Below the pieces are notes generated by a model. The model was not told the DNA's origin. It worked only from the letters and a program-made list of their open reading frames with translations, and did not search any database. A stretch of DNA of 64,000 nucleotides, taken from the NCBI RefSeq assembly GCF_006345805.1, contig NC_043005.1, positions 109,554,001 through 109,618,000 on the forward strand, in the 5' to 3' direction. Each line of letters opens with the position of its first letter. The stretch's first letter is position 1. A program made the translations under genes and the position numbers. This DNA is from Octopus sinensis. Its lineage: Eukaryota. Below are positions 1 through 64,000 of the stretch, in pieces.

Positions 1-371
1 GATACCAGCTGGTTTCAAACAGCAGCAACCACAGCGGCCACTAAAGTAGCTACAGAAGACAAAGAGAGAAGATACAGTTAGTCTGTGAGAGTCGGAAAGT
101 AAAATATATTAAGTGGGTGACTTCACGGCCATCAAAGCACTGATGTTTCTTGGATGTGTTACAAGGTTTCTAAGTGTCTTGCAATATCAACAGATGTTAA
201 AAGGAACAATTTTGATAAGAAAATAGTCACAGGATGAGATACCGCCTTTTCATTTACATAGCATAAATAATAAAGAAAATATTCAAACAGATGTTTCAAT
301 TTGTTAATTAATTTCAGGTTAGGGCAAAAATTGATTCACTAAATTTTGGTTCTGCATAGAGATAAATAGCA

Positions 372-615
372 GAGGTGTGTGGCTTAGTGGTTAGGATGTT
401 GGACACATGATCATGAGATTGTGGTTTTGATTCCTAGATCGGGAAGTATGTTGTGTGTTCTTGAGCAAAACACTTCATTTCACATTGCTCCAGTCCATTC
501 AACTGGCAAAAATAAGTAATCCTGCAACGGACTGTCGCCCCATCCACTGGGGAATATATATATACACCACGGAAACTGGGAAACTGGTCCTAATGACCCT
601 GGCATGGCTCCAGAA
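372..615 (+). mobile_element. tRNA-derived SINE, family D
   Basis: A-box-like TGGCTTAGTGG and B-box-like GGTTTTGATTCC head, then body TTGTGTTCTTGAGCAAAACACTTCATTTCACATTGCTCCAGTC shared with copies at ~18.25-18.85 kb (-), 26.2 kb (+) and 41.7 kb (-). Confidence 0.75.
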
Positions 616-1087
616 GGAAATATACATACATGCATACATACATACATACATACACAGAGATAGCCGTTCAAAAATTTGGACCTGGAGATCTCCATTTCCA
701 GCGACTTCGAGGGTCACCTCCCAGTGGTGTCGGGCGTTAATGAAGAGCCCTCGACTACAACAAGACGACCAAAGTTTTTTTTTTTCCAAGTCTGGGGTCT
801 CCCGTCCCTAAGCTCTAGGCCATCGCCTAATTATCCTTACCCGTCTTGTTGCTTAACAGCAACAACAACTACACAGCGATAAGTGCAAGTTGCAAATATT
901 TCCTTGTAAGCTGTACACAGCTTCAGCAAGTTCTTTTTTCAAATGGGTTGCTAACAGAATCCTGTTTGTTAATGGCAATCACTGTCACTTCTTCATACTG
1001 ACAAACACACACAACTGCACTCACATTTTACTGTCATACACACACAGACATACACACACAGACACACATATTCAAGTATATGTATAT

Positions 1088-1297
1088 GTAGGAGTGGCTG
1101 TGTGGTAAGTAGCTTGCTTACCAACCACATGGTTCCAGGTTCATTCCCACTGCGTGGCACCTTGGGCAAGTGTCTTCTACAATAGCCTCGGGCCGACCAA
1201 AGCCTTGTGAGTGGATTTGGTTGACGGAAACTGAAAGAAGCCCATGGTATATATGTATATATGTGTGAGTGTGTGTGTGTGTTTGTGTATGTGTGTA

Positions 1298-1345
<48 letters not shown>

Positions 1346-1553
1346 CGTTTGTGTGTCTGTGTTTATCCCCACCAGCATTGCTTGACAACCAATGCTGGTG
1401 TGTTTACAACTTAGCGGTTCAGCAAAAGAGGCCAATAAAATAAGTACTAGGCTTACAAAGAATAAGTCTTGTGGTCGATTTGCTCGACTAAAGGTGGCGC
1501 TCCAGCATGGCCGCAGTCAAATGACTGAAACAAGTAAAAAAGTAAAAAAAAAA
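1088..1553 (+). mobile_element. tRNA-derived SINE, family A, full length
   Basis: Head GGAGTGGCTGTGTGGTAAG...GGTTCATTCCCA, central (TA)/(TG) tract, 3' GACTGAAACAAGTAAAA tail; more than 15 related copies in the window. Confidence 0.9.
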
Positions 1554-1839
1554 GCATGCAGATGTGTACTCACATGAGATAAGTTTGCATGTGTGTAAAT
1601 GTGTGTGTGTGGGCATTTATAAATGTGTTCATACATGTGTATATATGTATACGTATAAATATGTGTATACACACATATTTGTGTGTGTGTGTGCATGTAT
1701 GAGTATTTATCATGACATGCAAACATAGATACTACCAAAAACTTACCAGCTGGTCGTGTGGGCGTGTTTGTGTATGCATGCTTGTATGAATGTATGTATA
1801 TATACATTTATACACACACACACTAACAACCACACATAC

Positions 1840-2100
1840 ACACAAACACACACACACATCAATATATACATACACACACAAATACATAGTCACAAACGCA
1901 CATACACACACACACACACACATCAATATATACATACACACACAAATACATAGTCACAAACGCAAATACACACACTCACAAACACACACACACACCACAT
2001 ATCAATATATACATACACACACAAATACATAGTCACAAACGCACATACACACACTCACAAACACACACACACACATCAATATATACATACACACACACAC
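1840..2100. repeat. Microsatellite-derived minisatellite, ~4 units of ~60-70 bp
   Basis: ATCAATATATACATACACACAC recurs four times and AAATACATAGTCACAAACGCA three times. Confidence 0.8.
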
Positions 2101-3283
2101 ACAAGCTGGTGATCTTTTTTTTTATAGAGATCCACCATCAAATAAATTTATGCCAGTGATTTTAGGGTCCAGTAACAAGATGCCCACTCAATTTATTTCC
2201 TTCATTTCAGGTCCACCACGGTCATCAGTGACCGAGATCACAAAGTCTGTGATGCATTGAACCGAAAGTGACCAAAAACCCATAAAATTGCAGACTCTCT
2301 CCCTCTCTCTCCTCCTCACCCTCTCTTTGTGTCTTAGTTTCTCTCTCTACATCTCTCTATCAGTTTTTCCCTCTTCAAGTTCTCATGTTCTCTTTCTCTC
2401 TTTCTTTCTTTCTTTTCTTGTTTTTATTATGTGTTTTTTACAATTCTTTCCCTTGCTTTTGGTTTGTATGTCTGTAAGAATCATATATATACATGCATAT
2501 ATATATATATTTACATACATACATACATATATATATATACATATATATATATATATGCATACATATATATATATATATATATGCATACATATATATATAT
2601 GCATGCATACATATATACATATATACATACATACATACATATATACATATATACATACATATATATATATATATATATGTGTATATATATATATTTATAT
2701 ATGTGTATGTATGTATGTATGCATATATATAAACATATATAGTACAAACATAAACACACTCCTACACACACATATACATATATGTGTGTGTGTGTACACA
2801 TATGCATATATATGTATGTGTGTGTATATAAACATATATATATAGATAGATATACATGCAAACATGCATACATACATATATACATACATACATATATATA
2901 TACATACATACATACATACATGCAGAAAGAGGGCGGGCAAGAGAATGAGAGATGATTTATAAAATTTTATACCATCGATGTTATTGTTTTTCGTGATTTG
3001 CAATTTTTTTCTGTCTTTCATTGTTTGTTTTTCATTATCATATCATTTCACAGCCTCCCCCCCATCATCACCTCCCTCATCTCTCACCCCCAATCCCCAC
3101 CCTACCAATATCTCTTATCTTTTACCACCCACAATCTTCCCTCATCACTCAGTTTCACCATCTTCCTACCATCCTTGCACCATTCATAAGCCATCCACTA
3201 ACCATCCCACACCATTCATCCTCATCTTTTACATTTCATCATCAACCTCGTTCATTTCCATACTATGTACTGAAAACAAAATG

Positions 3284-3314
<31 letters not shown>

Positions 3315-3949
3315 TACATATAAAATGCCATGTACATATATAAATATTTATACATATTTGTGTGCATGTGTGTGTCTGTGTGTTGATATTTATATATTTA
3401 TGTATTAATGTTTGTATGTATCTATGTACGTATGTATGCATGCATGTATGTATGTATGTATATGTATGTGTATGTATGTATGTATGTATGTATGTACACA
3501 TACACATATATACATTTGGTTGGGGCAACTAAGGTTCATGATACGGTCTCATGACCTCCCAGAAATGACAGCCAAATGTCCCTCAAGTGAAGACCTTATT
3601 GCTTTAGATGAAAAGTGGATGTTCTTTATAACCTAGTCATACTCACCTCTAGAAAGTCAAAATGGTCACACTTAGATTACCTCTAATCATAGTGTTGTTC
3701 TTATCAAGGTTGAGTTGTGAACTAAACAACAATCAAAACTTAATCCTACAAAATTCAGATCCTCTCTTCAAGCATTTGGGCCAGAGAAAATTTGTAAAAT
3801 GGTTTATTATCAAATATCTCAATACTTTAAAGCAGCATTTCTCAAACAATCTGATGTGGCGTACTGGTAGTTTTTTTTTTTTTTTTCCAATGTGCCAGGG
3901 ACCGGTAATATTTCTTAATAATATTAATTTATACTGGAAGCAATATATA

Positions 3950-4260
3950 TAGTTACGGAGATGTACTTGCATAGCAAGTGACCTAATCTGAGATTGTGTG
4001 CTGGAACGAAAACAATTGCAGCGTGGAAGGTGTTTATAAGCCATTTAAGAAACACACAAAAACCGTTAGATTTAAATTTAATTTGTCAAAATATTTTCTT
4101 CGCTTTGAGACCACGACCTGTTCACAGAGTGTTGTCAGTGAACAGGTCGTGGTCTCAAAGAGACAAAAATATTTTGACAAATTAAATTTAAATGTTGAAG
4201 TGAATCTAACGGTTTTTGTGTGTTTCTTAAATGGCTTATAAACACCTTCCACGCTGCAAT
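3950..4260. mobile_element. Palindromic PLE-terminus-like element nested in the hAT MITE
   Basis: Inverted arms 4015-4125 / 4138-4260 with a 12-nt loop; flanked by short (TA)n; carries a hammerhead-like motif. Confidence 0.7.
4132..4180 (+). ncRNA. Minimal type I hammerhead ribozyme-like motif, G3-C8 core variant (decayed)
   Basis: UUGUCA-GUGAACA-G-GUCGU(GGUCUCAAA)GAGAC-AAAA-AUAU-UU-UGACAA; the mirror arm supplies GCGAA-GAAA, so the two-arm consensus is an intact fold. Confidence 0.55.
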
Positions 4261-4671
4261 ATATATAATGGATATAATAAAAGTTGACAATTTTTTAAAT
4301 CTTATATTTATTTTGTAAACAAAGAATACAATATTACATAAGCATTCTATAAGCATTTTATAAGGTTTCTTTTTTTTCTGGAAACTTGCCGTATACAGGC
4401 AGCTGATGGCTTGCAGACTGGCACAGGCCCATGAGCCATCACTTTGAGTAGCACTGCTTTAAAGTACAATCTAAAACAGAACACCAAATTTTATTTCTCA
4501 CCTGTAGATTAAAACTTCTAATTTCATAGTTGGGAGTTTAGTAAGTCAATTCGATGTAGGGGCAAAACAATTGTCATATCTGCAGTAGATGTATGTTTTT
4601 CTGTGTAAGAAGTTTTTTATCCCATGTACTCTGACTTGCTATTTATTGCTACATATGCATTTGAGAAACTT

Positions 4672-4711
<40 letters not shown>

Positions 4712-4714
4712 TGC

Positions 4715-4872
4715 ACAGGAGTGGCTGTGTGGTAAGGAGCTTGCATCTTAATGACATGGTTCTGGGTTCAATTCCACCGTGTGGCACCTTCGGCAAGTAT
4801 TTTCTACTATAGCCTCAGGCCGACCAAAGCTTGTGAGTGGATTTGGCAGACAGAAACTGAAAGAAACCTGCC

Positions 4873-4875
<3 letters not shown>
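4715..4875 (+). mobile_element. SINE family A, 5' half
   Basis: Family A head through AAACTGAAAGAAACC, ending in (TA)n. Confidence 0.85.
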
Positions 4876-4919
<44 letters not shown>

Positions 4920-5169
4920 AATATATTGAGGGAATATTATTCCAAACTTACAGGGAAAAATTCAATTTAGAAATACTAAATCAAATTTCTCAAAATATAA
5001 TATATTTATAAATTAGAAAAAAAACATCTTTTATCAATTCAAAATGAAAAATTAAATTACACCAGCTAGAAAATTACATATAATAGAAATATTAAATATA
5101 AGATAAAAAATAATATACCAATGATTAAGTAATGTGCAAAATAATAAATAAAATGTATATATTTTGTAG

Positions 5170-5272
5170 AATAACGACACGTGTTTCATAGCTGTATTTA
5201 AGAAATGATTATAGTAAAGATATTAGTAGTAGTAGTAAAATCACTTCAATATAGCCACTTATCAGGTTTTAT
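5170..5272 (-). ncRNA. Type I hammerhead-like motif with extended stem II
   Basis: Minus strand AAAAC-CUGAUAA-GUGGCUAUAUUGAAGUGAUU...AAUCAUUUCUUAAAUACAGCUAU-GAAA-CACGU-GUC-GUU; palindromic ACACGUGU and GUC site; G8 is A. Confidence 0.55.
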
Positions 5273-5310
5273 TAATTATTTTTATTTATTATATTTATTA
5301 TATATAAAAA

Positions 5311-5764
5311 ATCAAATCAAACCAAATCAAAATAGATGAACATCAATGGAATTTGTATCTTTGTGATACCAGTGCTGGTGGCACATAAGAAAACCATCCG
5401 AACGTGGCTGTAGCCAGTATCGCATCAACTGGCCTCCGTGCTGTGGGCACGTAACAAACACCATCCGATCGTGGCTGTTCGCCAGCCTCGTCTGGCACCT
5501 GTGTCGGTGGCACATAAAAAACACCATCCGAGCATGGCCGTTCGCCAGCCTCGTCTGGCACCTGTGTCGGTGGCACATAAAATCACCCACTACACTCTCG
5601 GAGTGGTTGGCATTAGGAAGGGCATCCAGCTGTAGAAACACTGCCAGATCTGACTGGCCTGGTGCAGCCTTTGGGCTCCCCAGATCCCAGTTGAACCGTC
5701 CAACCCATGCTAGCATGGAAAGCGGACGTTAAACGATGATGATGATGATGATGATGATGATGAT
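5311..5764 (+). mobile_element. RTE-type LINE 3' UTR fragment with (GAT)n tail
   Basis: ~62-bp internal subrepeats, GGTTGGCATTAGGAAGGGCATCCAGCTGTAGAAAC block, ends GGACGTTAAAC(GAT)n. Confidence 0.75.
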
Positions 5765-5864
5765 AAAATATATACGTTTTATTTATTATTTTGCACATTA
5801 CTTAATTATCGGTATATTATTTTTTAATCTTATATTTAATATTTCTATTATATGTAATTTTCTA

Positions 5865-6225
5865 GATGGTGTTGTGGGGTGCTGGACAGAAGGACCTGTT
5901 AAGTTGCTCAGGGTCTTGTTTAGTCCAGATCTTCAAGTGAGCAAGAACAGACAGGGTAGCCAGTTTCACCCAGAAACAGGCTGAGAGGAAGCTGTCCCTG
6001 AAAGTTTGGGCAGAGGTGGCAATTGCGTACATCATGTCTGTCATATACTACTGCCTGATTGTTGTCCTTTGTCCCACTTCGTGGATGAATGGGCTGGTAT
6101 GCTTGCTCTTCCATTTCCTGTGGAGGGGACAGATATGGCTTGTCAGATGGTCCATTTGCTGCCAGCACCTGTTGTGTGGAGGACTGGGCATGCTTTGGCT
6201 GAGGATGTGCAGACATGTGCTGAGG
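5865..6225 (+). pseudogene. L1/Tx1-clade LINE ORF2 fragment (post-RT region)
   Basis: Frameshifted translation RKLSLKVWAEVAIAYIMSVIYY...LFHFLWRG...VRWSICC...GGLGM resembles the Tx1/L1 LSLxGR...FLW...GGLG pattern. Confidence 0.65.
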
Positions 6226-6876
6226 CTAGTGACTGAGACCTTTGGAAATATGCTGTGCTTGAAAAGACTCAGCAGGCCAAGTGAGACCATAATCCGTGGC
6301 CTATGCCAGGAGTGTAACCAGCCCACTTATGCATACCTTTCCTTCATTGCACTCTAAACTATGCTTTGTGAAGACCTGTTGAGGCAAGTGAAATCAAAAT
6401 CCAAATCAAATTCGATGACTGGCATCCATGCTAGTGGAGCGCTAAGAGCACCATCCGAGAAACATCGTTGCTAGCACAGCTGACTGGCTTCCTTGCTGGT
6501 GACGCATAAAAGCACCATTAAAGCATGATCGTTACCAGCGTTACCTTACTGGCACTTGTGCTAGTGGCACGTGAAAAAAAACATTTGAGCAAAGTCGTTG
6601 CCAGTGCCACTGGACTGGCACCTGTGCAAGTGGCACATAAAAAACACCATTTGAGTGTGGTTGTTGTCACTATCGTCTGACTGGCCCTCACGCCAGTAGT
6701 ACATAAAAGCACCCACTACACTCTCGGAGTGGTTGGCGTTAGGAAGGGCATCCAGCTGTAGAAAATCTGCCTGATTAGATTGGAGCCTGGTGCAGCCATC
6801 TGGTTCGCCAGTCCTCAGTCAAGTCATCCAACCCATGCTAGCATGGAAAGCGGATGTTAAACAGTGATGATGATGA
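6226..6876 (+). mobile_element. RTE LINE 3' end (last codons plus 3' UTR)
   Basis: DLWKYAVLEKTQQAK* followed by the same 3' UTR module and (GAT)n tail. Confidence 0.75.
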
Positions 6877-6879
6877 TTA

Positions 6880-6931
<52 letters not shown>

Positions 6932-7920
6932 CATTATTCTCATGGTGGTGGTGGTGGTGGTAAATTGGTTCAACAGCCTACAATTTCTTTTTATCAGCTA
7001 CCTTAGATAATGATGTACCAATAAGGGTGCCCTCTATACAGTTCCTAAGTTTTCTAGAAATAACAGCCAAATTACTCTTCAAATCAAATCTTAATGTCTT
7101 AAGAAATTGAAAGAACTGGATAAATAATTTGCTGGATAAACAAGGTAGGTTTAGTTATAGTTATCCTTAGTTAGAATACGATGGAAGAATAGCACGTGAT
7201 GTGTTGGTCACAAGCAGAATAATTTTGGCCATAGGTATATTTGAACAGAGCTAAACTTGGGCGAAGCAACAACAACAACAACAATGAAGATATTGAATGA
7301 TTGATTCATTGATTCGTGATACATATTAATCATAGACTTTTCATATAAAGTAAACAATAGTCCTGAGTATATAATGAATATTGGAGCTATATGTGTATAC
7401 ATGAATGTATATAGACATATATCTGTGTGTATGTGTGAGTGTAAGCCTTAGCATACATATGTGTGTGTATACATACGCACACACACATATATATGTACAT
7501 GCATATATATATATATATATGTGTGTGTGTATGTGTGTGTATGTGTGTGTGTGTATTTATGTGTGTGTGTGTATATATATATATGTGTGTGTGTATATAT
7601 ATATGTGTATATATATATATATGTGTGTGTATATATATATATATATGTGTGTATATATATATGTGTGTGTATATATATATATGTATATATGTATATATAT
7701 ATGTATATATATGTATATATATATATGTATATATATGTATATATGTATATATATATGTATATATATGTATATATATATATATATGTATGTATGTATATAT
7801 GTATGTATGTATAAATGTATATGTACATATATGTATATATGTATATGTACATATATGTATATATGTATATATATATATATATATATACATACACATATAT
7901 ATTTATATATATGCATATAT

Positions 7921-8168
7921 GTATCAATGCAGGCATGTGCGTGCGTGCATGCATGCCGTGTTTTGTTTATTCATTTAGCAAAAATAAATACGCATCAAAA
8001 CCACGTTTTATCCATTGTACGTCCCTTCCCCCCGGCCGCCGGACCCCACAGACACACTTCACAATTTCTGATTATGTTGGAACTGTTAGCGTCCATCAAT
8101 TTTATCCAGTGATTCTTAAAAGCGAATTTCATGTTTTCTTTCTCGCAGATAATGGTCAGCAAGAGATT

Positions 8169-8218
<50 letters not shown>

Positions 8219-8512
8219 CAGCCACATTTCATCCACATGATTGTATTCAGTGGATCAAGTTATGACCTGAACAATCTAAAGGATAATTGCTAGTCCAGGC
8301 TGGCAGAATGACAGAATATCTAGTTCACTATTGTTTGAACAAGAACCTTTTTCAATAAATAGACTTCGTATTTTGGCTTTAGAAAATTGGTTCGCTGCAT
8401 TAAAAGAAAAATATTAAAATATATATATGTTATATATACATACTCATATATATATGTGTGTGTGCATATATATATATGTGTGTGTATATATATATGTATA
8501 TGTATATATATG

Positions 8513-8547
<35 letters not shown>

Positions 8548-9111
8548 GTATATATATATATTATATATGTATGTATATATATATATATATGTGTGTGTAT
8601 ATATATATGTGTGTGTATATATATATATTATATGTATATATATGTGTATATATATGTATATATATATATGTATATATAGTATATATATATATATAATATA
8701 TGTATATATATGTATATATATATATATGTATGTATGTATATATGTATGTATGTATATATGTATATGTATATATATATAATATATATGTATATATATGTAT
8801 ATATGTAAATATATATATACACATATATATATGTATATATATATATTATATATATGCATATATGTATCAATGCAGGCATGTGCGTGCGTGCATGCATGCC
8901 GTGTTTTGTTTATTCATTTAGCAAAAATAAATACGCATCAAAACCACGTTTTATCCATTGTACGTCCCTTCCCCCCGGCCGCCGGACCCCACAGACACAC
9001 TTCACAATTTCTGATTATGTTGGAACTGTTAGCGTCCATCAATTTTATCCAGTGATTCTTAAAAGCGAATTTCATGTTTTCTTTCTCGCAGATAATGGTC
9101 AGCAAGAGATT

Positions 9112-9161
<50 letters not shown>

Positions 9162-9380
9162 CAGCCACATTTCATCCACATGATTGTATTCAGTGGATCA
9201 AGTTATGACCTGAACAATCTAAAGGATAATTGCTAGTCCAGGCTGGCAGAATGACAGAATATCTAGTTCACTATTGTTTGAACAAGAACCTTTTTCAATA
9301 AATAGACTTCGTATTTTGGCTTTAGAAAATTGGTTCGCTGCATTAAAAGAAAAATATTAAAATATATATGTTATATATAC
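7921..9380. repeat. Tandem duplication, period 943 bp
   Basis: Unique ~500-bp core starting GTATCAATGCAGGC at 7921 and again at 8864, separated by (TA)-type microsatellite. Confidence 0.9.
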
Positions 9381-9603
9381 ATACTCATATATATATGTGT
9401 GTGTGCATATATATATATGTGTGTGTATATATATATGTATATGTATATATATGTATATATATTATATATATATATGTATATATATATATATGTATATATA
9501 TATTATATATATGTATGTATATATATATATATGTATATATATATGTGTATATATATATATATATGCATATATATATGTATATATATATATGTGTGTATAT
9601 ATA

Positions 9604-9670
<67 letters not shown>

Positions 9671-10244
9671 CATATATATATACATATACATATATGTATG
9701 TGTGTGTATGTATATATATATAATATACATATATATATGCATGTGTATACATATCTACATACATTCATATATTTATATGTTTATGTATATGTATGCATGT
9801 ATGTATGTATGGTTGTATGTATGTATGTATACTAATAAATATATATATGTGTATGCATGCAATATTCATGCACATTGTATATACACAGATACAAGTGTGT
9901 ATATGAGTGCATGAATGGAGGCATGGATGGATGGATGGATGGATGGTTAAGAAGCTTGCTTTGAAATCATGAAGCAATAGGTTCAGTCCCATTGCACAGC
10001 TCCTTTGACAAGTCTCCTTTACTTGAGACTGAGTTCAATCCAACCCTTGCAACAATTAGGGAGTTTACAGAAATTATATGAAAGCCCTTCAAGTGGACAA
10101 TGTCTGCAATTCAAAGGTCCAGCCTTGTTACAAACTGTGTTCTTCGGATTGCATCTCAGAACTACATTAAAGGTATACATGTCTGTGGAATACTCAGCTA
10201 CCCATATTCTAATTTAATAAATAGCTATTTCAGTTCATTATGCA

Positions 10245-10364
10245 GCATAGTATGGCTCTTTGGTCAGAAGTTCACTTCCTAACTGCATGGTTCCAAGTTC
10301 AGTCCCGGGTCACACCTTTGCCAAGTGTGTTCTACTATAGCCCCAGGCCCAGTAAAGCCTCGTG
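10245..10364 (+). mobile_element. SINE family A 5' part, truncated at the palindrome boundary
   Basis: Degenerate head through AAAGCCTCGTG, then abrupt switch at 10365. Confidence 0.65.
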
Positions 10365-10618
10365 AAGGCGACACTGGTAACGATCACACTCGAATGGTGT
10401 CTTTTATGTGCCACTGGCACGGAAGCCGGTTAACCGCTCTGTCAATGATCACACTCATATGGTGCTCTTCGCACCCGACTAGCATAGACATCAGTCATCG
10501 AATTTGATTTTGATTTTGAGGTATGATAAAAGGATTCTCAAGATTATTTGTACCAATTTGTTTTCAAATACAGCTTTTCTTTTGTGAGCTATGCATGACC
10601 TCATAAATCGGATGCACC

Positions 10619-10675
<57 letters not shown>

Positions 10676-11393
10676 ATATTGCACTAGGCATCATTCAGTC
10701 TCTTATTTCTTTACTTCCCACAAGGGGCTAAACATAGAGGGGACAAACAAGTACAGACATAGGTATTAAGTCGATTACATCGACTTAGTGTTTCACTAGT
10801 ACTTAATTTATCGACCCCGAAAGGATGGACGGCAAAGTCGACCTCGGCGGAATATGAACTCAGAACATAACAGCAGACGAAATACCACTAAGCATTTCGC
10901 CCAACGTACTAACATTTCTGCCAGCTTGCTGCCTTCAGTTTCTGCCAGAAACTGAAGGCAGTAAGCTGGCAGAAATGTTAGTACGTTGGGCGAAATGCTT
11001 AGTGGTATTTCGTCTGCTGTTATGTTCTGAGTTCATATTCCGCCGAGGTCGACTTTGCCGTCCATCCTTTCGGGGTCGATAAATTAAGTACTAGTGAAAC
11101 ACTAAGTCGATGTAATCGACTTAATACCTATGTCTGTACTTGTTTGTCCCCTCTATGTTTAGCCCCTTGTGAGTAGTAAAGAAATAGGTATTTCGTCTGC
11201 CGTTATGTTCTGAGTTCAAATTCCACTTTGCCATTCAGCCTTTCAGGATTGACAAATTAAGTACCAGTTATGCACTGGGGTCAATGTAATTGACTTAATC
11301 CCTTTGTCTGTCCTTGTTTGTCCCCTCTATGTTTAGCCCCTTGTGGGAAGTAAAGAAATAAGAGACTGAATGATGCCTAGTGCAATATTGTAT

Positions 11394-11451
<58 letters not shown>

Positions 11452-11705
11452 GGTGCATCCGATTTATGAGGTCATGCATAGCTCACAAAAGAAAAGCTGT
11501 ATTTGAAAACAAATTGGTACAAATAATCTTGAGAATCCTTTTATCATACCTCAAAATCAAAATCAAATTCGATGACTGATGACTATGCTAGTCGGGTGCG
11601 AAGAGCACCATATGAGTATGATCATTGACAGAGCGGTTAACCGGCTTCCGTGCCAGTGGCACATAAAAGACACCATTCGAGTGTGATCGTTACCAGTGTC
11701 GCCTT
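10365..11705. repeat. Large fold-back inverted duplication centred at 10945
   Basis: TTTCTG-C-CAGAAA centre; arms contain an RTE-UTR piece, ~170 bp unique DNA, (CA)n/(TG)n and SINE C; identical-start ORFs 10491-10694(-) and 11370-11579(+). Confidence 0.95.
10955..11360 (+). mobile_element. SINE family C, partially dimeric (mirror monomer at 10705-10935, -)
   Basis: AGCTGGCAGAAATGTTAG head, GAGTTCA B-box-like motif, AAAGAAATA tail; 3' ~174 bp repeated. Confidence 0.85.
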
Positions 11706-12101
11706 ACTGGCACTCGAGCCCCATGCTAGTAGGGTGTTAAGAGCACCATCCGAGCATGATCGTTGCCAGAGCGACTATGTGGCCTCCGTGCCAGTGGCAT
11801 GTAAAAGGCACCATTCGAGCGTGATTGTTATCAGCATAGCCTTAATGGCACCTGTGCTGGTGGCATGTGTAAAAGATTCGAGCGAGGTCGTTACCAGTAC
11901 CACCTGACTGGCATGTAAAAAGCACCCACTACACTCTCGGAGTGGTTGGCGTTAGGAAGAGCATCCAGCAGTAGAAACTCTGCCAGATCAAGATTGAAGC
12001 CTGGTGCACCCATCTGGTTCGCCAGCCCTCAGTCAAATCGTCCAACCCATGCTAGTATGGAAGGCGAACATTAAACGATGATGATGATGATGATGATGAT
12101 G
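11554..12101 (+). mobile_element. RTE-type 3' UTR fragment with (GAT)n tail
   Basis: Same module as 6390-6876. Confidence 0.8.
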
Positions 12102-12102
12102 A

Positions 12103-13080
12103 CTGTTAGCATCAATGGCTGCTTCAATACGATATTGGAAGCCTTGACATGCTGGAATTAGATGACCCTTTTTAATTTTGGTCATAGGGCTGGTTATTGG
12201 GAACTGGGAGATTGTATGGTCTTTTTCGACAATACCTCATATGTAATAGTCCAGTGGACTGAGGTCTGGTGAACTAAAAGGCCATGTGTTTGGGAGGACA
12301 GGATCATGGTGACTGACGTGCATCTTCACTTGCCTTATGTGACAGAGCAGAGTCTTGTTGGAATATGTATGGTCATCTGGTGCATATTCTATCTAGGGCC
12401 TCGCAGTTTTCTCCAACCCTTCTGTGTAGACAGCAGCATCGACTCTTCAGCCCTGTGAAAGAAAGTCAGGAGATATAACATCTATCTCATTGCTGACAAT
12501 TCCCAGAGACATCACAGTTGCTTGGAACTTAAAATGCACGAATGTTGGACCCTCAATCAGGCTTCTGCATAATCCATCTGTTATTCCTTCAGTTTATTTG
12601 TTGGTCCTGATTGAAGCTTTCCAAATCAGAGGAAAACCAAAATATTCCAGCCCCTCTGTGTTTTAGCTTGTTTAGCATGTACCTCGCATTAAATCAAACA
12701 GTTCCCTCTTGTCACATCTGACATAAACTGACCCCTCAGCAGCACATACAGTTTGTGCTAAATGTCCTCATGCACAGCTTTTCTGATGGTGCATTCTGAA
12801 ACTTTGAGGTCCTTTGTAATAATTCTGATTGACTTTCTGGGGTTTTTATCTATTACGACTTGAACTTTTTGTAAAAAAATTTTTTGTTCTGGTGATATTA
12901 GGGCCCTGTGCATGCATTTTGCATTGTACTGCTGAGCTCCTTTCAGACTTTGACAATGGAAGATTGGGCAACTTTCAGGAAGCAAGCTATCTCACTTTCA
13001 TTGTCTTTCAGTTTTTAGGCAACAATTACAGCATCCCTTTTCATTCGCTGAGTCAACATGATGTCTGACGTTATTTATCT
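12103..13080 (-). pseudogene. Decayed Tc1/mariner-superfamily (maT-like) transposase
   Basis: Minus strand fragments KVQVVIDKNPRKSIR..KDLKVSECTIRKAVHED, PYIFQQDSALSHKA and WPFSSPDLSPLDYY; many stops and frameshifts. Confidence 0.8.
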
Positions 13081-13640
13081 GAAAGTAAGGTAACAAAGAA
13101 ATTAGAAGAAAGTTAGAGCTCTTGAAAGAAGAGTCTTCAAAAAACCAACACACACTGTATGTATGTATGTATGTATGATGTATGTATGTATGTATGTATG
13201 TATGTATGTATGCATGCATGCTTGTATGTATGTATGTATGTATGTATGTATGTACGTACATACGTATGCATGTATGTATGTTTGTATGTATGTATGCATG
13301 CATGTATGTATGTATGTATGTATGTATGTATGTATGTATGTATGCATGCATGCATGTATGTATGTATGCATGCAGGGATGGATGGATGGATGAATGTTTG
13401 TGTGTCTTGTGCTTGTGTCTGTCCCCCACCACTACTGCTTGACGGCAAGTGTTGGTTTGCTTACATTCGCATAACTTAACACTGCAGCAAAAAACGACCG
13501 ATAGAATAAGCACCAGACTTACAAATAAGTACACTGGGTTCAATTTGTTTCACTAATTCAAGTCAGTGCTCCAGGATGGCTGCTGTCCAATGATTGAAGC
13601 AAGGAAAGGATAAAAAATGAGACACATTTGATTAAATATT

Positions 13641-13671
<31 letters not shown>

Positions 13672-14747
13672 CACTCACACACACGCACACTCACACGCAT
13701 ACACACACACTCACACACTCACATGCACACTCACACACATACACACACATTGATTTGTCTCAATGACAAATCAATTACAATGTGTGTGAATATGTGTATG
13801 TATATGTGTATGAGTGTATATACACCCTCTTCAATGTTAGTAAAGTGAGAACTGGGAATGAAACCCTTGGAATGGTGCTTCACATGATTGCTTGTAATTC
13901 TTTTTCTGGAATTACAAGGAATCATGGTACCAGCATTTATATTCATAGTTTTGTAGTATTTTACAGATGTGAAATAAATCTCTTCAAGACAGAACATTTG
14001 TTAATAATAAAGGAAACATGATAATTTAGCAGAATTATTTTCCTAGGAAAATAATCTACAGCAGACTTGAATCCTAAACATAAAGATCATTATTTTCCAT
14101 CACATTAACCCTGATGTTAAACAAAACCATGATTAAATTTTTCATGATTTTAAAATGATGAAGTAATTCTCTTAAATTTTATATTTATAAGATTACCTGC
14201 AGGAGACCTACCTGCCTGTGGGTCTTAGATTTCAATTTCCTATACAGTATCTTGTATTTTGGGGTGGCTAGAATGTTTCATTTTACATTCTGTCATTTAC
14301 CTATATTCTGGAATTAATTTACATCCGATCTAATTGGTACAAATTTTACTGGTAATACATTAGCACATTACTCAAGCAAGATGAAATATATCTCACAATT
14401 CCTCAGCAGCATGAAAATGATGCTAAATATGGGTTCATAAAAGTCCTGAGAAACTTGGGAAATATTTTGCATAAATTTTACATTGATATGTCTTGGAGGT
14501 GACAGATGTAATTTATCACCTGATTTATTCCTCCCTCTTGGCACCTTTGTTGTCTTTAGGTGGACTCCATCCTGGTGCAAGTATTCAAGCCAGGTCTCCA
14601 GTATTAAAAAAACTCTTTTTAGTCCTTTCCTTCTGATAAAAAGGTAACAAAAAAAGATAGGTTTGAGATTAGATATGGAGAGAAAATAAGGAAACTGGTT
14701 CCTCAACAATTCAGTTGATTAAAATCAGTATTTGTACGTATATATAT

Positions 14748-15163
14748 GCAGGAGTGGCTGTGTGGTAAGTAGCTTGCTTACCAACCACCTGATTCCAGGT
14801 TCAGTACCACTGAGTGGCACCTTGGGCAAGTGTCTTATACTGTAGCCTCGGGCCGACCAAAGCCTTGTGAGTGGATTTGGTAGACGGAAACTGAAAGAAG
14901 CCCGTCGTATATATGTATATATATGTATATGTATATGTATGTGTGTGTGTATATGTTTGTATGTCTGTGTTTGTCACCCAACATCGCTTGACAACCGATG
15001 CTGGTGTGTTTACGTCCCTGTAACTTAGTGGTTCTCAAAAGTCACCGATAGAATAAGTACTAGGCTTACAAAGAAAAAGTCCTGGGGTTGATTTGCTCGA
15101 CTAAAGGCGGTGCTCCAGCATGGCCATAGTCAAATGACTGAAACAAGTAAAAGAGTAAAAGAG
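14748..15163 (+). mobile_element. SINE family A, full length
   Basis: Head, central microsatellite, (GTAAAAGA)n tail. Confidence 0.9.
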
Positions 15164-15637
15164 TGTATGCTTATGTATGTAAAACAGTTAGTAGAGCAGC
15201 GATGGCTAAACTCTCAAGGCGCGATGGCACCATCCACGGTAAAAAACGGGACCGGTGATGACTTATTCCTAGAGTGCTTTTCTTTTATCATTTTCTAGCT
15301 TGTTGTTTGTTCAAGAAATTAGAATTTAAGTATATCGCATCATGAATCTAAAGACAGAACAGATTCATTTGGTTCAGGATTCCTTCCATTTGACCAGTTT
15401 ATTCTTCAGTTTTCTGAAATTTCTCATCACCTACTCTCTTCCCTTCACCAATCCATCACTCTAATTTTTTTATTATTTAGTAACGTACAGTCAAAGTCAC
15501 TACACTCAAGTTATTAAACTCTTTTATGGAACAATTGTTACCTTATCGAACTAATCATCAAAAGCATTCTAACCTTTCCCATCCCATAATTGCCTGAAAA
15601 CAAGAGGTGGAGAGAGGATTCTAGAGAATTTGGAAAG

Positions 15638-16031
15638 ATATAATATTATTAACCATCTTACAAACAATAACTCTGAGCACCTTTTCGAACTCCACCCGTC
15701 TAACACCTGTGGACATATTTACAAAGTCAGAAAACAGCACAGCTCCCATGACTTTCGGAAACATTTTTTCACGCTAAGAGTTGCTGAAGCATGGAACAAA
15801 CTGCCAGCATCAGTTGTTAGTTGTCGGAGCACTGCATCCTTCAAAACTTCCATGCTTCCTGAGACTCGCCGACACTACACCTGATTTTCTCCCCTCCATA
15901 CACACGCAAGCATGTATCTGATTCATACACTGTTTGCTTTCCAGACATTTGGACATTACTGAATATGCTTTATATGCACTTTTGACAAGTTGTGATGCAC
16001 CTGAGCATTGTATACAATAATTTCATTATTA
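15638..16031 (+). mobile_element. 5'-truncated CR1-clade LINE (RT C-terminus plus 3' UTR)
   Basis: GHIYKVRKQ...RKHFFTLRVAEAWNKLPASVV...FK matches the CR1 ORF2 C-terminal motif; ends in short (ATT)n. Confidence 0.8.
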
Positions 16032-17379
16032 TTTTATATCTGGAAGTTTTAAATATGTGTGTGTGTGGAGGGACTGTTAACCAGGTATTGCAAGAAATTT
16101 TTAAAAATATGTACAGTGGTTCTTCTCAATCAGTCCCTTTTACAAGAATTATTTGATCTTTTACAAGAATTATTTGAAAGTCAGCTAAAGCTATTCTAGA
16201 ACCCTTCAGAATCTCATTTCTGACAGCAACAGAAGATATTAGAGAAAAAGATCCTCTCGCCTGATAATCAAACCCAATGCAATTCTGACGATATCTATTC
16301 AATTCCTCTTAATGTCAATTAGCTCAGAAAGGATTTAGTATTTTGAAAAGACAGCTTTGGACACCTTTTCTCATTTTCTGTAAGTCATTCTGAGGAAAGA
16401 AGCACCAACTTTCTTTCTTAGAATATGCAAAACATAAACATAAAGGTAACACTAACTTTATGATTTTATGAGGAGTGTTCAAATTTGCAATACCACATTC
16501 TGAAAAATCTGGATTGTACTGTTAGAGCACTCATAAAAAATGTTTTGTATTAGCGAGCTATCTCAAATTATTGAATCAAAGAAAAAAAATCGAGTTTATT
16601 TCAAGATGTCAATACCAAACAGGTACATTCTGCAATAAAAGTACTTTATTATTATTGCCAAAATTGTTTTGAAATCCCTTATTCATTTTCAGAAGTTCAC
16701 TGAAGTACTGAGAATATTCTATGAAGACTTTTTTAGAATGTGCAAACCTGAATTTTTATATCAAATATTTGCTTTTAAGTAAGGGATGTTCAAAGGTATT
16801 TCACATTTGAATTCCATGCAGTCAATAAAATTCTCTTTTTCTTTTATATATATATAATTAGAACTGGAACTCAAATCATGCCTTGCCTACGGAATTTCGT
16901 TCACACTTTCATTTTATTTTTATTTAAATTATGATCAGCAGGTTACCCAGAACTCTTAGAACAAATCTCTGTCATCATCCCTCCCTCCATCCCCCTCTCT
17001 CTCTCTCTCTTTCTTCTTTTATTTAACTTATTGTGACATTTTCTCATTTTCTTGTGTCACCAAAAATTTACAATATGGTGATGTATATTTTATAATTCTT
17101 GTTACCTCTTCCTCTTCTACTTTTTCTTATCTATTTCTTGTTTTGTTACATCTTTATTCTTTTTTTTTCTTTTCTTTATCAGATATTCTCAAATTTCTTT
17201 ACCTGTTTTCGTTCACAGCATTTTTACTATAAAAGTTACGTTTTTATCTTAACCCTTGTGTCTCTAAATGCTGTAAAATCATCATATTATAAATATCTTC
17301 AGTGTTACATTACAGACATTAAATCTTAGAATTACAGTATTTATAAGTTTTATTTTGACTAGTAAACTATATTACTTAA

Positions 17380-17600
17380 CCCTTTCGTTACTGTATTTAT
17401 TTTGAGATGCTCTGTATTCCTTTCCATTACTTTAAATATAACAAAGAATTTAGTAAAATAACTTAGTTATAATTAAGCTAGTGTTAGGAACATAAATTGT
17501 GACTAAGGTTTGGTGGAAGATTTTAATTCAAAACTTATGAAAACAAGACATTTATACTAAAGAGCCAGTGCCAGTTTCAGCCAGGTTGGTAATGAAAAGG
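17380..17600. mobile_element. piggyBac-type MITE
   Basis: TTAA-CCCTTTCGTTAC ... GTAATGAAAAGG-TTAA; a related partial copy at ~42290-42462. Confidence 0.75.
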
Positions 17601-18244
17601 TTAAAGAAGTTTCCCTTTTATTACTTACTCCTAAGTTATGTCAAAAAGCTTGAATGTGAAACTCTGAGTAATGATAATGCAAAATCACAATTTTAATTGC
17701 TGGAGTGATTAAATTTATGTATTGAGTACTTTTTTCTTCATGATTCTGTATGCACACACAGACACTCACATCTGTGTGTATGTGCATGCATGTGTGCATG
17801 TGTGTGTGTACTTTGTTGCATTTTTACATCCACTTTCAGGGTTAGCATGAGATGGATAAATGTCACCATCAAAGTTAACATATATTCAGTGGTATTCACC
17901 TAGAAGAGTTGGTGGGTGGGGATAATCTTGTTTGCATCTCATTTTTAACCTGCTTTATACAAATGACTGCTTTCCCTATCATCAATCACTTTACAGAATG
18001 TATTGAGTGCTTTATTATAGCACCAGCATGTGAGAGGTACCATGTCCTCCACAATACAAAAAGGCTCTCACATTCTCACACTTTTACAGCATGCATTGGA
18101 TGTGATTGCCATGATAGTAGAATCAGTGAGATGGCCATATCTTTGACATCACCAAAGGGAACCCTCATCTCTCCATCTCCGTTACCTCACCACCCACTTA
18201 AAAGAAAAAAGGTAAAGTTACCTTCTTGAGTTACACTAATTCGT

Positions 18245-18860
18245 ACGGGCCAGTTTTCCAGTTTCATGGCATATGAATTCCCCACCAGGATGGGATGCCA
18301 GTCCATTGCAGGATTACTCACCTGTGCCAGCTGAGTGGGCTGGAGCAATATGAAATGAAGTGTCTTGGTCAAGAACACAATGTGTTGCCCAGTCCAGGAA
18401 TCGAAACCACAATCTTACAATCATGAGTCCAACACTCAAACCCAGCGTTTCTCCACCGGGGGTTCCATAAAAGGTTCTGAGGGTACCATGAGAAAGAGTG
18501 AGATAAGCTAAGGCTAATTTCATGATCTAATATTACTATACATCCACAACATATTATTGGTTATTGTAATATTGTAATATAAACATCAGCCTAGCTAACC
18601 TACTGTTATCAAAAAATATAACAACCAAATATGTATGTGTGTATGTATGTATGTATGTATGTATGTATGTATGTGTGTGTGTGTGTGTGCGTGTGTGTGT
18701 GTGTATGATATTTACCATGTGAACTATGAAAACATATGAGAAAGATATGGTATATAATTTTTTTGTGCAGGGGTTCCTTGAGGTATGTAATTTATTTTAA
18801 GGGTTACACAGGGGTAAAAAGGTTGAGAAACACTGCCCTAACCACTAAACCAGGTGCTTC
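18245..18860 (-). mobile_element. SINE family D interrupted by a hAT MITE
   Basis: Reverse complement of the 372-615 family; head resumes after 18835. Confidence 0.7.
18443..18835. mobile_element. hAT (Charlie-like) MITE
   Basis: TIRs CAGCGTTTCTCCACC / GGTTGAGAAACACTG; flanks CTCAAACC / CCCTAACC (6/8) fit an aged 8-bp TSD. Confidence 0.7.
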
Positions 18861-19179
18861 TACTCACCAGCGAACTTCACAGAATAAGATACATAAGTGA
18901 TAAAGGCCTCAGTGATAGTGGTGAGAGGGATGCATAATAAGTTCTCAGTAGTCTAAGGTAGGTATATATATATATTGGTAAAAAAGGTAAGATAACAAAA
19001 GAAAGAAAGAGACCTCAATATTATGTAAATAGAGGAAATATTTACCTATATTGAAGATCACCTTGAGTGAGTAAGGGGGTGTAAACCAGATGATCTTCCT
19101 ATTTCTATTTTACCTCTTCTTTACTGTTGGGCTAGTAACAGGTGTATAATTTATTTTTTCACTAAAAAAATGTATATAT

Positions 19180-19400
19180 ATAGTTAATCCAAACATGAAA
19201 ACACAAAGAGAAAACACAACAATGTGAGGACGTGGAACAAGTATAGCGTTATTGGACGCTCAGGAAAGGAAAGAAAGAAGAAGGGTTTAACGTTTTGAGC
19301 GGAGCTCTTCGTCAGAAACATAGGAAAAAGAAAGATTCAAGGAAGGGAAGATGGAGGAAAAAAATCACCAACGATACATATGCGGTCACATTTTGAAAAT
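19180..19400 (-). mobile_element. PLE-terminus-like short element with hammerhead motif (family F)
   Basis: Between (TA)n tracts; homologous to 52975-53155 and 60482-60720; minus strand GUUU-CUGACGA-A-GAGC(UCC)GCUC-AAAA-CG-UU-AAAC at 19285-19319. Confidence 0.7.
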
Positions 19401-19789
19401 ATATATATATATATATTCAAGGCATGGAAACATTACTGAAATAGTAAGGGAATGATAGAACTTTATGTTATTCAGGAGAAAAAGTGTTGACAGGGACCCT
19501 AAAATGGAGGGGGAAAAGGTATGAGACCATGCCAGCAGTCAGAGTGACACAAGTTGATGAAAGGCTGTAGAGAAGGAAACAGAGAATGTAGAGTGAGTTG
19601 GGACCCAAGTGGTCCGATCTAGTTTCCCAGTCCATAAGCCTCAAGACGGGGATCAAGTGATGAGACAGGTGGTAGAGGTGCCCAGGAGTGACACAGAGGA
19701 GAGTTGTGGACAAGATCTGAATAGGTGCAGTGGCACCTTAGTTACACAAGCATTAGTGTACAGCAGAGAGAAGAGACCTAGTGCCACTG

Positions 19790-19885
19790 TCAGCCACAGC
19801 AGAATCTCAGCAATTGGATCTGCGAAGAGGAAAGAGTGATCGAGAGATCAGTAATAGGTATGGATGAAAGAATGCAATATAAAGC
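19790..19885. repeat. Dispersed ~95-bp repeat, second copy at ~22130-22227
   Basis: TCAGCCACAG..AGAA..CTCAGCA...GTGATCGAGAGATCAG...GATGAAAGAATGCAATATAAAGCA shared; probably an old retroelement fragment. Confidence 0.7.
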
Positions 19886-20406
19886 ACACACAATATAAGC
19901 AATAAAGCACGTGTGCATGTGTGTGTATGTGTGTGTGTATTCATGAGAATATATGTATATGTATTTATATATGTGTGTGTGTTTGTGTATGTATATGTAC
20001 ATATATATATAGAATAGTCTGTTTCTGGAGAAGCAAAAAAATCTTCACCAGTTACACACACAGACAGACACACACACACATACACACATACACGCAATCA
20101 CAGGAGCACTCATCCCTTATCATGAAGACTTCTTCTCTACTCCTATCCCATAACACCACTACCTGATAATATTGGCCATAAATAACCCTCCCATTCACAC
20201 ACACCCTCCCTACCACCACCATTACTGTCACTGCCACCACCACCACCACCCCACCGCCGCCGCTACCACCATCACCACCACCACCGCCGCTACCATCACC
20301 ACCACCACCACCACCATCACCAGAATCACCACCAAAATGAAACTGGAGTATATGATAAATTATATGATTCACATGGCTGAGGTGGGTGGATATAGAATGA
20401 TACATA

Positions 20407-20572
20407 CAGAGAGAGAGAGAGAGAAAGAGGGAGAGAGAGAGAGAGAAAGAGGGAGAGAGAGAGAGAGAAGAGAGGGAGAGAGAAAGAGGGAGAGAGAGAG
20501 AGAGAAAGAGGGAGAGAGAGAGAGAGAAAGAGGGAGAGAGAGAGAGAGAAAGAGGGAGAGAGAGAGAGAGAA
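20407..20572. repeat. Polypurine (GA) tract with ~20-bp GAGAAAGAGG higher-order units
   Basis: Direct reading. Confidence 0.85.
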
Positions 20573-21324
20573 ATGATATGAAGGCTGCAAAATAAATAGT
20601 TTTGATTTATTTCTGTGCGAATGTTTACCACTGGAGCAGAGTGGAACAGCAAGTTAGATCTGGGTGAGTGAATTCTGAAATATGGTTTCAATTCCAAGTT
20701 GAAGACAATTCATTTCATTTACAAATTCACCTAATGAATTCATTTTACCTTATCTAATTCTTGCACTGCCAGGAATGATGAGATTCAGAACCCTGGGAGA
20801 TGAGGCAACTACTATGTGGTTACTTGAAATGCTAGAAATAACAGCCAATTAACTTCCCCGTCACAACTGACTGTCTTAAAAACAAAATGAAGGATACATT
20901 AGATACTGTGGTCATAAAAGTATGTTAGGATGGTCATAGCTGGAATGTCATATTTTGGATTACTAGGTCTGTTTGGTCAGAGCTGAACAGAGATGGAACA
21001 AAAGTAACAGCAACTTCAAGGTTGTTCTTTGTAAATGCTTTGGTCCATGCAGTGTACAAGCAAATGGGTGTCAGTAACCTTGTCACTCTCTTTAGAATTT
21101 TCATCTGGTTACTATGTAATTATACCACACAACATAGAGCGGTACATATAAGTATGTGTGTGTACATATATACGCATAAGGGCATCCAGCCATAGAAACC
21201 ATGCATAGGCTGCTCGTCAGCTGGCCAGCTCCTGTCAAACCGTCCAACCCATGCCAAAATGGAAAAATGGACGTTAAATATGATGATGATGATAACAGTC
21301 TCAACCAAAACCCTAATTTAAATA

Positions 21325-21560
21325 TATTTCTTTACTACCCACAAGGGGCTAAACACAGAGAGGACAAACAAGGACAGACAAACGGATGATTAAGTCGATT
21401 ATATTGACCCCAGTGTGTAACTGGTACTTAATTTATCGACCCCGAAAGGATGAAAGGCAAAGTCGATCTCAGTGGAATTTGTACTCAGAATGTAACAGCA
21501 GACGAAATATGGCTACACATTCCGCCCAGCGTTCTAACGTTTCTGCCAGCTCGCCGCCTT
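21325..21560 (-). mobile_element. SINE family C
   Basis: Reverse complement of 31618-31846; further degenerate copies at 21662-21815 and 21965-22100. Confidence 0.85.
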
Positions 21561-23418
21561 CATAATTTAAATTCAATTATTACCCTAATTTAAATATTAA
21601 GACTTCTCATCCTGTCACAATGACAATAGAACTGAACACTTAAGTTTTAATATTAATAATAATCCTTTCTACTCTAGGCACAAGCCTGAAATTTCGGGGA
21701 AGGGATTAGTCGATTACATCAACCCCAGTGCATAACTGGTACTTAATTTATTGACCCCAAAGGACGAATGGCAAAGTCAACCTCAGCAGAATTTGAACTC
21801 AGATTGTAAAGACGGATGAAATGGACATTAAATGATGAAGATGAAGATGATGAGGAGGACAGTCACAACAAAACCCCCAATTTAACCACTAAGATACCTC
21901 GTCCTGAACTGAGCACTTAAGCTTCAATAATAATAATAATAATGATAATAGTAATAATAATGCTTTCTACTATAGGCACAAGGGCCTGAGATTTTGTGGG
22001 AGGGGCTGGTTGATTACATCAACCCTAGTGCTTGATTCATGAACCCTGAAAGGATGAAAGGCAATGTTAATCTCAGCAGATTTTGAGCTCAGAATGTAAA
22101 ACGGTAAACAGAAGAGCTCTAGAGCCACCATCAGCCACAGTAGAAACTCAGCACAGTTGGAGATGAAAAGAGGAGAGAGTGATCGAGAGATCAGCCATAG
22201 GTATAGATGAAAGAATGCAATATAAAGCAAACAATATGAACAATGAAAAATGTTCACCGCAGTTTTACAATGAAAGCATCTGGGATGTGATGGATAAGTC
22301 ATGCAAAGACAAAGAGAAGGAGTGAAAGAATATATAAATGGATGTATTAAGATTTTAAAAGTACAAGTATTTGGAAATACTTAGTAAGTACAATAAAGCC
22401 TACAATAATCAAACCATGATATAATTAAGAGTAAATAAAACAAACATTAATGATTACTGATTTGTTCAGGTTAGTTAACTCCTTGACTTTACTTGCTAAA
22501 CAATTTTGTATGGTTTTCCTGTGCATCCAAAAGCACCAGTAAGCACTTTTTCAAATAGCTGCTGTTAAAAACAGCTTCATCAGGGTATGATTGCTTTAAT
22601 TTAAAGCATCTTTGAATTTTTTCTTGCAACCAATCTTTTGTATACTACCTATATTCTAAACCTAAATGTGCATATATTAGTTTTTTATGTCATCAGAAAG
22701 TCCTTGGCGCCACATGATTTTGTTGAATAGTTGCCTGTTTTATTTTGAAAGGACAACGAATCTAAGTCCTTTGACCTCCTCTTCTTCCTTATTATTTTTC
22801 TGGGGTTAGCTATCATTATTGTTTGGAAGAAATTGTTCCTCACTGTCTGTTTTCATTGTTTTATGTTGACTTTGCTATCCCTTTTCTTTTTAATATTTTT
22901 ATTTTTAGGATTTTCTTTCAAGTTGTACTTTTTCCTCTGCACCCATAATTTTTCCCTCATCACACAACAATGGAGTGTTGCTACTGGTTATTGAAGTAAG
23001 GTAAACAAAGAGTTGTGAAGAGGGGAGACTGGTATTCACGGTCGATTTCTGGTGGTTTCTGGGTGATTTCCACAAACAACCTTGCTCAGACTTGTGTCCC
23101 AGAGGGAGACTTTCTGGGTGCGGTCCCATAGTTATTCATGATCAAAAGGGGTCCTTACCCTTCTACTCACAAAGAATATCAATTTCTGATGTTAGAGAGT
23201 CTGTAGATAATTCCTAAAACTTATTCTTTGAATATTCATAACCATTTAACATAGAAAGTTGACTTTGGTAGAATTCGAACTCAGAACTTAAAAGTAGAGA
23301 ACTAGATATATACTATTTTGTTACCCCTAGTACATCGATACAAAATTTGGGGAAGGGTATATTCCGTTACAAAGACTGTACTAATTGATTGGTACTTGTT
23401 TTATCAGCATCCTGGAAG

Positions 23419-23846
23419 CAGTGCCGGATTAAGACCCGTAGAGGCCCTAAGCACTTAAAAGGTTTTGGTGCCCTCAAGTATATATAAATGGTTCAAAATG
23501 TAAGCAAAAATAATTTTAAATGTAAACAATAATAAACCATAAAATAAATTTTCAGTTTTCAAAATGAAACAAAATTAACAGAAAGATGGAAAACAATGTT
23601 TATTTTTTTGTGCTTCCACTTCATTTATATTTGGAAAGTTTCCTCCGTTTTGATCAGATCCTCAAAATTAATTTTACATAAAACTTCTACTTCTATACTT
23701 AATAGAGATAAGGGCACCCCAAATATTATTTTAGCAAGTTTAAAGTGATGTCTTTCATGCCATAAACCATTTTCGTTTCAGTGGTGCCCCAGGCCTTTGA
23801 TGCCCTAAGCACTTGCTGATTTTGCTTAATGGTTAATCCAGCACTG
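23419..23846 (-). mobile_element. hAT (Tip100-like) deletion derivative with transposase C-terminal remnant
   Basis: TIRs CAGTGCCGGATTAA / TTAATCCAGCACTG; TSD CCTGGAAG / ACTGGAAG; minus strand LSLLSIEVEVLCKINFEDLIK at ~23645-23712; sits inside a degenerate SINE C. Confidence 0.8.
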
Positions 23847-24635
23847 ACTGGAAGGATGAAATTCAAAGCTAATCTTAGGATTATTTGAACTCAGAAACTA
23901 AATGAATCTGCATTTGGTCATATACAGACTCTGCCAGTTCAATAATCTGTTACTCAACAGTAATTTCCAATTTAGGTCCAAGGCTAGCAATTTTAAGGTA
24001 GTTGGTGCCATCCACCTTAATACTTGAGTGATGCTTTATTTTATCAACCCCCAAAAGATGAAAGATAAAGGTAAACTTGCTCAGATTTGAAACCTCAATG
24101 TAAAGAGCCAGAAGAAAGACCACAAGGCATTTTTATTCTGACAATCGAACAATCTTGTCAGTTCACCAATAATGTTGACATTTTCTGACAAGGCAATGCT
24201 ATAAATTTTGAAAATGAAGGACATAATCCAGTGAACAAATTCCTACTTCATATCCTCAAAGATTTAAGGCAGTATAGGATAAATATTCTGCAGTGGGTGA
24301 CTTGGCTTTCATACTACAAGGACCAATAAAGTACTGATCGATTAAGTGAAGTATAAGGAGTTGAGTTAGTCCTTTGTTCACATCTTCAAAGAGTCCACTG
24401 TCTTTGTACTTGTGTAAGAGATTACTAATGGTAGTAACAGTGATAATGGGGTTACTGAAATGTAGGTCTCTCAGTTTCTTCCCTCGCCAGACATTCAGGT
24501 ACTTTGTAGGATCTGAAACTGAATTTTATGTGGTAAGAGATTTGATCATCCTTTCCAAAATTGAAGAAGACATTTGCAAGTGAGTGGATTCAACAAACTT
24601 CGAACAAACTAATTGTTTACAAAAGATGCATTCAC

Positions 24636-24672
<37 letters not shown>

Positions 24673-26113
24673 CCCTTTGCACTAACTTGTCTAAAGAATG
24701 AATGGATACAATTTATATATGAATTATTAAATTTTCATCAAACTTTTCCAAATGTCAGAACTTCAGATGGAAATTTGACTGCAATTAAGTATGGTTTTCT
24801 GGTACCAAATCTTGAGTTATTTACTACGTTTGTTAAAAGAAACGAACTTGGCTTCCTCAGTACATGTCCTTCCTATAAATGCTAACATGTCATAAAAGAC
24901 AATAAAAGTTGAATAAAGAATCAGATTTATATCAAATCGCTTTTATTTCTTCATAACTTTGGAACTTCCATCAAAAATTATCTCTATTTCTTTTTCTTTA
25001 TTTTCTGACTTTTCCTTTTATCTTTTTGTTCTTTTAATTTGTTGCTGCTGCTCTATCTGTTTTATATTTATATACTATATCTGAATGGTCAATCCAAAAA
25101 TTTGGCCAAAAGAAGGTACGAGGCGATGAACATTGGCGGGAATGAGAGTGTGGTAGGGGTATAAAAGAGAGAGATGTGATGAGATAGATAATAAACATTC
25201 TTTTTAGCTAAAATCTTTCTTCTTAAATGTTCTAAATATAATATATGTACTGTTAGATTATGAAAACAAAAGATTAAATATGGCTGCGTATCAAAAATTT
25301 GGGCTGCCTCTGAAAATTTGAAGGAATGAAACACCAAAGGTTGTTTGAGAAAGAGATTGGCTGAATTAGGATTACGTATTTTTGGCAGTCAGCTATCTTA
25401 AACATCATGTTTTATAAGGACAAGATCACAACAAACAAACAGCAGAATTTCAGATGAACAAAACGATGGATCGATTGATGTGTGGGGGTTGGCTGGGTGT
25501 GACAAACTGCGATGTGTATGTCGGGAGGTGTATCCATGTGAGCATGCGTTTCTGTGTAACTATGTGATGGTGTATATGTATATATATATGGATGCTTTGG
25601 TGTGTGTGTGCATGTGTATGCACTCGTATGTTCTTGTGAATGTATTTGTGTAATTATATATTATATAATATATATATATAAATATAAATATTATTATATA
25701 TATATATAAAAATATATATATGTATTATATATATATATATGTATTATATATATGTATTATATATATATATCATATATATATCATATATATATTATATATT
25801 AATATATATGTATATATACGTATTATATATATATACGTATTATATATATATGTATTATATATATTATATAATATATTATATATATATGCATACATACATA
25901 TATATATATATGTATGTATGTATGAATGTATACATAATTCCCTGTATCTGAAGTTTGGTGTTGATGACCAATATATGAGTACCTATGTCCATGAATACAT
26001 ACACACACATATACATACATATGTATATAAATATATATGTATGTATATAACTATCTATCTGTCTATGTATTTATCTATCTTTTTATCTATCTATGTGTAT
26101 GCACGTATGCATG

Positions 26114-26146
<33 letters not shown>

Positions 26147-26438
26147 TAGAGAGAGAGAGAGAGAGAGGCAATAGATATTTGAAGGTTCATGGGCATGTGT
26201 TTAGTGTGTTGCCCTCACAGTTGCATGATCATAGCTTCAATTCCCACATCAACAGGGATTGTGTTCTTGAGCAAAACACTTCATTTCACATTGCTCCAGT
26301 CTACTTACCTGAGATTGTATAACTCTGCAATGGACCAGCATTCTTTTCAAAGGGAAGGTGGGCTTGCCTGCCAAGCCAGTGAAGTACAATTGCAACTTGT
26401 AACCATCTTGTACCTCATGGTATAGTTAATAGGGAAAA

Positions 26439-26550
26439 GGCGGCGAGCTGGCAGAATCGTTAGCACGTCGGCTGGAATGCTTTGCGGTATTTCGGCTGCC
26501 GCTACATTCTGAGTTCAAATTCCACCAAGGTCAACTTTACCTTTTATCCT
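26439..26550 (+). mobile_element. SINE family C, 5' part
   Basis: GGCGGCGAGCTGGCAGAATCGTTAGCACG head. Confidence 0.75.
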
Positions 26551-26744
26551 GAGTCAGTAGAGCGTTGATTGTATAGATTGCTTCACATATTTTATTCCAG
26601 TTTTCTATGCTCTGGGTTCAAATCCCATTGCCGTGAACATTGCTTTACATCCTATCATGCTCAATAAAATGCCTGTCCTTGATTCTTCGGTGTTATTCTT
26701 TCTATTTTGGTCTTGCTGCCATTCTTCCTACTTCCACTTTTATC

Positions 26745-27250
26745 ATTTACTTTTTTCTATCATTGAACTGTGGCCATTCTGGGGCACAGTCTTTGAGGGT
26801 TGAGTCGAGGAAATTGACCCCAATGCTTATTCCTTTTAAGTCTGATACCTTCTAATTTATGAGCAAATCGAGCCCAGGACTTACTCTTTGTAAGCCTAGT
26901 ACTAATTCTAGTTCTTATTCTATCAATCTCTCTTGACAAACCACTAAGTTATGAGGATGTAAACATACCAGCATCGGTTGTCAAGCGATGCTGGGGGTAC
27001 AGACACAGACACACAAAAAAGAACGCACATACACACATATATATATATTATGTATATATGCATATACACATACATACATACATAATATATATATATACCA
27101 TGGGCTTCTTTCAGTTTTTGTCTACCAAATCCACTCACAAGGCTTTGGTCAGCTTAAGGCTATAGTGGAAAACACTTGCCTAAGGTGCCACACAGTGGGA
27201 CTGTACCCAGAACCATGTGGTTAGTAAGTAAGCTACTTACCACACAGCCA
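26745..27250 (-). mobile_element. SINE family A (rearranged 3' end)
   Basis: Reverse complement of family A. Confidence 0.8.
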
Positions 27251-27446
27251 CATCTAAACCAACATGAATTATTGAGTGGTGTAAAGGGATCAGTAACAAA
27301 CTGGACAAAATACTTAGTGGCATTTTGTTCATCATTACGTTCTGAGTTCAAATTCTACTGATGTTAACATTGCCTTTTATCCTTCCAGGGTCTTTAAAAT
27401 GAGTACCCGTTAAATATTGGGGTTGATGTAATATGTATGTATGTGC

Positions 27447-27760
27447 TTTTACTCTTTTACTTGTTTCAGTCATGTGCCTGTGGCCATGCTGGAGCACCGC
27501 CTTTTAGTCGAGCAAATCGACCCCAGGATTTATTTTTTGTAAGCCTAGTACTTATTCTATCGTTTTTTTTTTGCCAAACCACTAAGTTACGTGGACGTAA
27601 ACACACCAGCATCCGTTGTCAAGTGATGTTGGGTGGGGGGAACAAAAACAGACACACAAACATATACACACACATACATATACATATACATATATTGATA
27701 ACGAATTATACATATATACGATGGGCTTCTTTCAGTTTCCATCTACCAAATCCACTCACA
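27447..27760 (-). mobile_element. SINE family A, 5'-truncated
   Basis: Reverse complement of family A 3' two-thirds. Confidence 0.85.
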
Positions 27761-28213
27761 TGTCGACCCAAAATTTTAGTCGACCCAAAATTTCTACTCT
27801 TGTTCTAAAATTTGAAATCAGATTTTGATCAAGGTACTGTAGTGTAGGACTGAGACTGAAAGAGCATGAATGCAGGAAGGGCTTCTTAACTACACAGCCA
27901 TGCCTTCAGATCTAGAGAGAGAGATGGGTTCTGTCACATGTGTAAAATTGCCCAAAACCACATGTTATATCACTGTAGTGACCCTTCAACATCAATAGGA
28001 TATGAGGGCCCAAGGTAATAATGCACAGTGCATGAGCATATGTATATATACATTCATTTGATTGAATATATTAGTGTGTATGTGCATGTACAGTTATTGG
28101 TACACATATACACATACACACACTTAGAAACACACCTCATGACCATACACACACATATTTCATATGTGTGTGTCATAAGGATCTCTACATTGTATACATG
28201 ATTTTTCCATGTT

Positions 28214-28244
<31 letters not shown>

Positions 28245-28257
28245 ATATATGTGTATA

Positions 28258-28661
28258 GGCGTAGGAGTGGCTGTGTGGTAAGTAGCTTGTTTACCAACCA
28301 CATGGTTCTGGGTTCAGTCCTACTGCGTGGCACCTTGGGCAAGTGTCTTCTACTATAGCCTTGGGTTGACCAAAGCCTTGTGAGTGGATTTGGTAGACGG
28401 AAACTGAAAGAAGCCCGTCGTATATATGTATATGTATGTATATATATGTCTGTGTGTCTGTGTTTGTGACCCCCCCCACCAAGATCGCTGGTGTGTTTAT
28501 ATCCCTGTAACTTAGTAGTTTGGCATAAGAAACCGATTGAATAAGTACTAGGCTTTCAAAGAATAAGTCTCGGGGGTCGATTTGCTTGACTAAAAGGCGG
28601 TGCTCCTGCATGGCCACAGTCACATGACTGAAACAAGTAAAAGAGTAAAAGAGTAAAAGAG
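28258..28661 (+). mobile_element. SINE family A, full length
   Basis: Head to (GTAAAAGA)n tail. Confidence 0.9.
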
Positions 28662-28694
<33 letters not shown>

Positions 28695-28800
28695 ATATAT
28701 ATACATACATATCTATATCCATACATCCATACATATATATATACATACATACATATATATAATAATATTATATATACAATACATATATATATATATATAC

Positions 28801-28833
<33 letters not shown>

Positions 28834-29269
28834 CATACATACATACATAATAGCTATATATATATATATATATATATATATACTATATATATATATATAT
28901 ATGCTATAAGTGTGTCTATGTATATATGCATGTATGTTCATTTGCATATGTATATATGCTATAAGTGTGTATATGTATTTATATATATATCTATATATAT
29001 ATATATATATGCATACATATGCATATACACACACAAATGACATATAGCATGTATGTGTGTACACTTGTTAGTGTCTGTGTTCTTTGGGGAAGTATTTGAG
29101 CACCAAATTAAATGTTCAAATGACAAGTATTGTTTTATTGTTTTATTGTTTTATTGCGATGGTTTCTATTGTTTGTGTTGTTTTGTTAATATAGTGACTT
29201 ATGATTTAGTATATTTGCATAGCAGCTGGGAGGGAGGTGTGTGGGTGGAGATAAGGAAGCTGGAGGAAA

Positions 29270-29325
29270 CTACCACAATAACAGCTATAACATCAACCAC
29301 CGCCACCACCAAGGCGACTACTACA

Positions 29326-29369
<44 letters not shown>

Positions 29370-29433
29370 TACTACCACCACCACCACCACTACTACTACT
29401 ACTACCACCACCACCAACAACAACAACAACATC

Positions 29434-29478
<45 letters not shown>

Positions 29479-29680
29479 GCCACCAACAACAACAAGAACA
29501 CCACCTACAAACATCACCGCTGCCGCTACCACCACTGCTGGCACCTATGCCACCTCCACCACCAACAACATTACCCTCTACTACTACTACTACCATTGCC
29601 ACCACCACTGCTGCTACTGCTGCTAAAAAGCAACAGCAAATGCTACAACAACTATGACAAAAACAACAACAACCTGACTA
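29270..29680. repeat. Compound trinucleotide repeat (ACT/ACC/AAC)n
   Basis: Direct reading. Confidence 0.9.
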
Positions 29681-30000
29681 AATATTAACAAAGCACCACA
29701 AATGTAACAGTAACTGCCAAAGTGAAACCAGAAGAACAGAATCAGCAACAAACATACATATACACACACATATATACATGTGTATATGTTAGTATGTATA
29801 TACGTACGTATGTTCGCATGTATGTATGTGTGTATGTATATTTGTGTACATGTATGCATCAAACTGGAGTCTGGTGCAGCCTTCCAGCATGCCAACCCAG
29901 TCAAACCGTCCAACCCATGCCAGCATGGATAACAGACACTAAATGATGGTGATGATGATGATGATATATAGATGTGTGTATGTATATGTATAAATATATG

Positions 30001-30051
<51 letters not shown>

Positions 30052-30130
30052 TATATATATATGTATATAATATATATAATATATATGTATATATATATAT
30101 ATATATATATGTTATATATATATATATGAT

Positions 30131-30168
<38 letters not shown>

Positions 30169-30191
30169 CACATATGTATATATATAAACAC

Positions 30192-30251
<60 letters not shown>

Positions 30252-31617
30252 GGGATATGGAAAGAAAGGGGGAGAGAGCAAGAGGGAGAGATAGCTACAT
30301 GCATACGGGAACTCGTATATAGATGTAAATATATACAAACACATGAACCAAAAAACAAACAACGCCTCCATTACTCTGATGTCACCCTCTATCCTCTCTC
30401 TCTTTCTCTCTCTCTCTCTCCTTTTCTCTCTCTCTCTCCTTTTCTCTCTCTCTCTCTCTTTCCCTCTCGTCACAAAATCTCTCATTCTCATAAACATGCA
30501 GACAAATAAATACATACATACATGCATGGATGTGCGCATTCTCATATACACTTGCATACACAATTTATTCCCCACCCCCATCACCAATCTCCATTCCTAC
30601 CCAATCACCAAATATTATTGAAATATATCAGGTGAAAGGTCATCATAAAGATGTCTCTTTTTTTTTCTTTGTTTGATTGTATTCTGTTGTTATTTTTATA
30701 TTTTGCTATTCTCAATCTGTGTAGAGATTGAAAGACCTGCAGAAAAAGCGATAAAACATAGTATATGTATACATACACATGCACACACTCACATGTGTAC
30801 ATAAATGCACACACATATACACATACTTACACACGCATATCATCATCATGATCTTCTTCAACAATAACAACATTTTTAGATTGGCTGGAATTTTTGAAGC
30901 AGTGCTTTACAGTTGGATACCTCTCTTGGTGCCAGCCATTTTGTACCTATACATACACACAAACACACACACACACATTACTTTCACACCCCTTTGTACC
31001 ACTGGTCACCACTATCCTTCTCTTCTTCTTATCTATCATGCAGGCTCCCCACCTCACATGCTATAACTTTAAACCACCTTTATCAGTTCTTTGGATACCT
31101 CACCAACCACTCCACCTACCTATATACTACATGGGGTAGTTCTGATGTCATTCCCCAGCGATCGTTGCCAAGTCGATGTTCAGATGACATATCTTCACCT
31201 TGGTTTCTTCTGACTTGTGGCATCTGAATGTGTCCATGTGTCCAGGAGATTCCTTCTCTGATGCAGTCCACTGATATGCTTCCCCTACACAACCTGAAGT
31301 CAGTCCTCGATGAGTGCCTGTTCCATCCCACCTTTTGCTTGACCTTGAAAGATGACCCCTTCCAGAAACTTGATGTCTTTAGGTAGTGTCTTCCTCTTGA
31401 AGACGACATACGGTAGCATCTTTCTTCCATCAGCCATGTAACCTAGCATCACTGTAAACCAGTCCTTCTCATGACCCATCGTGATGATTTCCCCTGTCTT
31501 CTCCCCATTCTCAGCAACACTTCTCACGACCGGAAGATTGAACATGAGGGGAATATGGACTGTGTTACCAATGTGGATCAAAGTGCATTAAGGCCATTTA
31601 CACAGGTTGATGATAAA

Positions 31618-31846
31618 GCAGAGAGCTGGCAGAAACGTTAGCATGTCGGGCAAAATGCTTAGCGGTATTTCGTCTGCCGTTACGTTGTGAGTTCAAATTC
31701 CGCCAAGGTCGACTTTAACTTTCATCCTTTCGGGGTCGAAAAATTAAGTACCAGTTACGCACTGGGGTCGATGTAATCGACTTAATACCTATGTCTGTCC
31801 TTGTTTGTCCCCTCTGTGTTTAGCCCCTTGTGGGTAATAAAGAAAT
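31618..31846 (+). mobile_element. SINE family C with 14-bp TSD
   Basis: AGGTTGATGATAAA at 31604-31617 and 31847-31860; splits the pogo ORF. Confidence 0.9.
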
Positions 31847-32434
31847 AGGTTGATGATAAACTGCTGGAACTTCTCAGTCTTTCTGTCAAGATCTGGCAGC
31901 TGCTGTGCAATGTGGGTGCCACGCCTGATAGACAGATCATGCCTGCACATAAACCAGAAAGCCCGTGATGTGCTGGAACAGAAGTCTCTGATGCCGAAGT
32001 CTTTGATGCTCTTATTAGCCTCGATTTGAAGGGTGAGTGTCAACACCGTGAGTCCCACCATCCTCTTCTCCTTCACCCATCCGAGAAGCCTCTCCCCCAA
32101 TTCCAGCCACTGCTCTGTCTTTCCCTTCAGCACCTTCTTCTTCTTGGGCATCAGCTTGATTGTGGCTTTATTGGAGTGTCATCATTGGACAACAGATTCA
32201 TCAAACCCAAAGTGATGGCTCTCTGCATGGTTTCCAAACTCCTCAGCAAACATGAAAACTGAGAGCTTGAAGGTGGTTGTGATTGCTCATCTCGGCATGA
32301 TGATTTGGCTGTCGTTGAACTTGAAGAGCAAAGTAGATGAGTCAGTAAATCTAATTACAGGCCAAACAATAGGATGTAGCTTGAAAGATTCCTTTGATCA
32401 TTACCATTTTCTTTGTGTTTACGTAGATATATCT

Positions 32435-32694
32435 CTGTGCCGATGGCACGTAAAAAGCATCATCCAAATGTGGTCGATGCCAGCCCTGCCTTGACTGACT
32501 TCCGTGCCGGTGACACATAAAAAGCACCCACTACACTCTTGGAGTGGTTGGCGTTAGGAAGAGCATCCAGCTGTAGAAACTCTACCAGATCAAGATTGAA
32601 GCTTGGTGCAGCCATTTGGTTCGCCAGCCCTCAGTCAAAATCGTCCAACCCATGCTAGCATGAAAGCGGATGTTAAACGATGATGATGATGATG
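32435..32694 (+). mobile_element. RTE-type 3' UTR fragment
   Basis: Module ending in (GAT)n. Confidence 0.8.
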
Positions 32695-33007
32695 TTACCT
32701 AGTAGATACATTTCGTCAATCATGTTCAAGAATAAATCACAGGTCTCCCTCTCTCTCCTTTCCCTATACAGCGAGTGAAGTCATACATCCAGGTCACCAG
32801 ACAATAGTCGTTTACATTGTAGACCTGGGAATTACTGAACATGGTAAACCAGAAGATGAGTGGAAATTGCAATCAGCTGTCAATCATAGTGCATTCGTTG
32901 AACAAAGGGTAGAAATCCTTGCTACATTTCTACCCACACATGTCCCTCTTCTACAGGGCTGCAGTACCATCGAAGTGGAGGCTGCAACTGAGACAACACC
33001 TGCACAC

Positions 33008-33450
33008 ATCATCATCATCATCATCGTTGTTTAAAGTCCGCTTTTCATGCTAGCATGGGTTGGACGATTTGACTGAGGGCCGGCGAACCAGATGGTTGTC
33101 CCAGGCTTCAATCTTGATCTGGCAGAGTTTCTACAGCTGGATGCCCTTCCTAATGCCAACCACTCCAAGAGTGTAGTGGGTGGTTTTACATGCCACTGGC
33201 ACAGGGGCCAGTCAGGCAGTAATGGCAATGACCTCGCTCGAATTTTTTTACACATGCCACCGGTACAGGTGCCAGTAAGGTGATGCTGGTAAGGATCACA
33301 CTTGAATGGTGCCTTTTACGTGACACCGGCACAGAAGCCATTTAGCCACTCTGGCAACGATCATGCTCAGATGGTGCTATTAGCACCCTATCAGCATGGT
33401 GGTCAAGTGCCAGTAAGGTGACGCTGGTAACGATGACACTTAAATGGTGT
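33008..33450 (-). mobile_element. RTE-type 3' UTR fragment
   Basis: (ATC)n then reverse complement of the module. Confidence 0.8.
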
Positions 33451-33819
33451 CACAATGGCTTGAAATGTATAATGCCATAAGAGCGTATGACGACACTGAA
33501 ATAGGAATACTAAGACAGTTTTTTTTTACTCGTTTTAATGACAAAATTTGTAAGGGAAGCTAGTACCACATGAATCTTGGATAATTACATGAAATAATGT
33601 TCGTGTTTTAGACTAACTGTTCCTTGTATCTATGTATAAACCGCACCCCACTTTCCTGGATTTTTCCAGCAGAAAAAGTGCGGTTAATACACTGGAAAAT
33701 AGAGAAATCTTTTAGCATTCAGATCACTCTGTCAAAAGTGATGCTTATTTATTCATATTGTTTTGAATTAATCCTACATTACCATGTAGCTTTGAGATTT
33801 TGATGGTGTACTCTTACTC

Positions 33820-33970
33820 TCTCTTTAACTCTTGCACTTGTTTCAGTCATTTGACTGCGGCCATGCTGGAGCACCACCTTTAGTCGAGCGAATCGACCCC
33901 AGGACTTATTCTTTGGAAGCCTAGTACTTATTCTATCAGTCTCTTTTGCCGAACCGCTAAGTTACGGGGA
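33820..33970 (-). mobile_element. SINE family A 3' fragment
   Basis: Truncated at 33970 by the next element. Confidence 0.8.
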
Positions 33971-33982
33971 TTCTAGCAAAAA

Positions 33983-34020
33983 CTGTCCGATGAACGGCAA
34001 TGGGAAACTCAGAGTAACAG
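33983..34020 (+). ncRNA. Minimal type I hammerhead-like motif (U4C variant) in a PLE-terminus-like element 33971-34125
   Basis: CUGU-CCGAUGA-ACGGCAAUGG-GAAA-CUCAGAG-UA-ACAG; downstream AATAAA; element ends in (TA)n. Confidence 0.55.
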
Positions 34021-34121
34021 GTTTTGTTGAATTTTCTGCTGCTTTAAATAAAGTATATTACTCTACCGCTGGTATTTGAGTACTCTTTTTTCCAACTTGT
34101 TTCACATTTATGTGTTTACTC

Positions 34122-34174
<53 letters not shown>

Positions 34175-34226
34175 CATACATACACACACACTCTTTCACT
34201 CTCTCTCTCTCAAATATACACAAACA

Positions 34227-34308
<82 letters not shown>

Positions 34309-34530
34309 TGTGTGTGAGTGTACGTACATGTCTGTCCAAGAAATAATCACAAATCTCATATCTACATATCTTGTAATATTATAATAGCCAAGCTGTCAAA
34401 AGTCTGTGATCCCATCACAACCAGATTTGATCTATGGTTATAAGCCTTTACCCCCTATTATTAAACAAAACAAGATTTCTCTTTCTGATATATCTATTTG
34501 TATGTGTATCTATCTATCTATATATATATA

Positions 34531-34631
<101 letters not shown>

Positions 34632-34748
34632 ATCTATCTATATATATATATGTATATATGTATGTATGTATATATATATTTATGTATATGTATGTATATG
34701 TACATATATATATATATATATATATATTTGTATATATTTATGTATATG

Positions 34749-34785
<37 letters not shown>

Positions 34786-34917
34786 GTATATGTATGTATA
34801 TATATATATATATTTGTATATATTTATGTATATGTATGTATATATATATATATATATACATATATATTTATGTATATGTATATATATATATGTATGTATA
34901 TATGTATGTATATATAT

Positions 34918-36005
34918 GCATGTATATATATATATATAGAAAGAGAGAGAGAGGGGAGAGAGGAGAAAGAGATGTATATATGTATATATATAATATATAT
35001 ATATATGACACATATACAAATATAGAACCACCCACATATATACACAAAAGGGAAAGTCTGTGTGCATCTATCTATCTATCTTTCTACCTATCTATACATA
35101 TTTAGATACATATGCACATACATATACACATACATACATGTGCACACGCTCACAAACACACACACACATATATATACACACACACATATATATACACATA
35201 CATACATGTGCACACGCTCACAAACACACACACACATATATATATATATATCTATCTATCTATCTATCTATATATATATATATTATATATACATATATAT
35301 CTATGTATATGTATATATATATATGTATATATATATTATTATATATATATATATATTGTATATATATATATATCTATCTATCTATATATATATATATACA
35401 ATATGTATATATATATACATACATACATGTACATGCACACATATACAATATAGATATATATATATATATTATATATATATATATCTATCTATCTATATAT
35501 ATATATGTATATGTATATATATGTATATGTATATATATATATATCTATCTATCTATATATATATATGTATATATACATATATATGTGTATATATATATGA
35601 ATATATATATATATATACAATATGTATATATATATGTATGCATATATGTATGTATATGTATATATATATGTATGCATATATGTATGTATATGTACATATA
35701 TATATATACATATACATACATACACACACACACACATATATATGTATACATATATCAATATACATATTATGTCATATAGATATGTATATCATATTTATTA
35801 TATATATCTTCCTTTATTAATAATTTTGATAAATATATCAAAGTCTCTATGATTTTATGCACACACACACATGTATATATGTCTGTGTGAGTGTGTGTGT
35901 GTGTATACATATATATATGGCTGTATATATATATTGTATATATATATGTATATATATATATATATATACATATATATGTGTATATATATATGAATATATA
36001 TATGT

Positions 36006-36055
<50 letters not shown>

Positions 36056-36380
36056 GTATATATATGTATATATGTATGTATGTATATATATATTATTATA
36101 TATATATGTATATATACATATATGTATATATATATATGTATGCATATATGTATGTATATATTATATATATACATATATATATATTTATGTATATGTATGT
36201 ATATTATATATATATATGTATATATATTTATGTATATGTATGTATATGTATATATATATATATACATATATATCTATGTATATGTATATATATATATGTA
36301 TGTATATATGTATGTATATATATATGCATGTATATATATATATAGAAAGAGAGAGAGAGGGAGAGAGAGAAAGAGATGTA

Positions 36381-36411
<31 letters not shown>

Positions 36412-37371
36412 GACACATATACAAATATAGAACCACCCACATATATACACAAAAGGGAAAGTCTGTGTGCATCTATCTATCTATCTTTCTACCTATCTAT
36501 ACATATTTAGATACATATGCACATACATATACACATACATACATGTGCACACGCTCACAAACACACACACACATACTTAATCACCCAGGCACATGTACAC
36601 ACACTCACATGCGCTCACACAGACAATTGTATATATTTCTAATTGCACTCTTTCACCTTTATATTTTCATTGATATGACTCCCTTTTTCCCTTAAATGTT
36701 TTATTGATTATGTTATTTTTTTATATTCATTCATAATTATTGGATTTTTTTTTTCTATCTTCCCTATAATTTTCAAAATTGGTATTGCCATTTTCTAGCA
36801 CACACTGTTCCTGACCCTTTATTTTCAGATTAAAAAGTTATATATTTTTTGCGATTTTTTTTAGTCTCTCTTATCTTTATTGCTTATGGTTTTTAATTGT
36901 TTCTGTATATATTTTTTTTTCATCTCAACTAAAGTGAAAAATGCAAAACATCACAAAAATTCGTGTCTTTCATTTTGCAATTATTTTTCTCTTACTTTGA
37001 ATCTGTTTTATTCATTGAATGTATGCGTGTGTGTATGTGCACATGTGTTCTAGTATGTATGCATTTATGTATGCACATACACATACACATATATATACAC
37101 ACACACATATATATGTATACATATATCAATATACATATTATGTCATATAGATTATGTATATCATATTTATTATATATATCTTCCTTTATCAATAATTTTG
37201 ATAAATATATCAAAGTCTCTATGATTTTATGCACACACACACATGTATATATGTCTGTGTGAGTGTGTGTGTGTGTATACATATATATATGGCTGTATAT
37301 ATATATATGTATAATATATGTATATATATATATATATATATACATATATATGTGTATTATATATGAATATA

Positions 37372-37428
<57 letters not shown>

Positions 37429-37740
37429 GAATATATATATATATATGTATGTATATATATATTATTATATATATATATGTATATATACATATATGTATAT
37501 ATATATATGTATGCATATATGTATGTATATATATATATACATACATACATGTACATGCACACTACATACAATATATATATGTATATATATGTATATATAT
37601 ATATACAATATGTATATATATACAATATATATATGTATATATACATATATGTATATATATATGTGTGTATACATATATGTATTTATATGTACATACATAC
37701 ATGTACATGCACACATATACAATATAGATATATATATTTA
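34918..37740. repeat. Interleaved local duplications inside a giant (TA)-rich tract
   Basis: Block A (GGGAAAGTCTG) at 35050 and 36455; block B (AAGTCTCTAT) at 35841 and 37213. Confidence 0.85.
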
Positions 37741-38320
37741 TCTACATGTATGTATACACACACACACACACACACACACACGTTATCATCATCGTCGTCA
37801 TTTTGCATCCATTCTCCATGCACACATGGCTTGGAGATTTTGATGGAATCCACCAAGCTGCAAAGCCATATCAAGCTTCAGTGTAAGCCTTGGCTGGGTT
37901 TTTTTTGTTACGTAATGCCAACCACTTTACAGAGTTGACCTGGATGCTTTTTGTATTATTTCTTCGTGCCACTGGCACTAGTGAGGTTGCTGTGTAAACT
38001 TGCAAGATAGAAAAAGAACAGGGCAAAACGGAAAAGAAAGAAGCTCCAACTACTAAGATGGGTGTATTTGTGAGAAGAAAGTGGAGGGGCATCCCTCTGT
38101 GCTAGATGTCACAAGGCTAAAGTATGATAGAGGGGCAAGCACAGGTGTCTTGGTGTCGGGGAAATACATGCCTGAAGTGAATTAACAAATAGTAGTGATG
38201 AGGTGCTAGAGCAAACTCTCGTGGTACAAGAGGGTGAGCATAAGAGAGGATACAGACAGTGGGTCATAGGAGAAGATGAGAGAGGGGATGATTTCATAAG
38301 AGAGTGAGTGAAGGGTAACA

Positions 38321-38723
38321 CTCTTTTACTTGTTTCAGTCATTTGACTGTGGCCATGCTGGAGCACCACCTTTAGTCGACCAAATCGACCCCAGGACTTA
38401 TTCTATGTAAGCCTAGTACTTATTCTATCGGCCTCTTTTGCCGAACCGCTAAGTTACAGGGACATAAATACACCACCATCGGTTGTCAAGTGATGTTGGG
38501 GGAACAAACACAAACACATAAACACACACACACACACATACATATATATATACATATATACGACGGGCTTCTTTCAGTTTCCGTCTACCAAATCCACTCA
38601 CAAGGCTTTGGTCGGCCCAAGGCTATAGTACAAGACACTTGCCCAAGGTGCCACGCAGTGGGACTGAACCCGAAACCATGTGGTTGGTAAGTGAGCTACT
38701 TACCACACAGCCAGTCCTACGCC
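38321..38723 (-). mobile_element. SINE family A, full length
   Basis: Reverse complement of family A. Confidence 0.9.
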
Positions 38724-39036
38724 TATGATGATTAAAGATGAGGGTAAAGGTAAATGTCAAGCGTGGTGAACAAGGATGGAGATGCTGTTGAAGAAAATAC
38801 AAGGATGGAGAGGAGTAATTTGAGAGTGGCTCGGGAAGGGGAATAGATCAAAAGCATGTGATTATGTGCAAGGTGTAGGAGCAATAGAGAGGGGAAGATA
38901 TAGGGGTAAATAAGGGGCTATAGTAAGTGGGGTGTGATGAAAGATATGAGGGAGAGCATTGTGAATATCAGCTGATAAAAGAGGTATTGAGAATGGTGTA
39001 TAGCGAAGGGGAGAGATCAGAGTGTTATATCGCAAT

Positions 39037-39425
39037 CGATCGAAGCACTCCATCGGTTACGACGACGAGGGTCCCGGTTGATCCGAATCAACGGAACAGC
39101 CTGCTCATGAAATTAACGTGTAAGTGGCTGAGCACTCCACAAACATGTATACCCTTAACGTAGTTCTCAGGGATATTCAGCATGACACAGAGAGTGACAA
39201 GGCCGGCCCTTTGAAATACAGGTACAATAGAAACAGGAAGTAAGAGTGAGAGAAATTTGTGGTGAAAGAGTACAGCAGGGATCACCACCATCCCCTGCCG
39301 GAGCCTCGTGGAGCTTTAGGTGTTTTCGCTCAATAAGCACTCACAACGACCAGTCTGTGAATCGAAACTGCGATCCTATGACCGCGAGTCCACTGCCCTA
39401 ACCACTGGGCCATTGCGCCTCCACA
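39037..39425 (-). mobile_element. tRNA-derived SINE family B with TSD
   Basis: Head GGAGGCGCAATGGCCCAGTGGTTAGGG on minus strand; TSD ATATCGCAAT / ATATTGCAAT (39027-39036, 39426-39435). Confidence 0.9.
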
Positions 39426-39741
39426 ATATTGCAATACTACACAGTGGCTGTGTGAGCATCTCATCCTTGTCACCACTGTTATGTCGCACATTCAGATGAC
39501 CTCTACTCAACTGTTCTCTAATCTGACGTCTATATCTACATATTGGGCTAGTCTACTTCATCGTCTGGGGGTGTCCACACAACACAGTGGCTGAAGGCAG
39601 AGCAAGGAGATGGCTGGTGGAAATAGCATAGGCATTGATGATTTTGAGGAATTCTGGTCCCAAAGTAATTACAGCAGCTGAGTGGTATCATAGAGAAGTG
39701 ATAGGGTGTTAAGGGTAAGAATTATTGGAAGTACTTGACAG

Positions 39742-39778
<37 letters not shown>

Positions 39779-39859
39779 GTAGGGGCAGGGCTCTATATAC
39801 AAGCATAGCAAGTAGTTTTAGGATATCGTTTTGCTGTGATAGATGGGTTTTCTTGAGCA

Positions 39860-40275
39860 CAGCAGATCACCACTCATCTCAGTCCGCTGTCATCTCTGTA
39901 AGGCTCAGAATCCTGATATCAACTTTCAATTCTTTGTCTCATCATATCTTCCTGAGTCTCCCTCTTCCACCAGTTCCGTCCAGTTTAAATGAACAGCACA
40001 TCCTTATTGAACTGTTCTATCCATATACATCACATGACCAAACCAACACTTGCAGACTATATCTGATTCTTTTTATGGCAAACTTTTCTCTCAGCGTATT
40101 AACACTTTGTCATACATGCACACTGATATCACACAACCAACAGAGCCTAATAGCGTCATTCCTCTCTAGTCTTCGCATATCCTCTGCATTCATGATCCAT
40201 GTTTCCGTAACATGTGGCCTTGCTTATAATTTGCCTTTCATTCAAAGAGAGAGAATAGTTGTTGCCAACAAAGAT
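39860..40275 (-). pseudogene. RTE LINE ORF C-terminal fragment
   Basis: ETWIMNAEDMRRLERND...WLCDISVHV*QSVNTLREK resembles the RTE C-terminus. Confidence 0.75.
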
Positions 40276-40279
40276 AATA

Positions 40280-40439
40280 GCTTGTGTGGTAAGTAGCTTG
40301 CTTACAAACCACATGGTTCCAGGTTCCGTCCCACTGCGTGGCACCTTAGGCAAGTGTCTTCTACTATAGCTTCGGGCTGACCAAAGCCTTGTGAGTGGAT
40401 TTGGTAGACAGAAACTCAAAGAAGCTCGTCGTATACATG

Positions 40440-40470
<31 letters not shown>

Positions 40471-40707
40471 GTGTGTGTGTTTATGTTTGTGTGTCTGTGT
40501 TTGCTCCCCCCCCACACACACACACATCGCTTGACAACCAATGCTGTTTTGTTTACATCCCCGTAACTTAGCGGTTCAGCAAAAGAGACTGATAGAATAA
40601 GTATTAGGCTTACAAAGAATAAGTCCTGGGGTCAATTTGCTCAACTAAAGGTGGTGCTCCAGCATAGCCACAGTCAAATGACTGAAACAAGTAAAAGAGT
40701 AAAAGAG
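40280..40707 (+). mobile_element. SINE family A
   Basis: Near full length. Confidence 0.9.
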
Positions 40708-40759
40708 TATTTTAATTTTAGCAACTACATTTTCTGGACAGGAGTCTCCAGGGCTGAAT

Positions 40760-41135
40760 GCCAGGAAGCCATACTTGTTTTAAAATGATTCCTAGTGGGT
40801 AAAAGACGACTTAATATTCAGTATACACATGATAAGTTTTACACAAATGGAGTCACTAATCTTGATAGATTATTCATCTTGAGTACCATAAAATATGTAT
40901 ACACCCCAACAAATCAGATCCGTTCAGGGATGATGGCATGGTAATCTTAAACCATATGAACAACCACACCATGTGTAACTTCATGAAGAATTTCATCAAT
41001 GTTTTCAAAGAGTTTGGCCTAACTATAACTGTTATCATCATCTAAAGAAAGGTTAACTTCCTGGATATCATTCAAAGCCTCAAAAGAGTTAAGTACTACT
41101 TCTACATAAAGCCTAAAAAGGAAATTGTTTATAGC
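40760..41135 (+). pseudogene. Penelope-like reverse transcriptase fragment
   Basis: FRDDGMVIL...NVFKEFGLTITV...VNFLDI...YIKPKKEIVY with one stop; matches the PLE YRDDG...FK.GL.IT...VNFLD...Y.KP pattern. Confidence 0.7.
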
Positions 41136-41257
41136 TTTAGAAACTCCAGCCAACTCCTGGCTGTAATTAGAAATGTCTCCAGGTACCAGTAGAAGAATTT
41201 CCACTCTATTGGTAGACAGAGAGAGATATTCAACAGAGCCATACCCCACTATGAAAT

Positions 41258-41645
41258 TTTGGTTGCAAGCACTCCATCGGTTATGACGACGAGGGTTCCG
41301 GTTGATCCGAATCAACGGAACAGCCAGCTCGTGAAATTAACGTGTAAGTGGCTGAGCACTCCACAGACACGTGTACCCTTAACGTAGTTCTCGGGGATAT
41401 TCAGCGTGACACAGAGAGTGACAAGGCCAGCCCTTTGAAATACAGGTACAACAGAAACAGGAAGTAAGAGTGAGAGAAAGTTGTGGTGAAAGAGTACAGC
41501 AGGGATCACCACCATCCCTGCCGGAGTCTCGTGGAGCTTTAGGTGTTTTCGCTCTATAAACACTCACAACGCCCAGTCTGGGAATCGAAACCGCGACCCT
41601 ATGACCGCGAGTCCACTGCCCTAACCACTGGGCCATTGCGCCTCC
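41258..41645 (-). mobile_element. SINE family B with ~14-bp TSD
   Basis: CCCCACTATGAAAT (41244-41257) / CCCCATTATGAAAT (41646-41659). Confidence 0.9.
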
Positions 41646-43173
41646 CCCCATTATGAAATATCCAGCCCTTCACAAGATTACTCATTTTTACCAGTGAAGC
41701 AACATGAAAGGAAGTGTTGCTCAAGAAGACAATGCATCATCCAGTCCAGGAATCAAAGCCACAATCGTATGATCATGAGTGTAACACCTTGATCGCTAAG
41801 CCCCACACCTCCACACAGCCCTGTTATAATGATGCACAAGTGAGGAAATATGATACAGATAAGGTAGTGTACATGGTGGATCCCTGCCCCTATCTTTAAA
41901 CTTAAAAAAAGTCAGAAGTAGAAAGTAATCTGGTTTAATCCTCTATTCAGTCTAAACGCTTCAATTAATATTGGTAGATTTCTGTTGTTAAAGTCTTTAA
42001 TTTCCATAATGTTAAGATTAGTTACTTGACCTCAAACAACGTCTCTTACAACAATAAATAATATAACAGAAGCAAATTCATAGCCACATGGTCTTCACCT
42101 TATATACCACTACCAACAACAACAACAGCAACAAAACGGAAAAGACATTCTCTTTATTTCAGAAACTAATGTTGCCCTATATGTACATCATTAAGATCAT
42201 AAAGAAGCAGTAATTTTCTATAATAGATCCTCAATCTCTGAATTCCATTTGCAATTTCATCAACAAGATTTGCATCCTCCCTTTTTCTATCTTATTTCTG
42301 TCGAAATACTCTGCTTTTGTTTAAATTAATTTTCAAAATAATGAAGAATTTAGTTAAATATCTTTGAGTGATGGAAGATATTATTTTAGATGACTTTGAA
42401 GCAGAACCTTTCTCTCATAGAAACAGGAGCTGTCTCAAGTGAGTTGATGTCAAAAAGGTTAAAATATTGTCAAGCTGTATGAACGAAAATACATATTTCA
42501 AAATTTTACCCTATGCCTTTATTTTAGGATCTACACAAAGCTTTCATGGTCAGGGGTAACTAAGATTGCCAAATTTATCAAGATTTATTCTGAAGCTAAC
42601 ATGTCACATGGCACCAAAATTTATCTACATATGTTTGAAGATCTTTTTCATTGTCTACAACAATAGCCCAGTCCAAGGCCATCTTTGCAGCATTAATGGC
42701 TCCTAGGCAAATCATGGGGCCAATGTTATTTACTTATCTATAGATAATAAATTACACAATACATGGATCAGAATTAGATCCCTTGACTCATGAGGTCCCC
42801 AGGCAATGGCCCAGTGTCCTCATGCCTTAAGACAGCACCGTTGTATTCCCCAAAGTTTGAGGTTTCTAATCAAAGACACAACAGTAAGTGATTTAGAATG
42901 AAGCTATTTGAGATTGAATAACTCATCTGTTATGTGGTAATATATATAAATGCCTTCAGAGCAATCTTGTGAAGTATATAGTTTATAGACAAGGAGCACA
43001 CTCTCATACCATCATCAAAGGACGTGATAATGTATGTAAACAGATTAGAGCAGCTAAATTTTGTGAGAATTGGGCATTATGGATCATGATGACCAGAATC
43101 AATGTCGTTAGTGCAATCAGCAAAGCAATTATAGAGATTAACTCCCTGATCAGTGCCTTTTCTTGTAATAGAT

Positions 43174-43297
43174 CATCATCATCATCATCATCATCATCGT
43201 TTAACGTCCATTTTCCGTGCTAGCACCGGTTGGACAGTTCGACTGGTGTCTGGGAAGCCGGGGGGGGGGCACCAGGCTCCAGTCTGATCTGGCAGTG
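43174..43297 (-). mobile_element. Very short 5'-truncated RTE tail with 16-bp TSD
   Basis: TTTTCTTGTAATAGAT at 43158-43173 and 43298-43313 around (ATC)n plus module end. Confidence 0.85.
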
Positions 43298-43319
43298 TTT
43301 TCTTGTAATAGATGAATGG

Positions 43320-43540
43320 AAAAAAAAAATCATGTGATTTGTTTTGTTGTCCAGTGTAAAGCTCCTGATTGACACTCCAGAGGAAGGAATATCACATGTT
43401 GAATGAGCCGACCATGAATAATTCTGGTCAATATTTTTTTGCAAAAAACTGAGAACAGTTGAGAATTACCACATATGCGTTTACCACTTTTTCTTTTGTA
43501 AAACACATTCTCGACAGTCTTAAGAATTCGCCAAGTACAA
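43320..43540 (-). pseudogene. RTE-like RT N-terminal fragment
   Basis: FYKRKSGKRICGN...KKILTRIIHGRLIQHV..LPLECQSG resembles YKxKG...CxNYR...KILARII..RL...LPESQCGF. Confidence 0.65.
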
Positions 43541-43752
43541 AATGAATACAGATATACATCCATAATATCCATATATAATTTACATACATTATATACAAAC
43601 ATGGCTGCTTAGTTGATGTTGTCTGTTTTCCAATAAAGGAGACTTGATTCTAGGTTAGAGACCAGTTCTTTCAGTATTGGAAAAAAGTTAAAAAATATAA
43701 CCAGTTCATAAAAATAAACACTTGTGCATACATACATACATACATACATACA

Positions 43753-43786
<34 letters not shown>

Positions 43787-44586
43787 CATACAAACATATA
43801 TATACATATATACATACTGGACTTACTTATAATATCTAATATTACAAATTTTTTTATTGAATTTCTTTGGACAAATCAAATACCAAAGAAAAAAATAACA
43901 ACCTCACAAATATATATATATATAAACATATGTGCATACATAAACACATGTGTGCATGCAAACACACATACACACATTCAGACATACACAAATTGAAGAA
44001 AAAAATAACAAAGGAAAAATAAAAGTTATATACGAATGTATGTATGTTTGTATGTATATAAGCAACAGGAAAATATTTTTAAAATATAGCAAACAAAAAA
44101 GGACACACATATAAGCATATGAGCATGATATATATATATATATAATATATATAATATATATATATACGTATAATTATCAAATAAACAACATTGCAATTTG
44201 CATTTTATTTATTTGATTTTTCCCTTATTTTTTTATTTCTGTTTCAGGAAATATATAGAGAAAAAAGAGAAAATGAATAAAAAATTGTTTGCGGCAATAA
44301 TGCATTTTATTCACTGCCAAATAATGATTTTACAGTCTTGTAATTTTCCAGAGAAGAAACAAGAATTGATTTTTAACCAAAGAATTATATATATTGGCAA
44401 AGAATATCATCAATTGTCTCTTTTTTCTCCTTTTTAAGAGATGTTTTTGTTTGTTTTTTTTTCAAATTTTATTCTTTTGTATAATTTGATCATTTTTTTT
44501 ATTTTTCATGTTTCTAAATGATTTATTATTCAATATGACGTACAAGAAGTTTTATAACCTGATATAACGATGAGTGAGAGAAGACT

Positions 44587-44674
<88 letters not shown>

Positions 44675-45136
44675 GAGTGGCAGCTGGCTGATTGGTTAAT
44701 ATGTCAGATCTCTGACTCAACCAGGATAGCAGTTTGTTTGTTCTTTATTGTTGTTGTTTGACACTCAGATCAGTTCTGATTGAGCTAAAGATATTTCAGT
44801 CAAAATCCTTCATCTTCATGAAAATCTAATGCGTCTTTTTAATTTAGTTTTAAATGTGTAAAATGTTATTTCAAGGCTTCACATCTCTTTCTCAGAGGTT
44901 TGGCAGCCAATGTAACAGATCTCTCATTGACCATTCTTGTTCAATTGTATTCATAATAGCCAAGTTCTGACATTTAACCCTGAAATAAAAACAGTAGAAG
45001 CAATGGAAATTAACAAGTGTTTTATTGCTTTGGTTAAAAGGTAAAAAATACAAACTAGAACTCTTTATAAACACTGAATGGATGCATATTTATGTTCACC
45101 TGTGATGCATTAGAGTGTATGCTAATCACTCATATA

Positions 45137-45531
45137 CTCTTTACTCTTTTACTTGTTTCAGTCATTTGACTGCGGCCATGCTGGAGCACCGCCGTTAATC
45201 GAGCAAATCAACCCCAGGACTTATTCTTTTTGTAAGCCCAGTACTTATTCTATCGGTCTCTTTTTGCCGAACTGCTAAGTAACAGGGATATAAACACACC
45301 AGCATCGGTTGTCAAGCAATGCTAGGGGGACAAACACAGACACACACACACGCATACATATATATACATATATATGACGGGCTTCTTTCAGTTTCCTTCT
45401 ACCAAATCCACTCACAAGGCTTTTGTCGGCCCGAGGCTATAGTAGAAGACACTTGCCCAAGGTGCCATGCAGTGGGACTGAACCCGGAACCATGAGGTTG
45501 GTAAACAAGCTACTTATCACACAGCAACTCC
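45137..45531 (-). mobile_element. SINE family A, full length
   Basis: Reverse complement of family A. Confidence 0.9.
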
Positions 45532-46502
45532 AACATATAATCAACCCTTTACCTGGATGTTTAGTAAAGGTGTTCTTCATAAACCATAAGGACTTCCTCT
45601 AAGCCCCTTTGTAAGCTTAGAAAAGTAATCAATTTAAAAAAAATTTTAACCCTTATTGTTAATTACCTTTACCTGTACGGCATTACCTGTACGGAATTAT
45701 TCTCAATTCTCAAAGATAATTATGCAACTGTTTTTGGCAATTTCAATCCTGCAATTCCTCATTCCTACATTATTTCTTCTTTTGCTCTTTTTAGCTCTTT
45801 CACCCTAAAAGTTTGTGTTTCTTCACTTTTAATCTTTAACACTTTATTTGCGAATTTTGTTTCTAAATTTCATTACATGAGATATTAGCCTATTATCCCC
45901 TAATCCTTTACACAGCTTCATTTATTTATAACAACATGGAGTAACAGCTTCTGATAATAGCATTTCCTAAGTTATGTAATTTAATCCATGTCTCTAATCA
46001 TTTCCTTCCATTCAGTTGTTTTGTAATAGCGGTAGAGGCTGTGTTTCCCCATCCCTTGATTGTTTATTTAATACTTAGAACTATTTATTGAATACTTAGA
46101 GTTTTGTTGTTGTGTATAGCCCTTTATACTTGCTTCATTTCAACCCCTTATTTTCGTCATTACTCCCAATCAAGTAGCTGCATTATTAACTCCCTATATT
46201 TTAATACAGTAATTTTAAATAACAAATTTACAAAGCTAGCTAGTGAATAAGCTATTTGTTTTACTAAATACTTAATCAAGCTAAAATTAATTTTTAAAAT
46301 TTTATTAATTCACTTGTGCCAGTGAACCCAGTGTATTAATTTTCCCTTCATATTCCATTTTTCTGGGTTCAAATATCACTGGGATATGTTTTGATGTGTC
46401 AGACAAACCAATTTATCAAGCTTCAATCGAATATCTAACGACTGTTGTCTATAAAAAGTTTATTATCATTACCTTGGTCACTAGCACCACTACTTCTGCC
46501 TG

Positions 46503-46655
46503 TCTACGTTCTGAGTTCAAATTCTGCTGTGGTCAACTTTCCCTTTCATCCTTTTGGGGTCGATAAATTAAGTATTAGTTGCGTACTGAGGTCAATGTAA
46601 TTGACTGGCCCCCTCCCCCAAAATTTCAGGCCTTGTGCCTATAATAGAAAGGATT
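46503..46655 (+). mobile_element. SINE family C variant (3' part)
   Basis: CGTTCTGAGTTCAAATTC...GGGGTCGATAAATTAAGTA. Confidence 0.7.
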
Positions 46656-46689
46656 ATTATTATTGTCATTATAATTTCTTTTTATCTCA

Positions 46690-46960
46690 GGTTTTGTTGG
46701 AGCTCTTGGAGTCTTTTATGAGACTTGCTACTTACAGTCCATGGTACCATGCTATTCGTTCTTTCCTAATCATTCTGGTCATGCCAAGGAGGGCAAAACT
46801 GTTTTAACAATTCTACTGGATACTCAATTCGAATTTCCTTTATATTCCACTTGATGCCTTCTGATACTGTTTCCAAGGACCCAACAGTAATTGGCACTAT
46901 CTTCCCCTTCTTCATTTTCCATAGACAGGCTATTTCATACTTAATTGGGTTGTATTTATC
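46690..46960 (-). pseudogene. RLE-type (R4-like) non-LTR retrotransposon C-terminal fragment
   Basis: KYNPIKYEIACLWKMKKGKIVPITVGSLETV resembles the KY..L..EI..LW....IVP..VG.LG motif. Confidence 0.6.
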
Positions 46961-47067
46961 TTTTTTTTTTACTATTATTATTATTGTATAAAGAATCGTG
47001 GGTAACACCAGAACAATGCAAAATAAATGCAAGAAAACAAATATATGAATTAATGTAGACTTACCTT

Positions 47068-47110
47068 GTATTCAATATTTCGGGGTTATGACCCCATTTT
47101 CAAGAAATTA
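47068..47110 (-). ncRNA. Minimal type I hammerhead-like motif, U3-A8 variant
   Basis: UUC-UUGAAAA-U-GGGGU(CAUA)ACCCC-GAAA-UA-UU-GAA. Confidence 0.6.
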
Positions 47111-47119
47111 ATGCATGTT

Positions 47120-47445
47120 GCCAATGTGCATCTTTTCAAGGACTTGACATACAGATAGTGCACACTGGCCCTTCCCTGAGAAAAGCTCTGTTCAAGAACA
47201 ACACCTCTCACTACTCTGAGGAGTGCACATTATCGAACTGCCCCATCAATGACCCTGAATTGTGCCAGAGGACCTATGTTGTATATGAGATCATCTGTGG
47301 CAGATATGGTGCATCCTACATAGGAAGCACAACGAGAAAACTGCATATATGCATTAAGGAACACATGCAGATGCAGGCAGACGCTTCCGTGAAGAAACAT
47401 CTACAGAAATGCCAGATCCAGGAATTTACAGAGCACATCAAGGCA
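47120..47445 (+). pseudogene. Penelope GIY-YIG endonuclease fragment
   Basis: CPINDPELCQRTYVVYEIICGRYGASYIGSTTRKLHICIKEH...SVKKHLQKC. Confidence 0.85.
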
Positions 47446-47493
47446 ACACACACACAAACACACACACACACACACATATATATATATTATAAA

Positions 47494-47641
47494 GGTATTT
47501 TTATGTAAGCTTAAAGCTTATAGCAATCAGTGTGCACTGACTAAGGAAAATAGTCTAATAACAGGTCTATTTTCCTTGGTCATTTGCCATAAGCTTTTTC
47601 CTTGGTGGTCACCATAAGCTTTAAGCTCATCTAAAAACACC
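47494..47641. repeat. Imperfect palindromic MITE-like element
   Basis: GGTATTTTTATGTAAGCTTAAAGCTTAT / ATAAGCTTTAAGCTCATCTAAAAACACC, with an inner AAGGAAAATAG / CTATTTTCCTT hairpin. Confidence 0.65.
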
Positions 47642-47722
47642 ATTATTATTATTTACAGGTTTGTAAAATACGGTGCTGTATAACAAAACCATTCACACTG
47701 AAAGCATATATTTATACATATA

Positions 47723-48131
47723 CTCTTTACTCTTTACTCTTTTACATGTTTCAGTCATTTGACTGCAGCCATGCTGGAGCACCGCCTTTAGTCGAGCAAA
47801 TCGACCCCGGGACTTATTCTTTGTAAGCCCAGTACTTATTCTATCGGTCTCTTTTGCCGAACCGCTAAGTGACGGGGACGTAACACACCACATCGGTTGT
47901 CAAGCAATGCTAGGGGTACAAACACAGACACACAAACACATACACATACATACATATACATATATATACATTATACGACAGGCTTCTTTCAGTTTCCGTC
48001 TACCAAATCCACTCACAAGGCATTGGTCGGCCTGGGGCTATAGCAGAAGACACTTGCCCAAGATGCCACGCAGTGGGACTGAACCCGGAACCATGTGGTT
48101 GGTTAGCAAGCTACTTACCACACAGCCACTC
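47723..48131 (-). mobile_element. SINE family A, full length
   Basis: Reverse complement of family A. Confidence 0.9.
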
Positions 48132-48302
48132 ATCCCCGTCTTTCTGTCTATCTACCTATTTATCTATCTGTCTGTATGTATGCATGTATATGTGATTTTG
48201 TATGTATATAAAATTACAAAAGGAAATCAATGCTACAAACATATCAACATGCTGCCAAACACACACATAGGAACATGCTTGCACACACATTCATGTGTGT
48301 AT

Positions 48303-48341
<39 letters not shown>

Positions 48342-49840
48342 ATGTATTTATGTTTGCATACACTGACACACACATGTATGAGTGTGCATGTTTGTGTATG
48401 AATGTGTTTGCATGTGTGTGTGTATTTGTTTGTAATGTATATGAGAGTGGTAGTGTATTTTTATATATTTTTATATTAATTTTCTTTAGTAAGCTTACCT
48501 TATATTTTTCAATATTCTTTATATTTTATGAAATTCTGTTATTGATTATTTCATGCATGATAGACTCCTAAGTGGGTGTAGCACTGGAACATTGTGCATA
48601 TATGTTTGTGCATATGTCTTCATTGAAGGATATTATATACATGTGCATGTATGCGTGTTCCATCATTATAAAATCTTTGTTTGCAAAAACAGAAAAAAAA
48701 ATGAAAGAAAAATAAAGCTAAATATATAATAAAGAAAGAAAAGGCAACAGAAAACTTAGAACCAACATGGATTGCTAATAATTATAATTAAAAAAGTAGC
48801 TAACAAATATTTCTTAAAACCAGCAACAAAAGTTTAAATAAGCATATATTAATTCATATAAAATATATAAAAAAAATTTAATGTATACAAAAATAACGAA
48901 ACTTAGGAAAATAAATGGTAATGAAGGATTTTTTCAATGAAAACAAGACAAAAAATATTATTATAAATAAAAAAGCAAATTGCAATTATAAGTTAATTTG
49001 TGAAGAAAAGGCGTGAGTAGAAATATTTTAGCAAAATATCCTTCTTTCTTACTGCCATTTTACTGTTTTTTCTCTATTTTCTTTTTTATTGTGTTAGTTC
49101 ATTTTCTTTCTTTCTATCTTCCTTCTATATATCTTACCTATTTTTACTTCATTTTGCATGCTCACATGAATAGGTGTGTGTCTGGGCGAGTATCTATATG
49201 CATGTATGTACGCATATATGCTTGCGGCGATATGAGTATCCATGCTCATATTAGTATACGACTTAATATCTATGGTTACACACATATCTGTAATTTTCAT
49301 ATTTCTCAAATTTGTTTTCTTTTTGTATGTATGTCTGGTAACTTTTAAATGGATTTACAGTATGGAATAAGAAGACTCTTCTAGGTAAGTGCATGGGGAA
49401 GGTCATTTGTGGGTGGGGCATTTGCATGATGAAGTTAGTGTAAGGGTTCTTTCAGAGTCAATAACTTAGTTCAATAAATGGTTCATTTCACTTTATATTC
49501 ACTCTGGCATGAAAGCAATTGAAATTGTCATAGATTTCTTCCTGTGAGAATCAGATATTTGCATTGCTGTTAGAATTATTATTATTATTGTTGTTGTTGT
49601 TGTTGTTGTCATCATTGTCGTAGTAGTTGTTGTTGTTGTTGCTGTTGTTGTTGTTGCATTGGAAGGTAGAAGCAGTTTCATATTCACAACCAGTGGATAA
49701 GAACACTCAAAAGCAGAAGTAGAGTTTATATGTAATGTATATTTTATTTTCGAAACTGATAACTTGACAAGTGGAAGCATGAAAGTTAAGTTATTCTGTG
49801 GAGTTACCAACTTTTAAAAGTAGTATATAACCTGTGTGTT

Positions 49841-49880
<40 letters not shown>

Positions 49881-50280
49881 CATGTGTGTTTGTGTGTGTA
49901 TGTGTGTAGCATGGTTGAATGGCTGAGAAATTTGCTTCACAGTTATAAAGTCCCAGGTTATACCCTTGCATTTGGCATCTATTTTGCCTACCCAAGCCTT
50001 GTGCTTAAAACTGGTTGGATGGTGGAATCAGTGCCAGAACCCATGGAGGGATTGCCCTCTTTTTTTTTAAGCCTGGGACTTTATTATATCAGTCCCCTTT
50101 ACCAAACTGCTAAGTTATGGAAATGTAAACAAACCAACATTTATCAAGAATTGGCAGGGTACAAACAGAAACACACACACACACACACACATGTATAGAT
50201 GTATACATATAAATATGCATGCATATGACAGTCTTCTTTCAGTTTCTGTCTACAAAATTCACCCACAAAGTATTGGTCAG

Positions 50281-50510
50281 TGGTGAGCTGGCAGAATCGT
50301 TAGCACGCCAGGCAAAATGCGTAGCTGTATTTCATCTGCTGTCATGTTCTGAGTTCAAATACCGCCGAGGTCAACTTTGCCTTTCATCCTTTCGAGGTCG
50401 ATAAATTAAGTACCAGTTACGCACTGGGCTCGATATAATCGACTTAATCTGTTTGTCAGTCCTTGTTTGTCCTCTCTGTGTTTAACCCCTTGTGGGTAGT
50501 AAAGAAATAG
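50281..50510 (+). mobile_element. SINE family C inserted in a degenerate minus-strand SINE A, 11-bp TSD
   Basis: GTATTGGTCAG at 50270-50280 and 50511-50521. Confidence 0.9.
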
Positions 50511-50625
50511 GTATTGGTCAGCCCAGGTTTATAGTAGAATAAACTTGTCCCAGATGCAGTGAAGTGAAAATGATTTCCTCTTTTTTGGAAGCTACCAATA
50601 AGTTTTTGTTTTATTTTTTCCTAAT

Positions 50626-52250
50626 TCAAGGGTCAGCTGAAAGGTCTATATGCTAACCCTGATATTCTCTTGGAATGTGACCAAATGAAGTTTATTTTCC
50701 AACATAGTTCCACTTGTGATTCACACACTTCTTTTATTGATGTTGCAGTGTATGGATGCAATTGATGAAGAAGCTTTCACCCTTTTGGTTAAAAAAAAAA
50801 GCACCAACAGCAAATATGATGTCATCTTCATGGTGATACTGGCTCCCAGCTAAGTGGGGTTTTTTTAATGCTGTGGAACAAATGATAGATAGATGGAGCT
50901 AAATCAAGAGAATAATGAGGCTGGTCAACCATTTCAAAGCCACGGTCACTCACAGCAGCCATTGAAGCCAAAGACTCGTGTGCTGGAACGTTGTCTTGAT
51001 GAACCAAGACACCTTTCATCAGTTTTCCCGGATATTTGGTCTTAATAGCGGTTTGTAACTGCCACAGCAAGTTGGCATAGTACTCTCCATTGATGGTGTG
51101 GCCCTTTAAAGATAGTCAATGAACACAATGCCTTTTGCATCCCCAAAAACTGAGACCATCACCTTCCCTGCAGATGAAACAACCTTGGCCTTCTTTGGAG
51201 CAGTTGGTGGTGGTGGAGGTGGTGGGGGTGTTTCTACTACATAGATTGTTCTCTTTGTCTCTGGTTACTCAAAGTGATGTGACCAACGCTCATCCTGGCT
51301 TAGGAAACGTTCAAGAAAGCCATCTGTATCTGCTCAAGCAATGTCAGCTTTTCCCATGATGTGATCAGCTTGGTGCACTTTTGATCGGTTGTCAGAAAAC
51401 ATGGCACCCACTGAGCAGAAACTATCATCATACCAAGTTCATTAAATGAAATATTCTCAACCCTTTCATAGGATATGCTAACAGCGTTGGCTAATTAATT
51501 CATAGTCAGTCATGTGTTATCCATCATCATAGTGGAGGTGCAATGGCCCAGTGGTTAGGGCAGCGGACTCGCGGTCGTAGGATCACGGTTTCGATTCCCA
51601 GACCGGGCGTTGTGAGTGTTTATTGAGTAAAAACACCTAAAGCTCCACGAGGTTCCGGCAGGGGATGGTGGTGATCCCTGCTGTATTCTTTCACCACAAC
51701 TTTCTCTCACTCTTACTTCCTGTTTCTGTTGTATTTGTATTTCAAAGGGCCGGCCTTGTCACTCTCTGTGTCACGCTGAATATTCCTGAGAACTACGTTA
51801 AGGGTACACATGTCTGTGGAGTGCTCAGCCACTTACACGTTAATTTTACGAGCAGGCTGTTCCGTTGATCGGATCAACCGGAACCCTCGTCGTCGTAACC
51901 GATGGAACGCTTCCATCCATCCATCATCATGTGGTGAACACAATCAATGTTTCCTCGATGGTGGCAATTTCAGGAGATGTCCAGACAATGGGTCATCTTC
52001 AAGACGCTCCTTTCCTCTCCTAAATTCAGTTGTCCTCTTTTGCACTGTTGATAAACCTGGAGTGTCGTCCCCCAATGTAGTAACCATGTCAACATGAATG
52101 TTGTTGGTGGGTGGGGGGCTAAACCTTTTTCTGCGAGTACTTGATAGCAGCACGATGCTAAATTTTGTCCGTTTTCAAGAGAACTCACCACTTTTTTTTT
52201 TTTTTTGAAGTCTTCTATTGAACAATCAAATGTCAGTCTACCTGGAAAGA
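50626..52250 (-). mobile_element. Decayed mariner transposon
   Basis: IHVDMVTTLGDD...STVQK..EFRRG...LEDDP N-terminus; KGVLVHQDNVPAH...HYSLDLAPSIYHLF catalytic region. Confidence 0.85.
51531..51918 (+). mobile_element. SINE family B inserted in the mariner, 12-bp TSD
   Basis: ATCCATCATCAT at 51519-51530 and 51919-51930. Confidence 0.9.
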
Positions 52251-52974
52251 AAAATTACAGCTATTAATAATCTAAAGGAAGTATGGAGCCAAAGCAAAAT
52301 ATGGTCCCCTCACTACATTGTGATTTTAAAATGGGATGGTCATAGTAGAATTACTAGATCAAATGTGAATTTTCATTATAGTAGAATTTCTAGACCAAAT
52401 TGACCTGTAGCTAGACTATAACAACTGGTTGTTGACAAGTGTACGCTCTGCTGTAACCTGATCAAAAACATACAGTACATACACATTCTCTCTCTATCTC
52501 TCGCACATACCCAGAAGCACACACACACACATGCACACACACACACAAACACAAACACACACACACATACAAACACAAACACACACACACGCACATACTT
52601 TCAAATCTATTTGTGAAAAGATTTGTTCTCTGAAATTCCATAAGAATATTTCTTCCTTAGAGTCAAAACTCCGAGGAAAGGCCAACTGTGCAATAATCAT
52701 TTTGTGAGAATTGGTCTCATGTATGAATTGCTGAATAATGTGATGTGAGGTGCTCTTACTTAAAATACACAATGTATATGCTTACAAACATACATACATA
52801 TATATATACATGTGTTTTTGTGCCTATGCATGTGACAACCATTAGGTTTGAGACTCAGTCCCGCAATTCAAGATATTGGACTTGTACTTTGGCCCCTGGT
52901 CTACCAAACCTTTATGAGTAGATTTGGTATATGGAAACTGAATGACATCCATCATATAAATATATATATATATA

Positions 52975-53155
52975 AAGTTAATCCAAACAAGAAAGCACAA
53001 AAAAACACAACACGAGGACGTGGAACAAATATAGTATTATTGGATGCTCAGGAAAGAAGGAAACAAGGAGGGTTTAATGTTTTGAGTAAAGCTCTTCGTC
53101 GGAAACGTAGGAGAAGGAAAGATCCAGAGAAGGGAAGACAGAGGAAAAGAAAAAT
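52975..53155 (-). mobile_element. Family F PLE-terminus-like element (degenerate hammerhead)
   Basis: Homologous to 19180-19400; minus strand GUUU-CCGACGA-AGAGCUUUACUC-AAAACAUU-AAAC. Confidence 0.7.
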
Positions 53156-54639
53156 GTATGCATCTAAGCATGTGTTTGTGTGTGTTTTTGTTGACTAGTC
53201 TTCATATTATTTGCTAATTGTAAACAAATGCCACTATTGTATAAGTGGTGTAATTAATATATAATCTACCTTGAGAATATAACTATCTGTTGTACTGTTA
53301 ATGACTAAAGTACTCGGGTAATATTACTTTTCTTGAAAAATTGTAAGGGTAGGTGACAGGAAGAGCATCTCAGGAAAGCCATAGGAAATTTGCCTTCACC
53401 AAATTTGTCTGACCCATGCAATCATGGAAAAGCAGATAGTAAAACTGTTGTCCAACACACACACACACACATTTACATACGTACATACATACATACATGC
53501 ATACATACATACATACACACATACATACATACATGCATGCATGCATGCATACATACATATACATACATACATACATACATACACATACATACATACACAT
53601 ACATACATACATACATACATACATACATACATACACACACACATACATACATACATATGTACGTATGTACATACATACATGCATACATGCATACATACAT
53701 ACATACATACATATATACATACATACATACATACATATATACATACATACATGCATACATATTCACACTCAACCAAGATTTTTTTTTCAGAAATAAATAT
53801 ATTGCTTCAAATTACATTTCATCAAAATTTTCTTTAATATTGCAATATATTTTCTTATATAAAATTTGATTATTTTAAAAATAATGTAAGACCTTGTAAT
53901 TCCTTTGGATAAATTCCATATTAAAATGCAAACCTTGCTTGTTTATATATTTAGCTTTATTTCATTTGTCAATTTTGGCAATATTGCATTTATTGATGGC
54001 TTACATATACACAAATAAATATATACATACATACATACAGATGCAGAAACATACACAAATACAAAGTCGTATTTACATACATACATACATACATACACAA
54101 ACACACATGCATATATAGATATGTACACAGCAAAAACGAAAGAAAGAGAGAGAGAGGGGGAGGGAGGGAAGTGCGTGTCATACATATGTATGAGCAAAAA
54201 TATTTTCAAACATAACCAAGTAAACGAGTGTATTTGTATGTGTAACTTTATACCTAAAATTATACATTCATATTCATACAAATATATAGTCTACAGGCTT
54301 ACACAAGAATACAACACTGTTATGCATAGGTATGTGTGTGTATCTATATATGCATGTATGTGTATGCATATATGTATATATTTGTGTATATATACATATA
54401 AATATTATTATTATTATTATCATTATTATAAGTAGTAGTAGTAGTAGTAGTAATGTATTTAAGAAATAGCATACTCTATGCATGCTAATGAAATTTCAAG
54501 CAGAGAAATCTAATCTGCTGCATTGCCGAAAGTTATGGACTGGAATATATATACATATATATATACATATACATACATATATATATATATTTACTGTGAC
54601 ACTGTAGATGAAGTTATTGTCTGCAGACAGTTCTAGCAA

Positions 54640-54743
54640 TGTCATCATCATCATCATCAACATCAACAATCTCATCATCATCGTCGTCATCATCATCATC
54701 ATCATCACCACCACCACCACCACCATCATCATCATTATCATCG

Positions 54744-54785
<42 letters not shown>

Positions 54786-54800
54786 CCATCATCACCACAT
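54640..54800. repeat. (CAT)n/(CAC)n microsatellite
   Basis: Direct reading. Confidence 0.95.
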
Positions 54801-55215
54801 GCAGCACACCTCCACTGCCACTGTTGGTACCAGTGATGCTGTCATGGTCGTTGCATTAGTTGCCATCATCATCATCGTCATGTTTTTCGCTTTTATTGCA
54901 TTCTGTGTTCAAAACATACTGAGGTCATCTTTACTTAACATCCTTCTGGTGGGTGGGGTGGGAGTTGGTTGTGGGGGGTCTACAAAATAAGGTACACACT
55001 GAGGTCAATTCCATCAGTTATGGGGGCTTGAAGTAACCGACTACCTGTTTGCACCAAAATCTTTATCTTCCTGCTTATGTTTCAAACTAGTGAGGTTCCT
55101 TGGTTGCCCTGGGGCCTCAGTCCCCACCTATACCAAATTTATTCACTATCAGCGGTTATTGTTTTTATTGTTTACATATGTATTCTTTTATCCTTTTATT
55201 CTTTTACTTTATTTT

Positions 55216-55511
55216 GTTTTAAGCTTAGTACTTATTCTATCAGTCTCTTTTGTTGAACCACTAAGTTACAGGGATGTAGACGCACCAACACCAGTTGTGA
55301 AGCAGTGATGTGGGGACAAACATAGACACAAAGACATACACACACAACACACACACACACACATACAATCGGCTTCTCTCAGTTTCCATCTACCAAATCC
55401 ACTCACAAGGCTTTGGTCAGCCCATGGCTATAGTAGAAGACACTTGCTTAAGGTGTCACAGAGTGGGAGAGAACCCAGGGAAGCAAGCTTCTTACCACAC
55501 AGCCATGCCTG
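55216..55511 (-). mobile_element. SINE family A, degenerate
   Basis: Reverse complement of family A. Confidence 0.8.
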
Positions 55512-55610
55512 CATCTATCTTAGATAAATCCCCACCATTTTTTAATATTTTTATTGTCATAAATATCAATTTGTCAGCCCCTGTGGCTAATAAAGTATTA
55601 TCATTATTAC

Positions 55611-55649
<39 letters not shown>

Positions 55650-55654
55650 CATTA

Positions 55655-56389
55655 AGATTTTCATCAAAATCTTTGAAAAGTTTTTCAAAATTTTCACCAA
55701 AATCTTTGAAAAAATTTTCCAAAGTTTTCACCAAAATTTTCATCTTTCATCAAAATTTTTAAAAGCTTTTCCAAAAATTTTCATCAAAATTTTTTAAAAG
55801 TTTTTCAAAATTTTGGTCAAAATTTTTGAAAAGTTTTTCAAAATTTTCATCAAAAACATCAAAATGTTCGAAATGTTTTTTCCAAAATTTTTGAAATGTC
55901 TTTCAAAATTTTTATCAAAATCTTTGAAAAGTTTTTCCAAAATTTTCACCAAAAGTTTTGAAATTTTTTTCAAGATTTTCACTGAAATCTTTGAAAAGTT
56001 TTTCAAAATTTTCATCAAATGTTTGAAAAGTTTTTCCAAAATTTGTACCAAAATTTTTGAAATGTTTTTCAAAATTTTCATCAAAATTTTTGAAAAGTTT
56101 TTCAAAATTTTTCAAAAACATCAAAATGTTCGAAATGTTTTTTCCAAAATTTTTGAAATGTCTTTCAAAATTTTTATCAAAATCTTTGAAAAGTTTTTCC
56201 AAAATTTTCACCAAAAGTTTTGAAAATTTTTTTTCAAGATTTTCACTGAAATCTTTGAAAAGGTTTTCCAAAATTTTCATCAAAATGTTTGAAAAGTTTT
56301 TCCAAAATTTGTACCAAAATTTTTGAAATGTTTTTCAAAATTTTCATCAAAATTTTTGAAAATTTTTCCAAAATTTTCAGCAAAATCTT
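55655..56389. repeat. A/T-tract satellite, ~11-bp / ~33-bp units with a 262-bp higher-order repeat
   Basis: Units such as TTTTCATCAAAA, TCTTTGAAAAG and TTTTTCAAAA; marker AAAATGTTCG at 55861 and 56123. Confidence 0.9.
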
Positions 56390-57371
56390 TGGCATCACGA
56401 ATTCAAACGTGGTCGGATATCGATGGAAACTGCTCCTCTTCCTGGACAATCACATTCCACTACTGCTGATGTCACCATCCATAAAGTGGAAGCCATCGTT
56501 TTGGAACATCGATGTATCACTATTCAGCAACAAGTTCAAGAAATGAAGATAAGTGTAGGCTCTGTGGAAAAAATCATTCATGACCATTTGCACATGTGGA
56601 AGTTGTCTGCACAAGGAATTTTCTGGATACTCACATCTTTTCAGAAGCAGGAACAAGTCAATTGTTCCTAGGCTCTTTTGGTAATGTGCCAAGAAAATGA
56701 GGACTTTTTTGGTAGACTTATCACACAGGACAAAAGATGGTTTCATCTCTATGATCCTGAGTTCAATCGAAGCAATGGAATGATAATAACTTACCACCTC
56801 CAATGAAGGTTTGTGACCAACCCTCTGCAGGCAAGGTGATGCTCACAGTCTTTTGGCACCAGCACAAAGTAGTGATGACGGATTTTCTAGCGAAGGACAC
56901 CACAATTAACAGGGCATGTTATGCTTCTTTGTTGCAGAAATTGTAGGACACCATCAAAGCAGAGAGGTGTGGCATACTGACCAAAAGAATTTGCCTCCTC
57001 CAAGACAATGCCCCAGTTCACAATGTGCATGTTGCCCAGAAGAATGCACACTCCTGCGGCTATAAAATCATTCCTCAACCCCCTTACTCTCCTGACCTCA
57101 AACCATCTGACTTACACCTCTTCCAACCAAGTCTTTTTTGAAGGGGAAGCAATTTTCAGATGATGAACTTATTTTCAAGTTAAAGTCTTGGTTCCAGACA
57201 TGACCTACTGACTTCTACAGATGAGGTCTTCACATCTGTATAAAGCAATGGGAGAAATGTGTCACCATTTTTAGTGGCTATGTAGAGAAGGACTAATAAT
57301 CATGCCAAGTTTCGTTTATCCCAGTCCTTGGGAAGTGGGCCCAAGGAAATCTTTAATGAACATGCCTCATA
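56390..57371 (+). mobile_element. Decayed mariner (D,D34D) transposon, 5' end missing
   Basis: WHHEFKRGR..ETAP.PG, LITQDKRWFHLYDPE, and QDNAPVH...PPYSPDLKPSD with 34 residues between the last two catalytic Asp. Confidence 0.9.
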
Positions 57372-57659
57372 TGCCTAGCAGCTGTTATCAAGTATGGGAT
57401 GGATGCAACTGTCAGTAGAACCTACAGTGACACTTGAATCACATTCTTTGATAGGAAAGAACTACTTAGGGTGGTTATTGTAAAGGAAATTGAATGACAG
57501 TTGTAGTTTAAAGGTTTGCTCTAATCCTCATCCATGCCTTCATCTACCACTGAGAAGGAAAGTGAAAGTAAGAAGCAAGGTGCTACTCACAGGTAAATCT
57601 TATGAAAGGGGGATGACGAAAATTGCATGGCTAAATGGACCCATATTAATTATTACTTT

Positions 57660-58280
57660 TCATCTTGTTTCTGCTGTTGTTGTCTTGTTGCTACTTCTGT
57701 CATTGGTCTTGTTGTTGTTACATTGTTGTTGTTGCTGTTATTAATATCCCTGCTGTTGTGCAGTTACTGCTATCGATGTTGTTGTTTACTGTTATTATTT
57801 GCTATTTTTGTTATTTTTGTTGCTACTATAATTGTTGTTGTTGTGTTGTTGTTGTTACTGCTACTGCTGCTATTTGTTAGATTGGTATCGTTGGCATCAC
57901 TGTTGTTGCTATCGCAGTGGTTGCTATAGTTGCTTTTGTTGTTGCTATTCTTGTCGCCGTCGTTCAGATTTCCGCTGTGTTGTTGCTATTGTTATTGTTG
58001 TTGCTATTGTTATTGTTGTTGCTATTGTTATTGTTGTTGCCGTCGTTTTTGTTGTTGCTATTGTTATTGTCGCCGTTCAGATTTCCGCTGTGTTGTTGCT
58101 ATTGTTTTTGTTGTTGCTATTATTTGTAATTTCCTTAATGCCTACATTACAATCACTGTTTTACTATTTATTGATGTTTAATATTTTTCATGTTGCATTA
58201 TTTCCACTACACTGGCGGTCTCAGTTGTCATTATTGTTATTGCTGTTGTCATTGACATTGCTATTGCTGCCTCAGCCGTC
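57660..58280. repeat. Degenerate (GTT/GCT/ATT)n tract with a duplicated 36-bp motif
   Basis: CGTTCAGATTTCCGCTGTGTTGTTGCTATTG occurs at ~57961 and ~58074. Confidence 0.85.
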
Positions 58281-58919
58281 GTCATCATTTCATTCAATTC
58301 TATGTGACATGAGACGGACTGTGTCGAGGCTAGACAAGCAGAGACACAGATGAGCTTGTAGCCAAAAGACATGATATCCGTGATATCACATGTTGTTTGT
58401 GTTATGATAACCACTGGGAATTGCTTTTCTTCATCCTTTATGTATATAGAAAGATGAGAAAGTCAACATAAGACACATTTCTCTTTGGCTTTCTCTTTTA
58501 TCTTTTATTATTTCTTTGCTTTTATTTACTATGTTTTCTTTTTCTACAAGACAGATTTAGTTTTACAGTTCTACAACTCTACATTCTCAATAAACTGGCC
58601 TTTGGCAAACTTTGTTAGAAAGCTGAGACCAGCTTCTCATACTTTTGTACTATAGTTGTTTAATGTTATTGTTGTTGTTGTTGCTCTTGTCATCATTGCT
58701 GTTGTTGCTGTTGAAACCGATCATTTCCTCCTCCTCCTCCTCCTGCTTGGTGTTGTTGTTTGTGGCTGTTGTTGTTGTTAGTTATTGATGGAAGTGTATT
58801 CAGCTTCATAAAACTTTAAAACATGGTTTTGTTAATAATAATCTATAACACATTGTTAGACATTGATTAGAAATGTGACTGATGGAATTACAGTAAAATA
58901 TATATACACATATATATAT

Positions 58920-58952
<33 letters not shown>

Positions 58953-59089
58953 GTTAAACTAATGCATTTATTTGTTGTTTACACACTCATCTTCATCTTT
59001 TATTTTTTGTAAATTCTCACTATATACATATATTTTATGTAGATAGATATATACGTATATAATTATATATATATGTATATGCATATTTG

Positions 59090-59248
59090 TTCTTTTATTC
59101 TTTTATTTGTTTCAGTCATTTGACTACTGTCATACTGGAGCACTGCCTTTAGTCAAGCAAATTGCACCCAGGAGTTATTCTTTGTAAAACCGCTAAGTTA
59201 CAGGGATGTAAACATGCCAGCATTCATTGCCAAGCAATGTTTTGGGGA

Positions 59249-59323
<75 letters not shown>

Positions 59324-59478
59324 CGGGCTTCTTTCAGTTTCCGTCTACCAAATCCATTCACAAGGCTTTGGTCAGCCCGAGGCTATAGTAGAAAGACACT
59401 TGCCCAAGGTGCCACACAGTGGGACTGAACCTGGAATCATGTGGTTGGTAATCAAGCTACTTACCACGCAGTCACTCG
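59090..59478 (-). mobile_element. SINE family A (internal deletion)
   Basis: Reverse complement of family A. Confidence 0.85.
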
Positions 59479-59484
59479 TGTGCT

Positions 59485-59525
<41 letters not shown>

Positions 59526-59953
59526 TTATATAAATAAGGATAAGATCGTCATTTAAATACTGATCTTATCAGGTGGCCAGCATGGGAATAAAAACCTTCA
59601 AAGTTAATAATTATTATTAAAATTATAATTTAGGGCATCTAAGAGATACCACCACGCTGGAAATAGCAGCCAAAACTTGACTTTAAAACCACATTAAAAG
59701 TTCATACAGCACTATGAGAGAAGCCGAGACAAAATAAACAAACAAAAAAAATTACTGGATAATTCCAGATCCCGGATTTCTGACTTTGTTGTGACAGCAT
59801 CTTTTTCAGGAGCATTGTTTGTTTGCATCAGTTTGAGGGCATTTTTGATTTCACTGATCAGAAGAGGTGCCACCTGTTCCAGCATTTGTGGAGGTGTGGT
59901 TTAAACTTTACTGAGGATTTAAAAAGTTTGGAGGTTTTGCGTATCTCCTCCAT

Positions 59954-59986
<33 letters not shown>

Positions 59987-60406
59987 CTCTTTTACTCTTT
60001 TACTTGTTTCAGTCATTTGACTGCAGCCATGCTGGAGCACCGCCTTTAGTCAAGCAAATCGACCCCGGGACTTATTCTTTGTAAGCCCAGTACTTATTCT
60101 ATCGGTCTCTTTTTGCCGAACCGCTAAGTGACGGGGACGTAAACACACCAGCATCGGTTGTCAAGCAATGCTAGGGAGACAAACCACAGACACACAAACC
60201 ACACACACAACACAGACCATATATATATATATATACATATATACGACAGGCTTCTTTCAGTTTCCATCAACCAAATCCACTAACAAGGCATTGGTCATCC
60301 CGGGGCTATAGCAGAAGACACTTGCCCAAGATGCCAAGCAGTGGGACTGAACCGGGAACCATGTGGGTGGTTAGCAAGCTACTTACCACACAGCCACTCC
60401 TGCGCC
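59987..60406 (-). mobile_element. SINE family A, full length
   Basis: Reverse complement of family A. Confidence 0.9.
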
Positions 60407-60481
60407 TATATATATATATATATATACATAAATTATATAATATATATATATATATATATGCATATATATATATATATATAT

Positions 60482-60720
60482 ATAGTTAATCCAAACATTG
60501 AACAAGCAAGAAAAAACAACAATGTGAGGACGTGGAATCAGTACAGTGTTATTGGATGCTCAGGAAAGAAGAAAAAAGAAACATGATTTCACGTTTCGAG
60601 CGGGGCTCTTCATCAGAAATATAGAAAAGATCCAAAGAAGGGAAGACAGAAAGAAATTTGCCAACGATACACACATACACAAGCGGTCAACATTTAAAAT
60701 GACCAGAAGGGAATGGGTGA
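60482..60720 (-). mobile_element. Family F PLE-terminus-like element
   Basis: Abuts (TA)n; homologous to 19180-19400. Confidence 0.7.
60586..60620 (-). ncRNA. Minimal hammerhead motif with canonical core
   Basis: AUUU-CUGAUGA-A-GAGC(CCC)GCUC-GAAA-CG-UG-AAAU; position 17 is G, so probably non-cleaving. Confidence 0.65.
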
Positions 60721-60969
60721 AGAAAAAGTTCTTTCAAATACAGGAGAGTGCAAGAGAAGGAGATATGTATGTGTATGTCTGTGTATGTGTGCAGGTCTGT
60801 GTGTGTGTAATGATAACACGTGTTTGTGTGTGTATGTGTGTGTGTGGTTGTGGTTGTTTATGTATGTGTGTGGTTGGACTTTAAGGTCTTTGTGCCTTTA
60901 AGGTCATAGAAAGAATTTATAATAAGAATTTCAGTAGGAGTGGCTGTCTGTTGTGTGTCTACCAACACA

Positions 60970-61140
60970 AGAAATAGTAGTATGACAAGGCACCGATGTA
61001 TGCTGGTAATAGCAGTTGATAACAATACAACGCTATGTAAAGCTTTACTGAAATATATATTGTGAAGCTTTATAAAGCGTCATATTGTCATTGATTGCTA
61101 TTTCCACCAAACATTGGTGCCTTGTCATAGCACTATTTCT
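60970..61140. repeat. Imperfect ~170-bp palindrome (MITE-like)
   Basis: AGAAATAGTAGTATGACAAGGCACCGATGT... / ...ACATTGGTGCCTTGTCATAGCACTATTTCT. Confidence 0.8.
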
Positions 61141-61714
61141 CATTTATAATTCTACCCATACAGTGCTTTATTTGACTGGAAAGTAATACTATTGTATGGC
61201 AATGATATTTAAAATCTTATATCACTCACCCATGTATGTGCTATATGCATACATATATATTCCCTTATTCTCTAACTTGTTGCAGTCATTTGACTGTGGC
61301 CATGCTGGAGCATGGTTGAACAAATTGACCCCAGAACTTATTTCTTAAGCCAAGTACTTATTCTATCAGTCTCTTTTGCTGAATCAATAAGTTACAGGGA
61401 CATAAACACACCAGCACTGGCTATCAAGCAGTGATGGGGCCAAACAAGGCACAAAGACATGCACACACACGCACACAGACACACACACACAGATACACAC
61501 ACACACACAGACACACACACACAGAGACACACACGCACACACGCACACAGACACACACAGACACACACACACACACACACAGACACACACACAGACACAC
61601 ACACGCACACAGACACACACAGACACACACAGACACACACACACAGACACACACACACACACTCATACATACATACATACATACATGCATACATACATAC
61701 ATACATACATACAT

Positions 61715-61749
<35 letters not shown>

Positions 61750-61753
<4 letters not shown>

Positions 61754-62470
61754 GGAGTGGCTATGTGGTAAGAATCTTGCTTCCCAACCACAAGTGTCTT
61801 CTACTATATCCTCAGCTGACCAAAGCCTTGTGAGTGGATTTGGTAGATGGAAATTGAAAGAAGCTGGTTGTATATATATTTTCTAGTTTCTCTCCCTGTT
61901 TATTTCTCTGTTCCTTTCTGTCGAAGAGCAAGGGCTCGAAACATAAAAGACTTTTTCAATTCCTGTGTGTTAAACTAATACATCTGTTTGTTGTTTACAC
62001 ACCTGTCTTTGTCTTTTGTTTTTTTTTTGTAAATTCTTACTATATATATGTGTGTGTGTAGGGGAAGAATTCACAAAAAAAAGATGAAGACAGTTGTGTA
62101 AACAACAAACAGATGTATTAGTTTAACACACAGGAAGTGAGAAAGTCTTTTATATTTCGAGCCTATGCTCTTTGACAGACAGGAACACAAAGAAATAAGA
62201 AAAGAAAAGAAAGAGAGAAAATAAAGAATGTGTAGTGGCTAGTGATCTATGTATGTATATATATATATATAAATGTATGTATTTGTGTCTCTGTTGGTGT
62301 GTTTATGTCACCCGTTACTTAGCAGTTTGACAATAGAGACCAATAGAATAAGTATTAGAATAAATACTAGGCTTACAAAGAATAAGTCCTGGGATCGAAT
62401 TGTTGAACTAAAAGGTGCTGCTCCATCATGGCCACAGTCAAATGACTGAAACAAATAAAAGAATAAGAGA
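61750..62470 (+). mobile_element. SINE family A split by an inverted PLE-terminus pair
   Basis: 5' half 61750-61870, 3' half ~62280-62470. Confidence 0.8.
61880..62250. mobile_element. Tail-to-tail inverted pair of hammerhead-bearing elements
   Basis: ~61900-62040 is the reverse complement of ~62065-62200; plus arm CUUU-CUGUCGA-A-GAGC(AAGG)GCUC-GAAA-CA-UA-AAAG at 61914-61949; tail remnant also at ~58953-59030. Confidence 0.75.
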
Positions 62471-62477
62471 GTATATA

Positions 62478-62516
<39 letters not shown>

Positions 62517-63441
62517 TTGTGTGCAATGTAAATATGATACATGTATGACACTGTGAATACCACACTTCAAAATTCTTCAGTTTTCGAACTGACTCTTAGA
62601 ACAACTTCACAAATATCCAATAGATACAAGGAGTATATATTATCTGCGCTAGCTTTACAATACTTACCCACATTGTACAGTATTTATTCCTTCTCCACAA
62701 AACCTACCCTTATACTGAGTACCAGCTCAATCCATTCTTCTATGTTTTGTATGAAGCTTCTTTTTTTTTTATATAAGTTCCCAATAAGTAAAAATACAGA
62801 TATTGATTAGTTAATGAAATTATGTATATGTGCTTGAGTGTATGTATATATGCCTGTGTACACAAATATATCTGCATATGTGCATCACACATACACACAC
62901 ACTCATACACATAACACACATGCACGCTTTAATCCTCGTGCTTACATAGTATACGTATATTATTTGAACATAAGAAACACAAGAAGTGTGTTGTTTTGCC
63001 AATGAGGGACAAGAGCAAGGATGAGGGAAAGAAAGAGAGAGAAAGACGGAGAGGGAGAGAGAAAGAGAAAAAGAAAGAAAGAAAGAAGGAAAGAAAGAGA
63101 AATACCTTAGAAATAGAATTAAAATATCAAAACTAATGAAAAATAATGTATATATCATAATCTAACAGGAAATAAAAATGAAGAATAAAAAAACTTTCAA
63201 CTCAATTTTTACATCATTTTTCTTCTTATTCAAAGGGAAAAAAAATAATTCTGGCAATTATTTCCTTTATTTTTTTTCCAGTTATTATATTATATTTACC
63301 CATAAGATATGTATGTACTCTCATAATGTGTATATTTTCATACATGTGTAAATGCCTATGCGGGTGAGTGTATGTATAACTACTTATTTTGTGGATATGT
63401 GTATATATATATATATGTGTGTATAAGAGAGAAAATGACAG

Positions 63442-63497
<56 letters not shown>

Positions 63498-64000
63498 TGT
63501 TACATATATATGGATGTGTGTGTATGTGTGTTGGTGTAGATTATATATACACACATATATATATGTGTATGTGTGTGTATGCCAGCATGGAAAGCGGATG
63601 TTAAATGATGATGATGATGATGATATATAAATATGTATAACATATATATATACACACACTTCAAACACACATATACATATTTACATTTACATACACCCTA
63701 AAAGAAAGGAGTTTTCAAAGTAAGAGAAATAAGAAAAAGAAGGAAAGGAAGATTTTGTAAAATGAAGTGAAAAGGGGGGGGTGAGAAAGGGGAGGGGAGA
63801 GAAATCGAAGCGTGACAGCAGCGGAACTGAAGAAGGAGGTGTACAAATAAAAAAAGAGACTAAGCAGAATGGTAACAAACAACTGTTTGAATGCCCCATG
63901 GTGGGATCGAATAGATTTAATATCATTTTTTTTTGCGTATGTTTCCTTTTATTTTATATTTACCATTATTTTGTAATTTGTTAAGAGAGAAATATTGAAA

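What the first reader, a model, noticed from the sequence alone, without database searches (positions are those of the whole stretch)
46980..47445. U3-A8 hammerhead directly joined, inverted, to a Penelope GIY-YIG domain
Seen: minus-strand UUGAAAA core with a compensatory U3-A8 pair, perfect GGGGU/ACCCC stem II, GAAA, palindrome AAUAUU, a UU cleavage position and a UUC/GAA stem I, immediately 5' of a plus-strand GIY-YIG fragment. This is the only motif here with no obvious inactivating lesion, and it physically ties the ribozyme set to PLEs (an inverted partial pLTR at the 5' end is an established PLE structure).
Basis: partly seen in the sequence, partly recalled or inferred. Interest (0 to 1): 0.7.

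Follow-up and report, generated by a model that had tools for sequence, protein, structure and literature searches.

The report
Penelope hammerhead in inverted retrotransposon end
This is a real minimal hammerhead-ribozyme motif of an already described type (U3-A8 core), sitting in the flipped end-repeat of a broken Penelope-like retrotransposon copy in what is probably an octopus genome; motif variant and flipped layout are both ordinary for these elements, and self-cleavage here is untested and likely weak.

Summary
Observation confirmed. The minus strand at 47106-47071 holds a complete type I minimal hammerhead motif: U3-A8 core, extra base at 9.1, 5-bp stem II, palindromic stem III stub, U17, 3-bp stem I. 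A strict descriptor found it once and never in 1500 shuffled windows. A model built from relatives alone scores it E~1e-6. It lies in a ~150-nt inverted repeat fragment that meets, head to head at 47137/47138, a 5'-truncated, decayed linker + GIY-YIG piece of a Penelope-like element (PLE). The family link is supported: one database protein and contig joints show this endonuclease followed by this motif in the same sense. Of 44 related loci, 23 carry such a motif behind the endonuclease, and one has this same inverted layout. Nothing here is new in kind: U3-A8 PLE hammerheads (even the same core heptamer), U17, the stub and inverted 5' pLTRs are all published. The window's two other hammerhead-like motifs belong to a different family, so this junction does not tie them to PLEs. 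The copy has no dimer partner nearby and its endonuclease is broken, so it is probably inert. One loose end: a perfect splice donor 9 nt after the cut site.

The parts
47071..47106 (-). Type I minimal hammerhead motif, U3-A8 core, U9.1, 5-bp stem II, 2-nt palindromic stub, predicted cut between 47074 and 47073
46985..47137 (-). Inverted partial pLTR: end of the 3' UTR, hammerhead, ~65-nt leader and probably the first few decayed codons of the ORF; left edge approximate, ending in an (ATT)n run
   Evidence: (depth roughly 3-55 times that of the EN piece at 47028-47108; loose ends at 47030 and 47129)
47137..47445 (+). 5'-truncated, decayed PLE ORF piece: end of RT-EN linker, C-x4-C-x7-C linker (47224-47265), GIY-YIG N-terminal half. 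Cys stands where relatives have an invariant Arg (47350); the C-terminal part with the conserved Glu is missing
47130..47138 (.). Head-to-head junction. Family contigs begin to align to the EN piece at 47138; 27 contigs of one run leave the pLTR piece at 47129; about 8 nt between are of unclear origin
47059..47066 (-). Consensus-like splice donor (AG|GTAAGT), intron would start at 47064, 9 nt after the predicted cut; use not shown
47006..47008 (-). GTG at +66 from the cut, where relatives have the ORF's ATG (+53 to +83); likely a decayed start codon (inferred)
46971..46985 (.). (ATT)n run at the left edge, likely the AT-rich insertion target

Best explanation
This is the remnant of a Penelope-like retrotransposon, most likely one insertion, in which a flipped copy of the element's end repeat carrying a U3-A8 minimal hammerhead motif abuts a 5'-truncated, decayed linker/GIY-YIG piece, and the motif would cleave only weakly and as a dimer, so this lone copy is likely inert. 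Shown: the motif, its orientation, the junction, the family link and the lesions of the endonuclease. Inferred: (1) in the intact family the order is RT-linker-EN, short 3' UTR, hammerhead, ~65-nt leader, ORF start; (2) one integration made a 5'-truncated direct copy plus an inverted terminal piece, the usual head-to-head PLE product; (3) the direct copy later lost its 3' end at the (CA)n(TA)n tract; (4) in tandem transcripts of active copies two motifs would pair through the palindromic stub, with U3-A8 replacing the C3-G8 tertiary pair, and cut after U17, probably needing protein help.
For: Motif far above chance (0 hits in 1500 shuffles; E~1e-6 with a model built without it). Coding homology stops exactly at the junction: 92 of 151 tblastn hits start at 47137 or 47140, and no other PLE protein hit lies in the window. 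Family link: P0001, the nearest tree neighbour of this EN, runs on out of frame into a stretch matching the minus-strand translation across stem II to stem I (score 45; 1 of 20000 shuffles as high; best of 450 protein-frame pairs). Three opposite-strand contig joints (47107/47367, 47111/47415, 47122/47416) place EN and pLTR in one sense in other copies; two of them are forced by side length. Relatives: 24 model hits in 23 of 44 loci, 21 in sense 66-449 nt behind the EN match, and 3 on the other strand at head-to-head inversions. L031 has an inverted 231-nt copy of its own 3' pLTR next to its 5'-truncated ORF. Pair counts on 22 distinct relatives: 94% of cells paired, 3-8 pair C-G 17, U-A 2, A-U 1, G-C 1, unpaired 1; U17 in 13 of 22. 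Literature.
Against: No full-length member of this very family was retrieved (no genome held; exact motif absent from metagenome contigs). The joints rest on 1 contig per run at 80% likeness, where the tool warns of joints from other repeats, and the letters between the sides are not given. P0001's locus lacks the core heptamer (gap in the match), so it links stem II onward, not the U3-A8 core itself. No target-site duplication or direct 3' pLTR is present, so a single event is inferred. The pLTR segment is far more abundant than the EN segment, which also fits a non-autonomous derivative. Eight of the 24 hits trained the model and three more are near copies of one of them; the pair counts are on an alignment fitted to a model (the mis-structured first one). 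No cleavage data.
Confidence: 0.85

Rival explanations
1. Two events: a high-copy, non-autonomous hammerhead mini-element of the same PLE family landed next to an older endonuclease fragment.
For: Summed contig depth is 28,000-223,000 over 47028-47108 against about 1,500-13,000 over most of the EN piece. PLEs tend to insert next to earlier copies (review PMC6765202).
Against: The pLTR piece sits exactly at the 5' truncation point, no upstream ORF sequence lies on its far side, and the same layout occurs in L031 and in print.
Confidence: 0.1
2. The motif belongs to a different PLE family than this GIY-YIG and the adjacency is accidental.
For: The window's other hammerheads are indeed of another family. 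No full-length element was seen.
Against: P0001 read-through and three strand-switch joints put this EN and this pLTR in one sense in other copies.
Confidence: 0.04
3. Chance look-alike in AT-rich DNA or in antisense coding sequence.
For: Folding z only -1.3; a relaxed descriptor gives 0.15 hits per shuffled window; no Rfam hammerhead among the 150 rows listed (244 not shown).
Against: Strict descriptor 0 of 1500 shuffles; E~1e-6; the plus strand there does not match the family's protein, which has other residues before the junction; high copy number.
Confidence: 0.01

Closest known systems
Minimal hammerheads (min-HHR) in pLTRs of metazoan PLEs, incl. U3-A8 variant (Cervera and de la Pena 2014, PMC4209133)
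   Same: Type I, extra base at 9.1, G10.1-C11.1, palindromic 15.2-16.2, short stem I, U-rich 5' and AU-rich 3' flank. Their S. mansoni(4) PLE motif has the same core heptamer and U17; their C. remanei and Latimeria(1) PLE motifs have the same UA stub with U17.
   Different: Host (probably an octopus; no Octopus row was found in the one supplement file that could be searched) and family sequence; combination U3-A8 + U9.1 + UA stub not among the rows I read; a splice donor just 3' of stem I, whereas the D. virilis intron ends at the 5' strand of helix I.
Inverted 5'-truncated copy / inverted pLTR at PLE 5' ends (PMC8557442 Fig. 2 legend; PMC3846280)
   Same: Head-to-head junction, partial pLTR that includes the leader and probably the first codons, AT-rich target.
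   Different: The direct copy here has lost its 3' pLTR; no TSD and no junction palindrome found.
Nematis-type C-terminal EN+ PLEs (PMC8557442, Fig. S2 alignment)
   Same: RT then short Cys linker then GIY-YIG in full-length relatives (~850 aa); linker length like the Nematis/PNL2_SM rows, not the long Neptune/Naiad one.
   Different: Linker reads C-x4-C-x7-C rather than a clear CX2-5CxxC; clade not tested with reference sequences.
PAc Poseidon element hammerhead of Anolis (PMC11167929)
   Same: pLTR hammerhead; here A9-U9.1-G10.1 also spells ATG at the start of stem II.
   Different: In PAc the ORF begins at stem II; here that ATG meets a stop after 3 codons and relatives start the ORF 53-83 nt after the cut.

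Membership tests
PLE minimal hammerhead (min-HHR) | Core with a Watson-Crick 3-8 pair (C3-G8 or U3-A8), U4, G5, A6, A9 | tested here: met
   U3-A8 covariation in relatives
PLE minimal hammerhead (min-HHR) | Extra nucleotide at 9.1, G10.1-C11.1, stem II, GAAA box | tested here: met
PLE minimal hammerhead (min-HHR) | Palindromic 15.2-16.2 stub, U16.1, H17, short stem I | tested here: met
   UA stub, U17, 3 bp
PLE minimal hammerhead (min-HHR) | Lies in the pLTR, in sense, behind the EN of its own family | tested here: met
   indirect; relatives; no full-length copy of this family seen
PLE minimal hammerhead (min-HHR) | Self-cleavage (weak, as dimer) | not testable with these tools
   Energy model only; RNA run showed no pile-up of ends, uninformative
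C-terminal EN+ PLE | RT followed by GIY-YIG in one ORF | tested here: met
   in relatives P0153, P0154, P0042, P0073; the window holds only linker + EN half
C-terminal EN+ PLE | Tandem/inverted pLTR structure | tested here: met
   inverted piece at the 5' truncation; direct 3' pLTR absent
C-terminal EN+ PLE | Intact EN active site in this copy | tested here: not met
   invariant Arg replaced, one Cys replaced, C-terminal Glu region missing: a decayed copy; does not bear on family origin
Nematis clade | Short Cys linker before GIY-YIG | tested here: inconclusive
   compared by eye with Fig. S2 rows
Nematis clade | RT phylogeny with Nematis references | not tested
   no reference sequences at hand; tree has none
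Non-LTR retrozyme | Tandem repeats each with a hammerhead | tested here: not met
   single copy; no second match to the segment in the window

The most novel reading that the evidence does not exclude
This PLE family has a small 5'-leader intron that starts 9 nt downstream of the ribozyme cut (donor at 47064, ending just before the start codon near 47008), the reverse of the D. virilis layout, so that self-cleavage and splicing would act on the same few bases and could gate expression of the element.
Probability: 0.15. Interest if true: 0.35.

Novelty: new member of a known kind. Interest (0 to 1): 0.12.

Why it matters
Little by itself. It adds a probably cephalopod family to the known PLE hammerheads and one more independent natural U3-A8 core; the 3-8 pair also covaries across related elements. 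It does not open the standing question of what PLE hammerheads do in vivo, because this copy is decayed and alone. An active family member, or the possible intron just behind the cut site, would be the only routes to something more.

Tried and rejected
Rfam scan of the window: the 150 listed rows were microRNA-family matches, mostly on microsatellites; no hammerhead listed, 244 rows not shown, so uninformative. Word-indexed search for longer relatives: 0 of 20 candidates. No own genome held. Exact 33-nt motif in metagenome contigs: 0. Viral contigs: no relative. Model R1 and its uses had a mis-indexed structure string; their scores and pair counts are discarded. The model was rebuilt as R2. 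Alignment A4 from R1 was reused with the right structure; R2 returned the same 24 hits. First dimer evaluation was an impossible topology, redone. Idea that the ORF starts at the ATG within the ribozyme as in PAc: rejected (stop after 3 codons; relatives start later). Idea that the motif is antisense coding sequence: rejected. A KRCTLATC look-alike of the linker on the minus strand scored 35-36, within background (plus-strand best 38). Expression: no RNA holder listed. RNA run X22 is a 6% sample, mostly reads under 90% alike (433 of 599), so from other copies; it showed no pile-up of ends and no listed splice joint: no evidence either way. Lunse et al. (PMC5785218) is not held; only its title was seen. 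Pfam on 28 other long frames: nothing above cut-off.

Full report
Setting. The window is AT-rich, microsatellite-laden animal DNA. The two Octopus-named proteins near this endonuclease in the tree are from Octopus bimaculoides (P0002, P0003), so the host is probably an octopus; this is inferred, and no genome is held.

The motif. A strict descriptor (3-8 pair, base at 9.1, G-C closed stem II of at least 5 or at least 4 pairs, GAAA, palindromic stub, UH, stem I of at least 3) finds only this site and had 0 hits in 1500 shuffles of the window at either stem length. A relaxed one gave 9 hits in 60 shuffles. A covariance model from 8 related motifs, window excluded, ranks it first at 32.1 bits, E about 1e-6; the next hit is 17.4 bits. 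Folding alone does not single it out (z -1.3). The predicted monomer pairs U9.1 with G12, which would have to open for catalysis.

The coding piece. 47137-47445 reads without a stop as linker plus the first part of a GIY-YIG domain. phmmer found 342 relatives at E<=0.001; 7 of the 12 scanned carry both RVT_1 and GIY-YIG, and full-length relatives are about 850 aa. All 151 tblastn hits of the 150 proteins fall in 47092-47445, 92 of them starting at 47137 or 47140. Close relatives have different residues before that point, and contigs of other copies begin to align at 47138 while carrying 41-170 further letters. The copy is decayed: listed contigs differ at about 20-37 places per 190-250 nt. It has Cys where all other rows have Arg and Tyr where they have Cys (most laid contigs differ from the window at both places, 47350 and 47306), and it stops before the conserved Glu.

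Do motif and endonuclease belong together? Three lines say yes. (1) P0001, the EN's nearest neighbour (62% over 91 columns), runs on past a frameshift into residues 169-185. These match the window's minus-strand translation across the 3' UTR and stem II to stem I (score 45, best of 450 comparisons, mean 21; 1 of 20000 shuffles as high). The match has a gap over the core heptamer, so it links the flanks, not U3-A8 itself. (2) Laying three contig sets gave strand-switch joints 47107/47367, 47111/47415 and 47122/47416 among the 15 rows shown (55 not shown). For the last two the side lengths force the order EN then pLTR in one sense. Each rests on one contig per run at 80% likeness. (3) In 44 related metagenome loci the model finds 24 motifs in 23 loci: 21 in sense, 66-449 nt behind the EN match, including 15 of the 19 loci with at least 500 nt of room (L012 and L022 left out of that count). 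The other 3 lie at head-to-head inversions; L031 has an 83% identical inverted copy of its own 3' repeat right against its 5'-truncated ORF, the layout seen here. Eight hits trained the model, and L031(+), L034, L035 are near copies of L019. On 22 distinct rows 94% of cells pair; the 3-8 pair is C-G 17, U-A 2, A-U 1, G-C 1, unpaired 1, and U17 occurs in 13 (alignment fitted to a model). So U3-A8 and U17 are natural states in this group, not lesions.

How it likely works. Inferred family layout: RT-linker-EN, short 3' UTR, hammerhead, leader, ORF start. In 8 of 19 relatives examined an ML..N-type start lies 53-83 nt after the cut; the window has GTG at +66. One integration likely left a truncated direct copy with an inverted terminal piece in an (ATT)n run; the direct copy now ends in (CA)n(TA)n with no second motif. 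The stub cannot close stem III alone, so cleavage would need two copies. The energy model gives the active cross-dimer -12.6 kcal/mol against -17.4 for two monomers and -21.7 for the best misfolded dimer, which fits weak, assisted cleavage. The nearest other motifs are 13.5 and 27.8 kb away and of another family. This copy is therefore likely inert. Family copies seem to share the core: among the 40 best-supported differences shown, only 47094 (stem II; rare in DNA contigs, the majority in the RNA reads) lies within the motif, but 197 rows were not shown and the laying favours like sequences.

What is known. PMC4209133 (parts 1-2 of 4 of the text, and part 2 of 3 of supplement file 2, read; file 1 could not be searched) reports U3-A8 in PLE hammerheads, about 1,300 hits in S. 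mansoni, the 9.1 base, G10.1-C11.1, the palindromic stub and low dimer activity. Its alignment has a PLE motif with the same core heptamer and U17. PMC3088659 (passages) reports natural U3-A8 and states such cores were already active in vitro. PMC8557442 and PMC3846280 (passages; three supplement look-ups for the former) describe inverted 5' copies and head-to-head junctions as frequent. PMC11167929 (passages) shows C3G/G8C partial rescue and protein-assisted cleavage in a PLE. PMC6765202 and PMC3884650: passages. bioRxiv 10.64898/2026.07.22.740005: part 1 of 5. A search for 'octopus' with 'hammerhead ribozyme' listed 4 papers, none by title or abstract about octopus ribozymes; the library lacks most subscription papers, and Lunse et al. 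on PLE hammerhead variants was not held, so a prior octopus record cannot be excluded.

The two other motifs the model ranks near the top (19283-19321, 60584-60622) have C3-G8 cores and a CG stub, share about 140 nt with each other, end at (TA)n, and do not match this repeat. They look like PLE repeats on their own anatomy but are not tied to this GIY-YIG.

Loose end. A consensus-like splice donor lies 9 nt after the predicted cut. The 8-mer occurs 3 times in the window's two strands, a pyrimidine-rich tract follows, and PLE 5'-UTR introns are known. Against: no AG before the putative start in this copy, only 1 of 19 relatives has a similar donor within 70 nt, and no RNA joint was listed.

Verdict. 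A real, well-formed, ordinary member of the PLE minimal hammerheads in an ordinary PLE insertion structure. Interest 0.12.

Noticed in passing
window 19200-19400 and 60500-60700, minus strand: Two copies of a second hammerhead-bearing repeat family (C3-G8 core, CG stub), alike over ~140 nt and ending at (TA)n; one has A for G12, the other G17.
   Followed up: partly
window 46650-46955, minus strand: High-copy repeat ending in a (TAA)n tail; its translation resembles, from memory, the C-terminal restriction-like endonuclease of R4/Dong-type LINEs; no Pfam hit.
   Followed up: partly
window 47486-47649: MITE-like element with 36-nt, 83% complementary terminal arms and inner inverted repeats, right of the microsatellite that ends the PLE piece.
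   Followed up: no
window 47133-47140 and 47097-47104: The same 8-mer occurs at the inversion junction and over stem I/core of the hammerhead; could be a templated patch at the junction or chance.
   Followed up: no
window 47097-47095, minus strand: A9-U9.1-G10.1 spell ATG as in the Anolis element, but a stop follows after 3 codons (possible tiny upstream ORF).
   Followed up: partly
L009:1561-1600 and L021:1240-1281: Related PLE hammerheads with A3-U8 and G3-C8 at the 3-8 pair (both also differ at position 7 or nearby); natural examples of the rarer swaps if not decay.
   Followed up: no
P0002 (958 aa, Octopus bimaculoides): Annotated protein joins a PLE RT-thumb/GIY-YIG piece to a MAP7 domain; probably a gene-model artefact, untested.
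   Followed up: no
L012 and L022: Head-to-head inversions inside the ORF, with two different ORF parts pointing away from the junction.
   Followed up: partly
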